A stretch of 55,130 bases of DNA from a virus (lineage: Duplodnaviria; Caudoviricetes). Positions within the stretch are counted from its first letter, which is position 1; the number at the start of each line of letters is the position of its first letter. Under the pieces are notes generated by a model. That model was not told the DNA's origin, ran no database searches, and saw only the letters and a list, made by a program, of their open reading frames with translations. Location of the stretch: the IMG/VR virus record IMGVR_UViG_3300005613_000080, positions 1-55,130 of that record; one strand, given 5' to 3'. Below, one piece after another: positions 1 through 55,130 of this stretch. Position numbers and translations under genes: made by a program.

Positions 1-159
1 GATCCCTGGTATCAGGCAGCCCAGACTCCGGGGGCGACCATCTACTATGTGCCGACCTTGGACTGGTACGACTCCCAGGGGGTGTGGGACGGATCTCACG
101 CATGGCCGGTGGCAATCCAGTGGGAACAAACCACTCTGCTCTGGCTCTGGTGGGAGTGA
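1..159 (+). CDS. 3' end of a partial ORF (Trp-rich, unknown), convergent with the phage genes
   Basis: Frame 1 is open from base 1 to TGA at 157-159 (DPWYQAAQ...LLWLWWE*) and is followed by a hairpin. Confidence 0.4.
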   Translation, partial: DPWYQAAQTPGATIYYVPTLDWYDSQGVWDGSHAWPVAIQWEQTTLLWLWWE

Positions 160-173
160 GATGAGAGGGAAGG

Positions 174-200
174 AAGGCGAAGTGATACGCACTTCGCCTT
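174..200. terminator. Hairpin between convergent ORFs, possible bidirectional terminator
   Basis: AAGGCGAAGTG-atacg-CACTTCGCCTT, perfect 11-bp stem. Confidence 0.6.
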
Positions 201-274
201 GTAGGTGCTCCTGACTCGCCCAGAGGAGAGAGAGAGTAGGCCAGCCAGGAGCGGGGGGATCTGTCGCCATCCCC

Positions 275-622
275 CTAATCGGTGTTTCTAAGTATGGCGG
301 GAACATCGTTGAGCAGGAAGACCCGCTCCTCGCCAGCTCCATTCCGCACCCTGAATGTACCAGATCCGGTCGGCATCAGAGGCTCCGAGATCACGCTAGA
401 TACTGGGCCGTGATCGAAGGCACCGGGCCACAGCTTCTCAATCGCGAGCGACCGTTCCAGGTCGTTGAGCAGGGCGGCCTGCTGCTGCATCTGTTCGCGC
501 AGTAGTGCTATATGCTTCTCGATCAGCTTTTGACTGTCAAACATCTTCTCGCCCAGCCTCAGTAGTAGCGTCTCGCGGTTAGCGCGTGCGTGCGCTTCCA
601 GCGTCTTTCTCAGTTCGTGCAT
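275..622 (-). CDS. Hypothetical protein (start uncertain)
   Basis: ORF with a coiled-coil-like N-terminal half; last gene of the minus-strand run. Confidence 0.55.
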   Translation of the reverse strand: MHELRKTLEAHARANRETLLLRLGEKMFDSQKLIEKHIALLREQMQQQAALLNDLERSLAIEKLWPGAFDHGPVSSVISEPLMPTGSGTFRVRNGAGEERVFLLNDVPAILRNTD

Positions 623-1073
623 GGATCTTGTTGGTCCAGTGCTTGACGTTGCGGACCCAGTGCTTGTTGAGCCCGTGTGGGTCGTTGTCCGCGCCCACTG
701 GGCAGTAACGCCTGCCCAAAAAGGTGATGAAGTCTCCGGGCTTCCCGGCCTTCACCCAGCGGTCGTAGGTCTTTTGGACGGTGGCGGCGCACCAACCCGC
801 CTGCGGGCGGTAGGTGTCGCCCTTGCGCTTCATGTCGCGCTTGACGCCATCGCCCAGGACGCCGTACTCGCGGCCCGCGCTGCCGTTCTCGGCGTGACGG
901 ATGGCGGCGACGATGGGCGCGAGCTGGGCACGCAGGTCTTCGCGGACGTTGACCTGGATCGCATCCTCGAACTTCGCTGCGGCGGCAGCTCCGTCCTTGT
1001 CACGGATGGCGTCGGAGGCGTTGTCAGCGAGCGCCGGGCACGCCAGCGCGAGGAGAAGGAGTAGTGTTCGCAT
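579..1073 (-). CDS. Secreted lysozyme-like/glucosaminidase-type peptidoglycan hydrolase, probable endolysin
   Basis: Signal peptide MRTLLLLLALACPALA; catalytic-like AAIRHAENG; YCPVGADNDPHGLNKHWV motif typical of lysozyme-fold hydrolases. Confidence 0.65.
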   Translation of the reverse strand: MRTLLLLLALACPALADNASDAIRDKDGAAAAAKFEDAIQVNVREDLRAQLAPIVAAIRHAENGSAGREYGVLGDGVKRDMKRKGDTYRPQAGWCAATVQKTYDRWVKAGKPGDFITFLGRRYCPVGADNDPHGLNKHWVRNVKHWTNKIHARTEKDAGSARTR

Positions 1074-1086
1074 CAGGACAGGTCTT

Positions 1087-1161
1087 TCAGATCCTCCTCC
1101 GGTGAAGCTCGAAGGCGATCACCAAGCCTACCACGGCAATCAACATCATCTCGGGCATCAT
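1087..1161 (-). CDS. 24-aa membrane micropeptide
   Basis: MMPEMMLIAVVGLVIAFELHRRRI*; its ATG overlaps the upstream stop (ATGA) and it fills the gap before the endolysin. Confidence 0.45.
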   Translation of the reverse strand: MMPEMMLIAVVGLVIAFELHRRRI

Positions 1162-1376
1162 CTCACTCTCCCCGCTCGCGGCGCGATGCCCTCGAAGCCA
1201 TAGCCGTCGCGGTTGACGGCGGGGGGCGGTGGCACGAACGGCGAGGCGGCACGCGGCTCGGGTGCGGGCTCAGGCTCGCCCGCGGTCAGGCGACCGGCAA
1301 AGAAGCCGACCGCTAGGACGGCCGCGACGGCGATCGCCAGGCAGCCGATCTCGTACTTAGGTTCGGCGTGGTACAT
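1158..1376 (-). CDS. Small single-TM protein with Pro-rich tail
   Basis: TGATG overlap; TM IGCLAIAVAAVLAVGFFAG followed by PEPAPEP..PPPP. Confidence 0.6.
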   Translation of the reverse strand: MYHAEPKYEIGCLAIAVAAVLAVGFFAGRLTAGEPEPAPEPRAASPFVPPPPAVNRDGYGFEGIAPRAGRVR

Positions 1377-1681
1377 CACTGGCACTCTCCTCCTCTAAGC
1401 GTTACCTCCCATCGGGCAATCGACGCACGCAGGTCTGCGAGTTCTCGTGCCAGGCTTTTGGCGACCTCTTCGGCGTGGTCTGCGCGCTCACGCTCTGCCG
1501 CTGCGGAGCGATTCTCGTTGCGCCGTTGTAGCCATGCCTGGAAGTCTGGCGCGTCGTCTGTCGATGCGTAGTTTTGACCGGCTATGAAGGCCGCCAGGAG
1601 GTCGTCGTCACACTCGCGCACGACCTTCTGCATCGCGTCGATCCACTCCCTGGCGTCCTGCACGCTTTGTTCTTCGTTCAT
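1376..1681 (-). CDS. Hypothetical coiled-coil protein
   Basis: Start MNEEQ at a TGATG overlap with the upstream gene. Confidence 0.6.
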   Translation of the reverse strand: MNEEQSVQDAREWIDAMQKVVRECDDDLLAAFIAGQNYASTDDAPDFQAWLQRRNENRSAAAERERADHAEEVAKSLARELADLRASIARWEVTLRGGECQ

Positions 1682-2007
1682 CAGCCCACCTCCTGATCGC
1701 AGCGATCCCGGTTCTCCTGAGTGAGAGGCACTAGCAGATCCACGGGCACGTTCGCCCAACCAGAGTAGTTCTCCCGATCTAGGTGATAGTGGATCATCGC
1801 CAGTTGTTGTTCGCAGGCGTGCAGCCGACGTCGCAACCACGCGACCTGCTCAGCAGATGCCGGGCATCGGTGCTGCACATTGCCGCAGTTGCGACACATC
1901 ACTTCCGCGTTGGTCTGGTGGGCGTTGAACAAGATCATTTGCAGCCCGCAGACGCGGCACACCGCTGGGTTGCGTTGCGGTTCGTTGATCATCGGTTGGT
2001 CAGTCAT
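1681..2007 (-). CDS. Hypothetical Zn-ribbon protein
   Basis: CRVC...CRNC motifs; coupled to neighbours. Confidence 0.6.
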
Positions 2008-2446
2008 CGGAGCGGGCCTCCTTCACGATCTTCCAGCCGGGGAAGAACTTGGCCCCGATCAAGTCGGCACCGCTCAAGTCGGCACCGCTCAAGTCGGCAC
2101 CGCTCAAGTCGGCACCGCTCAAGTTGGCATCGCGCAAGTTGGCATCGCGCAAGTTGGCACCGCTCAAGTTGGCATCGCGCAAGTTGGCATCGCGCAAGTT
2201 GGCAGCGCTCAAGTCGGCCCCGCTCAAGTTGGCCCCGATCAAGTTGGCATCGCGCAAGTTGGCCCAGCTCAAGTAGGCCCGGCTCAAGTCGGCCCGGCTC
2301 AAGTCGGCCCGGCTCAAGTCGGCACCGATCAACTTGGCCTCGCGCAAGTCGCAATCGCTCAAGTCGGCCCTCTCGCCGCTCTTTCCTCCGCTCTTCCTCC
2401 AGAGATTGTGCGCTTCCAGAATCTCCCTCAGTTCTTCCGTCGTCAT
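2000..2446 (-). CDS. Pentapeptide repeat protein
   Basis: A(D/N)LxG/A repeats; typical N-terminus [14 protein letters not shown]; ATGA overlap. Confidence 0.92.
2049..2368. repeat. 15-bp tandem repeat array encoding the pentapeptides
   Basis: Units such as AAGTCGGCACCGCTC, AAGTTGGCATCGCGC and AAGTCGGCCCGGCTC in tandem. Confidence 0.9.
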
Positions 2447-3927
2447 CGGAGGTCCCCCGTCCACGAGTTCAGCGGGTGATCGCTCCACCACGGCGCGTTG
2501 TAGTTCTCCGTCGCCTCGACGACCTCACGCGAGGCCATGCCGCTGATCAGGTCGTCCCAGGTCGCCGACTTCGGCGAACTCCACTCGGGATGCTCGACGA
2601 CCTCAAGCTCGTGGTTGTTCTCGGGATAGCGGCGAGCGAGGACAGCGGCGCAGTCCCGCGCAACATCGGCGAACTCGAAGTCAGGGATCTCGGCAAGCCG
2701 ACGGAAGCCGAGGTAGACCAGCGAGTGCTCGAAGCCCTTGTAGATGTCGGGCGTGAGACCCTCGGGGATCATGTTCCCGAAGTGCTCCTGCCGCTTGTGT
2801 GCGTACTTGTTCGACGGCTTGCCAGCTTCGTCGAGGTAGCGGATCACATAGATCGCGTCGCGATCCTCGTCGATCATCCGTCGGGCGAAGGACAGCAGGC
2901 GCTTCGCCGCGATGCGGTAGCGGTCATAGATCTTCGGGTCGCGCTGTTCGAGGGAGGGCAGGAGCAGGCCCGCGCCGATGCCCTGGAGGGCTCCGGCGAA
3001 CTGGCGACCCGCGTGCGGAGTTCCGTTGTTTGCGGGCGTGAACCTCTCGATCCCGTCGCAGCTCCACCAATGCGACTTGTGCAGCTTGTCGTCAGAGGCG
3101 TTCGGCGTCGTCCAGCACGCAATCACATCCTCCGCAATCGACCGCACGCACAACTCACCGAAGGCGTAGCCGTGCAGCGCGGCGATGCGAGCAACGTGCG
3201 TCCAGCGGTTGAGGTGCGAGTGGTCGAGTTGCGAGTAGTTCTCGATCCTCACCGCACCGCCGTAGTCGTGCGCGGGGAAGGTGCGGGTCTGGTCGATGCC
3301 GGGGAAGCCAGCCGACCAGCGATGCGGCTCGATGCGGCCCTCCTCGTAGGCTGAACGATCCCATCTCCAGGTGCCCATCCGGTTAGCCCATCCGACGGCG
3401 AGGCGCAGCGCGTCCTCGATGCCCGCCGGGCAACCGACGGCCCAGTCGGACTCGTGATAGATGCCCTGTCCGCCGGGTCCGTTCGCGTCAGGCTTGCCCG
3501 CGATGGTAACGCCGCCGATCTCCACGAGTTGGGCTCGGTGGCGCTCGGCAAGGGCTCGACCCTTACGAGTCGCGGTGTGAGGATCCGGCGGCGTGCCGAT
3601 GTCTTCAATCGTCCAGCGCGCGTAGCCGGGGGGTAGGACCCAGCCGTCACCGACCACGGTGCCGTTGCCAGCAAAGGCGTTGACCTTACCGACGATCCGC
3701 GAGCCGTGCGAGGTGACGCGCACCCGCGCCAGCCCGTCTCGGCCAACGGGTTCGAGGGTCACGCCTCGACCACCGCCAGCCGCCCCTTCTTGATCCGCAA
3801 GTTGCCGGCGGATCTTGCGGATGCGAACCAAGTTACGCTCAAGGTCCTCCTCAGCAAGTCGGACAGACTGCAAGAGCATGGCAAGCCGTTGTTCGTTCCT
3901 ATCGTTCATCTTGTTATCGTCCTTCAA
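2443..3927 (-). CDS. Large hypothetical protein (494 aa)
   Basis: Long ORF with phage-like codon usage that overlaps both neighbours; no motif recognised. Confidence 0.75.
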
Positions 3928-4334
3928 TCCTGTTCGCCGCTAGGGCCTCCGATCTCATGCCAGTAGTGCTCGGTGCAGTGTTGCTCAATCTCGTCGGCCC
4001 AGTGCTTCGCGGCGAAGCGCCGGAACTGGCGGATCAGGCTCCGCTGCTGTCGAGCAGGGAAGTGCGCCCAGCGATCGTCCTGGACGCACCACTGGAGCAC
4101 ACGGAACGCCTTGCGCGTCATCCAGTCGCCTGTGGGATCCGTGGCAAAGAGCTGTTCCTGGATGGCCTCGAACAGCTCGTCGATGTCCTCAACATCGCTG
4201 ATCTCCCAGCCGTCGCAGAAACCACCCTCTGCGGGGTAGCCTGGATCTCCATTGGGGAGGTGGAGAACAGCGGGGATGTATTCATCGACCGTGTAGTCGA
4301 TCTGGAGTCCTTTGTATCTAGTAGTGAAACTCAT
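3924..4334 (-). CDS. Hypothetical protein
   Basis: Start MSFTTRY at an ATGA overlap; PGYPAEGG motif. Confidence 0.65.
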   Translation of the reverse strand: MSFTTRYKGLQIDYTVDEYIPAVLHLPNGDPGYPAEGGFCDGWEISDVEDIDELFEAIQEQLFATDPTGDWMTRKAFRVLQWCVQDDRWAHFPARQQRSLIRQFRRFAAKHWADEIEQHCTEHYWHEIGGPSGEQD

Positions 4335-4549
4335 CGCAGTAGATTTCGTAACCGTTGCAGCCACGACTGCTGGGCAGTCGCGTTGTCGCACTTCGAGCAG
4401 ACCACGAGGATATGAAACTGACCTTGCTGCTTGCAAGTCGTCCTCGTGAAGTTTTCACCGGGTTGTATGGCTGCTCCACAGTTGGAGCACTCGCCAGAAT
4501 GGGCAGCGACACGACGCATGGCAGCGCCGACCATCTGGGCATGGCACAT
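4331..4549 (-). CDS. Small Zn-finger protein
   Basis: CSNCGAAIQPGE...CSKC. Confidence 0.6.
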   Translation of the reverse strand: MCHAQMVGAAMRRVAAHSGECSNCGAAIQPGENFTRTTCKQQGQFHILVVCSKCDNATAQQSWLQRLRNLLR

Positions 4550-4553
4550 CAGC

Positions 4554-4913
4554 CTAGAACGGTGCCTCGTTGTCGTTGTCGCTGGCGCTCGTCTCGCCGC
4601 TTGACACGAACTCCCATTCATCAACGACGACCTTGACCTTGGCGCGGGGATCGCCGTTCTTGTCCTCCCACTGATCGAGCTGGAGGTGCCCCTTGAGCAG
4701 CACGCTCGCGCCCTTGCCGTGGTGCCGGGCGAACGCTTCGCCGCGACGGCCCCAGATCGAGAAGTCAACGAAGGTGGCATCGTCCTCCCATACGTCGCCA
4801 CGTTTGACGCGGCGGTTGAGGGCGACGTTGCCGTTGACCACGGGCATCCCGCCCTTGGTCTGGCGGATCTCGGGGTCACGGGTGAGGTTGCCCTTGAGTA
4901 CGACGAGGTTCAT
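4554..4913 (-). CDS. ssb: Single-stranded DNA-binding protein
   Basis: MNLVVLKGNLTRDPEIR; acidic tail ending in APF. Confidence 0.95.
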   Translation of the reverse strand: MNLVVLKGNLTRDPEIRQTKGGMPVVNGNVALNRRVKRGDVWEDDATFVDFSIWGRRGEAFARHHGKGASVLLKGHLQLDQWEDKNGDPRAKVKVVVDEWEFVSSGETSASDNDNEAPF

Positions 4914-4942
4914 GTATAGTTCCGTTCTCGTGGTGGGTGTCT

Positions 4943-4974
4943 GGGACTCGGGCAGTCATGCCCGCCCGAGTCCC
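4943..4974. other. GC-rich intergenic hairpin upstream of ssb
   Basis: GGGACTCGGGC-N10-GCCCGAGTCCC, 11-bp perfect stem with no U-tract. Confidence 0.6.
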
Positions 4975-4986
4975 GGATGCAGCGGA

Positions 4987-5265
4987 TCACAGCGACCCTG
5001 CAATCAGCAGGAGCCCGCCCTGGACGATGCTCAGGACTCGGCTGGCCGCCTTGTCAGCTTGTCCGACAAGTTCCAGCCCAGCGCGTAGGGCGATCTCGTC
5101 ACGAGCCGCAATAGCCGCCTGATCGTAACCGGGAAGGCCGACGATGGTGGACAGCTCCGCAGCCCGCTGGGCCATCAGGGCGACGATCTCTTGGCTCCCT
5201 GATTTCAGGTCAGCGTTGGTATCGTCGAGCGCCGCTTGCAGGATGGTCTTGATGTCGTCGGTCAT
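4987..5265 (-). CDS. Hypothetical protein with hydrophobic C-terminus
   Basis: ATGA-coupled ORF in the lysis-like cluster. Confidence 0.65.
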   Translation of the reverse strand: MTDDIKTILQAALDDTNADLKSGSQEIVALMAQRAAELSTIVGLPGYDQAAIAARDEIALRAGLELVGQADKAASRVLSIVQGGLLLIAGSL

Positions 5266-5444
5266 GCCTTCTTCCGTCGTCCGCGCTTGCGAAGCTCGAC
5301 GCCTTCGCGAAGCAGGTAGTTTCGGATGGTGGTGATCGCAACATTGTGCTCGTCTGCCAGTACCGCCAGGGACGCTCCCTTGCGGTAATGAGACACGATC
5401 TTGTTGATGGTTCGCTTATCGGTGATGGTACGGGGAGCAGCCAT
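5262..5444 (-). CDS. Small HTH DNA-binding protein
   Basis: YRKGASLAVLADEHNVAITTIRNYL..GVELR HTH pattern; TAATG overlap. Confidence 0.75.
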   Translation of the reverse strand: MAAPRTITDKRTINKIVSHYRKGASLAVLADEHNVAITTIRNYLLREGVELRKRGRRKKA

Positions 5445-5941
5445 TAGTTCTGAACAACGGCGACGAGGGGTAGCTTCCCTCGCGGGGTCGCCACCCGCGA
5501 GCGAAGGTCGGTCCGAATGGACACGACGGGCCAAGGCCCGCCTTGGGAAAGGATAGTGATCGACTCGTCAAAGTTCACGAGACGACGCCTCAGAAATACG
5601 GCGGCCTGTTCAACAAGCTCGCCGTCCTCGACACGATCCTCGATGCCGCGTTCGGCGTAGCCTTTCAGCACGGGCCAGGGCGAGAGTTTGATCATGTCGA
5701 TATCGAGTGTGGTGAGGGCGGCCTCGATCTCGTCAACGAAGCCGAGTAGGGCAGAGTCCTCTACCAGATCGCCATCTTCGACGGCATCCGCGATGCCACG
5801 CAGGGTATCTGACTTCACGCCATACGTCTCGTTGCCCCATGCCATGACGACAGTGGGCAGCAACGCCTCCTCACGGGCGGCTCTGCTCGTGCCGATGCAC
5901 GAGGTCAGCAGGGCGGTCAGAATGATGAGAGCAGCTTTCAT
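5444..5941 (-). CDS. Lipoprotein
   Basis: MKAALIILTALLTSC lipobox; ATGA overlap with the holin-like gene. Confidence 0.7.
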   Translation of the reverse strand: MKAALIILTALLTSCIGTSRAAREEALLPTVVMAWGNETYGVKSDTLRGIADAVEDGDLVEDSALLGFVDEIEAALTTLDIDMIKLSPWPVLKGYAERGIEDRVEDGELVEQAAVFLRRRLVNFDESITILSQGGPWPVVSIRTDLRSRVATPRGKLPLVAVVQN

Positions 5942-6225
5942 GCGTCCTTCTCCTGTTTGGTCATGGCGACGGCGACGGCGACATCGCGCCGAGCGCGGAT
6001 TTCCAGGGCCTTGTTTCCTTGGCGCAGCGTAGCCCATAGCGCCTCAAGCGCGATAGCGATAAGTGCGGCGGTTTCTGCGTCCATCAGGACCGGATCCTTG
6101 CCCGCGTGTTCCAGCACGAGGTTGACGAGAGCGACGAGGCCCAGGACAACCTGCACAGTGATCTTGCCAGTGAACTCGGACGAGGACTTACCCGGCTTGA
6201 GTGCGATGTTTTCGTCGGTGGTCAT
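5938..6225 (-). CDS. Holin-like membrane protein
   Basis: KPGKSSSEF N-terminal motif (KPGxxTxEF-type), two hydrophobic segments, charged C-terminus. Confidence 0.55.
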   Translation of the reverse strand: MTTDENIALKPGKSSSEFTGKITVQVVLGLVALVNLVLEHAGKDPVLMDAETAALIAIALEALWATLRQGNKALEIRARRDVAVAVAMTKQEKDA

Positions 6226-6247
6226 TTTAGTTGCCTGCCTGATGAGG

Positions 6248-6847
6248 TTACAGGTAGCGAGGGAGGCGCGTCGGTTGCTGTTTGGGCAGCACGTCATGGA
6301 GCTGTTCGATGAGGTCTTCGATGAAGTCGCTAGTTCCATTGTTGACCATCTCGATGGGTGTCACGCCCATGTAGGAGAGGTCGATGTACCCGCGACTGTC
6401 GTTCTTGAACGAGCAGCCGTCTCGGTGCAGGCGCACCAGCCTACAGTGCGCCGCCCCAAAATGATCAACAACTTTTTCGGCTTCTTCAACAAATCCACTG
6501 TCCGTCACGGCAGCGATTGGGGCATCCAAGTCGCGCAGCTCTTGGAGGAGAAGTTCGCCCAGCACGGCTTTCCCATGCTTGGGCTTCAGGTAGTCCTCGC
6601 TGACGGCGATGTATGCCTGCCGGGGTGTGAGGCCTAGGAACTCGTCTGAGGGCTCGTCCTTGCGGTCCTCGAACCAGTCGTGGGGCACCGGGCGTCCGCT
6701 GGTGTAGATGCCGTACAGGCCGTGGGTGCGCTCCTTGAGGATGCGGGCGAACTTCACGGTATGCGCTTCGGCGCACAGGGAAAGCACCGCTCTACCGGCG
6801 TAGTCCTTGCCGCTCCCCGGCGGCCCGTTGAAAAAGATGACCTTCAT
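6248..6847 (-). CDS. Deoxynucleoside monophosphate kinase
   Basis: P-loop NGPPGSGKD; KFAxxLK; TPRQ; VTDSGFxEE, as in T4 gp1-like dNMP kinases. Confidence 0.85.
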   Translation of the reverse strand: MKVIFFNGPPGSGKDYAGRAVLSLCAEAHTVKFARILKERTHGLYGIYTSGRPVPHDWFEDRKDEPSDEFLGLTPRQAYIAVSEDYLKPKHGKAVLGELLLQELRDLDAPIAAVTDSGFVEEAEKVVDHFGAAHCRLVRLHRDGCSFKNDSRGYIDLSYMGVTPIEMVNNGTSDFIEDLIEQLHDVLPKQQPTRLPRYL

Positions 6848-7332
6848 CGACGCTTCTTGCATAGGTACAGGCTCGCGTCGGCTTCCGTCATCGTACTGCC
6901 CACGCCAGCGGAGGCTGACACCTTAGCATCGTCCGACGACCATTGCTGAACTAATCGGTAGATCCGTTGAGCGCCCTCCAGGGAGGGGCACCAGACGACG
7001 AACTCGTCGCCGCCCATGCGAGCTGCGATGCGATCCGTGCCCTGTCGGGTGCTCTGTAGCAGGAACTCGGCGAACTCCACGAGCACTCTGTCGCCGTAGC
7101 GATGCCCCTCGGGGTGTACGTCCTGGGCCTGCTTGAACCCATCGAGGTCGGCCACGACAAAGAACCCGCCGCGACCTTGGGTGCGCTCCTCGACGTAACG
7201 CCGGTTGTGGATGCCCGTGAGCGAGTCCGTGTAGGCGAGCGTGTAGAGCTTGCGGTTGGCCTCGGTCAGTGCCTCGACGGCACGCATCAGTTCAGAGGTA
7301 GTGTTGTTCATCATGTCAGAGTCATCGGCCAC
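6844..7332 (-). CDS. GGDEF-domain diguanylate cyclase with N-terminal coiled coil
   Basis: DSLTGIHNRR, DLDGFK, GHxxGDxVL, ARMGGDEF, SASAGV, ADxxLY. Confidence 0.92.
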   Translation of the reverse strand: MADDSDMMNNTTSELMRAVEALTEANRKLYTLAYTDSLTGIHNRRYVEERTQGRGGFFVVADLDGFKQAQDVHPEGHRYGDRVLVEFAEFLLQSTRQGTDRIAARMGGDEFVVWCPSLEGAQRIYRLVQQWSSDDAKVSASAGVGSTMTEADASLYLCKKRR

Positions 7333-7347
7333 CCCCGCCCTGGGCCT

Positions 7348-7935
7348 TTAGTCCTTTTCGGACCAGATCGCGTCTACCACGCCCCACTCGATAGCCGTCT
7401 CGGAATCAAAGTAGCGGTCGGTCTTGGCGTCGAACAGTCGCCGCCAGTGTCGGCGGTCTTTGTTGGTGTAGCGAGCCAGCAGCTTGGCGTAGTTCTCCAT
7501 CATACCCTTTGCCATATCAGCTTCAACAACCAGCTCAACAGGGCGGCCCTCCACATCAGAGACGCGAACATCGTGCAGCATGAACGTCGTGCTTTCCGTG
7601 GTGTAGCGGTGGCCCTGCTTTCCGCACGCCACGAGCAGCGGCGCTGCCGACATACACTTGCCCAAGGCGCACGTCACCACGTCACACTTGATCGTGCGCG
7701 TCACATCGTGCAGGGCGAACGACTCATCAAGGTGGCCGCCGTAGGAAGAGACATACAGCTCGATGGGCTTGCGGCTGATGTCCGCGAGCATATACAGCCC
7801 ACGGATAGCCATGCCGATGGTGTTCTCGTCGATGGAGCCGTGCAACCAGATACGCCGACCAAAGATGTCGATGCCGTGCTCAAGCGCAGCCTCGATACCC
7901 GCTCTCTGGAACTCGTACCTGTCCTGGTCACTCAT
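7348..7935 (-). CDS. clpP: ClpP-family (S14) protease
   Basis: IELYVSSYGG, GKCMSAA (catalytic Ser), FMLH (His), DRYFDSETAIEWGVVD. Confidence 0.88.
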   Translation of the reverse strand: MSDQDRYEFQRAGIEAALEHGIDIFGRRIWLHGSIDENTIGMAIRGLYMLADISRKPIELYVSSYGGHLDESFALHDVTRTIKCDVVTCALGKCMSAAPLLVACGKQGHRYTTESTTFMLHDVRVSDVEGRPVELVVEADMAKGMMENYAKLLARYTNKDRRHWRRLFDAKTDRYFDSETAIEWGVVDAIWSEKD

Positions 7936-9253
7936 ACGACGCCATGCGGGCCTTGGCCCGCTTCAGCCAGAACTTGCGCGTGTCTTCGACGCCGCTCGGG
8001 TATCGCCCTGTCGCACGGAACGACCAGCCGTTCGCGAAGCACTCGCCCAGCGTGGTATCGACGCCCGTGACGTTGATGGCGCGACGGCCCTTCTCAGCGA
8101 TCACGAATCCACGGCTCCAGGCGGGGCGGTTGCCCTTGACGTAGTATTTCGCCACCTCGTCGATGACGCCGCCATGCGAGCACGTCCAGCTCATGTGCCG
8201 CAGCCCGGAGTTCGGGCCGATGACTTGCTGGAAGCGGTGGACGTGCCCGGAGATGCCCGCTCCGTGACTGCCCTTGGGCAGCCCCATATCCACCCAGTCC
8301 AGTAGCTCGGCCATCGCCGGGAACTTGCCGACCTTGGTGCCGTGCGTGACCTGGATCTGCTCCCACAGGGTCGCCCTGGGCACCGCGTCCTCCTGCCCAG
8401 GGGGCGCTAGGAACGATCCGCCGTGAGCCAGCTCGATGTCGAGTTCTTCGAGGTTGAGCTGCTTGTCGATCCGCATCGAGCGCAGGTTCGCCAGCGCGGG
8501 GTCCGTCTGCGTCAGGTGACGAACGATGCGATCGGTCCAGTGGTTTGAGGCCGTCCAGACGAAGCGCGAGCTAGGACACAGCTCGCGGGCCTCTTCGAGC
8601 ATGGCCCGGAAGAAGTCCAGCTCGACCTGGAGCCGGGTGCTGAATCCATAGGGCTTCGGATGCGAGCTGATCTCGGAGCCGTCGATGTGGTCGCCGCCCC
8701 AGACGATCACGTCAGGCTGCGCGTGGTCGATGAAGTCCAGGAACGCGAGCCAAGTAACCGGGTCCATGAACAGCGAGTGCGTGTCGCTGATGAACGCCAG
8801 CAGCTTTGACTTCTCGGTCGCCCGCCGCAGCTCGGGGAACTGATCGACGTAGGGCAGCAGGTAGCGTTGGTAGTACCGCGCATCGTGCTCGCGGCGCGAG
8901 TCGAGCGTGCGGACGTGCAGCAGGCGTTGGTCGCCCACCGTGGGCACGAGGCCCGCCATCTGCTTGATGTGCTCGAAGCGCCCGTGTTCAAGAACGAACT
9001 CGATGGGGTAGTGCCCGTAAAGCTCGTAGCGCCGTCGAGAGATCGACCGGAACTCGTGGTACGGGTTGGTGTCCTTATCCTCCGCGACCCGCACCACGTC
9101 CGCGAGGATGTCTTCGAGCGATGGTGGCGTCTGGGCCTTGCCCGCCCGTTCCCGTTCCAGTCGAGCCTCATCGCGAGCCTTGCGCTCTTTGATCTTCTTT
9201 AGCTCGCGCTCGTTCTCGACCACCTCCTCGGGGGCCGAGAGAAACCTGTCCAC
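7928..9253 (-). CDS. Calcineurin-like metallophosphoesterase with N-terminal helical repeat domain
   Basis: DTH, GDHID, SNH, HG and GHVH motifs; GTG start chosen just after the upstream stop. Confidence 0.82.
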   Translation of the reverse strand: MDRFLSAPEEVVENERELKKIKERKARDEARLERERAGKAQTPPSLEDILADVVRVAEDKDTNPYHEFRSISRRRYELYGHYPIEFVLEHGRFEHIKQMAGLVPTVGDQRLLHVRTLDSRREHDARYYQRYLLPYVDQFPELRRATEKSKLLAFISDTHSLFMDPVTWLAFLDFIDHAQPDVIVWGGDHIDGSEISSHPKPYGFSTRLQVELDFFRAMLEEARELCPSSRFVWTASNHWTDRIVRHLTQTDPALANLRSMRIDKQLNLEELDIELAHGGSFLAPPGQEDAVPRATLWEQIQVTHGTKVGKFPAMAELLDWVDMGLPKGSHGAGISGHVHRFQQVIGPNSGLRHMSWTCSHGGVIDEVAKYYVKGNRPAWSRGFVIAEKGRRAINVTGVDTTLGECFANGWSFRATGRYPSGVEDTRKFWLKRAKARMASYE

Positions 9254-9266
9254 TGCTGATTCAGCC

Positions 9267-9545
9267 TTATTTCGTCTCGATGCCAAGACAGTCCCCTGCG
9301 TGTTTGAGCACCGCACGCCACTTGTACGGATAGTCAAAATCGCCGCGCACGATGACGTGCTCGGCGAAGGTTCGCCAGGGGACCGTGGTACGCCCATCCT
9401 CGCGGCACTGGGCAAAGTAGCGGAGCGCGTCGTCGATCTGCTGTCGATTCGATAGCTGGCAGGTAGCGCACACGCCGCCCCCCTGATGGCGTGCTGCTTC
9501 CGGCGAGCGAAGGAATGCTTCGACAGCTTGTTTCGGGTCAGCCAT
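9267..9545 (-). CDS. Hypothetical protein with CxxC...HxxxC
   Basis: CATC...HAGDC; overlaps the upstream stop. Confidence 0.6.
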   Translation of the reverse strand: MADPKQAVEAFLRSPEAARHQGGGVCATCQLSNRQQIDDALRYFAQCREDGRTTVPWRTFAEHVIVRGDFDYPYKWRAVLKHAGDCLGIETK

Positions 9546-10149
9546 CGTTTGTGATGTATGCGCCCAGGACGGCACGGGGGCCGCCAGCCGAATCAGTGGC
9601 GTCTCTCACGTCGATCAGTCCGTGCTCCGCTTTGCAACATCCATCGGCGTCAACGGTAAACCGAAGTCTGACAGCCTCTTGGGCACCAATGGCACGGGAC
9701 AATCGTACAAGCAGTTCGGCATCCAGGCAAATCTCCACCGTGCGCCCAGATGACGATTCTGCATCTACCGTATCGAGGATAGCTCGAAACGGGGGCAGGT
9801 TGCCGGGCCACGGTCGCTCCATGCGGACCCAGGGCTTGTCGTCTGCCCGCTGGGCCTCGACGGCGAAGTCCGAGACGATGGACAGCCTGCCTTCTCCCTT
9901 CGTGCCCTGAGACGCCTCCTGGACGGCCTTGGTGGGCAGCAGGCCCGTGGGCGGGTCCTCGTCCATCTCAAGGCGCGGGAGGTCCGCACCGGGCCTCTCG
10001 TCGTGTCGTAGGACGGGCACGACTGCCAGCCCAGCTCCGAAGGTGGCGACGAGGTGATCCCCGTGCGCCTGTACCACATCACATTGGTACGGTTCGGTGG
10101 GCTTCGGGGCGGCGGCTTCGTGGAGCTTGATTCGTTTGGGCCAGCGCAT
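9538..10149 (-). CDS. Degenerate DNA polymerase III beta-clamp-like protein (about two domains)
   Basis: LVATFGAGLA resembles VATDGHRLA; GNLPPFRAIL resembles GxFPDYxxVI; ICLDAELL resembles IxFNxxYL. Confidence 0.5.
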   Translation of the reverse strand: MRWPKRIKLHEAAAPKPTEPYQCDVVQAHGDHLVATFGAGLAVVPVLRHDERPGADLPRLEMDEDPPTGLLPTKAVQEASQGTKGEGRLSIVSDFAVEAQRADDKPWVRMERPWPGNLPPFRAILDTVDAESSSGRTVEICLDAELLVRLSRAIGAQEAVRLRFTVDADGCCKAEHGLIDVRDATDSAGGPRAVLGAYITNDG

Positions 10150-10152
10150 TAG

Positions 10153-10338
10153 TCATTCTCCTTGAGTCTGTCGATCGATCTCGCAGCCAGGGGAAAACTC
10201 GGCCCCGCGCAAGTCGGCCCCGACCAATCTGGCCTCGCGCAAGTCGGCTGTCGAGCAGCATGGCTTTGTGTGGGTGTCAGAGAAGGGGAGGACCGTTTGG
10301 CGATGCACCCAAGATAGCAAGCTATCGGAGGGCATCAA
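10153..10338 (-). CDS. Small protein carrying a pentapeptide-repeat remnant (possible pseudogene)
   Basis: ADLREARLVGADLRGAEFSPG resembles both ends of the 2000-2446 repeat array. Confidence 0.5.
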   Translation of the reverse strand: MMPSDSLLSWVHRQTVLPFSDTHTKPCCSTADLREARLVGADLRGAEFSPGCEIDRQTQGE

Positions 10339-10733
10339 CGGTCATCTTGAACTTTTTTTCCGTCCTCGCCTCGGCCAGCTCGACGGGCCACGTTCTGCCG
10401 CCCCATCTGCTCCAAGCGGCTCACAGACTTCTTGAGCTTCAACTGGTGCGCCTTCGAGGCCACGCTCTTGACGGTGCGCCCGACCCGTCGAGCGATTTCC
10501 AGGTTGTCCGTGTCGGGGTACAGGTCAATCAGCATCGAAAGCTGTTCATGGGTCCATCGCGGCATCCGGCGACCCCTGAAAGCGGCCTTGTCCTTGCCCA
10601 ACGCAAGAGAGCGGGCCGTATCCTCAATGTGCGAGACCGTGACGCCAAAATACCGCGCCAGCTCGCGGTCGCTGCGTCGTCCGTAAAGCAGCTTGAGCTG
10701 CTGCACTTGCTCTTGCGTGAGTTGGTAGGTCAT
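10335..10733 (-). CDS. Tandem HTH/Myb-like DNA-binding protein
   Basis: Two repeats, LTQEQVQQLKLLY..SDRELARYFG and WTHEQLSMLIDLY..DNLEIARRVGRT. Confidence 0.75.
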   Translation of the reverse strand: MTYQLTQEQVQQLKLLYGRRSDRELARYFGVTVSHIEDTARSLALGKDKAAFRGRRMPRWTHEQLSMLIDLYPDTDNLEIARRVGRTVKSVASKAHQLKLKKSVSRLEQMGRQNVARRAGRGEDGKKVQDDR

Positions 10734-10734
10734 C

Positions 10735-13095
10735 CTAGAACGGCTCGTAATGGATTGGGTCCTGGTTGATCGTTTCGAGACTCAGGTGCCAGTTGTGCGG
10801 TCCCCCGAAGTCGGAGTCGAAGTGCGCTCGCGCTTCTTCCAGAGTAGGCAACCTATAGGCACGGGGCCTGTCAATCGTTCGCTGATCTCCTGTCTCTGTC
10901 ACCACCATCATCTGCCGCCCAAGCTGAACGCGATTCACTCCATTCGGCAATAGACGCTTTAGCGCCTGTCCCAGCTTGGTCGCGCCGGATCGATAGTGAA
11001 TGTTATATGTCCGAAGATACTGCACAAAGTCATATGCCAAGTTTGAGCATACGACATAGGGGGGCCAGCCCTCGCCAGGGAAAAGCTCACCATCCAGCAG
11101 CTTGGAGTACCACCACTGTTCTTCGGGACTCATTGAATGCACCTGTTGCTGGCGCAGGGCGTCGGTGTGGGGCACGGCCCGCACATCAAAGCCGTCAAGG
11201 TCAGTATGCAGCAGGTAGTGGAGCAGGGCCTCCTGGCCCCCGTTCTCCATCTCGTCGTCGATGGCCGAGAAGAAAGCCCTGTCTTGCAGGTTCTCGTCGC
11301 TCACTTCCAGCATCAAGAAGCGCCGCTCGTCCGTCCCGGCAGGCACGACCCACTCCTCGTTCGAGGCCATGATGATGTGCAGGTAGTTCCGGGCCGTAAT
11401 CGCGTTGACGCCCTTGCCCTCGATCATCAGCGTGTCTTCGGTGATAAGCGACTTCAGGATCGACTCGTGCTTCTTGTCGCCCGCGTAGAACGCCTCGTCG
11501 GCGAACAGGATCGAGCAGTCCCGCAGATGGGCGTTGAAGCTACCGACGAGGTGCTTGGCATCGACGACCTGGAGGTAGTGCCTGCCGAACAGCCGTCCAA
11601 AGGTGTTTGCGAACTTGCCCTTGCCCGCGCCCTTCTTGCCCTTGAGTACGACCGCGACGTGGCCCTGGCGATCCGGGTGCTGCACGGCGGTCGCCATCCA
11701 GCCCACCAGGTAGCGGTACACGTCCTCGTTGCCAGAGCAGATATTGCGGCGGCAGTGGTCGAGGAACTTCTCGCACGCCCCTGGGCGAGCCTCGACGGAA
11801 AAGCCTTTCCACAGGTTGAAGGCGTCAGGCACGTCGCGACCGGGCACGAACACCACGCGGTCGTACTGCCGCCGCTGCCCGTGGCGAATCCACCAGAGCC
11901 CAAGCGGCATCTCCTTGTCCTCGCCCATCGGGATCAGCACGTTCGAGTAGCGGTTCTTGAAGTCCTCGAACGTCTGGTACGAGAGCACCGACCGTCGCAT
12001 CCCATCGTCGAACGTCTCGCTGATGATGCGGCACTTGCCGCCGATATCGCCGATGACCGCGTGCCGCTCGTTGATCTTGCGGAGCCAGGGGTCGATGGCC
12101 TCTTCCTTCGCCCGCTCGATCTGCCGCAGGGCATATCGCTCGGCACGGCGGCCCTGCTCGATGATCGACTCCGCGATGGCGAACTTGGGGTCCGTCAGGA
12201 CCGAGTAGATCACCGCGTCATCTACGCCCGCCCGCACCAGGGCGCAACAGACGTAGAACACCGCCTCGGAGCGCGACGGGAACCGCTGCGGGTCGTCGGG
12301 GTCGTCGCCCTGGACGATGATCTGCTTGCACTGCTCGGGCACGTTGTCGCCCAGATCATCGACGTGCTCTAGGCGCTGGACGTTCTCGCTCTGGATCTGG
12401 ACGAGGTTGCCCTGAAAGCCCAGGTCGCTGCTGGACTGGACGAGCGGCGCGGGGGTGAACGCCGAGAGCGGATAGACCCGCTCACCGTCGTGGGCGACGA
12501 CCGCCGCGAGCCGGGCGCTGCGGCCCTTGGCGATCTTGTTCGCGTCTGGGCGGTTGATCGTGCCCGGCAGCCGCATGATGCGGTCCACGTTGTGGCACGC
12601 ATCGCCGTCGAACAGGATCTCAAGCTGCTGGTTGTACCGCTTGGCCTCCTCGTACTTCGAGGAGCTGCCCTCGATGGGCATCGGCTCGTCGAGCGTCCAG
12701 TAGGCGTGGTAGCCCCCGCCGCTGTCGATCACCCATGTAGGGGGCGGAACAGACTCAGGAAGCCGCTCCGTCAACAGCTCCAGCGCCCGCGCCCTCTCGA
12801 CCTCTAGCTCTTGCCCAGGGCGCGGGTCGATATCGACGTGCAAGAAGGCCAGGGCTGCGATGTCCTCGCGCTCGGCCTTCTTGCGAACAGGCTTCAGCGT
12901 CGGGTTGACGCTGAAGTAGATGTTGTGATCCTGGCCCCTGCTCTCCAGCCACGCCAGCGCATCGTCAACTTCCGCTGTCGCAAAGGAGCGAGTCTCGATG
13001 CTCTTTTTGTCGGGCTTGATTGCGGTGAGAACCCAGTAGCCAGCAGGCCGGAACGCCTGAAGGAACTCAATGGAGGCGCGGTAGTTGGGAATCAT
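10735..13095 (-). CDS. Primase-helicase (RepB-like/AEP primase plus SF3 D5-like helicase)
   Basis: HVDID and SGGGYH primase motifs; RLPGT; Walker A GKKGAGKG; FADEA; IMASN. Confidence 0.9.
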   Translation of the reverse strand: MIPNYRASIEFLQAFRPAGYWVLTAIKPDKKSIETRSFATAEVDDALAWLESRGQDHNIYFSVNPTLKPVRKKAEREDIAALAFLHVDIDPRPGQELEVERARALELLTERLPESVPPPTWVIDSGGGYHAYWTLDEPMPIEGSSSKYEEAKRYNQQLEILFDGDACHNVDRIMRLPGTINRPDANKIAKGRSARLAAVVAHDGERVYPLSAFTPAPLVQSSSDLGFQGNLVQIQSENVQRLEHVDDLGDNVPEQCKQIIVQGDDPDDPQRFPSRSEAVFYVCCALVRAGVDDAVIYSVLTDPKFAIAESIIEQGRRAERYALRQIERAKEEAIDPWLRKINERHAVIGDIGGKCRIISETFDDGMRRSVLSYQTFEDFKNRYSNVLIPMGEDKEMPLGLWWIRHGQRRQYDRVVFVPGRDVPDAFNLWKGFSVEARPGACEKFLDHCRRNICSGNEDVYRYLVGWMATAVQHPDRQGHVAVVLKGKKGAGKGKFANTFGRLFGRHYLQVVDAKHLVGSFNAHLRDCSILFADEAFYAGDKKHESILKSLITEDTLMIEGKGVNAITARNYLHIIMASNEEWVVPAGTDERRFLMLEVSDENLQDRAFFSAIDDEMENGGQEALLHYLLHTDLDGFDVRAVPHTDALRQQQVHSMSPEEQWWYSKLLDGELFPGEGWPPYVVCSNLAYDFVQYLRTYNIHYRSGATKLGQALKRLLPNGVNRVQLGRQMMVVTETGDQRTIDRPRAYRLPTLEEARAHFDSDFGGPHNWHLSLETINQDPIHYEPF

Positions 13096-13517
13096 TCGGC
13101 ATCAGGCTGTGGCGCGTGCCGACGTAAGGCCGCACCAAGTTCGCGTTTCATGTTGACCTGGGTACACCACGCAGCGCAGGCGACACGCTCCAACTCACGC
13201 CGAGGCACGCGCCCAAGGTGTTCCGCAGCGACAGGACCCGTGAATAGTAGCCAATCAGTCCGCACTTGCAACAACAGGAAGACGGCTCCTCCCTTTCGCC
13301 ATCGCTCGGTCAGGAAGAGGCGCTGTTGCGGCGTGAAGTGCGGAACAGAGACTCTGGATCGCTCCTGCGCGGGCCATCGCGGCAGCCACTTCAGCTCGAT
13401 CCATCCGTCGATGTAGTTGAGGTCCGGCGTGCCGGGAAGGCAGGGGTTCTCCACCGCAAAGCCGTCAAGGCCCCGGAGCGCCTTGACGACCTTTCCCCTC
13501 ATCGCCGACTCGCTCAC
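13092..13517 (-). CDS. PD-(D/E)xK nuclease (VRR-NUC/Holliday junction resolvase-like)
   Basis: GTPDL...WIELK; TPQQRLFL. Confidence 0.8.
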   Translation of the reverse strand: MSESAMRGKVVKALRGLDGFAVENPCLPGTPDLNYIDGWIELKWLPRWPAQERSRVSVPHFTPQQRLFLTERWRKGGAVFLLLQVRTDWLLFTGPVAAEHLGRVPRRELERVACAAWCTQVNMKRELGAALRRHAPQPDAE

Positions 13518-14071
13518 AGAGTTGATTCAAACAGGTTGGCGTGGAAGCCGTACGGGTGTGCAACCGCGTCGATGTTCTCTACACGGATCAGGTAGGCCGT
13601 GGACGCCGCCAGAATCCACTCCGTGAAGCCACCGCCGCCTTCGCCGCCAGATGCGTGAGGACCGCCGCCGCCCAGTACCAGCTCCTCGTCAATCTTCGTG
13701 CCGTCTGCCGACAGGGTGGGCGTGTGCGTCACCGTCGAGAGCAGGGTGTTCGAGGACGACCTGTTCTTGTTGTAGGCCGTCAGGGTCGTACCCGCTGCCG
13801 TGATCGTCGGGCCTTCAAAGATTTGCAGGAGGCCGTTGCCGCCACCTGAGATCGAGAAATCGAGGTGGACCTTTGAGGTGCCCGTCTGGATCAGCACCTC
13901 TAGCGTTCCGCTCGAAGCGATGGACTGATCCACGAAGGTCACGTCGAACAGCCTGCCACGGTGGACGTTGGCGCTGATCGACGGCTCGATGACCAGCGCC
14001 TCGTTGATGGCGTCAACATCTACTGTTGCGCCATCGCCATCGAAATCACGAATCAGGACTTTTCCAGCCAT
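13514..14071 (-). CDS. Beta-rich hypothetical protein resembling a virion accessory protein
   Basis: Thr/Ser/Gly-rich, EWILAASTAYLIRVEN; coupled to both neighbours. Confidence 0.7.
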   Translation of the reverse strand: MAGKVLIRDFDGDGATVDVDAINEALVIEPSISANVHRGRLFDVTFVDQSIASSGTLEVLIQTGTSKVHLDFSISGGGNGLLQIFEGPTITAAGTTLTAYNKNRSSSNTLLSTVTHTPTLSADGTKIDEELVLGGGGPHASGGEGGGGFTEWILAASTAYLIRVENIDAVAHPYGFHANLFESTL

Positions 14072-14523
14072 TACTCAAACCTCGCTTCTTGCGGTGTGTC
14101 TTCTTGGTTCTGGTACTTACCGTCGTAGGGCTGCTCGGTGGGCTCATCGAGCTGGTGACAGACGATCTGCGCGATAGGATCGCCAGGGGTAAGCACGACG
14201 GCTGCTTTGCCGTGATTGGTGATCTCTAGCGTGAGATAGCCCTTCCAGCCGGGTTCGATCACCGTGTTCTGCACGGCGATACCCTGCCGCGCCCAGGTGC
14301 TCTTGTCGTGGACAATGCCCAGCACATCGCTGGGCATATCGAAGTGCTCCAAGGTCACGGCCAAGATGAAGTCGCCCGGATACAGCGTGACCTGTTCCTT
14401 CAGAGAGACACGCACGTCATACCCAGCCATCGAGAGGCCATACGACATCCCGTTGTGCTTCGTGCGTTCGTGGAACGGCGTGAAGATGCCGCGCTTTCGG
14501 ATGCTCTGTCCCGACAGGATCAT
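14071..14523 (-). CDS. dcd: dCTP deaminase (trimeric dUTPase superfamily)
   Basis: MILS start, GYDVR, KSTWARQG, IEPGWKGYLTLE, YDGKYQNQ. Confidence 0.88.
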   Translation of the reverse strand: MILSGQSIRKRGIFTPFHERTKHNGMSYGLSMAGYDVRVSLKEQVTLYPGDFILAVTLEHFDMPSDVLGIVHDKSTWARQGIAVQNTVIEPGWKGYLTLEITNHGKAAVVLTPGDPIAQIVCHQLDEPTEQPYDGKYQNQEDTPQEARFE

Positions 14524-16493
14524 TTGATGTCTCCCCAGTTGGGGCCAACTTCGATGTCAACACGGTGCGGCACGTTGCAGGGTACGCACGTCCGCATGAT
14601 CTGGGCGAGGTGTTCCGCCTCGTCCCGGCTGTAGATGGTCAGGTCCAGTTCGTCATGGACCTGGAGCTGCAAGTTGATGCCCGCCTCGTGGGCCAGCACC
14701 ATCGCCTTCTTGGTCTGGTCTGCCGACGAGCCCTGGATCAGACGGTTGAGCGCCTTGTGCGTCCAGTCGAAGCCCGACCCCTCAGCGGCAGCCGGGAAGT
14801 GGCAGCGACGGCCCAGAACAGTACGGATGTAGCCGCGCTCCTTGGCGACCTTCTCTGCACGACGCGACAGGTCACGGATGAAGGGCACCTTCGAGTCGAA
14901 GGTGTCGAGGAGCTGCTGCCCCTCGGGACCAGCGCCCTCGTACTGCCGCCCGTCCCGTGTCTGCCTCCACTCGGTCGGCAGGCCCAGCGACTTGCACAGT
15001 TTGCCGCCGCCCATCGAGTAGCAGAGCCCAAGGTAGATGGTCTTGGCGTTGCCCCGGTGCTGCTTGCGCTCCTTGGGGCTCCACGAGTCCCACTGCTCCT
15101 GACCGTGGATCAGGATGGTCATCATGTCGTGGTTGTCCGTCTTCGGGTCGTGGCGGTAGCGTTCCGCCGCCTCGCGGGCTCCTCGGCAGTTCGCCATCTC
15201 CGCAAAGTGAACCAGCCACCTGGGCTCTTGCTGCGAGAAGTCGAGGCACGCCCACTCACCGCCCTCGTCGGGCAGGTAGATCGAGCGCCACAACGGCCCA
15301 AGGACAGGATCGCGAGCAGGCTGGTTCTGGAGGTTCGGGTCGGAACTCGACAGCCGCCCAGAGACCGTGCCCTTCGCGTCGCCGCTACCGTCTGGGGTGC
15401 TGCGAAGCTGATGGAACGTCGTGTGGATGCGCCCGTTGACCTGATGCTTGCGGATTGACTCCACGAACGTCGTCCGCACCTTGTTGTATTTCTTGGCCGC
15501 GATCAGCGCATCGGCTGCCGGGTGCTGGAGGCTTTGCAGTGTGGCACTTTTCAGCTCGACCTGTCCCGTCTTTGTCCTGGGCAGCGTGCCCACGGCGGCT
15601 TCGAGCGCAGGGCCGATGACCGACGATCTGTTGAGGTCCTCAATCGTGACTTTGTGCCCAGTCAGGCGCGAAAACTCGGCCAGCGAGTCTGCCTCTTCAC
15701 GCAGGGCCTTGGCCTCGACGAGATCGAGTTTGCTCAGGTCGATCTTCACGCCGCGTCGGCGCATCGCCAGCAGTGCGGGAAGGCAGCGGCTTTCGAGGTC
15801 GTACAGGTCCCACAGGCGCGGCCCATACGGGTCGGCAGCGTCCTCAGCCTCGATGCGCTTCTCCTGCACGTTGATGAGCTGGAGCGGCAGCCTCGCATCC
15901 ATCTCCGCATAAGGCCCGACGTGACGAGCGGGGAGCTTCCACATCTCGGCCTTCGGATCGACGTTGAACATCTTGGCGGCTGCCTGGAGATGCGTCTCAT
16001 CCTTGCCGGGGAAGCCGTTGTATTTCGCCACGTTGTTCAGCGAGTAGCTGCGCTGAAGCTCGTCGAGCAGCGGCTCCGCGATCTGCACGTCGCGGAAGAA
16101 GCGAGGCTCGAACACAATGCCCAGCTCCGCGAGGTAGTCGAGATCATACGGCAGGTTCGCGCCCACAATGTCGCCACGGAACACTGCCGCCTGATCCTTG
16201 AGGTATTGGATGACGTGCTGCGCGTCGAGGTTGTCGCCGCCCTGATGGGCGATGGGCAGATAGTACGCGGGCGCGTGCTCCAGATCAGCTCGCGTGTCTT
16301 CCGGGCGCTGGATCGCGAACGAGATGCCCGTGACGAAGCCACGACGACGGACCCCGATCCCAGTCTTCTTGAGATCGGGGTCACACGTCTCGATATCGAC
16401 GGCAACGCGCATGGCCCCCTCCCATGAAGGGAGGTTGGCAATGGTCGGCGGCGTCCAGGTCGAGTTCGGCAGGTACAGGGGTAGCTGAACCAT
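14520..16493 (-). CDS. polA: Family A DNA polymerase with 3'-5' exonuclease
   Basis: DIET exo I; YAEMD exo III; GRLSSSDPNLQN; DFSQQEPR; KTIYLGLCY; VHDE. Confidence 0.96.
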   Translation of the reverse strand: MVQLPLYLPNSTWTPPTIANLPSWEGAMRVAVDIETCDPDLKKTGIGVRRRGFVTGISFAIQRPEDTRADLEHAPAYYLPIAHQGGDNLDAQHVIQYLKDQAAVFRGDIVGANLPYDLDYLAELGIVFEPRFFRDVQIAEPLLDELQRSYSLNNVAKYNGFPGKDETHLQAAAKMFNVDPKAEMWKLPARHVGPYAEMDARLPLQLINVQEKRIEAEDAADPYGPRLWDLYDLESRCLPALLAMRRRGVKIDLSKLDLVEAKALREEADSLAEFSRLTGHKVTIEDLNRSSVIGPALEAAVGTLPRTKTGQVELKSATLQSLQHPAADALIAAKKYNKVRTTFVESIRKHQVNGRIHTTFHQLRSTPDGSGDAKGTVSGRLSSSDPNLQNQPARDPVLGPLWRSIYLPDEGGEWACLDFSQQEPRWLVHFAEMANCRGAREAAERYRHDPKTDNHDMMTILIHGQEQWDSWSPKERKQHRGNAKTIYLGLCYSMGGGKLCKSLGLPTEWRQTRDGRQYEGAGPEGQQLLDTFDSKVPFIRDLSRRAEKVAKERGYIRTVLGRRCHFPAAAEGSGFDWTHKALNRLIQGSSADQTKKAMVLAHEAGINLQLQVHDELDLTIYSRDEAEHLAQIMRTCVPCNVPHRVDIEVGPNWGDIK

Positions 16494-17017
16494 CAGACGG
16501 GAAACTCGTCAGGGGTGCGCGTCCAGACGTGCTCGTCCACGAACTCCGCAAGCTCTTGCGGCATCCGGTTGTTCTGGAGCCACACGACCGTCTTGGCGAG
16601 CGTCGTCTGGGCGTTCTGGTTGCCCATCGCAATCTGCTCCTTGGCCCAGAGGTGATACTCGACCACATCGAGGCCCACCAGCCAGAACCGCTCCAGCTCG
16701 TCAAGCTGGACGGTCCAGCCCAGGCGCTTCGAGACGCGGGCCTCGACTTGCGCCAGCCGCTTGCCGAACTCGCCGTCCGACAGCTTCGCAGGCTGCGGGA
16801 TGTCGCCAGTCCATCGCTCCGCGAGATCGTGGAACATGACCGCCAGCATCAGCTCTTTCGAGCAGTCCGGGTACAGCGTGATCAGGAGGGTCAGCATATC
16901 GAAAGAATGCTGACCCACCGTGTAGCTGCCGTGGTGCGGCATCGTGTGCGACCGCTCCACCCGTGACGCCTCGCGCAACCGCTGCACGAGCGTTGTCATC
17001 GGGGTGATGTCGGTCAT
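16493..17017 (-). CDS. HD-domain (YfbR/DatZ-like) deoxynucleotidase
   Basis: TVGQHS...FHDLAE..TGDIP.PAK; ATGA overlap with the RNR stop. Confidence 0.85.
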   Translation of the reverse strand: MTDITPMTTLVQRLREASRVERSHTMPHHGSYTVGQHSFDMLTLLITLYPDCSKELMLAVMFHDLAERWTGDIPQPAKLSDGEFGKRLAQVEARVSKRLGWTVQLDELERFWLVGLDVVEYHLWAKEQIAMGNQNAQTTLAKTVVWLQNNRMPQELAEFVDEHVWTRTPDEFPV

Positions 17018-18696
17018 TCGCACTCTCCTGTGATTCGACATGATGTTGCCTCCTCTGCTTTGGCTTTCAGAATCCCCATGCGCTTGCCGCCGGGGTTGAA
17101 GGTCGTACAGCCTTTTGCGCCACCTTTCCAGGCACGCACATATAGCCCTTTGAAGTCTTCCCACGGCATCTCCGGTGATACGTTGCACGTCTTCGAGACC
17201 GCCGAATCGACGAACTCCTGGGCACAGCACAGCACGTCAACGTGCTCTTGGGCCGTCACCCTGTCTGCCGTCTTGCCCCGGACGCCAAAGAACTTGGCCC
17301 CGTAGTCCTCGATGGTGTAGTTGACCGCGCCATCGAACTCCTGGACGGTGCGCTCGACCGACAGCGCGAAGACGGGCTCAATACCCGACGAGACGTTATC
17401 GGCTGCCAGCGAGATCGTGCCCGTGGGCGCGATAGAGGTCAGGTGCGAGTTTCGGATCCCGTGCTTGCGGATCAGATCGCGCACATCCTCGGGGAGCGTC
17501 TGCACGAACTCGCCCGCGAGGTAGTCCTCCGTGACGAACTCGGGGAACGCGCCGCGTTTCGCAGCAAGCAGGGCCGAGGCGCGGTAGGTGCTGTCGCGCA
17601 GGATAGTGAGGATCTTGCGCTGCACCTCAAGGTACGGACCCGTGCCGTACTCGTAGCCCAGCGCCTCGATGGCGTTCGCCATGCCCGTGACGCCCAGGCC
17701 CATGCGACGCTTGGACTTCGCCTCTTTCTCCTGCTCGTAAAGCGGGTAGCGGGCCACGTCGATCACGCGATCCATCGCTGCGACGACAGGCGCGATGTCC
17801 TTGGCGAGCCCAAGGGAGTTGAACTCGAAGATGTCGTGGTTCCGCACGACGTACTTCGTCATGTTGAAGCTGCCCAGGAGGCACGCACCGAACGGCGGCA
17901 GTGGTTGCTCGCCACACGGGTTCGTGGCGACGATCTCCTCGCAGTAGCGCAGGTTGTTCATCTCGTTGATGCGGTCGATGAACAGCACGCCGGGCTCGGC
18001 CCAATCCCAGGTCGAGCGCATGATCTTGTCCCACAGGGCGCAGGCGCGAACGGTGCGGTAGACCTGTCCTCCGAAGCGCAGCTCAAACTCTGCGTCGTTC
18101 TCAACCGCAAGCATGAACTCGTCGGTGACGCCGACCGAGACGTTGAAGCCCGTCAGCGAGGTCGCGTTCTGCTTCGCATGGATGAACTCCTCGATGTCCG
18201 GGTGGTCCACGCGCATCACGCCCATCTGGGCACCACGGCGATGACCCGCCGACGCGATGGTCTGGCAGATGGCGTTGAAGATGCCCATGAAGCTGATCGG
18301 CCCCGAAGAACGCGAGCCCAGCTTGCGGATCTCGGAGCCACGAGGGCGCAGCGTCGAGAAATCGTAGCCGATGCCGCCGCCCATCTGCATCGTGCGGGCG
18401 GCCTGCTTCGCGCGCGACATGATCGACCCCTGGCCGTCCGTCAGGGAGTCCTCGATGGTGCCCGAGACGTAGCAGTTGTACGGAGTGGTGTCCCTGCTCG
18501 ATCCAATGGCGCTCTGGATCCGTCCACCGGGCAGGAATCGCTGGCTGAGGAGGATGTCCCGGAACGTGTGGAAGTCCTCCTGGTCCGTCAGGGCCGCCGC
18601 TACGCGGTTGGCGTACTCACGAAAGCTCTCCCCCGGAGTGCGGTACTTGTCGGCGTGGAGATTGTCAGCGAACGGTGTTTGCGGGCCTTCGGTCAT
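17014..18696 (-). CDS. nrdJ: Class II (B12-dependent) ribonucleotide reductase
   Basis: FLPGGR, NCYV, RRGAQM, NPCGEQPL, IAPTGTIS, C-terminal CxxxxxC pair; no beta-subunit gene nearby. Confidence 0.9.
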   Translation of the reverse strand: MTEGPQTPFADNLHADKYRTPGESFREYANRVAAALTDQEDFHTFRDILLSQRFLPGGRIQSAIGSSRDTTPYNCYVSGTIEDSLTDGQGSIMSRAKQAARTMQMGGGIGYDFSTLRPRGSEIRKLGSRSSGPISFMGIFNAICQTIASAGHRRGAQMGVMRVDHPDIEEFIHAKQNATSLTGFNVSVGVTDEFMLAVENDAEFELRFGGQVYRTVRACALWDKIMRSTWDWAEPGVLFIDRINEMNNLRYCEEIVATNPCGEQPLPPFGACLLGSFNMTKYVVRNHDIFEFNSLGLAKDIAPVVAAMDRVIDVARYPLYEQEKEAKSKRRMGLGVTGMANAIEALGYEYGTGPYLEVQRKILTILRDSTYRASALLAAKRGAFPEFVTEDYLAGEFVQTLPEDVRDLIRKHGIRNSHLTSIAPTGTISLAADNVSSGIEPVFALSVERTVQEFDGAVNYTIEDYGAKFFGVRGKTADRVTAQEHVDVLCCAQEFVDSAVSKTCNVSPEMPWEDFKGLYVRAWKGGAKGCTTFNPGGKRMGILKAKAEEATSCRITGECE

Positions 18697-19901
18697 TGGA
18701 TCAAGGTGAGTTGGTCGGCTGCGCGGGTGATGGCGGTGTATAGCCACTTCGACGACTGTTCGCGGAAGCAGTGCGACTCGTTCACAATCGCCACTTTCCC
18801 CCACTGTGACCCCTGGGCCTTGTGACAGGTGACGGCGTAGCCGAAATCGAAATGTTCGGCTTCACGCATCTCGTAGAACGGAATGTCGTCTTGTCGGTCC
18901 TCGAAGTAGTGCCGAAAGGCTACCACATCAAAGGTGTACGGATCATCACTGTCGAACGAATGGACCCATAGCTTGATCCGGTCATCATCCAGCACCTCGC
19001 AGTCGTCAACGACCCATTGTGAGCCGTTCAATAGCCCGCTGTTGCGATTGTTGCGAAGACAGACCAGCTTGTCGCCAGCCACCGGAAGCCCAGATGCAAA
19101 GCCCTTGACAGTCTCGCGGATCATGTGGTTGATCGTGCGCCGTGTGGCGTTACGCCCCACAATGATTTGGTCGTGGGCTGCCAGCTCCTCAATGCCCAAG
19201 GTGCCCTTCTCCACGACCCTGGAGTCACCGTAGCTCCCATAGGCGATGCGCTCGCCGTTCCGCACGGAGGTCGCCATGCTGACGATGGGGCTGCCCTCTG
19301 CCTGCCGGTGAATCTCCGTCAGCATGATGTCGGGCTCCGCGTCGGTGAAGTACCCGCCATCCTTGACCGGGGGAAGCTGGGCAGGGTCGCCCAGCGCGAG
19401 GATGCGCGTGCCGTACTCCAGCAGATCCTCGGCGATCTGCCTGCCGACCATCGACACCTCATCGAGCACGACGAGGCTGGCGTGACGCACGGGAGACTCC
19501 AGGTTGCGCGTGAACGTGGGCCGCTTGAGGTTGTCTTTCTCCTCGGCCAGCTCGGCAGCGATCTCGCGCCTCCTGTCGGCGTCCTGCTCCGCGTTCAGGT
19601 CGGCCTGGAGCTGTGCCAAACGCTCCTGACTGCGCTCACGCGGCAGGTAGATCATCTGGTGGATGGTCATCGCGTTCTCGCAGCCCTTGGACTGCAAGAC
19701 GAGCGCGGCCTTGCCCGTGTATGCGCCGAAAAGGACTGGCCCAGATACCTCTGAAACGAGGTGCTGCGCGAGCGTCGTCTTGCCCGTACCGGCGTAGCCG
19801 AAGAGGCGGAAGACCTGTTGTTCACCATCCTGGAGCCACGAGCGGACTCCCTGGATGGCCTGTTCTTGCTGGGGCGACCAGGAATGCAGTGTCGAGAGCA
19901 T
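18693..19901 (-). CDS. RecD/Dda-like SF1B helicase
   Basis: GYAGTGKT, DEVSMV, GDPAQLPP, YAVTCHKAQGS, YTAITRA; GGAGGA RBS. Confidence 0.92.
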   Translation of the reverse strand: MLSTLHSWSPQQEQAIQGVRSWLQDGEQQVFRLFGYAGTGKTTLAQHLVSEVSGPVLFGAYTGKAALVLQSKGCENAMTIHQMIYLPRERSQERLAQLQADLNAEQDADRRREIAAELAEEKDNLKRPTFTRNLESPVRHASLVVLDEVSMVGRQIAEDLLEYGTRILALGDPAQLPPVKDGGYFTDAEPDIMLTEIHRQAEGSPIVSMATSVRNGERIAYGSYGDSRVVEKGTLGIEELAAHDQIIVGRNATRRTINHMIRETVKGFASGLPVAGDKLVCLRNNRNSGLLNGSQWVVDDCEVLDDDRIKLWVHSFDSDDPYTFDVVAFRHYFEDRQDDIPFYEMREAEHFDFGYAVTCHKAQGSQWGKVAIVNESHCFREQSSKWLYTAITRAADQLTLIQ

Positions 19902-19903
19902 CC

Positions 19904-20086
19904 CTAGTCCTCCCTCTCCGCAACACACGCAGCACAACGACGACAAGGGAATGAGCCATCATTCGTCTGCTGTGGGCTGTAGCACGTCCAAGTAGCATCG
20001 TATGGCGCATCGCTGCTCTTGAGTTCCGCAACAATCGCCGCCTTGCTCAAGCTAATCAACGGCGTATGTACCGCAACGCCGGGAAG
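19904..20086 (-). pseudogene. queC: C-terminal remnant of QueC (7-cyano-7-deazaguanine synthase)
   Basis: VHTPLISLSKAAIV...TWTCY...CRRCAAC matches the QueC Zn-binding tail; no SGGxDS ATP-binding half. Confidence 0.75.
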
Positions 20087-20132
20087 CGCAGTCCAGCTGC
20101 ATCGAGCATGTCGGTTATCTCTTCCGTCTTCG

Positions 20133-20774
20133 TTACCACTCCTTGACCCACCTGTGGCGGCGATTGCCACTCTTCCAGACCTTGTTCATCGGAACTCTCT
20201 TCCAACCAAATGACTCCATGTGCTCCCTCTCACTTCCGAGGTCACACACCCTGTGGACGAAGCGGATAATCTCGGACCTGCCCGCCAACTGGATCCCTTC
20301 TTTTCGCGTACCGCCATTGGAGTAGACGGACCTTCGGCTTCCGCTGGCGTCGATCCACTTCTGGCTCATGCGACTCCCGTCTCGGCTCATGCCCGCACAC
20401 TTGTATACGTTGCCACAGTGGCCCTCTCCCACATCAGCATAGGTCACGACGACAGGATATCTTCCGCGATCAATGCCGTTCTTCAGAATCCACCTCAAGG
20501 GCTTCGAGATGTGCCAGTTTCTCTCAGACTTAGGTACAGCGACCATGCGCGACAAACTGGTAGCCCCTTGAGGTTCGCCAGGACTAACGGCCTTTGCGGA
20601 ACCGTAAGGGGGGGGCTGGAAGATCCAGGCAGCTACGACCTGGGAGTTCGAGTCGCGGCACACCCACACATGACCTGTAGAACCCATACTCTTGTAGGGG
20701 TGATACTTATCGATCAGATCCCGCACACTATCGAAAGTTGACGGTTCGGGCAAAGGCCACTTCCTATCCATCAT
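20133..20774 (-). CDS. mom: Mom-family GNAT DNA adenine modification enzyme
   Basis: YHPY, LSRMV and VVTYADVGEGHCGNVYKCAG, matching the Mom S/TYAD..GHxGxIY motif. Confidence 0.78.
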   Translation of the reverse strand: MMDRKWPLPEPSTFDSVRDLIDKYHPYKSMGSTGHVWVCRDSNSQVVAAWIFQPPPYGSAKAVSPGEPQGATSLSRMVAVPKSERNWHISKPLRWILKNGIDRGRYPVVVTYADVGEGHCGNVYKCAGMSRDGSRMSQKWIDASGSRRSVYSNGGTRKEGIQLAGRSEIIRFVHRVCDLGSEREHMESFGWKRVPMNKVWKSGNRRHRWVKEW

Positions 20775-20959
20775 ACGCTCCACTCGTCAGATGCTTCTCT
20801 GGTGCCAGCGAACTCCTGATCACCACCCACGCCACTCATCGCCAGCAGGTCGGCGGCGGTTCTTGTGGTGTTGTTCACAGCGCGTCTCATCTCCTCGAAA
20901 CCAGCCCGTGCCATCGCACGACTCGACTGCGTAATGAAAAAAAAGTGCGGGCCTTTCAC
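20771..20959 (-). CDS. Small hypothetical ORF upstream of mom (true start probably later)
   Basis: Its stop overlaps the mom ATG; the 5' end runs through a terminator. Confidence 0.3.
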   Translation of the reverse strand: MKGPHFFFITQSSRAMARAGFEEMRRAVNNTTRTAADLLAMSGVGGDQEFAGTREASDEWSV

Positions 20960-20963
20960 CCGC
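20937..20963 (-). terminator. Intrinsic terminator after the SSB-like gene
   Basis: GCGGG-TGAAAGG-CCCGC followed by ac and T8. Confidence 0.75.
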
Positions 20964-20992
20964 TCGGCTGCCTAGCAGCTTGGAGGGTAGTC

Positions 20993-21832
20993 TCAGAAAA
21001 CGGTGTCGTCGCTGCTCTCAGCAGCCACGCCGTCCTGCGAGTCGTAGGCGATGTTGGCCGAACCCGCCATCACATCGTCCTTGAAGTGCCGGGCAGCCTC
21101 AAGCAGCGCGGCCTGCGGCCCACTGGGGTCGATCAGCGACGGCAGCACGCCGTTGCGGAAGACCGGATCGCCTTCGGGCTGGTTCACCGGGCGAAGAACC
21201 CAGTTGTACCAAGTGCCTTCGCTGTTGGACTGCTCCTCGGTGCTGACGCGCAGACGGTGAGCAAACAGCGGAGCACCAGGGAACTTCCGAAGCTCGCCAA
21301 TCGACTTCTTGTAGGGCTGGATGCCCGACGACGTGAACGCGAGCATGGCGAAGCCAGCGGGCACCACATCGTCCGAGTCTGCGAGCATCATGCACGCGAG
21401 GTAAAACGTCTCGACCAGCTCATGCCCCTCGGGGGTGATGAGACGGCCCTTCTCGTTCTTCTTGCACTGGGCAACCACGGGATCGTGAAGCCCACAGCGA
21501 CCGACGAAGCCGCCGCCTTGGCTGCGGGGACGCCACTCGACGTACAGGTGCTCGGTGATGCACGGCACGATCACGATGTCCTCGTGCAGCTCGCGGGTCA
21601 CGGTGTCGAGCAGGAGGCCCGGCTCCGCGCCGGGGATCTTGGAGTCCTTCTTCGCAACCTCGGGGCTGAGGGCCTGGAGGATGCGGATGAAGGGTACAGC
21701 CTGATCGGCTGCGGTCATGTTCTCCATGCCCTCCCCCGCCATCTCGCCGAAGTCGAAGGGCATCGCCACAGCGCCAGTGGAAGAGGGGGTGGTGGCGACC
21801 GCCTTGGTCGCAGAGTCTTTTCTCGTAGTCAT
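20993..21832 (-). CDS. Phage ssDNA-binding/annealing-like protein
   Basis: PFIRILQALSPEV and YVEWRPR..GGGFV motifs; acidic tail ending DDTVF. Confidence 0.6.
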   Translation of the reverse strand: MTTRKDSATKAVATTPSSTGAVAMPFDFGEMAGEGMENMTAADQAVPFIRILQALSPEVAKKDSKIPGAEPGLLLDTVTRELHEDIVIVPCITEHLYVEWRPRSQGGGFVGRCGLHDPVVAQCKKNEKGRLITPEGHELVETFYLACMMLADSDDVVPAGFAMLAFTSSGIQPYKKSIGELRKFPGAPLFAHRLRVSTEEQSNSEGTWYNWVLRPVNQPEGDPVFRNGVLPSLIDPSGPQAALLEAARHFKDDVMAGSANIAYDSQDGVAAESSDDTVF

Positions 21833-21889
21833 GTCAAAATCCAGGTTATGCAGCGCCCACTTTTACGGCTGGCGGTGCGGTGAGCCGCG

Positions 21890-22450
21890 TCACTTCTTCG
21901 GTGACTTCACCTCGGCCTTGTCGTAGGTAGACGCGCCGAAGATGTCCATCGGAACCCGATTCGCCGGGTCGGCGAGCAGCCGCCGCAGCAGCGCCCGCAG
22001 GGAGCTGGACTCTACCTTCCGGCGAGCGCCCACGCTCATGTCTTGTGCTTGCAGCTCCTCCATGAGCTGCTGGGCCTTGTCGTCCTCGCCCATCGCGAAG
22101 GCAACCTCGACCGTGCGCTTGATGAGGCCGCCCTGTCCGTTCTGCTCCAGCCAGCGGAACGCCTCGGTCTCCCGTGCCTTCGGGATCGACGCTCGCACGT
22201 CGGACTTGATCTTGACCTTGTAGCCCGACGTGGTGGTGAACTCAGCCATGCCCGCTTCGCGCATAGCCTCGGGGATCAGATGCTCCTCGTAGTGGCGCAC
22301 GCGCTTCATGCGCTCCTTGTATTCGGCTTCCGCTTGGGCAGCATCCACCTGAGCATCCAGGTAGGCATCCACGGCGTCGGTGATCTTGCGGAGCTGATCG
22401 ACCGTCGGGCCGTCGGTGTAGGCCGAGAAGTCGGGTAGTTGGTCAGTCAT
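21890..22450 (-). CDS. Conserved phage replication-module hypothetical protein
   Basis: Coiled coil plus AFRWLEQNG.GGLIK motif; TAATG overlap. Confidence 0.7.
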   Translation of the reverse strand: MTDQLPDFSAYTDGPTVDQLRKITDAVDAYLDAQVDAAQAEAEYKERMKRVRHYEEHLIPEAMREAGMAEFTTTSGYKVKIKSDVRASIPKARETEAFRWLEQNGQGGLIKRTVEVAFAMGEDDKAQQLMEELQAQDMSVGARRKVESSSLRALLRRLLADPANRVPMDIFGASTYDKAEVKSPKK

Positions 22451-23145
22451 TAGTCGTTGGTCCAGATCATCTCGGGACTCTTCTTGTTCTGGCATGTCCT
22501 CGCGTCCAGGAGATACTCAAACGGAAGCCAGTCGGCATCCTGCCCCTCGCACACGATGACTTGCCCAGGGAGGGCTCGGCACCACGCGCCGAGTCGCGCG
22601 TAGTCGATGTCGCGTTCCTTGTAACAGTATCCCTTGACGCGGTACGGCGGATCAACGTACCACGTTGCCGGGTTGCCGACCTCGATGTCCTCGTAGGACC
22701 CGTGCAGCACTCGCCAGTGACGGATGGCGTGGAGCTGGGACGCGATGCGTTGACGACGAGCCGAGTTCCAGAACTTCACTGAGTTCGGATTGGCTCGTGT
22801 CCACGACGAAATCTTGGAACGCGGTGTGAAGTCCGCGCCACCGATACAGAACCCCATCAACCAGCGCGCTTCCTGCGGAAGCTCAGGGATGTCGTCGATC
22901 TGCACTCCGTCAGGCACGTCCGGCAGCGCGAGGATCTCTTCCTCGCTGACTCGGATCAGGTACGACCAGATCGCCGCGAGCACGTCGTACTTCTCCACGA
23001 GAAGCACGTCGCGGTCCGGGTAGCGCAGACTGTAGCCAGCGGACCCGGCGAACGGTTCGACGATGGTCGAGTAGCGCGGCGCCGGGTACTTCGGCGCGAT
23101 GCGCCACTTGCCGCCGTAGTAGGAGAAGAAGGGTTTTAGGGTCAT
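22450..23145 (-). CDS. D12-class N6-adenine DNA methyltransferase
   Basis: YYGGK, EPFAGSA (SAM binding), YVDPPY. Confidence 0.9.
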   Translation of the reverse strand: MTLKPFFSYYGGKWRIAPKYPAPRYSTIVEPFAGSAGYSLRYPDRDVLLVEKYDVLAAIWSYLIRVSEEEILALPDVPDGVQIDDIPELPQEARWLMGFCIGGADFTPRSKISSWTRANPNSVKFWNSARRQRIASQLHAIRHWRVLHGSYEDIEVGNPATWYVDPPYRVKGYCYKERDIDYARLGAWCRALPGQVIVCEGQDADWLPFEYLLDARTCQNKKSPEMIWTND

Positions 23146-23150
23146 GGGGG

Positions 23151-24611
23151 TTAGATCCAGTTTCGCAGGTCGTCGCCTTGAACGGTAGCCGCCATCTCGA
23201 ACTTGTTTCGGAGGGCGTCGATGATCTGCTCGTCCACCGTGTCCTGGGCACAGAGGTCGATGATCTGGACAGGATGTTCCTGCCCAATGCGGTGGGCGCG
23301 GTCCTCGGATTGGAGGCGCTTCGACAGCTTGTAGCTGTTGTTGAAGTAAACAACCGTCTTCGCACAGGTGAGCGTGATGCCCTCTGCTCCCTTGGCAGGG
23401 TTGGCAACGAAGACGCGAGCCTCCCCTCTCTTGAAGGCATCGACGGCCTCACCGGCCTCGGCCTCCGTGCATTGACCGTCGTAGCGTACAGCGTCCACCT
23501 TGGCATCATGCAGTGCCGCGAGGATGTGGTCAATGTCGTATCGGTACTTTGCCCAGACGATCACTTGCTGGCCGTCTGCCTCGTCCAGCACGTTCAAGAG
23601 CGCGTCGATCCGAGGGTTCTTGTCGCCCAGCGGCACGAGCTGCTGCTCGTCCGTGTCCGGGTCCTCGGTGGGCAGGTAGCCCGACGTGACTTGTTGCAGG
23701 CGAAGGCGCATGGTGATCGCGAGCGCGGCGGTGATCGGCTGCCCGTCGATCCAGGTCAGCATCTCGTCGCGAAGCTCGGTGTAGGCCCGCCACTGGGCGG
23801 GGGTCATCTCAAAGTAGCGTTTCGAGTAGAGCTTCGGAGGCAAATCCAAGACATTTTCTTTCAGGAGCCTCGATCCATACCGTGCCACCACCTCGTTCAG
23901 CATCGGAAGGTTGCGGAAGCGGACCAGCTCGGGGAACTGCCTGCCGTTGCCCAGTTGGCGCGTCTGCCAGACGCCGAACGTGGCCTTGAACGCCGAGTAG
24001 TCGCCGCAGCCGACGCTGTTCCAGGCTTTCTCGTCCAGCCACTTGATCTGGGTGTAGACATCGAAGGGCTTGTCATCGACGACTGTGCCCGTCAGGATCC
24101 GGCGATAGGGCAGGTACTTTGCCAGGGCCATGATGCGCTTCGTGCGCTTGGCCCCCGGCGACTTGATGTAGGGCGATTCGTCGAGCACGCCCATACACTG
24201 ACGGTCCTCAACGAACCGCCTGATGAACTTCGCGCCCTTGTCCGTCATTATGCCGTTGTAGGACATACAGACGACAGATAGCCCCCTATGGGCAAGCACG
24301 GCTGCGGCCTCGTCGGCGTGGGCCTTGTTGCCCGCCTTCGAGGTCATCCAGTGCATGACACGCATCTGGTCCTGCACCTCGTCGGGCATATGGGTGGGTA
24401 GTTCGTCCACCACCCAGTTTCGGTGGACCCCGTTAGGGGCGAGGACGAGGAGCCCGCGAATGGCACCCTCTTGGTAGAGATGCGCGGCGGTGTCGATGCA
24501 CGGCTTGGTCTTGCCGCATCCCATCTCCCAGAACAGCCCACGGGCCGCTAGGTCGCGGGAGTGGTGGTACTCGTCGAGCTGGTGCGCGTAGGGGGTGGTC
24601 TTGAACTTCAC
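23151..24611 (-). CDS. SNF2-family helicase
   Basis: EMGCGKT, LDES, LTGT, EGITL, QSEDRAHRIGQ. Confidence 0.93.
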   Translation of the reverse strand: MKFKTTPYAHQLDEYHHSRDLAARGLFWEMGCGKTKPCIDTAAHLYQEGAIRGLLVLAPNGVHRNWVVDELPTHMPDEVQDQMRVMHWMTSKAGNKAHADEAAAVLAHRGLSVVCMSYNGIMTDKGAKFIRRFVEDRQCMGVLDESPYIKSPGAKRTKRIMALAKYLPYRRILTGTVVDDKPFDVYTQIKWLDEKAWNSVGCGDYSAFKATFGVWQTRQLGNGRQFPELVRFRNLPMLNEVVARYGSRLLKENVLDLPPKLYSKRYFEMTPAQWRAYTELRDEMLTWIDGQPITAALAITMRLRLQQVTSGYLPTEDPDTDEQQLVPLGDKNPRIDALLNVLDEADGQQVIVWAKYRYDIDHILAALHDAKVDAVRYDGQCTEAEAGEAVDAFKRGEARVFVANPAKGAEGITLTCAKTVVYFNNSYKLSKRLQSEDRAHRIGQEHPVQIIDLCAQDTVDEQIIDALRNKFEMAATVQGDDLRNWI

Positions 24612-24632
24612 GCTGTCAGAAATCGAGGGTAG

Positions 24633-24660
24633 AAAAACCCGGACCCCAGAGAGATCCGGG
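24633..24660 (-). terminator. Intrinsic terminator at the end of the structural operon
   Basis: CCCGGATCT...GGGTCCGGG followed by TTTTT on the minus strand. Confidence 0.65.
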
Positions 24661-24723
24661 CCGGTAGCCCTGCGCCATGCTACCCCCTCATGGCGGTCCA
24701 GGCCACCTGATTGTGGCGTTCTG

Positions 24724-25056
24724 CTAGTCCCCGACCGGAAAGGTCGGGACTACAAGGTCTGCGTTATCCTCGTTACGGGCACGCATGAGGTTGACCCAGG
24801 CCCGAACCTCGGTTCGGAGTTTTGCCCCATCAGCCTCCACTCGGCCTTCAATCTCTCGGAGCCGAGAGTCGATCCGGATTTGCAAGCCGTCGATTCGAGC
24901 ATCAAGCGTGCGAATCGAGTAGTCGATCGCTAGGAGCTGTGAGTTGAGCGCAACAGCTCCACCTGAGATCGCCACAATCAAAGCTACCGCGACCCCCACT
25001 GGAAGCCAGACATTCTTGGGTGTCGCCAAATAGGTTGCTTCTTCGTGCTCAATCAT
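24724..25056 (-). CDS. Single-TM coiled-coil protein (possible lysis/spanin-like accessory)
   Basis: TM VWLPVGVAVALIVAISGGAV followed by a heptad region. Confidence 0.6.
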   Translation of the reverse strand: MIEHEEATYLATPKNVWLPVGVAVALIVAISGGAVALNSQLLAIDYSIRTLDARIDGLQIRIDSRLREIEGRVEADGAKLRTEVRAWVNLMRARNEDNADLVVPTFPVGD

Positions 25057-27974
25057 CAGACATAAAGGACCGCATAGCCGTCCGTGCCGCCGCTGGCCGC
25101 CGTCATGGTGAGTAGTTTGAGACTACCAGAAACAGAGCTTTGATGCCTGATCTCAATAGTATCTCCGATACTCACTCCCGAAATCGAGCCGACTGTCGCA
25201 CCAGCGGCAATCAGGGTTGATGAGCCGCCCCCATTGAGCCGATAGGTCACGTTCCCCGTCGCGAAGCTGCTGGAGAGCGTGAAGGAGTGGCTTCCGGCAG
25301 CGTCCGCCGTGTAGGACGCCGACCACTCCAAGGTATCAAGGGCACCAAAGTTGAAGTCGCCCGTGAGCGCCGATGTGACCGTGAAACTGTGCTCAAGCTC
25401 GTACAGGCTCGTGTAGCTCGTCCCCTCGAAGTCATGCCGCGACCGCAGGCGGAACTCGAGCTCCGTCGGCAAAACTCCGTCGGTGGCCTTAAGGATCTCA
25501 AGGCGGGGGACTTCGCCACTCGCGGCCGATCCGAGGTCATAGGTCAGGAGGGTCGTCGGAGTGCCCGAGGGGTCGTCGATCACGACGACCTCGTGCGTCG
25601 TGTTGTTGATGGTCGGGAAGTCCGCGTAGAGCGTCGCCGCGTCGGTGAGGAGCGACTCGACCTCGTTCCCGTTGCGGAAGTCCCGACGGATGAAGTCCAT
25701 CGGGATCCCGTCAGCTTCTCCGGTTCCGCCGGCCTCGAGCGAGACGGATGCCGGATAGCTCAGGCTGTTGATCTCCCAGGCCGTCGGCGGATACGGGCGC
25801 CGCGTCCGGTTCTGCATCGAGAAGGAGATGGCGGTCGCATCGCCCTCGGCAACCGTGTCCGAGTAGTTCCGAGGCAGCAGGAGCACGTCCACGTTGTGAC
25901 CCGCAGGGATCGACTCGTTAGAAGTGTTAGCACCAGTGAACGCGAAGTAGACCGGCGTTCCAGCGGCGTGCTCACCTTGGACGGAATCCAGCGCGCCCCG
26001 ATAGACGTTGAGGAGATCGACTTCCGTGCCGGATCCGGCGACGGCATAACTCACGAGCATCCACTCGTTGCCAACAAGGACCAGGCCGCGCAGACCGATT
26101 CCCATTTCTTCCGCAGTTGGTGCATCAGCACTCGCGTTCGGAAGGGTGGCGAGTAGCGTAGCTTGCCCGTCCGGCGTCGAGTCGATCGTCAGGTTCGAAT
26201 CGAGAGCGGTGGACGAAGGAGTCAGGGCATCGGCGAGCTCGCCGATCTTGCAGAAACCGTAGCAGGTTCCGATGTCCGAGTACGCTCCCGAAGGCGTGCC
26301 GGCCGAGTGCCGCGCACGAATGATGAACTGCGAGGCCACGCTCTGCTGCCTGGCGAAAGCGTACACCTTATCGTCAGTCGGCCCGTTGCCGAAGAGGTCG
26401 CGTGCCGTGATTGCACGCGGCGCCTCGATGGCGACCTGTTCGGCAACGGGGAACGGCTCGAGGTCATCCGTCGGCGGTTCCCATGCGGTGCCGGGAGGAG
26501 GTCCGAAGCCGCCAGTCGTGGCGCGGAAAACGTCTTCCACGAGGTCGAAGGTGATCTTCCCATCGGCCAGGCTCCCACGGTCGATCTGCTTGACCCGCAT
26601 GACGAGTTCGTCGACCACCAGCCCACCGCTCGTGAATGAGAGCTTCACCGGGTCGAGCGGGTTGATGAGGTAGGTGCTCCGATCAGCCACGACGCGCGCC
26701 TGGGCGAGCGGACTCGACAAGGTGCGGATGTCGCGCCACGCGATGTTATCGGCGAGGGTCGGATCCTTGACGCCAGGGAAGAAGTCCGAAGCGCCGATCT
26801 GGCGCCCGTTCTGAATCGTCAGGTTCGCATCGTTCTGAGCCGTAGCGCTCGTCCTCTTGTAGTCGTCGGCACGATCGACGAAGCCGGCCTTGTAGATGTT
26901 GACCGTCTCCTGCCATGTGCCACGGGTGAAGACCTCGACGCTGATGACGTTCTCTCCGAGCTCGAGGTGCGGGATCGTCGCAACGTCGAAATCGTCTCGG
27001 GCAAGGTTGATCGACCACTTGCCAAGTCCGAGGTCGTAGTAGATCACGCCGTCGATCTGCTCGCTGACTCGCTGGATCATCGCGCTGATCGGCTCCTCTC
27101 GGTCGACGATCATCGAGAAGCCGTTGCCCTCGGTTCGGAGGATTTCGGCCGCAGCCTCGAAGCTCGCGGTGTCGATATCGGTCGAGGAGATGCCCATGCC
27201 CCACCGCTGATTCGTCATGCACTCGTAGATGACGTTCATCGGGTTAGCGTCGAGCTCGTTCACGTAAGGATCGGCCAGGCCCAGCCCATTTGCATCCGCG
27301 CTTGCGATGCGCTGGACCTCGGCAAACACGCCCTCGATGCTCGTCGAGTTGCCGACATAGTGGCGGCGCTGAATAGTCGGATCCACGAGGTCGAGATCCT
27401 GCGGAGCGAGATAGGCGTAGCCCCTATACGCCGGCATCACGCCGGACTCGCTGATGAACTGCGCGAGGTAAGTCGAAGCGGACTGCGACGAGTTGCCATC
27501 GAAGACCTGGAAGGTTCCCCCGTATCCGCCTGATCCGAGGTCGTCGCCACCAAAGAGATCTGGCTTGTTGATGGTGATGGTGTCGCCACCCGCGAACAGA
27601 GATGGTGACGCATCCGCAACCAGATTGTCGCCAATCCACAAGCGGCGGAACCCGTCAATCTGCCCCTCGCAGAACACGAGCTGCACGCCCATGTAGTAGC
27701 GGTATCCCTTGATGAACTCCTCCTTCGACCACAACCCAGTCTGAACTTCCTCGATGATCGGCTCTTGATAGAGGTCCCCATACCATACGACGTTAGGACC
27801 CTTGATCTTGACGGTGCCCCAGAGGAGAGGAACGCGACGATCCTCGCTCGCCGTCGGGAACTGGAAGTCGCCGATGCCCGAGGGCTTCGCGTCCTTGAGG
27901 TCTGGCTTCGGCCGCAAGACCTCCATCAGCACCGTGAAGAAGGCGTAGAGGAAAAGGGTCAGCCAGAAGCCCAC
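25056..27974 (-). CDS. Central tail-tip/host-specificity protein (GTA gp15/YuA-like)
   Basis: FPTA..RRVPLLWGTV, GYRYYMG, PAYRG, DANP motifs; GTG start overlaps the upstream TAG. Confidence 0.85.
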   Translation of the reverse strand: MGFWLTLFLYAFFTVLMEVLRPKPDLKDAKPSGIGDFQFPTASEDRRVPLLWGTVKIKGPNVVWYGDLYQEPIIEEVQTGLWSKEEFIKGYRYYMGVQLVFCEGQIDGFRRLWIGDNLVADASPSLFAGGDTITINKPDLFGGDDLGSGGYGGTFQVFDGNSSQSASTYLAQFISESGVMPAYRGYAYLAPQDLDLVDPTIQRRHYVGNSTSIEGVFAEVQRIASADANGLGLADPYVNELDANPMNVIYECMTNQRWGMGISSTDIDTASFEAAAEILRTEGNGFSMIVDREEPISAMIQRVSEQIDGVIYYDLGLGKWSINLARDDFDVATIPHLELGENVISVEVFTRGTWQETVNIYKAGFVDRADDYKRTSATAQNDANLTIQNGRQIGASDFFPGVKDPTLADNIAWRDIRTLSSPLAQARVVADRSTYLINPLDPVKLSFTSGGLVVDELVMRVKQIDRGSLADGKITFDLVEDVFRATTGGFGPPPGTAWEPPTDDLEPFPVAEQVAIEAPRAITARDLFGNGPTDDKVYAFARQQSVASQFIIRARHSAGTPSGAYSDIGTCYGFCKIGELADALTPSSTALDSNLTIDSTPDGQATLLATLPNASADAPTAEEMGIGLRGLVLVGNEWMLVSYAVAGSGTEVDLLNVYRGALDSVQGEHAAGTPVYFAFTGANTSNESIPAGHNVDVLLLPRNYSDTVAEGDATAISFSMQNRTRRPYPPTAWEINSLSYPASVSLEAGGTGEADGIPMDFIRRDFRNGNEVESLLTDAATLYADFPTINNTTHEVVVIDDPSGTPTTLLTYDLGSAASGEVPRLEILKATDGVLPTELEFRLRSRHDFEGTSYTSLYELEHSFTVTSALTGDFNFGALDTLEWSASYTADAAGSHSFTLSSSFATGNVTYRLNGGGSSTLIAAGATVGSISGVSIGDTIEIRHQSSVSGSLKLLTMTAASGGTDGYAVLYV

Positions 27975-28792
27975 TACTGCACTCCGTCGGTGAAGGGGTT
28001 GCGCGTGGGAACCGCGTGGAAGCCGCGGAAGTTTGTCCCCTGCGCGAACTTGGAAACGCAGACCGGGAGAGTGTGCGCGCAGCCGGCGCGGAGCGTGACT
28101 AACGTCGGCGTCTGCGGGAATGTCGTCAGGAGCTCGATCGTGTTCCCGACGTGCGAGATCACCATGCGGTGATCGCTGTCGCCGTCGATCGACGCGCGAC
28201 CCGCCTGAAACCATCCGTCAGGGTAAGCGGCAGCACCGGCCACCGTGAGCGTCCGGCCCGAGGACGACACCACGGAAGCGTTCTCGAGGCGGTTCGCCGA
28301 ACTGTTAGGGTCCGCCTGGCAGTAGCCCTCGTAGAGCACGTTGTTGCATTGAGACTGGTAGCCGTCGATCGGCATGGTCCGCCCTGATGCTGCGATGCGC
28401 GGCCTTGCCGTCGTCTTCGCCCGGTGCCCGTTCTGCGTGAACTGAACCGACTCTACCGCGCCCTCGAAGAACGTGCGGAGCTCAGGAGTCGGTAGGTCGT
28501 CGCGGTGATAGCGCGCCACGGTGACGGTGACGAGCTTGCCCGGCAAGGTCTGCGCGTAGTTCAGGACGAAAGGGTCATCGCCAGGCAGCTCGATCTCATA
28601 CTCCTGCGGAGTTTGCTCGCCGGCCTTGGTCTTGCCGGACTTGATCGCCTTCGGCGTATAGGTGTTGCCAGCCACGGTCACTTCGTCCTCGGCCGAGGTG
28701 TACCGATAGGGAATGTCTGAACCGATCTGGAAGGTATACACCTCGACCGGCTGGCCGCCCTCCGCGCTGACCTCGAAAGCGTCGAAGGTCAT
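27974..28792 (-). CDS. DUF2163/BR0599-type baseplate hub protein
   Basis: YQSQCNNVLY..YC, GC.HT..VC..KF, NFRGF..VP. Confidence 0.88.
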   Translation of the reverse strand: MTFDAFEVSAEGGQPVEVYTFQIGSDIPYRYTSAEDEVTVAGNTYTPKAIKSGKTKAGEQTPQEYEIELPGDDPFVLNYAQTLPGKLVTVTVARYHRDDLPTPELRTFFEGAVESVQFTQNGHRAKTTARPRIAASGRTMPIDGYQSQCNNVLYEGYCQADPNSSANRLENASVVSSSGRTLTVAGAAAYPDGWFQAGRASIDGDSDHRMVISHVGNTIELLTTFPQTPTLVTLRAGCAHTLPVCVSKFAQGTNFRGFHAVPTRNPFTDGVQ

Positions 28793-30534
28793 TCGAGAAC
28801 TCCCCGCACTCCTGCGGTGAAGCGAGCGGCACGGCCGCCTCGCTGATGTTGGATTCGGATGGTGTCCGAATCGAATCGGACCTTCTGCAAGAACATGATG
28901 CGAGCCACGTCCTCGATCGCGACATCACTCGGCCAGGTGTCGCCGAGCGTCAGCGTCTCAGTCGATCGGTCAGGAGCCTCGCTTGCAGATGTGATCGTTC
29001 GGTCGTAGGTCGTTCCGTCGTTGAGCTCGACTCGGAGCGCGGCGTTCGGCTCCTGCACGTTGACATCCTGGAGGTAGCCCGACCAGAAAACCGTCATCTT
29101 GTCGCTGCCGCTAACGAGGGCATCGCTCAGGACCAAATCCTCGCGGAAGGTCGGAAGGTAGAACGAGATGTGCCGGCCCCCGAGTGCGTGGAGGAGGCGC
29201 CGCACATTCCATCGAGCCTCGGGACCTATCGCGAAAAAGGACTTCGAGCGCGTGTTACGGGATCGCGGCTCGAAGGGCGTGATGTAGCGCACGCCGGTCT
29301 GCGAATCGACCTCGTAGAACGTCGTGGCGAGGCCGTCCCGAGTCGTCGTGCGCTGGGCATTGAAGTCGTCGAGGAGCACTTTCCCATTGAACGAAGAGAA
29401 GGCCGACGTTTCAGCGATGTCCACATCATTGTCGAGCACCTCGAAGTCGATGTTGAGCTCCCCGAGGTTGACCGGATAGCGCGCTCCCTCGAGGTTCGGG
29501 CGCAGTCGCGCCGGGACGACAGGAACGACGCGGGCGCCGACGGGATAACTCGCCGACAGGCCCGAGGCCAGCGTCAGCGTCGTCGAGGTCAGGGAGTTGA
29601 TCGTGCGGATCTCATAGTCGCCATCGGGCACGAAGATCAGCACGAGTCCGTCGACGCGGTAGTCCCGGAACTCGGTCGAGTTGACCGTGATCGTGGAGCT
29701 GCCGGCCGAAGCAGCGACCGCGAGCCGAACTTCGTGTTCCCACAACGGGCATCCCCACTGCGCCGTCTGCGCGGCCGCCAGCTTGCGGTCGATCTCAGAG
29801 CGGCGGCGGTCATCGTCAATGAGGTAGCGGTGCGAGAGGATCGCGCGAGGATTCTTGCGGAGTCTGATCCGTTGCTCTTTGCCTGCCTTATCGAGCACGT
29901 CCGTCAGGAAGATCATTGACTCGTCAATCTCGTCCTCCGGCACGAGGACGCCCTGAGACGTTGCGAACGGGACGATCCGCGTGAACTCGATGACGACCGG
30001 GCAGACTCCAGCGCTCCAGGTGAAGTCGATGGTCGAATCTACGACCGCATCGCCCTCGAGGAGAAAGCGCACCTTGACGTCATCGAGCTGAGTGAAGGCA
30101 GCGATCGTCGTCGGCAGCGAGGGCTCGTCTACAATGTCGATCCCAGGCCCGTCGTTGTTCGTCCACGAGTTCCAAGTCTGATCCGTTCGCCGATAGGCGT
30201 TGACGAGCTCCATGACCGTATCGGTGACTCCACCGATAATGCCGGGGCGGATAACTCGCGGGAGCACATGGACATCCTCGAACCAAATCGAGGTCGAAAC
30301 CGAATCGTCTCGAACTTGGCCGTTCAGCTCGCGCCCAGCGATCACCCTCGTCGGGTCATCGTTGGCAGCATCCGAGAATGCGCCGGGCAGACCACCGAGC
30401 ACCGTAGACTCGGGAAGCCACTCGTAGGCGTCGAAGGTTGGCGACGTTTCGACATGAAGCGAGATCCGGCGCCACGAGGGCGTGCCCAGCCCGTAGACGC
30501 TCTGGATCTCGGCCCCATCGTCTGCGATAGCCAT
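28789..30534 (-). CDS. Minor tail/distal tail structural protein
   Basis: EQRIRLRKNPR, L.GR..SFYLP and VRFDSD motifs; position after the tape measure. Confidence 0.75.
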   Translation of the reverse strand: MAIADDGAEIQSVYGLGTPSWRRISLHVETSPTFDAYEWLPESTVLGGLPGAFSDAANDDPTRVIAGRELNGQVRDDSVSTSIWFEDVHVLPRVIRPGIIGGVTDTVMELVNAYRRTDQTWNSWTNNDGPGIDIVDEPSLPTTIAAFTQLDDVKVRFLLEGDAVVDSTIDFTWSAGVCPVVIEFTRIVPFATSQGVLVPEDEIDESMIFLTDVLDKAGKEQRIRLRKNPRAILSHRYLIDDDRRRSEIDRKLAAAQTAQWGCPLWEHEVRLAVAASAGSSTITVNSTEFRDYRVDGLVLIFVPDGDYEIRTINSLTSTTLTLASGLSASYPVGARVVPVVPARLRPNLEGARYPVNLGELNIDFEVLDNDVDIAETSAFSSFNGKVLLDDFNAQRTTTRDGLATTFYEVDSQTGVRYITPFEPRSRNTRSKSFFAIGPEARWNVRRLLHALGGRHISFYLPTFREDLVLSDALVSGSDKMTVFWSGYLQDVNVQEPNAALRVELNDGTTYDRTITSASEAPDRSTETLTLGDTWPSDVAIEDVARIMFLQKVRFDSDTIRIQHQRGGRAARFTAGVRGVLE

Positions 30535-30537
30535 GCC

Positions 30538-31545
30538 CTACGAGAGCTCCTTGCGATAGGCGACGCCCATATAGCGGGTGCCGCCGACTTCCGTTTTTTC
30601 CACCGAAGGGAAGCAGACCCAAGTTTCCGATCCGATGGTGAGTTCTTCGCCCGGACTGATGCCGTCGAGAATGACTCCGCGCACGTCGGGATGCTCGCCC
30701 ATGTAGCGCAGTCGATCCGGCGTCGGTGAGACTTGCTCCGAGTAGGCCCAGAGCTGAATCGGCAGGAGGTTGATGAACCCGTTGATCCGGCCGCGCTTGA
30801 TGCTCCCGAGCGAGTGCATCAGAGGGCCGCCTCGGTAGCCTCCTTGGATCCTCATGCGAGGATTGCCCGCGCTGTCGGTCGTGTCGTCGCCAGCGAGCGC
30901 GCCTTTTACCGTTCCCCACTTCGAGGAGGGGTCTTGATCCGGGAACGATTCGACATGAATCGTAGGAAGCGAGCCGAAGTAGACGCTACTTGTCGGGCGT
31001 CTACTTCCATCCAGCAGATAGAGGCTGCCCTGTGAGGATCCGTTCGGAGCCTCAATCTGCCCGTAGCAATACTCGCCGCCGGTCCAGGTGCCGAACTTCT
31101 CCAACTCGCCGAAACCGAAGTGCGCGTGAGTCCCATCTGTTCGAGCGATCACGCAGTGGATGTAGGCAGGCGAGGCGTCTTGCTCGAAGAAGTAGTAGGT
31201 GTTTGCGAGCTCGTCAGTCGATCGCTTGAGGTTGACGTGACGCTCACGGTTGAGGAACGACGCCGCGACCGATGAGTTCGTGTTGTAGCCCGATCCAGAG
31301 TCGTCGGGATGGGCTCCGGGATCGTTGCCGGGGGTGTGACCGAGCGCCTGGTGGATCGAAGCGTACTGATCTCCCGTCGTCGCAGTCGCGTCGTAGCGGA
31401 AGGAGACGTAGATCGAGTTCTTGCTCAGGGCGAACTTGTTGGAACCCACCGAGTCGTCGATCGTCCATCCGTTCGCGCTGGCGAAGGTTTCCAGCTTGGC
31501 GAGTAGGTCAGCCGCGCCGTCCGTCGTTCCGGTCTGATAGGCCAT
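30538..31545 (-). CDS. Virion structural (minor tail) protein
   Basis: MAYQTGT..DLL..L..FA..NGW N-terminus; HFGFG.LEK.GTWTGG. Confidence 0.75.
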   Translation of the reverse strand: MAYQTGTTDGAADLLAKLETFASANGWTIDDSVGSNKFALSKNSIYVSFRYDATATTGDQYASIHQALGHTPGNDPGAHPDDSGSGYNTNSSVAASFLNRERHVNLKRSTDELANTYYFFEQDASPAYIHCVIARTDGTHAHFGFGELEKFGTWTGGEYCYGQIEAPNGSSQGSLYLLDGSRRPTSSVYFGSLPTIHVESFPDQDPSSKWGTVKGALAGDDTTDSAGNPRMRIQGGYRGGPLMHSLGSIKRGRINGFINLLPIQLWAYSEQVSPTPDRLRYMGEHPDVRGVILDGISPGEELTIGSETWVCFPSVEKTEVGGTRYMGVAYRKELS

Positions 31546-31549
31546 CGTC

Positions 31550-33214
31550 TTACTCCTCGCGAATCACCATGTAAGAGGTGTTCGGCTGCGTTCGGTTTCC
31601 CTGCGAGAAGACGCGATACCGGGCCGAACCGATCAGGAAAGTATCCCTGGTCGTGATATCGCCGACAGGGTAGGCGGCGACGTAGTAGACCGACTCCAGC
31701 TCGCCGAAGATGTCGTCGAGCATCGTCGCATTCGCTTCGGTGAGGTCGTGGCCGACGAGAGTTGCAGGGATGAGCAAGTATTTGTCGGATGCCCCATCTG
31801 GAGTCGGGAGGAGCTGAACCCGAGGCGCAGCCGGCAGTTGGTGGTCGATGATCTCGTCGTACCACTGTACCGCATTGTTGCTGTTGTTGAACACATCAAA
31901 CGGTTCGGGCGTCGATTCCTGATAGGGTGCGATGATCGGGTAGACCCCATGATGCTGAAAGCCATCCTGGTCATCATTCTGTCCCGTCCCGGCGTCGCTC
32001 ATGTCCATATTCAGCAGGCCGATCCACTGCGCTGATCCCGTGTCGTAGATGTGCGAGGAGCAAATGCCTCCAGGATCGAGGGAGTTCGCAGCTGCGGCAC
32101 CCACGCACTCGACAATGCCGGTGATGACCGGAGTGGTCTCTGCGTACTGCGTCTTTGTCCTCCACCCGCTCTGACCAATGAGCATCGGGTAGGGGAACTC
32201 GACCCGGCTGCCTGCCTGCGCGTAGAGCCCAGCGTACATCGACGGGTAGTGGAACACTGGAGTCGAGTCCGTGACCTCGAAGACCCCGACGATCCTTCGG
32301 TCGTTGATGCCGAACCAGAACGTAATCGGATAGCTCGCGTCCGTGTCCTTGAGAGGGATGCACGGGCAGTATGTGCCCAGGTTGCCGCCATTGTCGATGC
32401 CCGGCGACTTGTTCGGGTGCGCGTGAAGCGCCAGGCCCGGACTGTATGCAGGAAGCCCGACGATGTGCCAGTTCCTAACCGGCTCACTCCCCAAGAAGGC
32501 ATCTACCGTCGTGTAAGTTCGGATGGCGATGTAGGGGTCCGTGAAGCTGCCCGCAGTCGTGTGCATGATGACGACCTGATCCTGCGTGGTCGCATCTTGC
32601 CAGGTGACGGTTAGTTCGCATCCAGTCCCGGTCCCGCCGGAGACGATGACGTCATTCGAGGGAACCTCCTCGTAGTTCCCCTCGCTCACGAGAGTCACGG
32701 CAGTCACGACGCCGCCGGAAGTCGACGCGACCTCGAAGACCGCAGCGGGCGCGGCCGTGTCGACGCTAATGATGCCGCGCACACCGCCGACGAGGGTGAG
32801 CTGATCGCCGACCGTGTAGCCTGTTCCGCCGGCCCCGATCGTCGCGCTGACCGCTTCCTGACTCCTGCGATCCAGCGTCCAGCCTGTAGAGGCGATGGTC
32901 GTGGTGATCGTGCATCCGCTGCCGCCTCCGGTTTCAGCGGTCGTCGTTGCGCTCGCGCCAGGGTTCGCCGTATAGGCCCCGCCCCGCGCAATCCGAACGG
33001 TCGCAACGGCAGAGCCCGAAAGGGTCAGCACCTCAACGGCTGCGGTATGGCCTCCGACGACCGTACCACCGTTGATGGCAAGGATGTCCCCCACGGCGTA
33101 TCCCGATCCGCCCGCGCTGACCGTGACGGAATCTACATGGGCGTTGGTCGCAAGCTCGATCAGGTCTTGGAGCAGTTCCAAGTACCCGTCTGCGTTTCCG
33201 GTGTGCCAAGTCAT
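31550..33214 (-). CDS. Virion structural (minor tail) protein with GGxGY repeats
   Basis: AGGSGYAVGD and AGGTGYTVGD repeats; C-terminal GELESVYYV. Confidence 0.75.
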   Translation of the reverse strand: MTWHTGNADGYLELLQDLIELATNAHVDSVTVSAGGSGYAVGDILAINGGTVVGGHTAAVEVLTLSGSAVATVRIARGGAYTANPGASATTTAETGGGSGCTITTTIASTGWTLDRRSQEAVSATIGAGGTGYTVGDQLTLVGGVRGIISVDTAAPAAVFEVASTSGGVVTAVTLVSEGNYEEVPSNDVIVSGGTGTGCELTVTWQDATTQDQVVIMHTTAGSFTDPYIAIRTYTTVDAFLGSEPVRNWHIVGLPAYSPGLALHAHPNKSPGIDNGGNLGTYCPCIPLKDTDASYPITFWFGINDRRIVGVFEVTDSTPVFHYPSMYAGLYAQAGSRVEFPYPMLIGQSGWRTKTQYAETTPVITGIVECVGAAAANSLDPGGICSSHIYDTGSAQWIGLLNMDMSDAGTGQNDDQDGFQHHGVYPIIAPYQESTPEPFDVFNNSNNAVQWYDEIIDHQLPAAPRVQLLPTPDGASDKYLLIPATLVGHDLTEANATMLDDIFGELESVYYVAAYPVGDITTRDTFLIGSARYRVFSQGNRTQPNTSYMVIREE

Positions 33215-36200
33215 AGCCGCTGAAGAAGGCTAGGGTTCTTACGGATCACGTTGATGATTGCACGCTCGCCAGCCGGCGATTCCATCGTCTGAGTGATCTT
33301 GGACTCATCCTCGACAACATAGGTATTTACCACCGGCTGTGCAGGAGGAACGCTCACATTCACCACTGTTTCCCGAGGACTGCTCGCATTTGCAAGAGCA
33401 CCAACGGTCTGATCCGTGGGTGTGATACTGCCCGTCTGGCCCGGCGTGAACAGCTCCGGGCCTTCCTCACCCACAAGGAAGGGCTTGTTGGCAACAGCCA
33501 TCGTCGAGCCCGTAGCGGCAGCTTCAGGCGCTCCACCTGCAACGCCTGCCAGATCGCCAAAGAAGTTCCCGACCGGCCCGCCAACACCAGCGGCGGCCTG
33601 GAGCGCCTGTAGGAGGAGCAGGCGGGTAATGAGCCGCAAAATATCCTTGATCAGACTCGACGCGAACTCCCTGAAGGTCACAGAGCCGCCAGTGGCGAAA
33701 GCCACGAGCGCGTCCTCTGCTGCGGAGAACGCATTGACAAAGGCGGTTTCTGCAAGGGATGCCACGTCATTCAGCGAATCCGAGACTTTCTGCATCCCGG
33801 TCACGAGCCCATCGGAAACTGAGGTGCCCAGCTCGGCCTGCTCGAGCTTGACTCGGCGAAGCGCCTCCTCGTACTGCTGAAGGGTAAGGATACCCTCTGC
33901 ACGAGCTTGGAGAATCAAGGCTTCTTTCTCAGCCAGTTGCTCTTGCGGGCTGATCAGTTCGTTCTGAAGTTCGGCATACTGCCGCAGCACATCGTTTCGC
34001 TTGATAAGCGCCGCGATCTCCCCTTCCTGGGTCGGAGTCAGCGGAGCCTCACCAGCGCCCGCCAACTCCTCTTGTAGCGCAAGCAGTTCGCGCTGGATGT
34101 CGGCCTGAAGCTGCCCCTGCAACAGCGTAGTTCCGAGGACAAGCTGCTGTTCCTTGAGCGCCCGGGTGAAGTCATCGACCGCTGTGGTTCCCAGTTCGAT
34201 CTGTTCGAGCTTCACCCGACGAAGCGCCTCTTTGTACTGCTGAAGTGTGATGACGTCCTCATCGCGCGCCTGACGGATCAGGGCCTCTTTCTCGGCCAGT
34301 TTCTCTTGAGGGCTGACCAGTTCGTTCTGAAGCTCAATGAACTTACGAAGCTGGTCGTTTCGCCTGATGAGTGCCGCAATATCCTCTTCCTGAGTCGGAG
34401 TCAGCGGAGCCAAGCGCTCCTCGGCCAACTGTGCTCGAAGAGTGATCAGCTCGCGCTGGATATCCGCCTGGAGCTGCCCACTCGCCAAGGCAGTTTGCAG
34501 AACGCTCTGCTCGTCTCGGAGAGCCTGCGTGACCTTCGCCACCTCGTCGGCCTGAGCCTTGGCGGCGGCTGCTGCCTTGTTGCGTACCTCCGCTTCCTTT
34601 TCAAGCTGCTCGTTGGCAGTGCGCTGGCGTCCAATGGCTTCGGCTTCATCAAACAAGCCCGTCACGGCATCACCGAAGAACGTGAACTCGGTGAACTGCT
34701 TGGAGAAGGCACCCGCAGCCTCTTTACCAATCTCCCCAAACGTCTTACCCGCAGGCTCCTCAAGACGCGGAATCAAGCCGTTGAAGAAGTTGTCGTCAAA
34801 GTTCTCCCTGAAACGACCGCCAATGTCGCTGGTGGCCTTGTCGAACCCCTCCGAGATGGCATCGCCTGCCTCAGCAGCCAACTTCGCAGCCTTGGCGAAG
34901 TCTTGATCGAACAATGCGTCCAGAACTTGCCCGAACTTCGTCACAGCCGTCAGAATACCACCGAGGAAATCGCCCAGGACGCCCGCGCCCGTGTTGACGA
35001 TGGCGAGAATAGTCCGAGGAAGGAACTCCAGCGCCGAGGCGGCAAAGTTGACCGCCTTTCGGAAAGCCCTGTCAAAGATATCTGGAATGTTGCCAATAAG
35101 GCTGGCAATCGCAGACACCACCCCAAAGATCACCCCGTAAATAGTGTCGAAATACGTCGCAATCGCCTCAGCAAAACCCCGGAAGCTGAAGTCGATGTCG
35201 TCAATAATGCCTACGATGAAGTCGTATGCAGGACCAAGCGTTTCTTTGATTACCGAGAATATCGTTGAGAAGACATTGGAAACTCGATTACCAAATGCCC
35301 GGAACAGGTCGCCCAGAGTGGTGATACCGTCTCCGCTGATCAGGAGCCTATCGCGGAAGACGACCAAGGCCACGATCACAGCGGTCAGGGCCACCACGAT
35401 TGCGCCAATCGGGTTGGCAGCAATCGCAGCATTGACCGACAGCAACGCGGCTCTGGCCTTGGCAAGCGTTCGAGTAAAGATATTGGCCTGTGCGTTGGCC
35501 GCCGCCGTTGCACTAGCCAGTCGCGTCTCTGCTGCGGCAAGCGCAGCGTTATCCGCCGTGAGCTTCTTCTTCAGCGCAGCTTCTTTCTGAAGCAGCGAGT
35601 TCTCGACGACCTTTTGCTCATTGACAGCAGCCGTCGCGGAAGCCAGTCGCGTCTCTGCTGCGGCAAGCGCAGCGTTGTCAGCTATGAGCTGCTTCTCCAG
35701 CTTCTCAATAGCAATCAACTGCACAACACCATCACCAAAAATGGCGTTCGTGCCTGCTCGGGTGCTCGCCAGTTGCAGCTCTGCCTTTTGTGCTCCAATC
35801 GCCGCCTGCGTTTTGTTCGCAAGCGCCGCAGCACTCAACAGTTCAGCCTCGGCTTGCGCCAACGCCTGCGTAGTGCCCGCCACAGTCACGACGCCTCGCT
35901 GACGCTGGACTGCAAGATCCGACAGCGCCGTGCGCGTCTTTTGCACCTCGGCACCCGCCGCCTGTAACGCGGCTGCGGCCTGATCACGATCAAAGATCGC
36001 TTTCTGCTTCGCAGCCGCAGCCGATCCCAGAATCACGGCCCTGCCCGCCGCCACCGCCTGACGAAGCTCCACAAACGCCTGGATAGTCGGCGCGAGGCGC
36101 AGTGCAGCGAACGTCGCAGCAGCGACCGTCAGGCTTCGAGCCAAGGCATCGACGTTGTTCCCGACGAACCGAATAGCGGCTCCAAGGACCTGGAGGACGC

Positions 36201-36942
36201 CGGTTCCCTTGTTCAGCTCGCCGAAGAAGACCGTCAGGTTGTTCTTCAAGACGGTGAAGCTCTGCGAGAGCGTAGGCACCGTCTTGGCGAACTTGTCTTC
36301 CAGCTCCTCGCGGGCGTTGCGGAAGGCGTCAATGATGATGTCGCCCGTGATCTTGCCCTCGGCACCCAGCGTGCGAAGCTCGCCACGGGTCACGCCCAGC
36401 TCACGGGCAATCACGTCGGCCACAGCGGGAAGCTGCTCAAGAGTTGAGCGCAGCTCGTCACCGCCCAGGCGGTTCGCCGCGATACCCTGCGAAAGCTGGA
36501 TCAGGCCGTTGTTCGCTTCTTTGGCCGAGGCTCCTGACAGAATCAGGGCTTGGTTGATCGACCTGACAACGCCGATCAGATCGTCGCCGCCGATGCCCAG
36601 CTCCCGAGTCGCGAGACCAAGACGCTGATACAGGATCACTGTGCCCTCGAAGGCCGTGCGAGTATCGTTCGCGACCTTCAGCAGATCACGGGTCGTCCGC
36701 ACCAGCTCGGCCTCGGCAGGAACGAGCAGTCGAAGCCTGTTCTGGAGGTCGGTGAACGCCTCTGCGAACTGGACGACCTCCTTGATGGCAAAGGCAATCG
36801 AGAGGCCCGCGAATGCCTTGCGAAGCGCCAACTGCACCTTGTTGGCCTGTGTCTCTACCCGCCCAAGCTGGCGCTCGACAGCCTTCCCACCCGAAGTAGC
36901 ACCCCTCGGGTCGATGATGACGTTGATGCGAAAGTCAGTCAT
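33211..36942 (-). CDS. Tape measure protein
   Basis: 1243 aa, Ala-rich; QLSQG...L.GDE..S..E tape-measure domain; VGEEGPELF C-terminus. Confidence 0.93.
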   Translation of the reverse strand: MTDFRINVIIDPRGATSGGKAVERQLGRVETQANKVQLALRKAFAGLSIAFAIKEVVQFAEAFTDLQNRLRLLVPAEAELVRTTRDLLKVANDTRTAFEGTVILYQRLGLATRELGIGGDDLIGVVRSINQALILSGASAKEANNGLIQLSQGIAANRLGGDELRSTLEQLPAVADVIARELGVTRGELRTLGAEGKITGDIIIDAFRNAREELEDKFAKTVPTLSQSFTVLKNNLTVFFGELNKGTGVLQVLGAAIRFVGNNVDALARSLTVAAATFAALRLAPTIQAFVELRQAVAAGRAVILGSAAAAKQKAIFDRDQAAAALQAAGAEVQKTRTALSDLAVQRQRGVVTVAGTTQALAQAEAELLSAAALANKTQAAIGAQKAELQLASTRAGTNAIFGDGVVQLIAIEKLEKQLIADNAALAAAETRLASATAAVNEQKVVENSLLQKEAALKKKLTADNAALAAAETRLASATAAANAQANIFTRTLAKARAALLSVNAAIAANPIGAIVVALTAVIVALVVFRDRLLISGDGITTLGDLFRAFGNRVSNVFSTIFSVIKETLGPAYDFIVGIIDDIDFSFRGFAEAIATYFDTIYGVIFGVVSAIASLIGNIPDIFDRAFRKAVNFAASALEFLPRTILAIVNTGAGVLGDFLGGILTAVTKFGQVLDALFDQDFAKAAKLAAEAGDAISEGFDKATSDIGGRFRENFDDNFFNGLIPRLEEPAGKTFGEIGKEAAGAFSKQFTEFTFFGDAVTGLFDEAEAIGRQRTANEQLEKEAEVRNKAAAAAKAQADEVAKVTQALRDEQSVLQTALASGQLQADIQRELITLRAQLAEERLAPLTPTQEEDIAALIRRNDQLRKFIELQNELVSPQEKLAEKEALIRQARDEDVITLQQYKEALRRVKLEQIELGTTAVDDFTRALKEQQLVLGTTLLQGQLQADIQRELLALQEELAGAGEAPLTPTQEGEIAALIKRNDVLRQYAELQNELISPQEQLAEKEALILQARAEGILTLQQYEEALRRVKLEQAELGTSVSDGLVTGMQKVSDSLNDVASLAETAFVNAFSAAEDALVAFATGGSVTFREFASSLIKDILRLITRLLLLQALQAAAGVGGPVGNFFGDLAGVAGGAPEAAATGSTMAVANKPFLVGEEGPELFTPGQTGSITPTDQTVGALANASSPRETVVNVSVPPAQPVVNTYVVEDESKITQTMESPAGERAIINVIRKNPSLLQRL

Positions 36943-37334
36943 CTAGGCTTTTTTGTCTTGTTGCGACCGACCGGGATCTCAGGCTGAGAGTTGGCCTTTC
37001 GGGCTCTCGTTTGCTGCTCAGACGACCACTCGATGTAGGCAGAGTCCATGTATCGGATGACCGCTTCAAACAGCGGCATTGTACCCGAATCTAGTCCCGC
37101 CTCATAGCCATACGCCAGGATCTTGCTATGGGGGATTGGACCCATCGCGAAGCCAATGGATCGCTCCGTCGAGAGCCGCCAAAAGGCGTTGTGATAGAAG
37201 AAGTCCCAGCTCTCCAGAGTGGGCTCATCACGATACCACTCTGGAAGGCTGTTGTAGGCCACGCCACGCTCTATCAGCGTGTCGATGGAGTGCCCATCAC
37301 GCTGGTATCGCAGCTCCCATCGCAAGTGCTGCAC
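36939..37334 (-). CDS. Tail assembly chaperone, downstream (T-like) ORF
   Basis: AFWRLSTER..G..MGPIP..I..Y motif; lies between chaperone G and the tape measure. Confidence 0.8.
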   Translation of the reverse strand: MQHLRWELRYQRDGHSIDTLIERGVAYNSLPEWYRDEPTLESWDFFYHNAFWRLSTERSIGFAMGPIPHSKILAYGYEAGLDSGTMPLFEAVIRYMDSAYIEWSSEQQTRARKANSQPEIPVGRNKTKKPR

Positions 37335-37377
37335 GAGGCGGCTCTGGACCGCCTCGATGTCTTCCTCTCCCGGTACG

Positions 37378-37806
37378 TCAGGATCGAAAGTTGTGCAGCT
37401 CGTTGCAGAACGCCCTCATCTCATCAAACTCGTCGATGGGAAGCTGGCTCAGTAGCTCACGAGCGGCCTCTTCCGAATACGGAACTTCCTCGCCCGTCTC
37501 GTCGTCGAGCCAGCCACCCCAGTTGCCCGTCATCACGAACTTGGGGTACAGCTCACGATCCTGCTCGCGGTTCTCTTCCAGCATCCGGGCGTCGATCTTG
37601 CCCTTGGTCAGACGCCGACGATTCCGCGCCTGCTGAGAAAGCACCGCGTTGATGTAGGGGCGGTTGATCTCGCCCACGGGGCGGACCTCCACCCACGGCA
37701 CCATCGTCGAGCCGTCTTTCAGCTCGTACTCCAGAGAAAAGAACTCGTATCGAGCAGTAGACTGCCGAGTGATCTCCTCGGAACCTGAAAAGTTGCGAAA
37801 CTTCAT
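37378..37806 (-). CDS. Tail assembly chaperone (G-like)
   Basis: Follows the tube gene; NW.GW, VPYSEEAA, ends NFRS. Confidence 0.8.
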   Translation of the reverse strand: MKFRNFSGSEEITRQSTARYEFFSLEYELKDGSTMVPWVEVRPVGEINRPYINAVLSQQARNRRRLTKGKIDARMLEENREQDRELYPKFVMTGNWGGWLDDETGEEVPYSEEAARELLSQLPIDEFDEMRAFCNELHNFRS

Positions 37807-37825
37807 GTCGGGGTAGGTGGTGATG

Positions 37826-37855
37826 AATAAGGGGACAGGCGCTACGCCTGCCCCC
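37826..37855 (-). terminator. Hairpin/terminator after the tail tube gene
   Basis: GGGGCAGGCG-tag-CGCCTGTCCCC followed by TTATT. Confidence 0.6.
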
Positions 37856-37868
37856 TCAGATTAGCGTA

Positions 37869-39344
37869 TCAGGGAGTGACCGGGAAGAGGCTGATCCCGA
37901 TGGAGGTGCCAAACGTGGGGTCCTGGAACGCCTGACCACTCAGGTTGACCAGCACCGACTCGTTCACGGGAAGTTCCTTGTCACCACCGCCGATGGTCAT
38001 CGAGGGGATGTCAAAGGCGATGGCCCCGTTGTCGTTGGTGATAATGAAGTCCATCGTGACCGTGGTGTTGTTACGCACCGCCGAGATGACATCCGAGTTG
38101 GTGAAGAGAACCTGCGCCTCCAGGTCCACCTGGAAGATGCCCGTGTTGAGGGCGAAGGCTCCCAGGGTACCCAGGCACTTCTCAGGCGTGACGTTGTTGT
38201 TGAGCGTCAGCGTGATGTCCTTGAAGCACGTCGTCAGGCCAGTGGAGTCTTCGAGCAGGCGAAGACGGGCGATATCCGACGAAGTGTTGAACGCGGTCGT
38301 CTGGACCGGATCCACGGCACTGGCCGCGTTCGTCTTGCGCGTGGTCGTGGGGACCTCAGTGTCAGTACCCACGAAGCCGAAGGTCACGGTGGACTTATCG
38401 GCAAGGGGCAGCGCAATCGCCATCGTGTTGGCGCGGTTGCCCTTGGAGTATTCGTATTCATCGACGCCCACGCTATCGAGATCCGGGTAAGCGGCCTCGA
38501 ACTGGAAACTCCGCTCCAGGAAGTCAGCATCGTCCACGTTGACGTTCTTCAGGAACCGTCCGAAGAGGAGGTCCACCGTCTCACCCGTACCAGGGTCAGT
38601 TGCGAGGGTACTGTCCAGCTTGTCAAGGGTGATGGTGGTGTTGTCTACCGCCGTCACACGACCGTAACCAGCACCCGCACTGAACTGACGCCCAGCGGTG
38701 GTGCCGCCGACGTGGATCATTTGACCCACTTCGATGTACCCACTGAGAGCGCCAATCGAGCTAGTGCTGGCCGTATAGGTCAGGGTAGCCACGCTACCAC
38801 TGACACTGATCGCCAGCTCGCCAGTCTCGAAGCGAAGGCCAGCAGCCTCCAGCAGCGCATTGGCGGGCGGCGTCTCGTCGGTGAGCGAACTCGTCACCAC
38901 CACCGTAGTCGCGGTGCCCGAAGCAACCTCGTGGATGCCGTTGTTGGCCGAGTTGGTGAAACCACGGGCAAAGACGAGCTGGTTCGCTTCCAGCGTCGGA
39001 CCTGAGCCAACAGTGAACGTGCTAGACGCCGCAGTCACCGCCGTAGGGGCCTCAATCGTGTCGCCTTTGAAGTTGGCGAACGCGAAAGCCTCCACAAACG
39101 AGATGAAGGCATCGAGCGTGAGGTCGTGCTCGAACTCCGCTGCGCTTTCGAGGTCCGTGACCGTACCCTTCCGACGGCCACGGTCCTTGGAGATAGGCTC
39201 ACGAGCAACAGTGGTGATCGACGCACCGAAGGTCGTGATGTCGTTGGGCTCCAGGACATACCACGTAGGCGATCCCGGCAGCGTTCCAAGCGTGTCCTCG
39301 ACCGCGTAGGCGAGCGAGATGTTGTTAGTCTTTACGATTGCCAT
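37869..39344 (-). CDS. Major tail tube protein
   Basis: LAYAVE, REPISKDR.RRKG; position in the tail module. Confidence 0.85.
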   Translation of the reverse strand: MAIVKTNNISLAYAVEDTLGTLPGSPTWYVLEPNDITTFGASITTVAREPISKDRGRRKGTVTDLESAAEFEHDLTLDAFISFVEAFAFANFKGDTIEAPTAVTAASSTFTVGSGPTLEANQLVFARGFTNSANNGIHEVASGTATTVVVTSSLTDETPPANALLEAAGLRFETGELAISVSGSVATLTYTASTSSIGALSGYIEVGQMIHVGGTTAGRQFSAGAGYGRVTAVDNTTITLDKLDSTLATDPGTGETVDLLFGRFLKNVNVDDADFLERSFQFEAAYPDLDSVGVDEYEYSKGNRANTMAIALPLADKSTVTFGFVGTDTEVPTTTRKTNAASAVDPVQTTAFNTSSDIARLRLLEDSTGLTTCFKDITLTLNNNVTPEKCLGTLGAFALNTGIFQVDLEAQVLFTNSDVISAVRNNTTVTMDFIITNDNGAIAFDIPSMTIGGGDKELPVNESVLVNLSGQAFQDPTFGTSIGISLFPVTP

Positions 39345-39361
39345 GTTTGGGCTCCGGGTTG

Positions 39362-39775
39362 TTACTTGGTTTCCAGGTACTTACCGAAAACTTCGACGTT
39401 GAACTGGCGGGACTTGTCACCGTCCCTGACGGGCAGCTCGTTGATCAGCCCATCGTTGAGATACGCCTCATCATCGAGACGAACTCCCTCGAAGATGGCG
39501 CGAGCTGTTTGCGCGTAGGTCGCCCCAGACTTCATGCCTCCCGTTACAGGCACGAACACTTGGACGAAGATGGAGAAATCGCGCTCGTACTTTCGATCTC
39601 CTACAGCTCCGAGAGTCGATTGACCGCCTCCGGTGTTCCGCACGCTCAGACGAGCCCATTCGATGTCGGGAGCAGGCTCAGTGAACGGATGTCCCTCATA
39701 ATGCACATAGCTCGTAGACGACCAGTTCGCATAGAACCTGTCGTACACGGCCTTACGCAGTTCGTCGGGAGTCAT
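39362..39775 (-). CDS. Tail terminator protein
   Basis: WARLSV, IFVQVFVP..G, IFEG pattern. Confidence 0.75.
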   Translation of the reverse strand: MTPDELRKAVYDRFYANWSSTSYVHYEGHPFTEPAPDIEWARLSVRNTGGGQSTLGAVGDRKYERDFSIFVQVFVPVTGGMKSGATYAQTARAIFEGVRLDDEAYLNDGLINELPVRDGDKSRQFNVEVFGKYLETK

Positions 39776-40173
39776 CGGGTGTTTGAAACCGTTTGCCGTA
39801 CCGCCGTCAGGATTGCGGCTTGAACGAATCCAGCAGGCGCTTGCTTGGAGCTGCCGCTGTTCAGTCGCTCAATATACGGCACGTTGTTTGTTTGGTGGAT
39901 AGTTGGGCCGGTCTTGTATGCCGTCGCAATCTCAGCAACGCCAGCCTGCTGCGTTGCAGTGTCGATACGCCCCTCTTCGGCATCAGCCCTGGTGCCTGCG
40001 GTGCCCTCGAAAGGCCCACCGATATTGGGCACCCAGTTGGCACGCGCCCAGCCCGTGTCAATCGGAGTTCTCGTGATGAGTTCAGCGTTGATGTTCAGCG
40101 CAAGGCGCTTGATGAACTTCGTTGTGAACGCATCGAGATCACTCACGACGACACGGACTGAGCGGCTAGTCAT
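39772..40173 (-). CDS. HK97 gp10-like neck protein
   Basis: TPIDTGWARANW; NNVPYIERLN.GSSKQAPAGFV. Confidence 0.85.
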   Translation of the reverse strand: MTSRSVRVVVSDLDAFTTKFIKRLALNINAELITRTPIDTGWARANWVPNIGGPFEGTAGTRADAEEGRIDTATQQAGVAEIATAYKTGPTIHQTNNVPYIERLNSGSSKQAPAGFVQAAILTAVRQTVSNTR

Positions 40174-40466
40174 CAGTCGAGGTGGTCTTCTCCGTAGAGG
40201 GTTTCCTCAGCCGCCTCTTCGACAACAACCTCCTCGATGATCTCCTCGATCATGGGGAGTTCTTCAAGCTGCTCCTCGACAGGAGAACTACCATCTACCA
40301 TGCCGATGCAGCCGTCACGCCAGAGCTTGTCCAGGCGATGACGAGGCACGTCCCCTCGGGTGTCGAACGTACCACCGACCTCGTACCGCCGACCGTTGTA
40401 ACGGAAGGGGTAGAGGACAGCGAACGCCTGCACCTTGAGGGGTGCCCTGCGATCAGCAGCGGACAT
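40173..40466 (-). CDS. Small hypothetical protein after the MCP, acidic tail
   Basis: TGATG overlaps at both ends; PFRYNGRRY..G. Confidence 0.65.
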   Translation of the reverse strand: MSAADRRAPLKVQAFAVLYPFRYNGRRYEVGGTFDTRGDVPRHRLDKLWRDGCIGMVDGSSPVEEQLEELPMIEEIIEEVVVEEAAEETLYGEDHLD

Positions 40467-41452
40467 CAGGCAACCGCGTTGATGAGGATCGAACCCAGCT
40501 CGGGAGCGATGACTTTCTGGTCGTAGGCCGACTCGATCTCGATGCGACGAGAAGCCGTGTGGGGCATCTCGAAACGCTTGATGCGAGTACCGGCAGCCGA
40601 AGCACCAGAGAAGCCCTGCCACGCGAAGGTGTAGCCCGCCGAGGGGGTGTAGCGGCCCGGACGCTCCGGGACGTACAGCATCAGCAGGTTCTTGCCGTAC
40701 AGGAAGTCGAAGTCATCGGTAGCGCCCTCGACCGCCGCGTTGTAGATCGCGGACGGAACAAGGATGCGGTCCACCTCAAGCAGCTCGGCAAGGTTCTGCT
40801 GGAGAACCTTGGCCGGGCCACTGGTCTGACCACGGTTGAGGCGGTCAACGAGATCCGGGTGGTTCTTGAGCTGCTGCCACACACGCGGACCCATGACGAT
40901 GGTGTTCGGGGCGAAGCCCGTCAGCTCCATCATGTCCACACGCTTGCTCTCGATCAGGCCCAGCGGATCCGAGTTGGTGTAATCGCTGAACTGGGCGGTG
41001 CCCGAAAGCGTCTGCTCGCCCGTCCAGATGCTCGCACCAAAGAAGGTGGTCGCCCAGTTGCGGTCGCGGTTGATGCGAGCCGCCTGAGCGAGAAGCATGG
41101 TGGCCTCAAGGTCGAGATCCACCTCCTCGTCAGCGTTCTCCTCCGTCTGCTCGTCGATGTCCACAGCGAGGCTGTAAACGTCGGCGTAGTACGGAGTGGT
41201 CGAGGTGCTGTAGCCGATGGTGCTCGACTCAGCGCCCGGAGCACGCTTGTTCATCTCGTCCCGCTGGAACGAGCCGCGATCATAGGTCCGGTACAGGTCG
41301 GACTGCTTGTTGACGGGGATCACCGGGAACACGGAGTCCGCGATGAAGCCCTCTTCGGACATGACCGCCACGCTCATGTTGGTGAGCGTGCGATCAACGT
41401 GAACGGCGCTGGGAGTCGGCTGCGCCTTGGTAACCGGCTGGCTGAACTTCAT
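40466..41452 (-). CDS. Major capsid protein
   Basis: VDRTLTNMSV, FIADSVFP, PSAGYTF; strong GGAGG RBS. Confidence 0.9.
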   Translation of the reverse strand: MKFSQPVTKAQPTPSAVHVDRTLTNMSVAVMSEEGFIADSVFPVIPVNKQSDLYRTYDRGSFQRDEMNKRAPGAESSTIGYSTSTTPYYADVYSLAVDIDEQTEENADEEVDLDLEATMLLAQAARINRDRNWATTFFGASIWTGEQTLSGTAQFSDYTNSDPLGLIESKRVDMMELTGFAPNTIVMGPRVWQQLKNHPDLVDRLNRGQTSGPAKVLQQNLAELLEVDRILVPSAIYNAAVEGATDDFDFLYGKNLLMLYVPERPGRYTPSAGYTFAWQGFSGASAAGTRIKRFEMPHTASRRIEIESAYDQKVIAPELGSILINAVA

Positions 41453-41470
41453 TGTGATTTACCTCCAGGA

Positions 41471-41848
41471 TCAGGCGAGGATGTGCTCGCTCAGAAGCAG
41501 CACTTCGATGATCTCGCCAGCAGCGGAAGCCGCCTGGAGAGCAGTGCCTTGAACGTGATCGCCCGTGGCCGCCGTGATGGCACGACCCGAGGCGTCGGAC
41601 TGGACCTTGGCGTCCTGAGCCACCGCAGCACCAGCCACGATCTTGACGATCTGGCCGTCGCTACAAGCGACTTCCACGGCCTTGCCTTGGGCATCAGCCG
41701 GGGTGATCAGCACGCCCGCGCACGAGCCGCCAGCGGTGTCCTGTTGGACAACCTGACCGCTCGACAGTTTGACGAAACGGAACTGCGCCGAGGACAGGTC
41801 AGCACCCGCCTCGAACGTAAGGCACCGCTTTTTGTTCATAGAAGCCAT
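41471..41848 (-). CDS. Capsid cement/decoration protein (DUF2190-like)
   Basis: AGADLS..QFRFVK; VQSDASGRA; ALQAASAAGEII. Confidence 0.82.
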   Translation of the reverse strand: MASMNKKRCLTFEAGADLSSAQFRFVKLSSGQVVQQDTAGGSCAGVLITPADAQGKAVEVACSDGQIVKIVAGAAVAQDAKVQSDASGRAITAATGDHVQGTALQAASAAGEIIEVLLLSEHILA

Positions 41849-41868
41849 GATTGGTTCCTCCGTGGTTA

Positions 41869-43500
41869 TCAGCGGGTCTGAGCGTAAAGGGAACGACCCT
41901 CAGCGGTGCTCAGAACCGCGAAGAGGGCTTTGTCACTGGACTCACCAGTCTCGGCAACGCGCTTGCTGACGAGTTCATCGAGCTTGGTTTCCGCGTCAAC
42001 AGCAGAGGCAGACTTGGCAGCCGTGCCCAGGCTCTTGAAGACGGCGCTTCCGCGCTCGTTGGCGGCCTTCAGGATCTCACCCACAGCGCCGCGAACCGTC
42101 TCGTCGGTGATGGTGTCCACAGCACGAAGCAGGGCCACCTTGGCAACATCATCGCCAGGAAGGTTCTCCAGCTCCGACTCGGCACGCTTGGCAAGCAGTT
42201 CGTCGGCGCGGGCGGCCTTCTCAACAGCAAGCTCACGAGTCGCCTCGTCGGCTTGCTTGGCAAGACGAATCACCAGCTCACCCGCACTTTTGCGGATCTC
42301 AGTGCCGTCGATGCAGGTGTAGGCGACCGGATCGGCCTCCTGCGCCTTCTCGACGAGACGCTGGCGCTCGTCATCGGACTTGGTGATAAAGGCATCGCGC
42401 TCCTCACCTTCAGCAAGGTTATTGGCGAACGCCTTTTGAGCGTCGGTCAGTTGACCATACGCCTTGGCGAGCTGCAACTCGGCCTGGAGGGCGTCAAGCT
42501 GCTGATCGACCGCCTGCTCGCTGACGGCATCGGTTTGTTTGGTCATGGTTTCTTCCTCAGTTCGACCTTTGGAACCGGCATCAGGACCGGCGGAATCAGA
42601 ATCAGACATTTGGGTCATGCTTACTTCGTGAGTATGTCCATCGGCCATGCCAATGGTAATACTCCCGTCTTCGTTCAATACCCACGGATGGTGATGACCC
42701 ATTTCGTCATCCGGGGCGAAGTCGTGAGTGCTCTGACCACCTTCCGCATCCAAATGGATGAGGTGAGAGTGACCATTCACAACAGAGAGGAGGTGGAATG
42801 CTCGCTTCTCTGTGCGCTCTGCTCGGAACTGCTGATTGGCAACCGCAGTCCTCTGTGCTTCGTCGGGGAACTCCTTACGGGCCTCTTCGTCAGCCATGAA
42901 GCGACTAACAAAGTCCGCCCGCGACTCACCCTCTTTGGGAGCCGGAAGGACCTTCATCGCATCCTCGCCCTTGGCAGCACGAGGATGCCCCTTGGGAAGC
43001 AGATCGTTGTCCGTGGTGTATTTCGAGTTCTTGGGAGAGCCCGTCTTGACCAGATGGAGGAAGGCGTTGACACGAGCCATCGCCCACTGGTTGCGCGACT
43101 GGGCGCGGGCGCTGGTCGAGTACGCACCAGCACCTCGGCGGTAGACCGCCTTTAGCATCCCGAGAGTGACCTTTCGATCGCTGCCCTCGTTGTGGCCGCT
43201 GACCTTGTTCTTGAGGGCCGTCTCGACAGAATCACTGATCGAGATACCTCCGCGAGAATCACTTGCAGAACCTTCGGGGTTGCGGTCGCTGCCACGACGA
43301 CCCGTGCCAGGAGGATCTTCGGCTTTGTAGTCGTAGCCCTTCTCCTCCTCGTCATCGTAGTCGTAACTTTTCTCCTCGTCCTCGTCCTCGTCGTCTGAGT
43401 AACGCTTGAGGATCGTCACTTTGGCATGAGCCTGAGCCGGGAAATCAACACCGCTGATCTCCTCCAACTCAAACTCCTCCATGATGCGCTGCTCAGTCAT
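41869..43500 (-). CDS. Scaffold polyprotein (protease C-terminal motif, inserted domains, coiled-coil scaffold)
   Basis: EEISGVDFPAQ..A.V...KR start; internal domains; helical C-terminus upstream of the cement and MCP genes. Confidence 0.75.
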   Translation of the reverse strand: MTEQRIMEEFELEEISGVDFPAQAHAKVTILKRYSDDEDEDEEKSYDYDDEEEKGYDYKAEDPPGTGRRGSDRNPEGSASDSRGGISISDSVETALKNKVSGHNEGSDRKVTLGMLKAVYRRGAGAYSTSARAQSRNQWAMARVNAFLHLVKTGSPKNSKYTTDNDLLPKGHPRAAKGEDAMKVLPAPKEGESRADFVSRFMADEEARKEFPDEAQRTAVANQQFRAERTEKRAFHLLSVVNGHSHLIHLDAEGGQSTHDFAPDDEMGHHHPWVLNEDGSITIGMADGHTHEVSMTQMSDSDSAGPDAGSKGRTEEETMTKQTDAVSEQAVDQQLDALQAELQLAKAYGQLTDAQKAFANNLAEGEERDAFITKSDDERQRLVEKAQEADPVAYTCIDGTEIRKSAGELVIRLAKQADEATRELAVEKAARADELLAKRAESELENLPGDDVAKVALLRAVDTITDETVRGAVGEILKAANERGSAVFKSLGTAAKSASAVDAETKLDELVSKRVAETGESSDKALFAVLSTAEGRSLYAQTR

Positions 43501-44378
43501 GCAGGAACGTCCTTGATTCGTTTGCCGCCAATGCTGAAACCCCGAAGCTCACCCGACTTGAACTTCTCAAGCATTTCGGCGTCCGGGGCCATGCCAATAA
43601 TCAGGCCCGTTCGGTCAGGATCCTGGATCCCCAGAGACTTGGCGATCTCTTCAGTGAACGGGAGCATGAAGACGACGGTTCCGCGATCACCGGAAACGTG
43701 CATCTCCCTGGCGACTCGTGCGCCTTTGGCAAAGTTGGTCGCGGCCTTCAACATTGACTGCTCCGGGATATGATCACCCTGGAGGTCAAAGTAAGGTTGG
43801 CCCATTTCCTTGCAGATGATAGCCCATCCAAAGACGAGCCCAAGCTCGTCGTGAACCTTGGCGACTTCGCAGTTGAGCTGAAATGAGTCCGTCATTCCAT
43901 CCGTAGTAGATACCACTATACCATCCTCAATCAAGTCTGTCCAATCTGATTCTTTATTAGCGGCATCCTTTGTAAAGAAGTCATCAGGATCTCCGGGAGC
44001 TTGGCGAACGTCTCGCGGACCTTCGTGACAGAACTTCAAAACCCCTTCGCGGCGAAGCACGCCATTCGCCCAGCGGCGACCAGCATCCCCACCCCACAGG
44101 AGCCAAGCAATCATGCCAGCTCCAGGCTCGCCCGACTCCGTGCGACTGTCCTTGTTACGCTCGTGACGCTCGAAGAAGGCCCGCATCCGGCGAATGGTCG
44201 CCAGTGACAGGCTCTTGCCGTTGGCAAGATCACGAGCCCGCGCCACGCCCGACCGGATGCCCTGACGGCCCGCTTCCTGGGTCGAGAGGCCGCCTCGACC
44301 GTACCTCTCGCGCATCTCCAGGCCACGCTTGGCGTTGCTCTGTACGCCCTTGGGGGGCTTGAACGACTTTTTGTCCAT
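43497..44378 (-). CDS. XkdF-like prohead serine protease with extra N-terminal domain
   Basis: LVFGWA, DLQGD, EMH, KSGELRGFSIGG. Confidence 0.82.
   Translation of the reverse strand: MDKKSFKPPKGVQSNAKRGLEMRERYGRGGLSTQEAGRQGIRSGVARARDLANGKSLSLATIRRMRAFFERHERNKDSRTESGEPGAGMIAWLLWGGDAGRRWANGVLRREGVLKFCHEGPRDVRQAPGDPDDFFTKDAANKESDWTDLIEDGIVVSTTDGMTDSFQLNCEVAKVHDELGLVFGWAIICKEMGQPYFDLQGDHIPEQSMLKAATNFAKGARVAREMHVSGDRGTVVFMLPFTEEIAKSLGIQDPDRTGLIIGMAPDAEMLEKFKSGELRGFSIGGKRIKDVPA
43915..43943 (-). promoter_or_regulatory. Sigma70-like promoter internal to the protease ORF
   Basis: TGGACA-17 bp-TATAGT with extended TG and an A-rich upstream tract; in-frame ATG at 43895. Confidence 0.6.
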
Positions 44379-45340
44379 CAGGCTTCAGCCGGAACGGCAT
44401 CCATAGCGAATCGAGTAGTCAGAACGCAACGACACTGGATTGTCTCCGATCCCGGAGCGTCAATGTCTCCCGGATATCGGATCAGGTTGCCCGCACCGGA
44501 CAGGAAAGGCTGGCCGATAGGGCGCTGCTGGCCGTGCATGAATGAATGCGAGTTTCGCACCCGTTCGTCCGTGGCGGTGATCCACTCCTGCACCAGCTCG
44601 TCCGCGTCCAATACGCCCTCTGAGATGGCCTGCCGATACGCCTCCTGAGCCCCCTCGTGGACGGATCGAAGGGCCTCCGTGCGAGCAATCACCTCGCTCC
44701 GGTAGCGAATATACCGCTCGCGATAGCGAGCCACCATACGATCCACCTGATCGCTGGTAAGCGGGCGCTCACCCGATACAGCAGCTCGCACACTGGGATC
44801 AAATCGACGGTCGCGCAGCGCCCGCTGGAGCGCAGCCGCGTCTCCCGCCTCCAGCAGTCTGCGGTAGTTCAGCACAGCCTGCGCCTGTCGGCGCGTAAGC
44901 CCAAGGGTCTGGCGGAACAGGAGCGCCTGTTGGCGGGGGTTGAGCCCCTGCGCGATGCCCTCGACCATCGCATATCGAGTGGCGAGTCGCTGCTCACGAG
45001 TGAACTCTCTGACAAGGCGAAGCTGGTTACGCCGCATCATATCGACAGCCCCCTCATTGGTGCGGTCGAAGTTCACAATCACGTTGATCGAGTTTGCGAT
45101 GAACCGCATGGTGTCGTCAGCCGAAGCCAAGAACGACATGGAATAAGCGGTTCCAAGGTTGGCTGCCGCGATCTCAGCAACGACCAACGCCTCATCATAA
45201 CGGCCCGCGGACAAGAGATCTTCGAGCTGCGCCAGCGTCACGCTGTCCGTGATCTGCTGAACCGTCTCAAGGAACCGACGGCGGAAGCTGATAGCTGCTG
45301 CCGCCAGCAGCCCCTCCATCCGTTCTTCGTCGTCTTCCAT
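44378..45340 (-). CDS. MuF/SPP1 gp7-like head morphogenesis protein
   Basis: IARTE, W.TATDERVR.SH..MHGQ, YPGD, IQCRC. Confidence 0.9.
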   Translation of the reverse strand: MEDDEERMEGLLAAAAISFRRRFLETVQQITDSVTLAQLEDLLSAGRYDEALVVAEIAAANLGTAYSMSFLASADDTMRFIANSINVIVNFDRTNEGAVDMMRRNQLRLVREFTREQRLATRYAMVEGIAQGLNPRQQALLFRQTLGLTRRQAQAVLNYRRLLEAGDAAALQRALRDRRFDPSVRAAVSGERPLTSDQVDRMVARYRERYIRYRSEVIARTEALRSVHEGAQEAYRQAISEGVLDADELVQEWITATDERVRNSHSFMHGQQRPIGQPFLSGAGNLIRYPGDIDAPGSETIQCRCVLTTRFAMDAVPAEA

Positions 45341-45714
45341 CAGGCCCTCACGGCAGCAGTGTATGTCGCCGCATCCGGGTCGCGCTCAACCGGACCCACG
45401 ATCTCGAACGTCTGGCCCTCGATCACTACGCGATCATCGGGCTCAGGCACGATGTTGTTCGGCAGCGTGCTGCCCAGGATCAGCACGACTCGCGATCCCT
45501 GCTGAATCGCCGTGCCCGGCGTGCGGCTGGTATCGTAGGTGTCGAGGATGCCGCGACAGGTGTAGGTGCGCGTGCTTGAAGGCTGCGGCCCCGTAAGGTT
45601 CGAGGGATCCACGGGGCGAACAGTCGTCTTCTTCAACAGCACCGGCAGCAGGCTCGGCCCAAGGGCCTTGCCTACCTTCTCCGCGATGCGTGCTCCGAAT
45701 AGATTGTTACCCAT
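45340..45714 (-). CDS. Head closure/head-tail joining protein
   Basis: PEPDDRV...DPDAATY pattern; follows the adaptor. Confidence 0.65.
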   Translation of the reverse strand: MGNNLFGARIAEKVGKALGPSLLPVLLKKTTVRPVDPSNLTGPQPSSTRTYTCRGILDTYDTSRTPGTAIQQGSRVVLILGSTLPNNIVPEPDDRVVIEGQTFEIVGPVERDPDAATYTAAVRA

Positions 45715-46289
45715 CAGGACAGGGGCTCATCAAGATTGTAGGTATCGCAGTTGTCAAACTGCGAGGTGTCCGAAGTCCCGAAGGCCGATGGCGTGCCCTT
45801 GGCGTTCCCGCACAGGTACTCTCGGATGCACTCCATCACAACCACCGGGAATCGCGTGATGCCATCTGTCCCCATCACACCACCCGGACGGAAATACTCG
45901 ATCTCCACACTACCAGCGCGGTATCGCTTATCGTTGCTTCCGGTGTTCTTTGACGTTTCCAGCTCTGCGTTCTGCGACAACTCATAGGCCAGCTCGATGC
46001 AGCCGTTGATGATCCCGGTAGGCACCGTGTCGTCGGCCACCGCGTTGCCGTCAGCGTCCGTGACACCCGTGCGGGGCCACTCCAGCGTTTGCGACGATGC
46101 GGTCTTCGAGCCGATGAAGCACTGCTTGTCGAGGAGTCGCGTAGCGGTGATCAAGGACCGCGCCTTGGTGTCGGTATCGACAGCCTTCCAGCTCAGACCT
46201 GCTCGGACGGAATCGTCCAGGTAGGTGTCCGCCGTGGCGATGTTTGCGTAGCTGTTACCAGATGCTCCGGTCGTGGGCGTACTAGGCAT
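45714..46289 (-). CDS. Head-tail adaptor (DnaT-like family)
   Basis: NSYA....ADTY, LITATR.LD, LEWPR, C.ELA, GS.EIEY. Confidence 0.8.
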   Translation of the reverse strand: MPSTPTTGASGNSYANIATADTYLDDSVRAGLSWKAVDTDTKARSLITATRLLDKQCFIGSKTASSQTLEWPRTGVTDADGNAVADDTVPTGIINGCIELAYELSQNAELETSKNTGSNDKRYRAGSVEIEYFRPGGVMGTDGITRFPVVVMECIREYLCGNAKGTPSAFGTSDTSQFDNCDTYNLDEPLS

Positions 46290-46665
46290 TGTCGATGTTG
46301 GGTTCAATGGTCAGCGTTCCAACAGCAAACACCTCGCTGTTAGCACTGGCGTCCACACCTTCAAGTTCGATGTAGTAGGTGCCAGGGGTGAGGCTCGTGG
46401 TGTCGGCTTCCAAGAGCGTCACATCAACAACCCCACTGGCAGGCGTGATCTTGACCACTTGCGTCGGATCGTCCGTGGTGTTCAGGTCGATGACGGCACC
46501 CGACTCAATGGGATTGCCCGACGCATCCGTTCGCGTAGCCGCCCAGCGGATCGTATACGTTGTGATGTCCAACGCCGCATTTGCGTTGTCTTCGTCGGTG
46601 ACGGTGTAGCGCAGAACCTTGCGGTTGCCTCGGTACACAGTCGCGTTTTGGTCTGTCTTCGCCAT
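46282..46665 (-). CDS. BppU N-terminal-like Ig-fold structural protein
   Basis: RG....L..TV, LDIT, V.L...DT..L.PGTYY.E. Confidence 0.6.
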   Translation of the reverse strand: MAKTDQNATVYRGNRKVLRYTVTDEDNANAALDITTYTIRWAATRTDASGNPIESGAVIDLNTTDDPTQVVKITPASGVVDVTLLEADTTSLTPGTYYIELEGVDASANSEVFAVGTLTIEPNIDNA

Positions 46666-49331
46666 TAGGCTTTGGTGCCTCCGAGGTCGATAATCCCTTC
46701 CGAACTGGCGCTAAGTCCTACACTCATATCAGAGCTGGCCGATAGCGCAATCAGTGTGTCTTTTGAGGCGGCAAGTTCCGCGAGCGTTTTCTTCGTCGCC
46801 ACTAGATCCGTCCTGGTGTTTTTGGAGCCAAAAAGATCCGTGTCCGCGCCAAGAGGGAGGGAATCAAACGACAGCTCCGCGCTAACAGTAGCCGATCCAA
46901 GAACCAGCGCCGACAGATCGCCCGTCGCAACCAGGGTGGTCGTTCCGACAACGGCAAGGCCGTAGACCTGCCCCCCGATGATCGCGATCCCAGCAAGGTC
47001 CGCAGCAGGGACAGTCGCCCCAGCCTGAATGGTGTCCGCCAGCGCCCCAACGCCCACGAGCGAGGCTGCTGCCGACGAAAGCCCAGAGGCCGTTCCCGAG
47101 ATGAGAGCAGTAGCCGCAAACGACGCGGTAACCGCAGCGGAGCCCTGAATGGTTCCAGAGAGGGAGCCCGAACCCGTGAGCGAACCACTGACAGATGCCG
47201 CGCCCGTTGCGGAGCCACTTCGCGAAACAATCGCAACAAGCTCCGCATCCGGGACCACCGCCCCAGCTCGGACCCGATCCACCAGCGCCCCGATTCCGGT
47301 GAGCGCACCGGAGATCGTGGAAGCCCCGGCAATCGTCCCTGAGAGCGAAACTCCTGCCGCGAAGCTGCCTGAGACGGTCGCAACACCCTGGATAAGCCCA
47401 GAGAGCGCCCCCAGGCCGCTGAGAGCGCCCGTAGCCGTGGATGAGCCAAGGGATTGAGCAGAGCCCGAAGCCGTCGCCAGGAGAGCGCCAAGGACCGTAG
47501 CAGAACCCTGAGAGGATCCGACGAGGGTGCCCGTCCCGATCAGCGCCCCGCTCGCGGTCGCCTCCCCGGCGATGGTCGAAGCAAGGATGCCCGCCCCGAT
47601 CAGGGTGCCGCTCGCGGAACCGATACCCTGCACTGTCGAGGAGAGCGCCCCATCCCCAACAATGACCGCCGTGGCCGTTGCCACCCCCGTCAGGGTGCCC
47701 GCAATCGGCTTGATCAAGCCGATGGGGGTGGCATTGACCATCGTTCCGGCAGGCAGCACGCTCGATGCCGTCAGGGTCGCCGAGATCGCCGCGAAGCCGA
47801 TCAGCTCCGATTTGCCGATGATCGCTTCGGCCTGGACAGTTCCAGCGAGCGCCCCGATCGGAGACATCGAAGCCGCCGGAACAGTGGCCGCGCCCTGGAT
47901 CGTTCCGCTGATAGATCCAGGCCGCAATAGCGACGCCACCTCTATCAGATAGAGCGCCGTGTCTCCAGCAGCCCAGGCCGTCGAGGAGTCGGCGGTGGTG
48001 TTCATCGCAAGACCACCCACCTCGAAGTAGGTCCCCGAGAAGTCAAGGACCCCGGCAGCCGATGCTCCAGCAGTCCATGTTCCCGTGGTGGACTGATCTC
48101 CACGGTTCTGGTTGTCCGCCAAACCGTAGGCAACGACTGTAGAGCCGTCGAACCGATACAAGGCGCGAGGACGCTTCCGAGTCGCGTCTACCCCTGTCCG
48201 TACCTGAAGGAAGGTCGTCGCTGCGAAGATCCGCCCAGAGGATGCAGGGGTTACGCGAGACGGGTTCGTTACCGTCGAGTGCGTCCACGCCGAGTCGATC
48301 CAGTCCTGCGTGTCGAACTCGATGGGATCAAAGGTCGCGGAGTTGTGGTCATGGTCCGCGCTTTGTCGCAGCTTGGCGGTATTCGTCCAGCTTCCAAGTT
48401 CGACGATAGTGATGGCCGCCGAGGCGACATCCAGGGTAGCGGTGCCCTCTTGGTCGCAAGCCGCCTCGACCTTGAGCACGCGACTGGAGGCCGACGCAAA
48501 GACAATCGCGATGCCCGACGCAATCCCGTCTTGGACGCCGTTCGTTCCTCGGCAATAAGCGGTGGAGTACGACCCCGGAACCACCGCCCCGTTCCACGAC
48601 AGACGGGCCATGCCGTTGACCCGAACGCTCGAACTCGTGTTGTTGAACTTGACCTGATAGCAGACGAGATACCGCTTTCGGTCGATCAGCGTGATCTCGG
48701 CGGGGTTGACCGTCGTGGAGTGCGAGTACCCGGTCGCCCCGTTGTCAAGCTCGTCCTGGATGCGGAACTGAACGTCCTGCCACTCGAAGGAAGCGCCCGT
48801 TACCGGAGGACTCTCACCGCTCGCATGAGTCAGGCTTTGCGTCGTGGTGTCCCTGAGACGACAGTAGTTGAGATCGTCGTCAAGGCGAATCAGGGACAGA
48901 CCCGATTCGTTCGCTACCTGCGTGCAGGTTGCGCTGCCGGTGTTTGAGTCCGTTCGGGCCTTCTCAATCGACACCTCATCCGTCGCCGATAGATCCAGAA
49001 TCGTGCCCGCGCATTGGGCACTTTCAAAGTCCTGTGTGCGACGGATGTAGCCGGTGCTCCATCCATAGGGCTCGGTCGCCACGTTGTTGACTGCGACACG
49101 CGCAGTCAGCTCAGAGCGGTTGGACCCCGTACCTACATACCCGAGGTTGTAGACAACGAGGTAATGCCCAGCCTCGTTGACCTCGATGGCCTCAGTCGGA
49201 CTGGCGACCCGGTTGAAGGTCGCCGTGTCCTCGTGAACCGTCGTGTCGAAGGTGAACGGCGTGTAGGTCGCTGAGTTGTCGGTGTCCCCAGCAGTCGCCT
49301 CACGGACGATGATTGAGTCGCCTGCTGCCAC
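46665..49331 (-). CDS. Fibre protein with N-terminal beta-sandwich repeats and Gly/Ala/Ser-rich stalk
   Basis: Three repeats beginning xFDT/FRI-x-D..S/NP..I; long G-x-L-x-G-x-I-x-G repeat region. Confidence 0.65.
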   Translation of the reverse strand: MAAGDSIIVREATAGDTDNSATYTPFTFDTTVHEDTATFNRVASPTEAIEVNEAGHYLVVYNLGYVGTGSNRSELTARVAVNNVATEPYGWSTGYIRRTQDFESAQCAGTILDLSATDEVSIEKARTDSNTGSATCTQVANESGLSLIRLDDDLNYCRLRDTTTQSLTHASGESPPVTGASFEWQDVQFRIQDELDNGATGYSHSTTVNPAEITLIDRKRYLVCYQVKFNNTSSSVRVNGMARLSWNGAVVPGSYSTAYCRGTNGVQDGIASGIAIVFASASSRVLKVEAACDQEGTATLDVASAAITIVELGSWTNTAKLRQSADHDHNSATFDPIEFDTQDWIDSAWTHSTVTNPSRVTPASSGRIFAATTFLQVRTGVDATRKRPRALYRFDGSTVVAYGLADNQNRGDQSTTGTWTAGASAAGVLDFSGTYFEVGGLAMNTTADSSTAWAAGDTALYLIEVASLLRPGSISGTIQGAATVPAASMSPIGALAGTVQAEAIIGKSELIGFAAISATLTASSVLPAGTMVNATPIGLIKPIAGTLTGVATATAVIVGDGALSSTVQGIGSASGTLIGAGILASTIAGEATASGALIGTGTLVGSSQGSATVLGALLATASGSAQSLGSSTATGALSGLGALSGLIQGVATVSGSFAAGVSLSGTIAGASTISGALTGIGALVDRVRAGAVVPDAELVAIVSRSGSATGAASVSGSLTGSGSLSGTIQGSAAVTASFAATALISGTASGLSSAAASLVGVGALADTIQAGATVPAADLAGIAIIGGQVYGLAVVGTTTLVATGDLSALVLGSATVSAELSFDSLPLGADTDLFGSKNTRTDLVATKKTLAELAASKDTLIALSASSDMSVGLSASSEGIIDLGGTKA

Positions 49332-49360
49332 GGGACACCAACTTCGGGGTCATCCCCCGA

Positions 49361-49813
49361 TCACGCCTCCTCGACGACCAGAGCCCCGGCGTTGAACTGA
49401 GGAGTGATCCCCGTCGAAACCGCAAGCGAAGCAGACAGCGTTCCGTAGTAAAGCATCTCCCCAGCAGCCGTGCCCGCTGAACTCTTGCAGATGGCGAAGT
49501 GACTGATCGTTGCCGATCCACCAGTGCATTGGGGGAAGGTAATCGCGGCAGCGTTCTCCACTTGCGTCGGAGCCGTACCACTGACCGTCCAGGCACCGGA
49601 GGTACGCGCAACCGCGACACGGGCGTAGCTGCTATAGGTCGTCTCGTTCGTGAAACTAGCCGCCTCACCAGGATCAGCGGTGAACAGCGCGATGTAAATC
49701 GAGCCAGCGGAAGTGGACCCCTGAACTCCAGTCACATCGCCCAGGTTGGCGATGTTGTCGTTGTTGAAGATCAGGGACAGAACGGCGTCCTCGAAGTCAT
49801 TAGTCTTGCTCAT
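49361..49813 (-). CDS. Fibre-associated structural protein
   Basis: YIALFTADPGE, YARVAV, N...ITFP, PQF.AG.L motifs. Confidence 0.7.
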   Translation of the reverse strand: MSKTNDFEDAVLSLIFNNDNIANLGDVTGVQGSTSAGSIYIALFTADPGEAASFTNETTYSSYARVAVARTSGAWTVSGTAPTQVENAAAITFPQCTGGSATISHFAICKSSAGTAAGEMLYYGTLSASLAVSTGITPQFNAGALVVEEA

Positions 49814-51254
49814 CTGTATCCGTGGAAGTCGGTTGCGACTCGGTTATTTCGGCATCCATCGGATCGTCCGTGCCCAGTGCAGCGTCCATATCCGAAGCGA
49901 TCTCAATCGGGCGCGTCAGACCCATCAGGTCACGCACCTCGAAGATTGCAGGGTCATCAGGAGCCAGCACCGCACCAGCTCGCGCCATCTGCTCCAGGCT
50001 CGTCGTGACTTCCTCGACGCTACGGTACTGGAGCTTGTCCGTCTTCACTGTCGGCCTGAGCTTCATATCCCAGCCGTTCAGCTCGAAGATGCGATTCACA
50101 TAATCAGCGGCAAACGCCTCGGCCAGCTCATGCAGCGTCGAGTCGATGATCAGCGCGAAGTTGTGCGACTTCTCCTTCGCCATCGCGAACGAGCCCACCC
50201 CGTTGTCACCCAGGAGTAGCTGCTCGACACCCAGCACACGAGCAATCTCGCGGTTCAAGCGATCCACCGTCCTGGCGATCTCTGCCTGCGTGCTCGACGA
50301 CGCCTTCAGCAGCTCCATGTCCCACTGCTTCGCGTTCGAGGGCCGCTGCGCCTCGTCCTGCGTCTCATACGTCATCGAGTCGAGCAGCAAACCCAGCTTC
50401 GGGTTGCGAATGTGCGACTCCATGAACGTCTTGAGCGGCTGGAGCGTCGCAGCCTTTTGCGCCTCCGACATATCGCCGTTCCGCACAGCTCGATCCAGTT
50501 CAGCCAGCGGAGCACGAGCCAGCGGAATACCTCGCAGATCGCTCTCAAAGCCATAGCCCTCAAGCTGCTCATATCGCTTGAGGCGGCGGCATGACTCCGC
50601 GACGTGCCGGAACAACCCCAGCCCCTCGGGACTGTCGTTCAGGCTGTCATCGACGACATAGATCAACTTCGGTCGCGGCAGGTAGATTTCCGAGTAGTCC
50701 TGCGGACTGCGCTGAAGTACGCCCAGCAGCGTACCGTCAGCAGCCACATCCCACTTCTCAATCGTCTGCTGAGGACGAGGAGCGATGTCCAACAGGCCCA
50801 GGGAGCCATCATCCCGACGCTTCGCCGTCCACTCCTGGATGCTGAACCCGTAAAAGCGGTACATGGCCGCACGACGCACCACACGACGCCACGGCGTCAT
50901 CATGTCCGTCGTCATGTCGGCAAGCAGCTCGGCGTACTCCTCGCCCTGCGGCCCTCCATTTTGCGGAGGCTCGAACTTCCAGCCCGGCTTCGCGACAAGG
51001 TTCAGGAAGTACCGGACGCCCGCCGCGACAATGCTGACGTTCGCCAGCATGTTCGAGTACGTCTCGTACTTCTTGCGACCCTGGAGGTCAGAGTCCCGCT
51101 CCTTCTCCTCGACGTACCCGCCGATGATCGCCGTGCCGGGTGCGCCTGCCGTGACGGTCGGAGGGTACTTACGGCGGGATCGCTCGATACCGCGATCACG
51201 GTACGAGGCGGCGCGCTTGGTGTCGTAGACACCCGCTCCAAAAGTTTCACTCAT
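49800..51254 (-). CDS. Portal protein
   Basis: YGFSIQE, PEGLGLFR, EIARVLG, GSFA; follows terL. Confidence 0.88.
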   Translation of the reverse strand: MSETFGAGVYDTKRAASYRDRGIERSRRKYPPTVTAGAPGTAIIGGYVEEKERDSDLQGRKKYETYSNMLANVSIVAAGVRYFLNLVAKPGWKFEPPQNGGPQGEEYAELLADMTTDMMTPWRRVVRRAAMYRFYGFSIQEWTAKRRDDGSLGLLDIAPRPQQTIEKWDVAADGTLLGVLQRSPQDYSEIYLPRPKLIYVVDDSLNDSPEGLGLFRHVAESCRRLKRYEQLEGYGFESDLRGIPLARAPLAELDRAVRNGDMSEAQKAATLQPLKTFMESHIRNPKLGLLLDSMTYETQDEAQRPSNAKQWDMELLKASSSTQAEIARTVDRLNREIARVLGVEQLLLGDNGVGSFAMAKEKSHNFALIIDSTLHELAEAFAADYVNRIFELNGWDMKLRPTVKTDKLQYRSVEEVTTSLEQMARAGAVLAPDDPAIFEVRDLMGLTRPIEIASDMDAALGTDDPMDAEITESQPTSTDTDEQD

Positions 51255-52762
51255 CCGATTGTCTCCGGCCTAGCAGCCAGGGTGCGCGAACGCCGACGAA
51301 TCAGCTTGCTGTACGCCCGACTCGCGGCATCGACCTGATCCTTGAATCGACCATTAGGGAAGTTCTCAACCTCAGCCAAGAATGCTCCATTCCAAGGAGC
51401 ACGCACAAGGTAGATACTACCCGCTTCTACTTGCGATGCAAATGGACGAGCACGATCCTCTTTGGATCCAGATTCAGGGCTGAACGTGAAGTTGTAGCCG
51501 TCCAACAGAGCCGCAAAATGAGCCATCTGGCTCTTGCCCGCCTGCCCCGGATCCTGCGGGAAATCCTGCACGCAGTTGCGCCCGTCCCTGTCGGCTGCTT
51601 CCTTGATCTTTTGATCAACCTGATGAGCACTCCACTGCCCACGGGATACGTCTTCGATGTAATACGAAACCTTGTCTCCCTGCTCCACGCGCTTCATCCG
51701 AAGGCCCACCGTGTATGCGGCACGCCCATCCCGCGTGGCCGCGAGGTCCCACCCCCTGACCGTGACCCCTCCTCCGGGCACGTCGGCAGGCTCGATCAAC
51801 TGGAAATCATCTCGCTTGAACATCCCGCCCTCGCGGGGCGCGGGCCGCTGCTGGAGCTGACCCGCGACGGCATAGTCCCCGCCCACTGACCGGAACGTCT
51901 TTTCCAGCGCCGTGACCGCCTTCTCCGGGAACCTGTCCGGCCACAGCAGCTCGCCCTCCTCGCTTCGCCAGTCCTCGAAGCCCAAGCTCGTCTTGGACCG
52001 ATAGGGATGCTCCGGCTCGTACCGCATCGGCAAGCACAGGTGCTCCCAGTCGTCCGCCAAGTTCTCGCAGATGTGCCCCGCCACGTCGGCCTCATGCACT
52101 CTCTGCATAATCAGGACCATCGCCGACTTCTCCTGATCGTTCACACGAGTCGGCAACGTCTCGCCAAACCACATAACAGCGGCGGTCCTCTTCGCCTCGG
52201 ACTCGCCCTCCCTGACGTTGTGAGGGTCGTCGATGATGATGAAGTCGCCGCGCTCTCCCGTACCAACGCCTCCGATTGACGTTGCCAGCTTGAAGCCCGT
52301 TGCGCTGTTGCCCAGCTTTTCCTTTCCCCATTCCTTCGCGTCGGGCTGGAAGACATGACCCCAATGCCTCTGGAACCGATCCGACTCGATCAACTTCCGC
52401 ATCTTCGAGTTGTCACGGATCGTCAGGTCTTCCGAGTATGCGAACGCCACGAACCGCGCCCACGGCTTGTGGATCCACGTCCACGTCGGCCAGAACACAC
52501 TCGTCGTCAGCGACTTCATGCAGCCGGGCGGCACGTTGATGTTGATGCGGGTGATGTCCCCCCGCGTCACCGCCTCCAGATGCTCGCACAGCACCTCGAC
52601 CACTCGCCCACGCTTGAACTCGCGGCCCGGCTCCAGCTCGGACCACATGAACTCGACGAACTCGATCAAAGAGTTCTCGGCACGCTTGGCGCGAACCTTC
52701 TCAAGCACCGCATCGGGATCTGACAGCCCAGCAGCAGCGAGCTTCTTGAGAAGGTCCGTCAT
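51251..52762 (-). CDS. terL: Terminase large subunit
   Basis: NVPPGCMKS, IIIDDPH, MQRVHE, GWDLA, DQVDA. Confidence 0.95.
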   Translation of the reverse strand: MTDLLKKLAAAGLSDPDAVLEKVRAKRAENSLIEFVEFMWSELEPGREFKRGRVVEVLCEHLEAVTRGDITRININVPPGCMKSLTTSVFWPTWTWIHKPWARFVAFAYSEDLTIRDNSKMRKLIESDRFQRHWGHVFQPDAKEWGKEKLGNSATGFKLATSIGGVGTGERGDFIIIDDPHNVREGESEAKRTAAVMWFGETLPTRVNDQEKSAMVLIMQRVHEADVAGHICENLADDWEHLCLPMRYEPEHPYRSKTSLGFEDWRSEEGELLWPDRFPEKAVTALEKTFRSVGGDYAVAGQLQQRPAPREGGMFKRDDFQLIEPADVPGGGVTVRGWDLAATRDGRAAYTVGLRMKRVEQGDKVSYYIEDVSRGQWSAHQVDQKIKEAADRDGRNCVQDFPQDPGQAGKSQMAHFAALLDGYNFTFSPESGSKEDRARPFASQVEAGSIYLVRAPWNGAFLAEVENFPNGRFKDQVDAASRAYSKLIRRRSRTLAARPETIG

Positions 52763-52993
52763 TCACTCCTCCTCTCCGTACATCACTCCGCGATGCTCGG
52801 GCCATCCACGATCAAAAGCATCAACAACACACATAGCGCAACAATAGATACCACTAAGGCGGTCAATGTCGAAAACGGAGGTGTCTGCTTCTTCAATATC
52901 TGAAAGAAGCGTGCTGTAGTCACTGACCGTCACAAAATGGCGTGGGTCGATGATTGACCCACACTCAGGGCACGTCGGTCTCGGATCCTCCAC
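52763..52993 (-). CDS. Small Zn-finger protein between terS and terL
   Basis: CPEC...CCAMC; purine-rich RBS before the GTG. Confidence 0.6.
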   Translation of the reverse strand: MEDPRPTCPECGSIIDPRHFVTVSDYSTLLSDIEEADTSVFDIDRLSGIYCCAMCVVDAFDRGWPEHRGVMYGEEE

Positions 52994-53576
52994 CCTCTTT
53001 CCTCTCCTTGACCTTCTCCAGAAACGACTGGAGCTGCTCAAGCTCATCAGGGGTGAGATCCGAAAGGTCGCCAAAGCCCTGGTCGTCCTGCACGTTCTGG
53101 ACGATCTGCTTGTCAGCGAACTCGGGAAGATGGGCTTTCAGTAGTGAATGAAGAAGCGAATCTGAGTATCGCCTCACTTTCGCCGGAACAAGACGCTGCT
53201 CCGGTTCCGGCAAGTGCTCGTCCTCGGGATGGATGTCCAGCGCACGGCGGCCTCGGCTGAAGATGGGCTCGTCAATGCCCTGCACGCCCCGGCGCACCGC
53301 CTCCGACACCAGCGACTCGCGGAAGTAGAGCATCGCCTCCTCGAACTCCCGCTTGAAGTCCGGATCGTCCTTCAGATGTCGCTCGACTGTACCTCGGTGA
53401 ACACCGATCTTGACGTTGGCAACAGCACGGCGACCTGTCTTACGAATGATCTCCAGCCACTCGGCCTGCCTCTTTTGATCAAAGGGGATGCCTAGACAGC
53501 CCGATACGTTGGGGCCTTTTTCGCCCGCGTGGCGATTAGGGCCGCGAGCGCCTTCGGAACCGTGAAGCATTCCCAT
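52965..53576 (-). CDS. terS: Terminase small subunit
   Basis: DDPDF, EAVRRGVQG, YSDSLL..LLKA..PE, DLSDLT.DEL; upstream of terL. Confidence 0.8.
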   Translation of the reverse strand: MGMLHGSEGARGPNRHAGEKGPNVSGCLGIPFDQKRQAEWLEIIRKTGRRAVANVKIGVHRGTVERHLKDDPDFKREFEEAMLYFRESLVSEAVRRGVQGIDEPIFSRGRRALDIHPEDEHLPEPEQRLVPAKVRRYSDSLLHSLLKAHLPEFADKQIVQNVQDDQGFGDLSDLTPDELEQLQSFLEKVKERKEGGGSETDVP

Positions 53577-53581
53577 TGGTC

Positions 53582-53610
53582 TGGACGGTCTCTTCGTGCG
53601 ATGTTATCCT
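53582..53610 (+). promoter_or_regulatory. Sigma70-like promoter on the + strand
   Basis: TGGACG-17 bp-TATCCT with extended TG. Confidence 0.45.
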
Positions 53611-53660
53611 GCGTTCGAGCAGGAGGTGACTTTTATCCGGGTGGGTGAAAGGCCCACGTT

Positions 53661-53690
53661 GGGGGGGAGCTTTATAGCTCCCCTCTTCTA
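53661..53690. terminator. Hairpin downstream of the recombinase and of the putative + strand RNA
   Basis: GGGGAGCT-ttat-AGCTCCCC followed by TCTTCT. Confidence 0.6.
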
Positions 53691-53700
53691 ACGGCGCAGT

Positions 53701-54357
53701 TTACTTGCTACCTGCACGGCGTGCAAGTCGGCGCACCATAGCGGCTTGCCAGGGACCTCCCAGGTGGGTCTTGTACCCCTCCTTGTCCATGCGCTCTGCA
53801 ATCTTGCGGTAGGTCATCCCCCTGTCCCGTAGCTCCGCTGCTCGCTCCGCAACCTGATCGGAATACACCGGGTAGCGGCTGAATCGCTTTCCCTCTGCCC
53901 GGAGCTGGGAGAGGGCCATCCGCGTCCGCTCGCTGATCTGGTCCCGCTCGAACTCTGCCAGGACCGCCAGCATACGGAAGACCATCTTGCCCGCAGCCGT
54001 CGTCGTGTCGATCTTCTCCGACAGCGACACCAGCTCGCACTTGGCCTTCTCCAGCTTCTCGGCCAACCACAGCGTGTGCTTCGTCGAGCGGGACAGGCGA
54101 GAGAGACTGTAAATGACAAGTGCGGCATCCTTGGTCTTCCCGACCTTCTCCAGCGCCTCCAGCAGCGCAGGACGGGTCGAGAGCTTCGTACCTGAGATGC
54201 CCCTGTCCTCGTAGAAGTGGACCTCGGCCTCGGGCGCGTTCAGTGAGACCCAGGCGCGGATCTTCTTCCGCTGGGCGCTCAGGCTGATGCCCTCGCGGGC
54301 CTGCTCCTCGGTCGAGACTCTCAGATAGGCGATGACGTGCTTGATGTGTGTGTCCAT
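53701..54357 (-). CDS. Small serine recombinase (resolvase/invertase family)
   Basis: YLRVSTEEQ, DRGISG, RPAL, LSRLSR, LAEFERDQISERT; short C-terminal DNA-binding region. Confidence 0.93.
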   Translation of the reverse strand: MDTHIKHVIAYLRVSTEEQAREGISLSAQRKKIRAWVSLNAPEAEVHFYEDRGISGTKLSTRPALLEALEKVGKTKDAALVIYSLSRLSRSTKHTLWLAEKLEKAKCELVSLSEKIDTTTAAGKMVFRMLAVLAEFERDQISERTRMALSQLRAEGKRFSRYPVYSDQVAERAAELRDRGMTYRKIAERMDKEGYKTHLGGPWQAAMVRRLARRAGSK

Positions 54358-54393
54358 GTGTGTAACCGTAGACACAGTTGTGTCCAAGGTCAA
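54358..54393 (-). promoter_or_regulatory. Recombinase promoter with palindromic operator; likely leaderless mRNA
   Basis: TTGACC-17-TACGGT, ATG after a 7-nt gap; GACACA-gt-TGTGTC in the spacer. Confidence 0.6.
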
Positions 54394-54496
54394 GGGAGCG
54401 GACACGATTTCTTGGGCGGGGTCGGGGCGGCGGCCCAGGTCGGGGCGAGGGCGAAATCAGGGGTTTGGAGGGTGATTCCTCACCGGGTTGCCCAGG

Positions 54497-54726
54497 GTAG
54501 TGAGCTGTGAGTGAGGGATAGTGAAAAACTAAGTGCTTGTACGAGGCGGAGTTGCGTCGATTTTCACTGGCTCACAACCTCACCGCCTGAAAACACATTT
54601 CCCCAGACTACAGAGGTACACACAGTACATAGGGTATATGTAGGGTCTGTATAATATATATATTATAGTAGTGAGGTAGTGAGAATAGATATAGGTGTGC
54701 CAGAAATAAGGACTTACGACTCACCA
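54497..54726. other. Putative replication origin (GTGAG iterons around an AT-rich palindrome)
   Basis: Direct and inverted (A)GTGA(G) repeats; perfect 18-bp TATAATATATATATTATA at 54650-54667. Confidence 0.55.
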
Positions 54727-54981
54727 CCCGTTTCTGAGGATGTGGTGATGGGGTGGTGATGTGGGGCGGGGGTGGTGAGGATCGGGGTTCTAGGGGCCGC
54801 CAGGGCCGTTTTGGGCCTCATTGGGCAGACGGGGTGATCTGGGTGGTACGATTGTGCAAAGTACCTGTGGCTGAGAATGTGGGTAAGATGGTGCAAAGTA
54901 GGTCGGGGCCAGGATGGGGCAGATTTTGTCGGGGTGACAAAGGAACCCCTCCGAGGGGTCGGGGTCTTACGATTCTGAGCT

Positions 54982-55025
54982 GCCGACCCAATGCGACATC
55001 CTAGCCGACCGAATGCGACATCCTA
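54982..55025. repeat. 22-bp tandem duplication
   Basis: GCCGACC(C/G)AATGCGACATCCTA x2, one mismatch. Confidence 0.9.
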
Positions 55026-55130
55026 TCGGCCCTCCTGGAGCCTCTCTCCGGCTCTCCACGGGCTCCGGAGCCTCCTCCGTGGGCTCTCCTCCGTCCCGCT
55101 TGTGGACGGGCTCTCGCGGGCTCCTGGAGC

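Follow-up and report, generated by a model that had tools for sequence, protein, structure and literature searches.

What is encoded by the long open reading frame (ORF) that lies between the protease and cement-protein genes of an uncultured phage, and what becomes of the extra domains that it carries? The window analyzed here is the whole stretch of 55,130 nucleotides taken from the 80%-complete record of this phage. An earlier note on it had proposed that a 543-aa ORF encodes a scaffold polyprotein whose stacked cargo domains are freed by a head protease that cuts after lysine. The ORF list and translation confirm that the ORF is real, and the idea that its product combines several modules and is linked to the head protease is supported. 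On balance, and by a modest preference, the ORF would belong to a lambda-like head module and encode the long form of its scaffold, with a strand that tethers the protease, a slot that accepts inserts, a nested shorter scaffold, cuts after lysine and a piece that is retained in the head (Table 1).

Table 1. Head-gene features of the window and subdivisions of the 543-aa ORF, with positions in the window
Feature	Coordinates	Strand	Basis
MuF head-morphogenesis gene (320 aa, 0 K, 41 R)	44378..45340	(-)	PF04233, phrog_3517
Upstream 293-aa gene: module A (residues 4-110) and XkdF-type protease core (171-286)	43497..44378	(-)	PF14550 E 5.2e-6; phrog_2859, phrog_1530
543-aa ORF, putative long form of head scaffold: protease strand, insert, six-His domain, helical scaffold	41869..43500	(-)	ORF list, translation
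Residues 1-33: basic stretch and EISGVDFPAQ strand, ending at invariant K32-R33	43402..43500	(-)	Peptidase_S78 match
Acidic spacer, residues 34-62, duplicated EEK(S/G)YDY unit	43315..43401	(-)	pI 4.05, 17 D/E in 29 residues
DUF5824 module, residues 63-178; conserved N-terminal GS..N..GSAS, C-terminal DNDLLPKGHP...K	42967..43314	(-)	PF19141
Small three-helix module, residues 185-229, P-x-x-x-GES-x-x-DF-x-x-R-[C/F]-M ... QR-x-AV-[C/A]	42814..42948	(-)	Pairwise and profile
Six-His GHxH x3 all-beta domain, residues 233-300	42601..42804	(-)	Alignment, AF2 pLDDT 84.2
Candidate internal start: GAGGAA (42553-42558), eight bases, then ATG of M319 (42544-42546)	42544..42558	(-)	Sequence
Scaffold proper, possible nested product, residues 319-543; Ala/Glu/Lys-rich, 11/16 hydrophobic-x-Lys sites	41869..42546	(-)	phrog_24785, alignment with relatives
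Cement/decoration protein gene	41471..41848	(-)	PF09956 E 1.7e-10
Major capsid protein, lambda E-like	40466..41452	(-)	phrog_1005 E 7e-84; PF03864 weak

Pfam and PHROG matches give the head block a lambda-like order, running from MuF through the XkdF-type protease, the 543-aa ORF and the cement protein to an E-type capsid protein. Three full-length relatives of the 543-aa ORF were found, at 96, 87 and 86% identity, and the unnamed family phrog_24785 covers its residues 236-542 (profile positions 62-368 of 370, E 3.8e-58). Neither of the libraries searched (Pfam and PHROG) names the ORF a scaffold; we infer this role from the gene order, the fused protease forms among relatives and the composition of the protein.

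The upstream gene matches PF14550 over its residues 171-286 (26.9 bits, cut-off 24), and H227 and S282 of the XkdF-type protease are near-invariant among 40 sequences. Module A, at the front of the same gene, is a promiscuous N-terminal module. The protease-like motif that the earlier note saw at the start of the 543-aa ORF is recognizable, in that residues 4-34 match positions 128-158 of the 165 in Pfam Peptidase_S78 (E 0.0062, 17.1 bits, below the cut-off of 21), but the protease proper is the upstream gene and only the last strand appears to reside here. The same strand match was obtained for 2 of 42 other unfused scaffold proteins (scan at E<=0.1), and V18 and K32 are invariant in 42 aligned rows. 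PF14550 is fused in 13 of the 14 relatives of about 500 aa (E<=0.001). In 14 aligned fused forms the strand follows the protease core in 6 and precedes it in 8, and it opens the scaffold gene here and in five cultured relatives. The identification of residues 1-33 as the probable last strand of the prohead-protease fold is thus partly established. Conceivably, this strand docks onto the core supplied by the overlapping upstream gene, which would tether the protease, together with module A, to the scaffold.

The His-rich GHxH module, which the earlier note had counted among the stacked cargo, is also real: its six histidines (H244, H246, H269, H271, H289, H291) are invariant in 72 of 72 rows. 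Judged from its distribution, however, the domain is the conserved core of the scaffold family rather than cargo, as it is found in 342 clusters at E<=1e-3 and also in members without the insert. A Foldseek search of the PDB with the six-His model returned nothing at E<=0.001 (best E 0.84), and in the VIA wide search the best row was AvrPib (Z 3.9), with PAAR-repeat proteins at Z 3.0-3.3, level with unrelated rows. Matches to the designed 'Cake' and 'SAKe' propellers in PDB profile searches (alignments A5 and A8) were sums over repeats with no significant single stretch and were judged spurious. The YmaF family (PF12788) was a further lead (Atlas feature score 0.79); 3 of 72 family members match it, at E values of at least 0.03, and the window segment has no match. 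Lysine depletion of the domain was rejected as a sign of protease resistance because arginine is depleted as well.

Between the strand and the six-His domain is a variable slot, which is filled here with a spacer and two travelling modules. These landmarks are about 220 residues apart here, against a median of 36 in relatives; across 114 representatives the spacing is <=35 residues in 55, 36-60 in 32, 61-100 in 16 and >100 in 11. The insert of ~195 aa, comprising the acidic spacer, DUF5824 and the three-helix module, occurs only in this phage and three close relatives, 4 of the 16 family members aligned. The acidic spacer is absent from the 12 relatives without the insert, and P0009 lacks one of its repeat units. 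The GC content of the insert (0.56-0.63) falls inside the local range, and a GC profile across the ORF gave no clear sign of recent acquisition.

The module positions given in the earlier note are correct, and its basic domain (43310-42965, residues 64-178, pI 10.6) matches Pfam DUF5824. Against the PF19141 cut-off of 25 bits, the whole ORF scores 23.7, residues 55-240 score 25.9, and a six-frame search gives 26, over the cut-off. All 31 columns that are invariant among 62 aligned DUF5824 sequences are present in the window protein, and the sequence at the common SHRP motif is SARA in this protein, P0024 and P0025. The AF2 model is confident for the helical core only (residues 90-106, 113-125 and 136-153, pLDDT 84-94), with the invariant GS..N..GSAS and DNDLLP segments at pLDDT below 50-60. 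The PAPKEGESRADFVSRFM stretch, which had been singled out as a short module, is indeed a separate module according to pairwise match and profile. It is modelled at pLDDT 75-82 and matches the N-terminus of P0046 (pairwise E 3e-8); the copy in the window lacks the two usual cysteines, both of which occur in 64 of 89 copies. With the model of DUF5824 and the helical module, Foldseek found nothing in the PDB at E<=0.001 (best E 1.9). In the VIA wide search with the DUF5824 core, sigma-factor chains make up many of the best 50 rows, although the best of these (sigma-factor domain 2, Z 5.3, rmsd 3.1, 70 aligned) is below the tool's level for helical folds. A PDB sequence-profile search with alignment A4 gave no match, and no paper in the library searched mentions DUF5824.

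Both modules are mobile inserts that have been reshuffled among proteases, MuF proteins, portals and capsid fusions of unrelated phages. A single-protein search returned only close relatives and DUF5824 loci, and the best 120 of 1481 matches are mostly DUF5824 within other architectures. Co-domains in 62 DUF5824 proteins are chiefly head proteins (XkdF 5, MuF 4, portal 2, S78 1) and small domains, in agreement with PHROG categories, and an 874-aa protein of phage CRP-701 consists of module A, DUF5824, an S78 protease and capsid, in that order. The helical module was detected by a local profile in 84 of 393 fetched proteins, and it precedes DUF5824 in 64 copies, follows it in 10 and occupies the scaffold slot in 11; a word-index search with this module alone had recovered two close relatives only. 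The earlier idea that such modules should recur as mobile inserts holds for head-internal proteins of unrelated phages; most of the module borders proposed in the 543-aa ORF lack the family lysine motif. Because the modules are inserted where related phages place other extras, the young capsid probably takes them up.

Downstream of the six-His domain, methionine occupies the M319 column in 62 of 72 rows, within an otherwise unconserved linker. In all 6 of the 6 phages compared, a Shine-Dalgarno-like 4-mer resides upstream of the internal methionine; RDJL Phi 1, where this residue is M146 of gp72, has AAGGAGGCAATC-ATG. The site in the window is moderate, and the 4-mer test also flags 3 of 9 other internal methionines, with comparable shares in the other phages. 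The conserved methionine and the Shine-Dalgarno-like site together suggest a nested, shorter scaffold. In such an arrangement the C-terminal 225 residues would also be made alone from the internal methionine, as in lambda C/Nu3, and the long form would be a minor co-assembling species that brings both protease and inserts into the procapsid.

A lysine-centered motif is strongly and specifically enriched in the scaffold family. In the 543-aa ORF, 26 of 35 lysines are followed by A, G, S, V or R where 14 are expected (z 4.4; a count of 26 is reached in none of 5000 shuffles), and the same test on the 15 other window genes with at least one lysine gives z values from -1.3 to 1.6. The family motif, which has a hydrophobic residue two places before the lysine (P3), occurs 14 times in the window scaffold against 3.2 expected (z 6.6). 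Across 131 family representatives, the motif followed by a small residue is seen 1595 times against 414 expected (3.9x), and 98% of them have z>2. Where lysine is rare, the motif is in 2.2x excess and its arginine counterpart in 1.3x; the excess reaches 10.4x in conserved columns, which means that the sites counted are partly shared by descent and not all independent. The lysine pattern described in the earlier note therefore does exceed chance, but the border sites EEK-S, EEK-G, DYK-A, AMK-V and TEK-R have no hydrophobic residue at P3, and only ILK-R (K32) conforms. With 5 of 6 borders lacking the family motif, the proposed release of small separate domains is not sustained: cleavage that follows this motif would free the insert as one piece of about 290 residues. 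Nor does a cleavable leader on the capsid protein (PVTK-AQP) hold up, since the N-termini are short and have no lysine counterpart in 5 of 5 related phages, and the PHROG major-head match begins at residue 13; a propeptide with a cut at VTK-A was ruled out on this lack of conservation.

Taken together, it seems possible that the protease cuts after lysine in hydrophobic-x-Lys followed by Arg, Ser or Ala, beginning at the invariant ILK32-R. The 11 sites in the scaffold part would be cut next and the scaffold shredded, whereas residues 33 to about 321, with few exposed sites, would remain in the head as one internal protein. More speculatively, the freed piece might stay with the DNA and enter the host alongside it. 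In the parts of the XkdF literature that were covered, nothing on protease specificity was found, and no paper combined XkdF, scaffold, protease and phage; the part of PMC12991175 that was covered concerns T4 gp21 and CBASS and has no bearing on lysine specificity.

A minority possibility is that the inserts are assembly accessories, which act inside the procapsid as counter-ions, DNA or portal contacts or protease regulators and are then degraded and lost with the scaffold. The basic character of DUF5824 (pI 10.6) and the acidic spacer that precedes it are in keeping with such a role, as is the fact that the modules are always joined to assembly proteins. DUF5824 is also Lys-rich (9 of 115 residues), and its three motif-like sites, K117, K152 and K170, mean that it might be cut as well, whereas lysine is avoided by MuF, a minor head protein that should remain in the head. 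However, the insert is dispensable for assembly, since 12 of the 16 family members in the alignment do without it, and DUF5824 retains 31 invariant columns in heads of very different architecture and with different protease types, consistent with a target that lies outside any single assembly system.

Alternatively, the lysine motif could reflect how the scaffold helices pack or how the scaffold binds the capsid, and mark no protease sites. Most of the sites do fall in the helical C-terminal part, and the tape-measure protein, which is helical too, shows a hydrophobic-x-Lys excess, albeit a weaker one (z 3.0). This explanation is unlikely given the controls in the 131 representatives, where arginine in place of lysine occurs at 0.97x and glutamate is depleted (0.73x). 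The residue after the motif lysine is biased to R, S or A, and the MuF proteins of the group are nearly lysine-free (0, 0, 2, 6 and 9 Lys against 39-48 Arg; other window ORFs contain 3.5% Lys).

DUF5824 could also be, in place of a payload, a tag that targets the capsid or binds DNA and thereby draws other domains into the head. Two proteins with no recognized head domain could be read in this way, P0020, in which two DUF5824 copies accompany a ferritin/Dps domain (Pfam), and P0018, in which two copies accompany a ParB-like motif identified by eye; in addition, stand-alone forms of 101-115 aa occur in viral clusters. Here and in most fusions, however, the partners (scaffold, protease, MuF, portal) enter the procapsid unaided, so that a tag would be redundant, and this possibility appears remote.

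Separate protease and scaffold genes are found in 6 of 6 phages, with frame offsets of 2, 1, 1, 2, 0 and 1 and with differing gaps, which speaks against a conserved frameshift, and the junction shows no slippery heptamer; a programmed frameshift was ruled out on these grounds. That the two ORFs are one gene, split by sequencing error or frameshift and yielding an ordinary fused XkdF protease-scaffold, is therefore very improbable, even though fused forms are common among relatives and the protease stop overlaps the scaffold start by 4 bases (ATGA), and the 293-aa protein is moreover recorded identically on 3 contigs and shares its end point with relatives at 86-89% identity.

The analysis places DUF5824, the Cys-pair helical module and module A, all of them orphan and very widespread, in a first functional context, as head-internal and probably packaged. 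A conserved six-His domain of the scaffold, found in >300 protein clusters, is delineated as well. Several testable ideas follow: a protease that is completed or tethered by a scaffold-borne strand; a natural insertion slot that loads extra proteins into capsids and might be used for cargo in engineered phages and capsids; a lysine-specific code of cut sites for the XkdF proteases, an unstudied family; and avoidance of lysine in head proteins that must survive the protease. A broader and distinctly doubtful extension is that XkdF-type head modules have a general 'cargo slot', whose domains enter the procapsid and are freed after hydrophobic-x-Lys. DUF5824, with a core weakly like sigma-factor domain 2, would be the most widespread occupant, leaving with the DNA to act on RNA polymerase, defenses against incoming DNA or another conserved target in the host.

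Similar arrangements are known from other heads. In lambda, the protease gene C and the scaffold gene Nu3 are nested and are followed by D and E, and UL26/UL26.5 is the herpesvirus counterpart. The order of protease, scaffold, decoration and E-type capsid protein is the same here, with a shorter scaffold that probably arises from an in-frame internal start, and a protease that is tied to the scaffold and freed by its own cuts is predicted here as well. Unlike C/Nu3, the catalytic core has a gene of its own upstream while the scaffold bears only the last strand, and the long form adds optional inserted modules and the six-His domain.

In HK97, the gp4 protease acts on the delta domain of gp5, with a cut after Lys103. 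The protease fold family appears to be shared (S78 match of the strand), as does a Lys-centered candidate site; in contrast to HK97, the capsid protein here has neither a delta domain nor a conserved N-terminal lysine site, and the scaffold is a separate protein.

T4 loads small internal proteins into its prohead, where the head protease trims them and they are retained until injection; this cargo is encoded by separate genes and carries a short N-terminal tag that is cut after Glu. Small, partly basic proteins in the prohead would be a common feature, loading and trimming being predicted for the window phage, but its modules form an integral part of the scaffold and protease genes. T4 gp21, the internal proteins IPI-III and Alt, and capsid-targeting sequences are mentioned in the part of PMC5512222 that was covered.

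That cargo can be fused to head-assembly proteins is an established general idea, and polyvalent proteins and effectors fused to MuF or portal proteins have been described (Iyer et al., 2017, PMC5512222). As in the polyvalent proteins treated in the covered part of that paper, unrelated small domains are joined here in one head-associated polypeptide and are reshuffled between MuF, portal and protease fusions. In contrast, the effector domains named there were not found here by Pfam, PHROGs or fold searches, and the word 'scaffold' occurs 0 times in the main text as covered.

The closest likenesses are found among relatives. Single-chain XkdF-type protease-scaffolds (PF14550; P0161 and P0183) have the protease core, strand, six-His domain and scaffold in common with the window phage, which differs in having two translationally coupled genes and ~195 extra residues in the slot. 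Roseobacter phage RDJL Phi 1 (gp71/gp72, Xiamenvirus), S0112, KPP23, Tedan and R6L share the head-gene order and the split between protease and scaffold, RDJL Phi 1 gp72 being 37.5% identical over residues 237-542. RDJL Phi 1, S0112, KPP23 and R6L are without DUF5824, the acidic spacer and module A, unlike the window phage, and Tedan carries other inserts in the same slot, one of which resembles the helical module by eye.

The minus strand of the window, one linear 55,130-base virus record with an estimated completeness of 80%, encodes terminase, portal, tape measure, tail proteins, DNA polymerase, primase, helicase and ribonucleotide reductase. Around the 543-aa ORF, genes on this strand run in the order head-tail adaptor, head closure, MuF, XkdF-type protease, the 543-aa ORF, cement/decoration and capsid. 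The last four follow the order of lambda C-Nu3-D-E, which is protease, scaffold, decoration and capsid. No library labels the 543-aa protein a scaffold, and its family, phrog_24785, is without an assigned function; its gene position, protease-fused relatives and composition lead us to infer that it is one. The XkdF protease domain is matched by phrog_1530 (E 2.3e-23), which carries the label "DNA methyltransferase"; this label probably stems from fused proteins within that PHROG and would misguide automatic annotation of the domain. Between a portal-side head protein and the adaptor genes lies an 888-aa ORF with no PHROG family, the C-terminal half of which is made up of repeats rich in Ala, Gly, Ser and Thr (type G..A.V(S/T)G).

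Features of the head-gene region, with residue numbers in the encoding protein where a part of a protein is meant
Feature	Position	Strand	Residues
888-aa ORF	46665-49331	-	
MuF head-morphogenesis protein, 320 aa	44378-45340	-	
293-aa protein with XkdF-type protease domain	43497-44378	-	
Module A (RGL..R..GRGG ... AWLLWGGDAG..W), N-terminal to the XkdF domain	44049-44369	-	4-110
XkdF protease domain, match to phrog_1530	43521-43868	-	
543-aa ORF, putative scaffold	41869-43500	-	
DUF5824 module	43310-42965	-	64-178
Helical module			185-229
Six-His (GHxH) domain			233-300
Cement/decoration protein	41471-41848	-	
E-type major capsid protein	40466-41452	-	

An earlier note, made from the sequence alone, had described this ORF as a scaffold carrying three stacked cargo modules, and both the ORF and the module positions were confirmed. 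The first module is basic (pI 10.6) and matches Pfam DUF5824, scoring 23.7 bits with the whole ORF (cut-off 25) and 25.9-26 bits with the part alone. The second is a separate small module, and the third contains three GHxH motifs. The core shared with 15 aligned relatives begins with an N-terminal strand (residues 1-33) and ends in a long helical C-terminal part; between them lies the GHxH domain, joined to the strand by a short linker and to the helical part by a variable one. Among these 16 proteins, an insert of about 195 residues (acidic spacer, DUF5824 and helical module) occurs only in the window protein and three relatives (96, 87 and 86% identity); in the other 12 the GHxH domain comes directly after the strand. 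With the GHxH segment as query, 342 clusters at E<=0.001 were found among 1.84 billion representatives; most are 340-450 aa long and have the domain at positions 40-120. This third module, which had been proposed as cargo, is instead part of the core of the scaffold family. Its six His are invariant in all 72 sequences, which points to a putative metal-binding function.

The N-terminal strand appears to belong to the protease. Residues 4-34 align with positions 128-158 of the 165 in the profile of HK97-type prohead proteases, Peptidase_S78 (E 0.0062); of 42 other unfused scaffold proteins scanned at E<=0.1, two show an N-terminal match of this kind. In relatives of about 500 aa, the GHxH domain lies at 170-270 and an XkdF protease domain is fused in 13 of 14 (E<=0.001). 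The strand follows the protease core in six of 14 aligned fused forms and precedes it in eight; protein P0203 is a further example of a fused form. Able to lie before or after the core, or in the next gene, the strand acts as a separable part of the protease fold would, and in the two-gene layout it would dock onto the core encoded by the upstream gene. Separate protease and scaffold genes are also found in phages RDJL Phi 1, S0112, KPP23, Tedan and R6L. A conserved frameshift between the two genes can be dismissed, since across the six phages the frame offsets (2, 1, 1, 2, 0, 1) and the gaps or overlaps (-11 to +5) vary. The protease stop and scaffold start in the window share ATGA, which suggests coupled translation.

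Lysines in the 543-aa protein tend to precede a small or basic residue, as the earlier note had observed: 26 of 35 have A/G/S/V/R as the next residue, where 14 would be expected (z 4.4), and z ranges from -1.3 to 1.6 across the fifteen other window genes that contain Lys. Adding a hydrophobic residue two positions before the Lys sharpens the signal (14 sites versus 3.2 expected, z 6.6), and the same test with Arg in place of Lys yields z -0.4. Across 131 family representatives this motif occurs 1595 times versus 414 expected, with z>2 in 98% of proteins (controls: Arg 0.97x, Glu 0.73x). Among the 4341 Lys surveyed, F/L/I/M/Y/V are enriched 2-2.9x two positions before, and R (2.5x), S (1.8x) and A (1.6x) directly after. 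Much of the excess resides in conserved columns (10.4x), and it persists where Lys is rare in the column (2.2x versus 1.3x for Arg). The window MuF protein contains 41 Arg and no Lys, versus 3.5% Lys in other window ORFs; among its homologues the Lys count is 0 in Tedan, 2 in KPP23, 6 in R6L and 9 in RDJL Phi 1, and the group's Arg number 39-48. Such scarcity, an independent observation, fits avoidance of a Lys-specific head protease. A Lys-cutting protease, a scaffold built for shredding and a Lys-avoiding protein that stays in the head would fit together.

The proposed excision of individual modules fares less well. Among six Lys sites suggested as module borders, only ILK32-R fits the family motif, its K32 being invariant across all 42 sequences; EEK-S, EEK-G, DYK-A, AMK-V and TEK-R lack the hydrophobic residue two positions before the Lys. 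Another suggested site, PVTK-AQP in the capsid leader, has a counterpart in none of five relatives. If the motif marks cuts, the protease would release itself by cutting at K32; residues 322-543, with 11 sites, would be shredded, and the stretch from residue 33 to about 321 would remain as a single piece.

The inserted modules, DUF5824 and the helical module, are mobile. A protein search with the ORF gave 1481 matches, and among the 120 listed those that are not scaffolds carry DUF5824 at 45-73% identity in other architectures. In 62 DUF5824 proteins, which align with 31 invariant columns, the co-domains are chiefly those of head assembly (XkdF protease in 5, MuF in 4, portal in 2, S78 protease in 1), the remainder being small (DUF3721 in 4, EF-hand_5 in 3, Dockerin in 1, DUF3140 in 1). 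PHROG matches likewise name portal, head morphogenesis, minor head, head maturation protease and major head. The 874-aa "major capsid protein" of Roseobacter phage CRP-701 consists of module A, DUF5824, an acidic stretch, S78 protease and capsid, and DUF5824 also resides within large head-region proteins of Salinibacter phages and an actinophage. Two homologues, P0024 and P0025, join in a single chain the module A, DUF5824 and XkdF protease that the window spreads over two genes. Module A is as promiscuous as DUF5824: it stands at the N-terminus of the CRP-701 fusion and also accompanies 2'-5' RNA ligase, ChaB, PF18905 and PF23474 domains. The earlier note had proposed to check whether such mobile inserts are always bounded by Lys sites; of 92 distinct DUF5824 copies, only around one in four has Lys followed by a small residue in its N-terminal flank (by eye). 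A basic tail, HP-[RK]-x-x-K, is near-universal in these copies, and five DUF5824 proteins stop right at it. The metagenome proteins P0018 and P0020 have two DUF5824 copies and a Cys-rich module, with a ferritin/Dps domain (Pfam) in P0020 and a ParB-like "IIDGHHR" motif (by eye) in P0018; both resemble fragments of larger head polyproteins.

The helical-module profile is present in 84 of 393 fetched proteins, 69 of which also have DUF5824; the copy precedes DUF5824 in 64 cases and follows it in 10. Twelve of the proteins are scaffold relatives lacking DUF5824, in which the copy occupies the slot between strand and GHxH domain (11) or follows that domain (1). Its two usual Cys are both kept in 64 of 89 copies and both lost in the window version. 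Slot length has a median of 36 residues, versus about 220 in the window; across 114 representatives it is <=35 in 55, 36-60 in 32, 61-100 in 16 and >100 in 11. Other occupants include the protease itself, a repeated GGQF-type motif (homologue P0131) and an "ALPDGSFPI" module (P0052, P0045). The 523-aa scaffold of Ruegeria phage Tedan (1544-3115 of its locus) has other slot inserts, including a "PGESMEAYLRR" stretch that is similar to the helical module; beyond the six-His domain it also has an "ARALG" stretch similar to the ALPDGSFPI module (both by eye).

In an AF2 model of residues 55-240 (mean pLDDT 66.8), DUF5824 has a confident three-helix core (residues 90-106, 113-125 and 136-153; pLDDT 84-94), with low confidence for the invariant GS..N..GSAS peptide and the DNDLLPKGHP motif. 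The helical module is modeled as three short helices (pLDDT 75-82), and the six-His domain, modeled separately, as a small all-beta unit (pLDDT 84.2). Neither model had a significant PDB match by Foldseek, VIA or sequence profile. Sigma-factor domain 2 fills many top rows of the DUF5824 VIA search, with Z no higher than 5.3, and a possible resemblance to it is a lead only.

The unconserved linker after the six-His domain contains a column that is Met in 62 of 72 sequences (M319 in the window). GAGGAA lies eight bases upstream of M319, and the equivalent Met in RDJL Phi 1 comes after AAGGAGGCAATC. An SD-like 4-mer precedes this Met in all six phages examined, by a loose test that also flags three of nine other internal Met in the window and comparable shares in the other phages. 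We infer that the C-terminal 225 residues may also be produced separately, in the manner of lambda Nu3, in which case the long form would be a minor, co-assembling carrier. Two homologues, P0172 (125 aa) and P0175 (123 aa), consist of only the strand and six-His domain and end about 15 residues past the third GHxH; it may be that in some phages the long form is split again at the conserved Met, the alternative being truncation at contig ends.

Nested protease-scaffold genes are known, as is cutting after Lys in HK97. As far as searches of the published literature show, DUF5824, the scaffold slot, the six-His domain and the XkdF-family Lys motif are not in print. Cargo on head-assembly proteins already has precedents, described in part in PMC5512222, in T4 internal proteins, MuF- and portal-fused effectors and polyvalent proteins.
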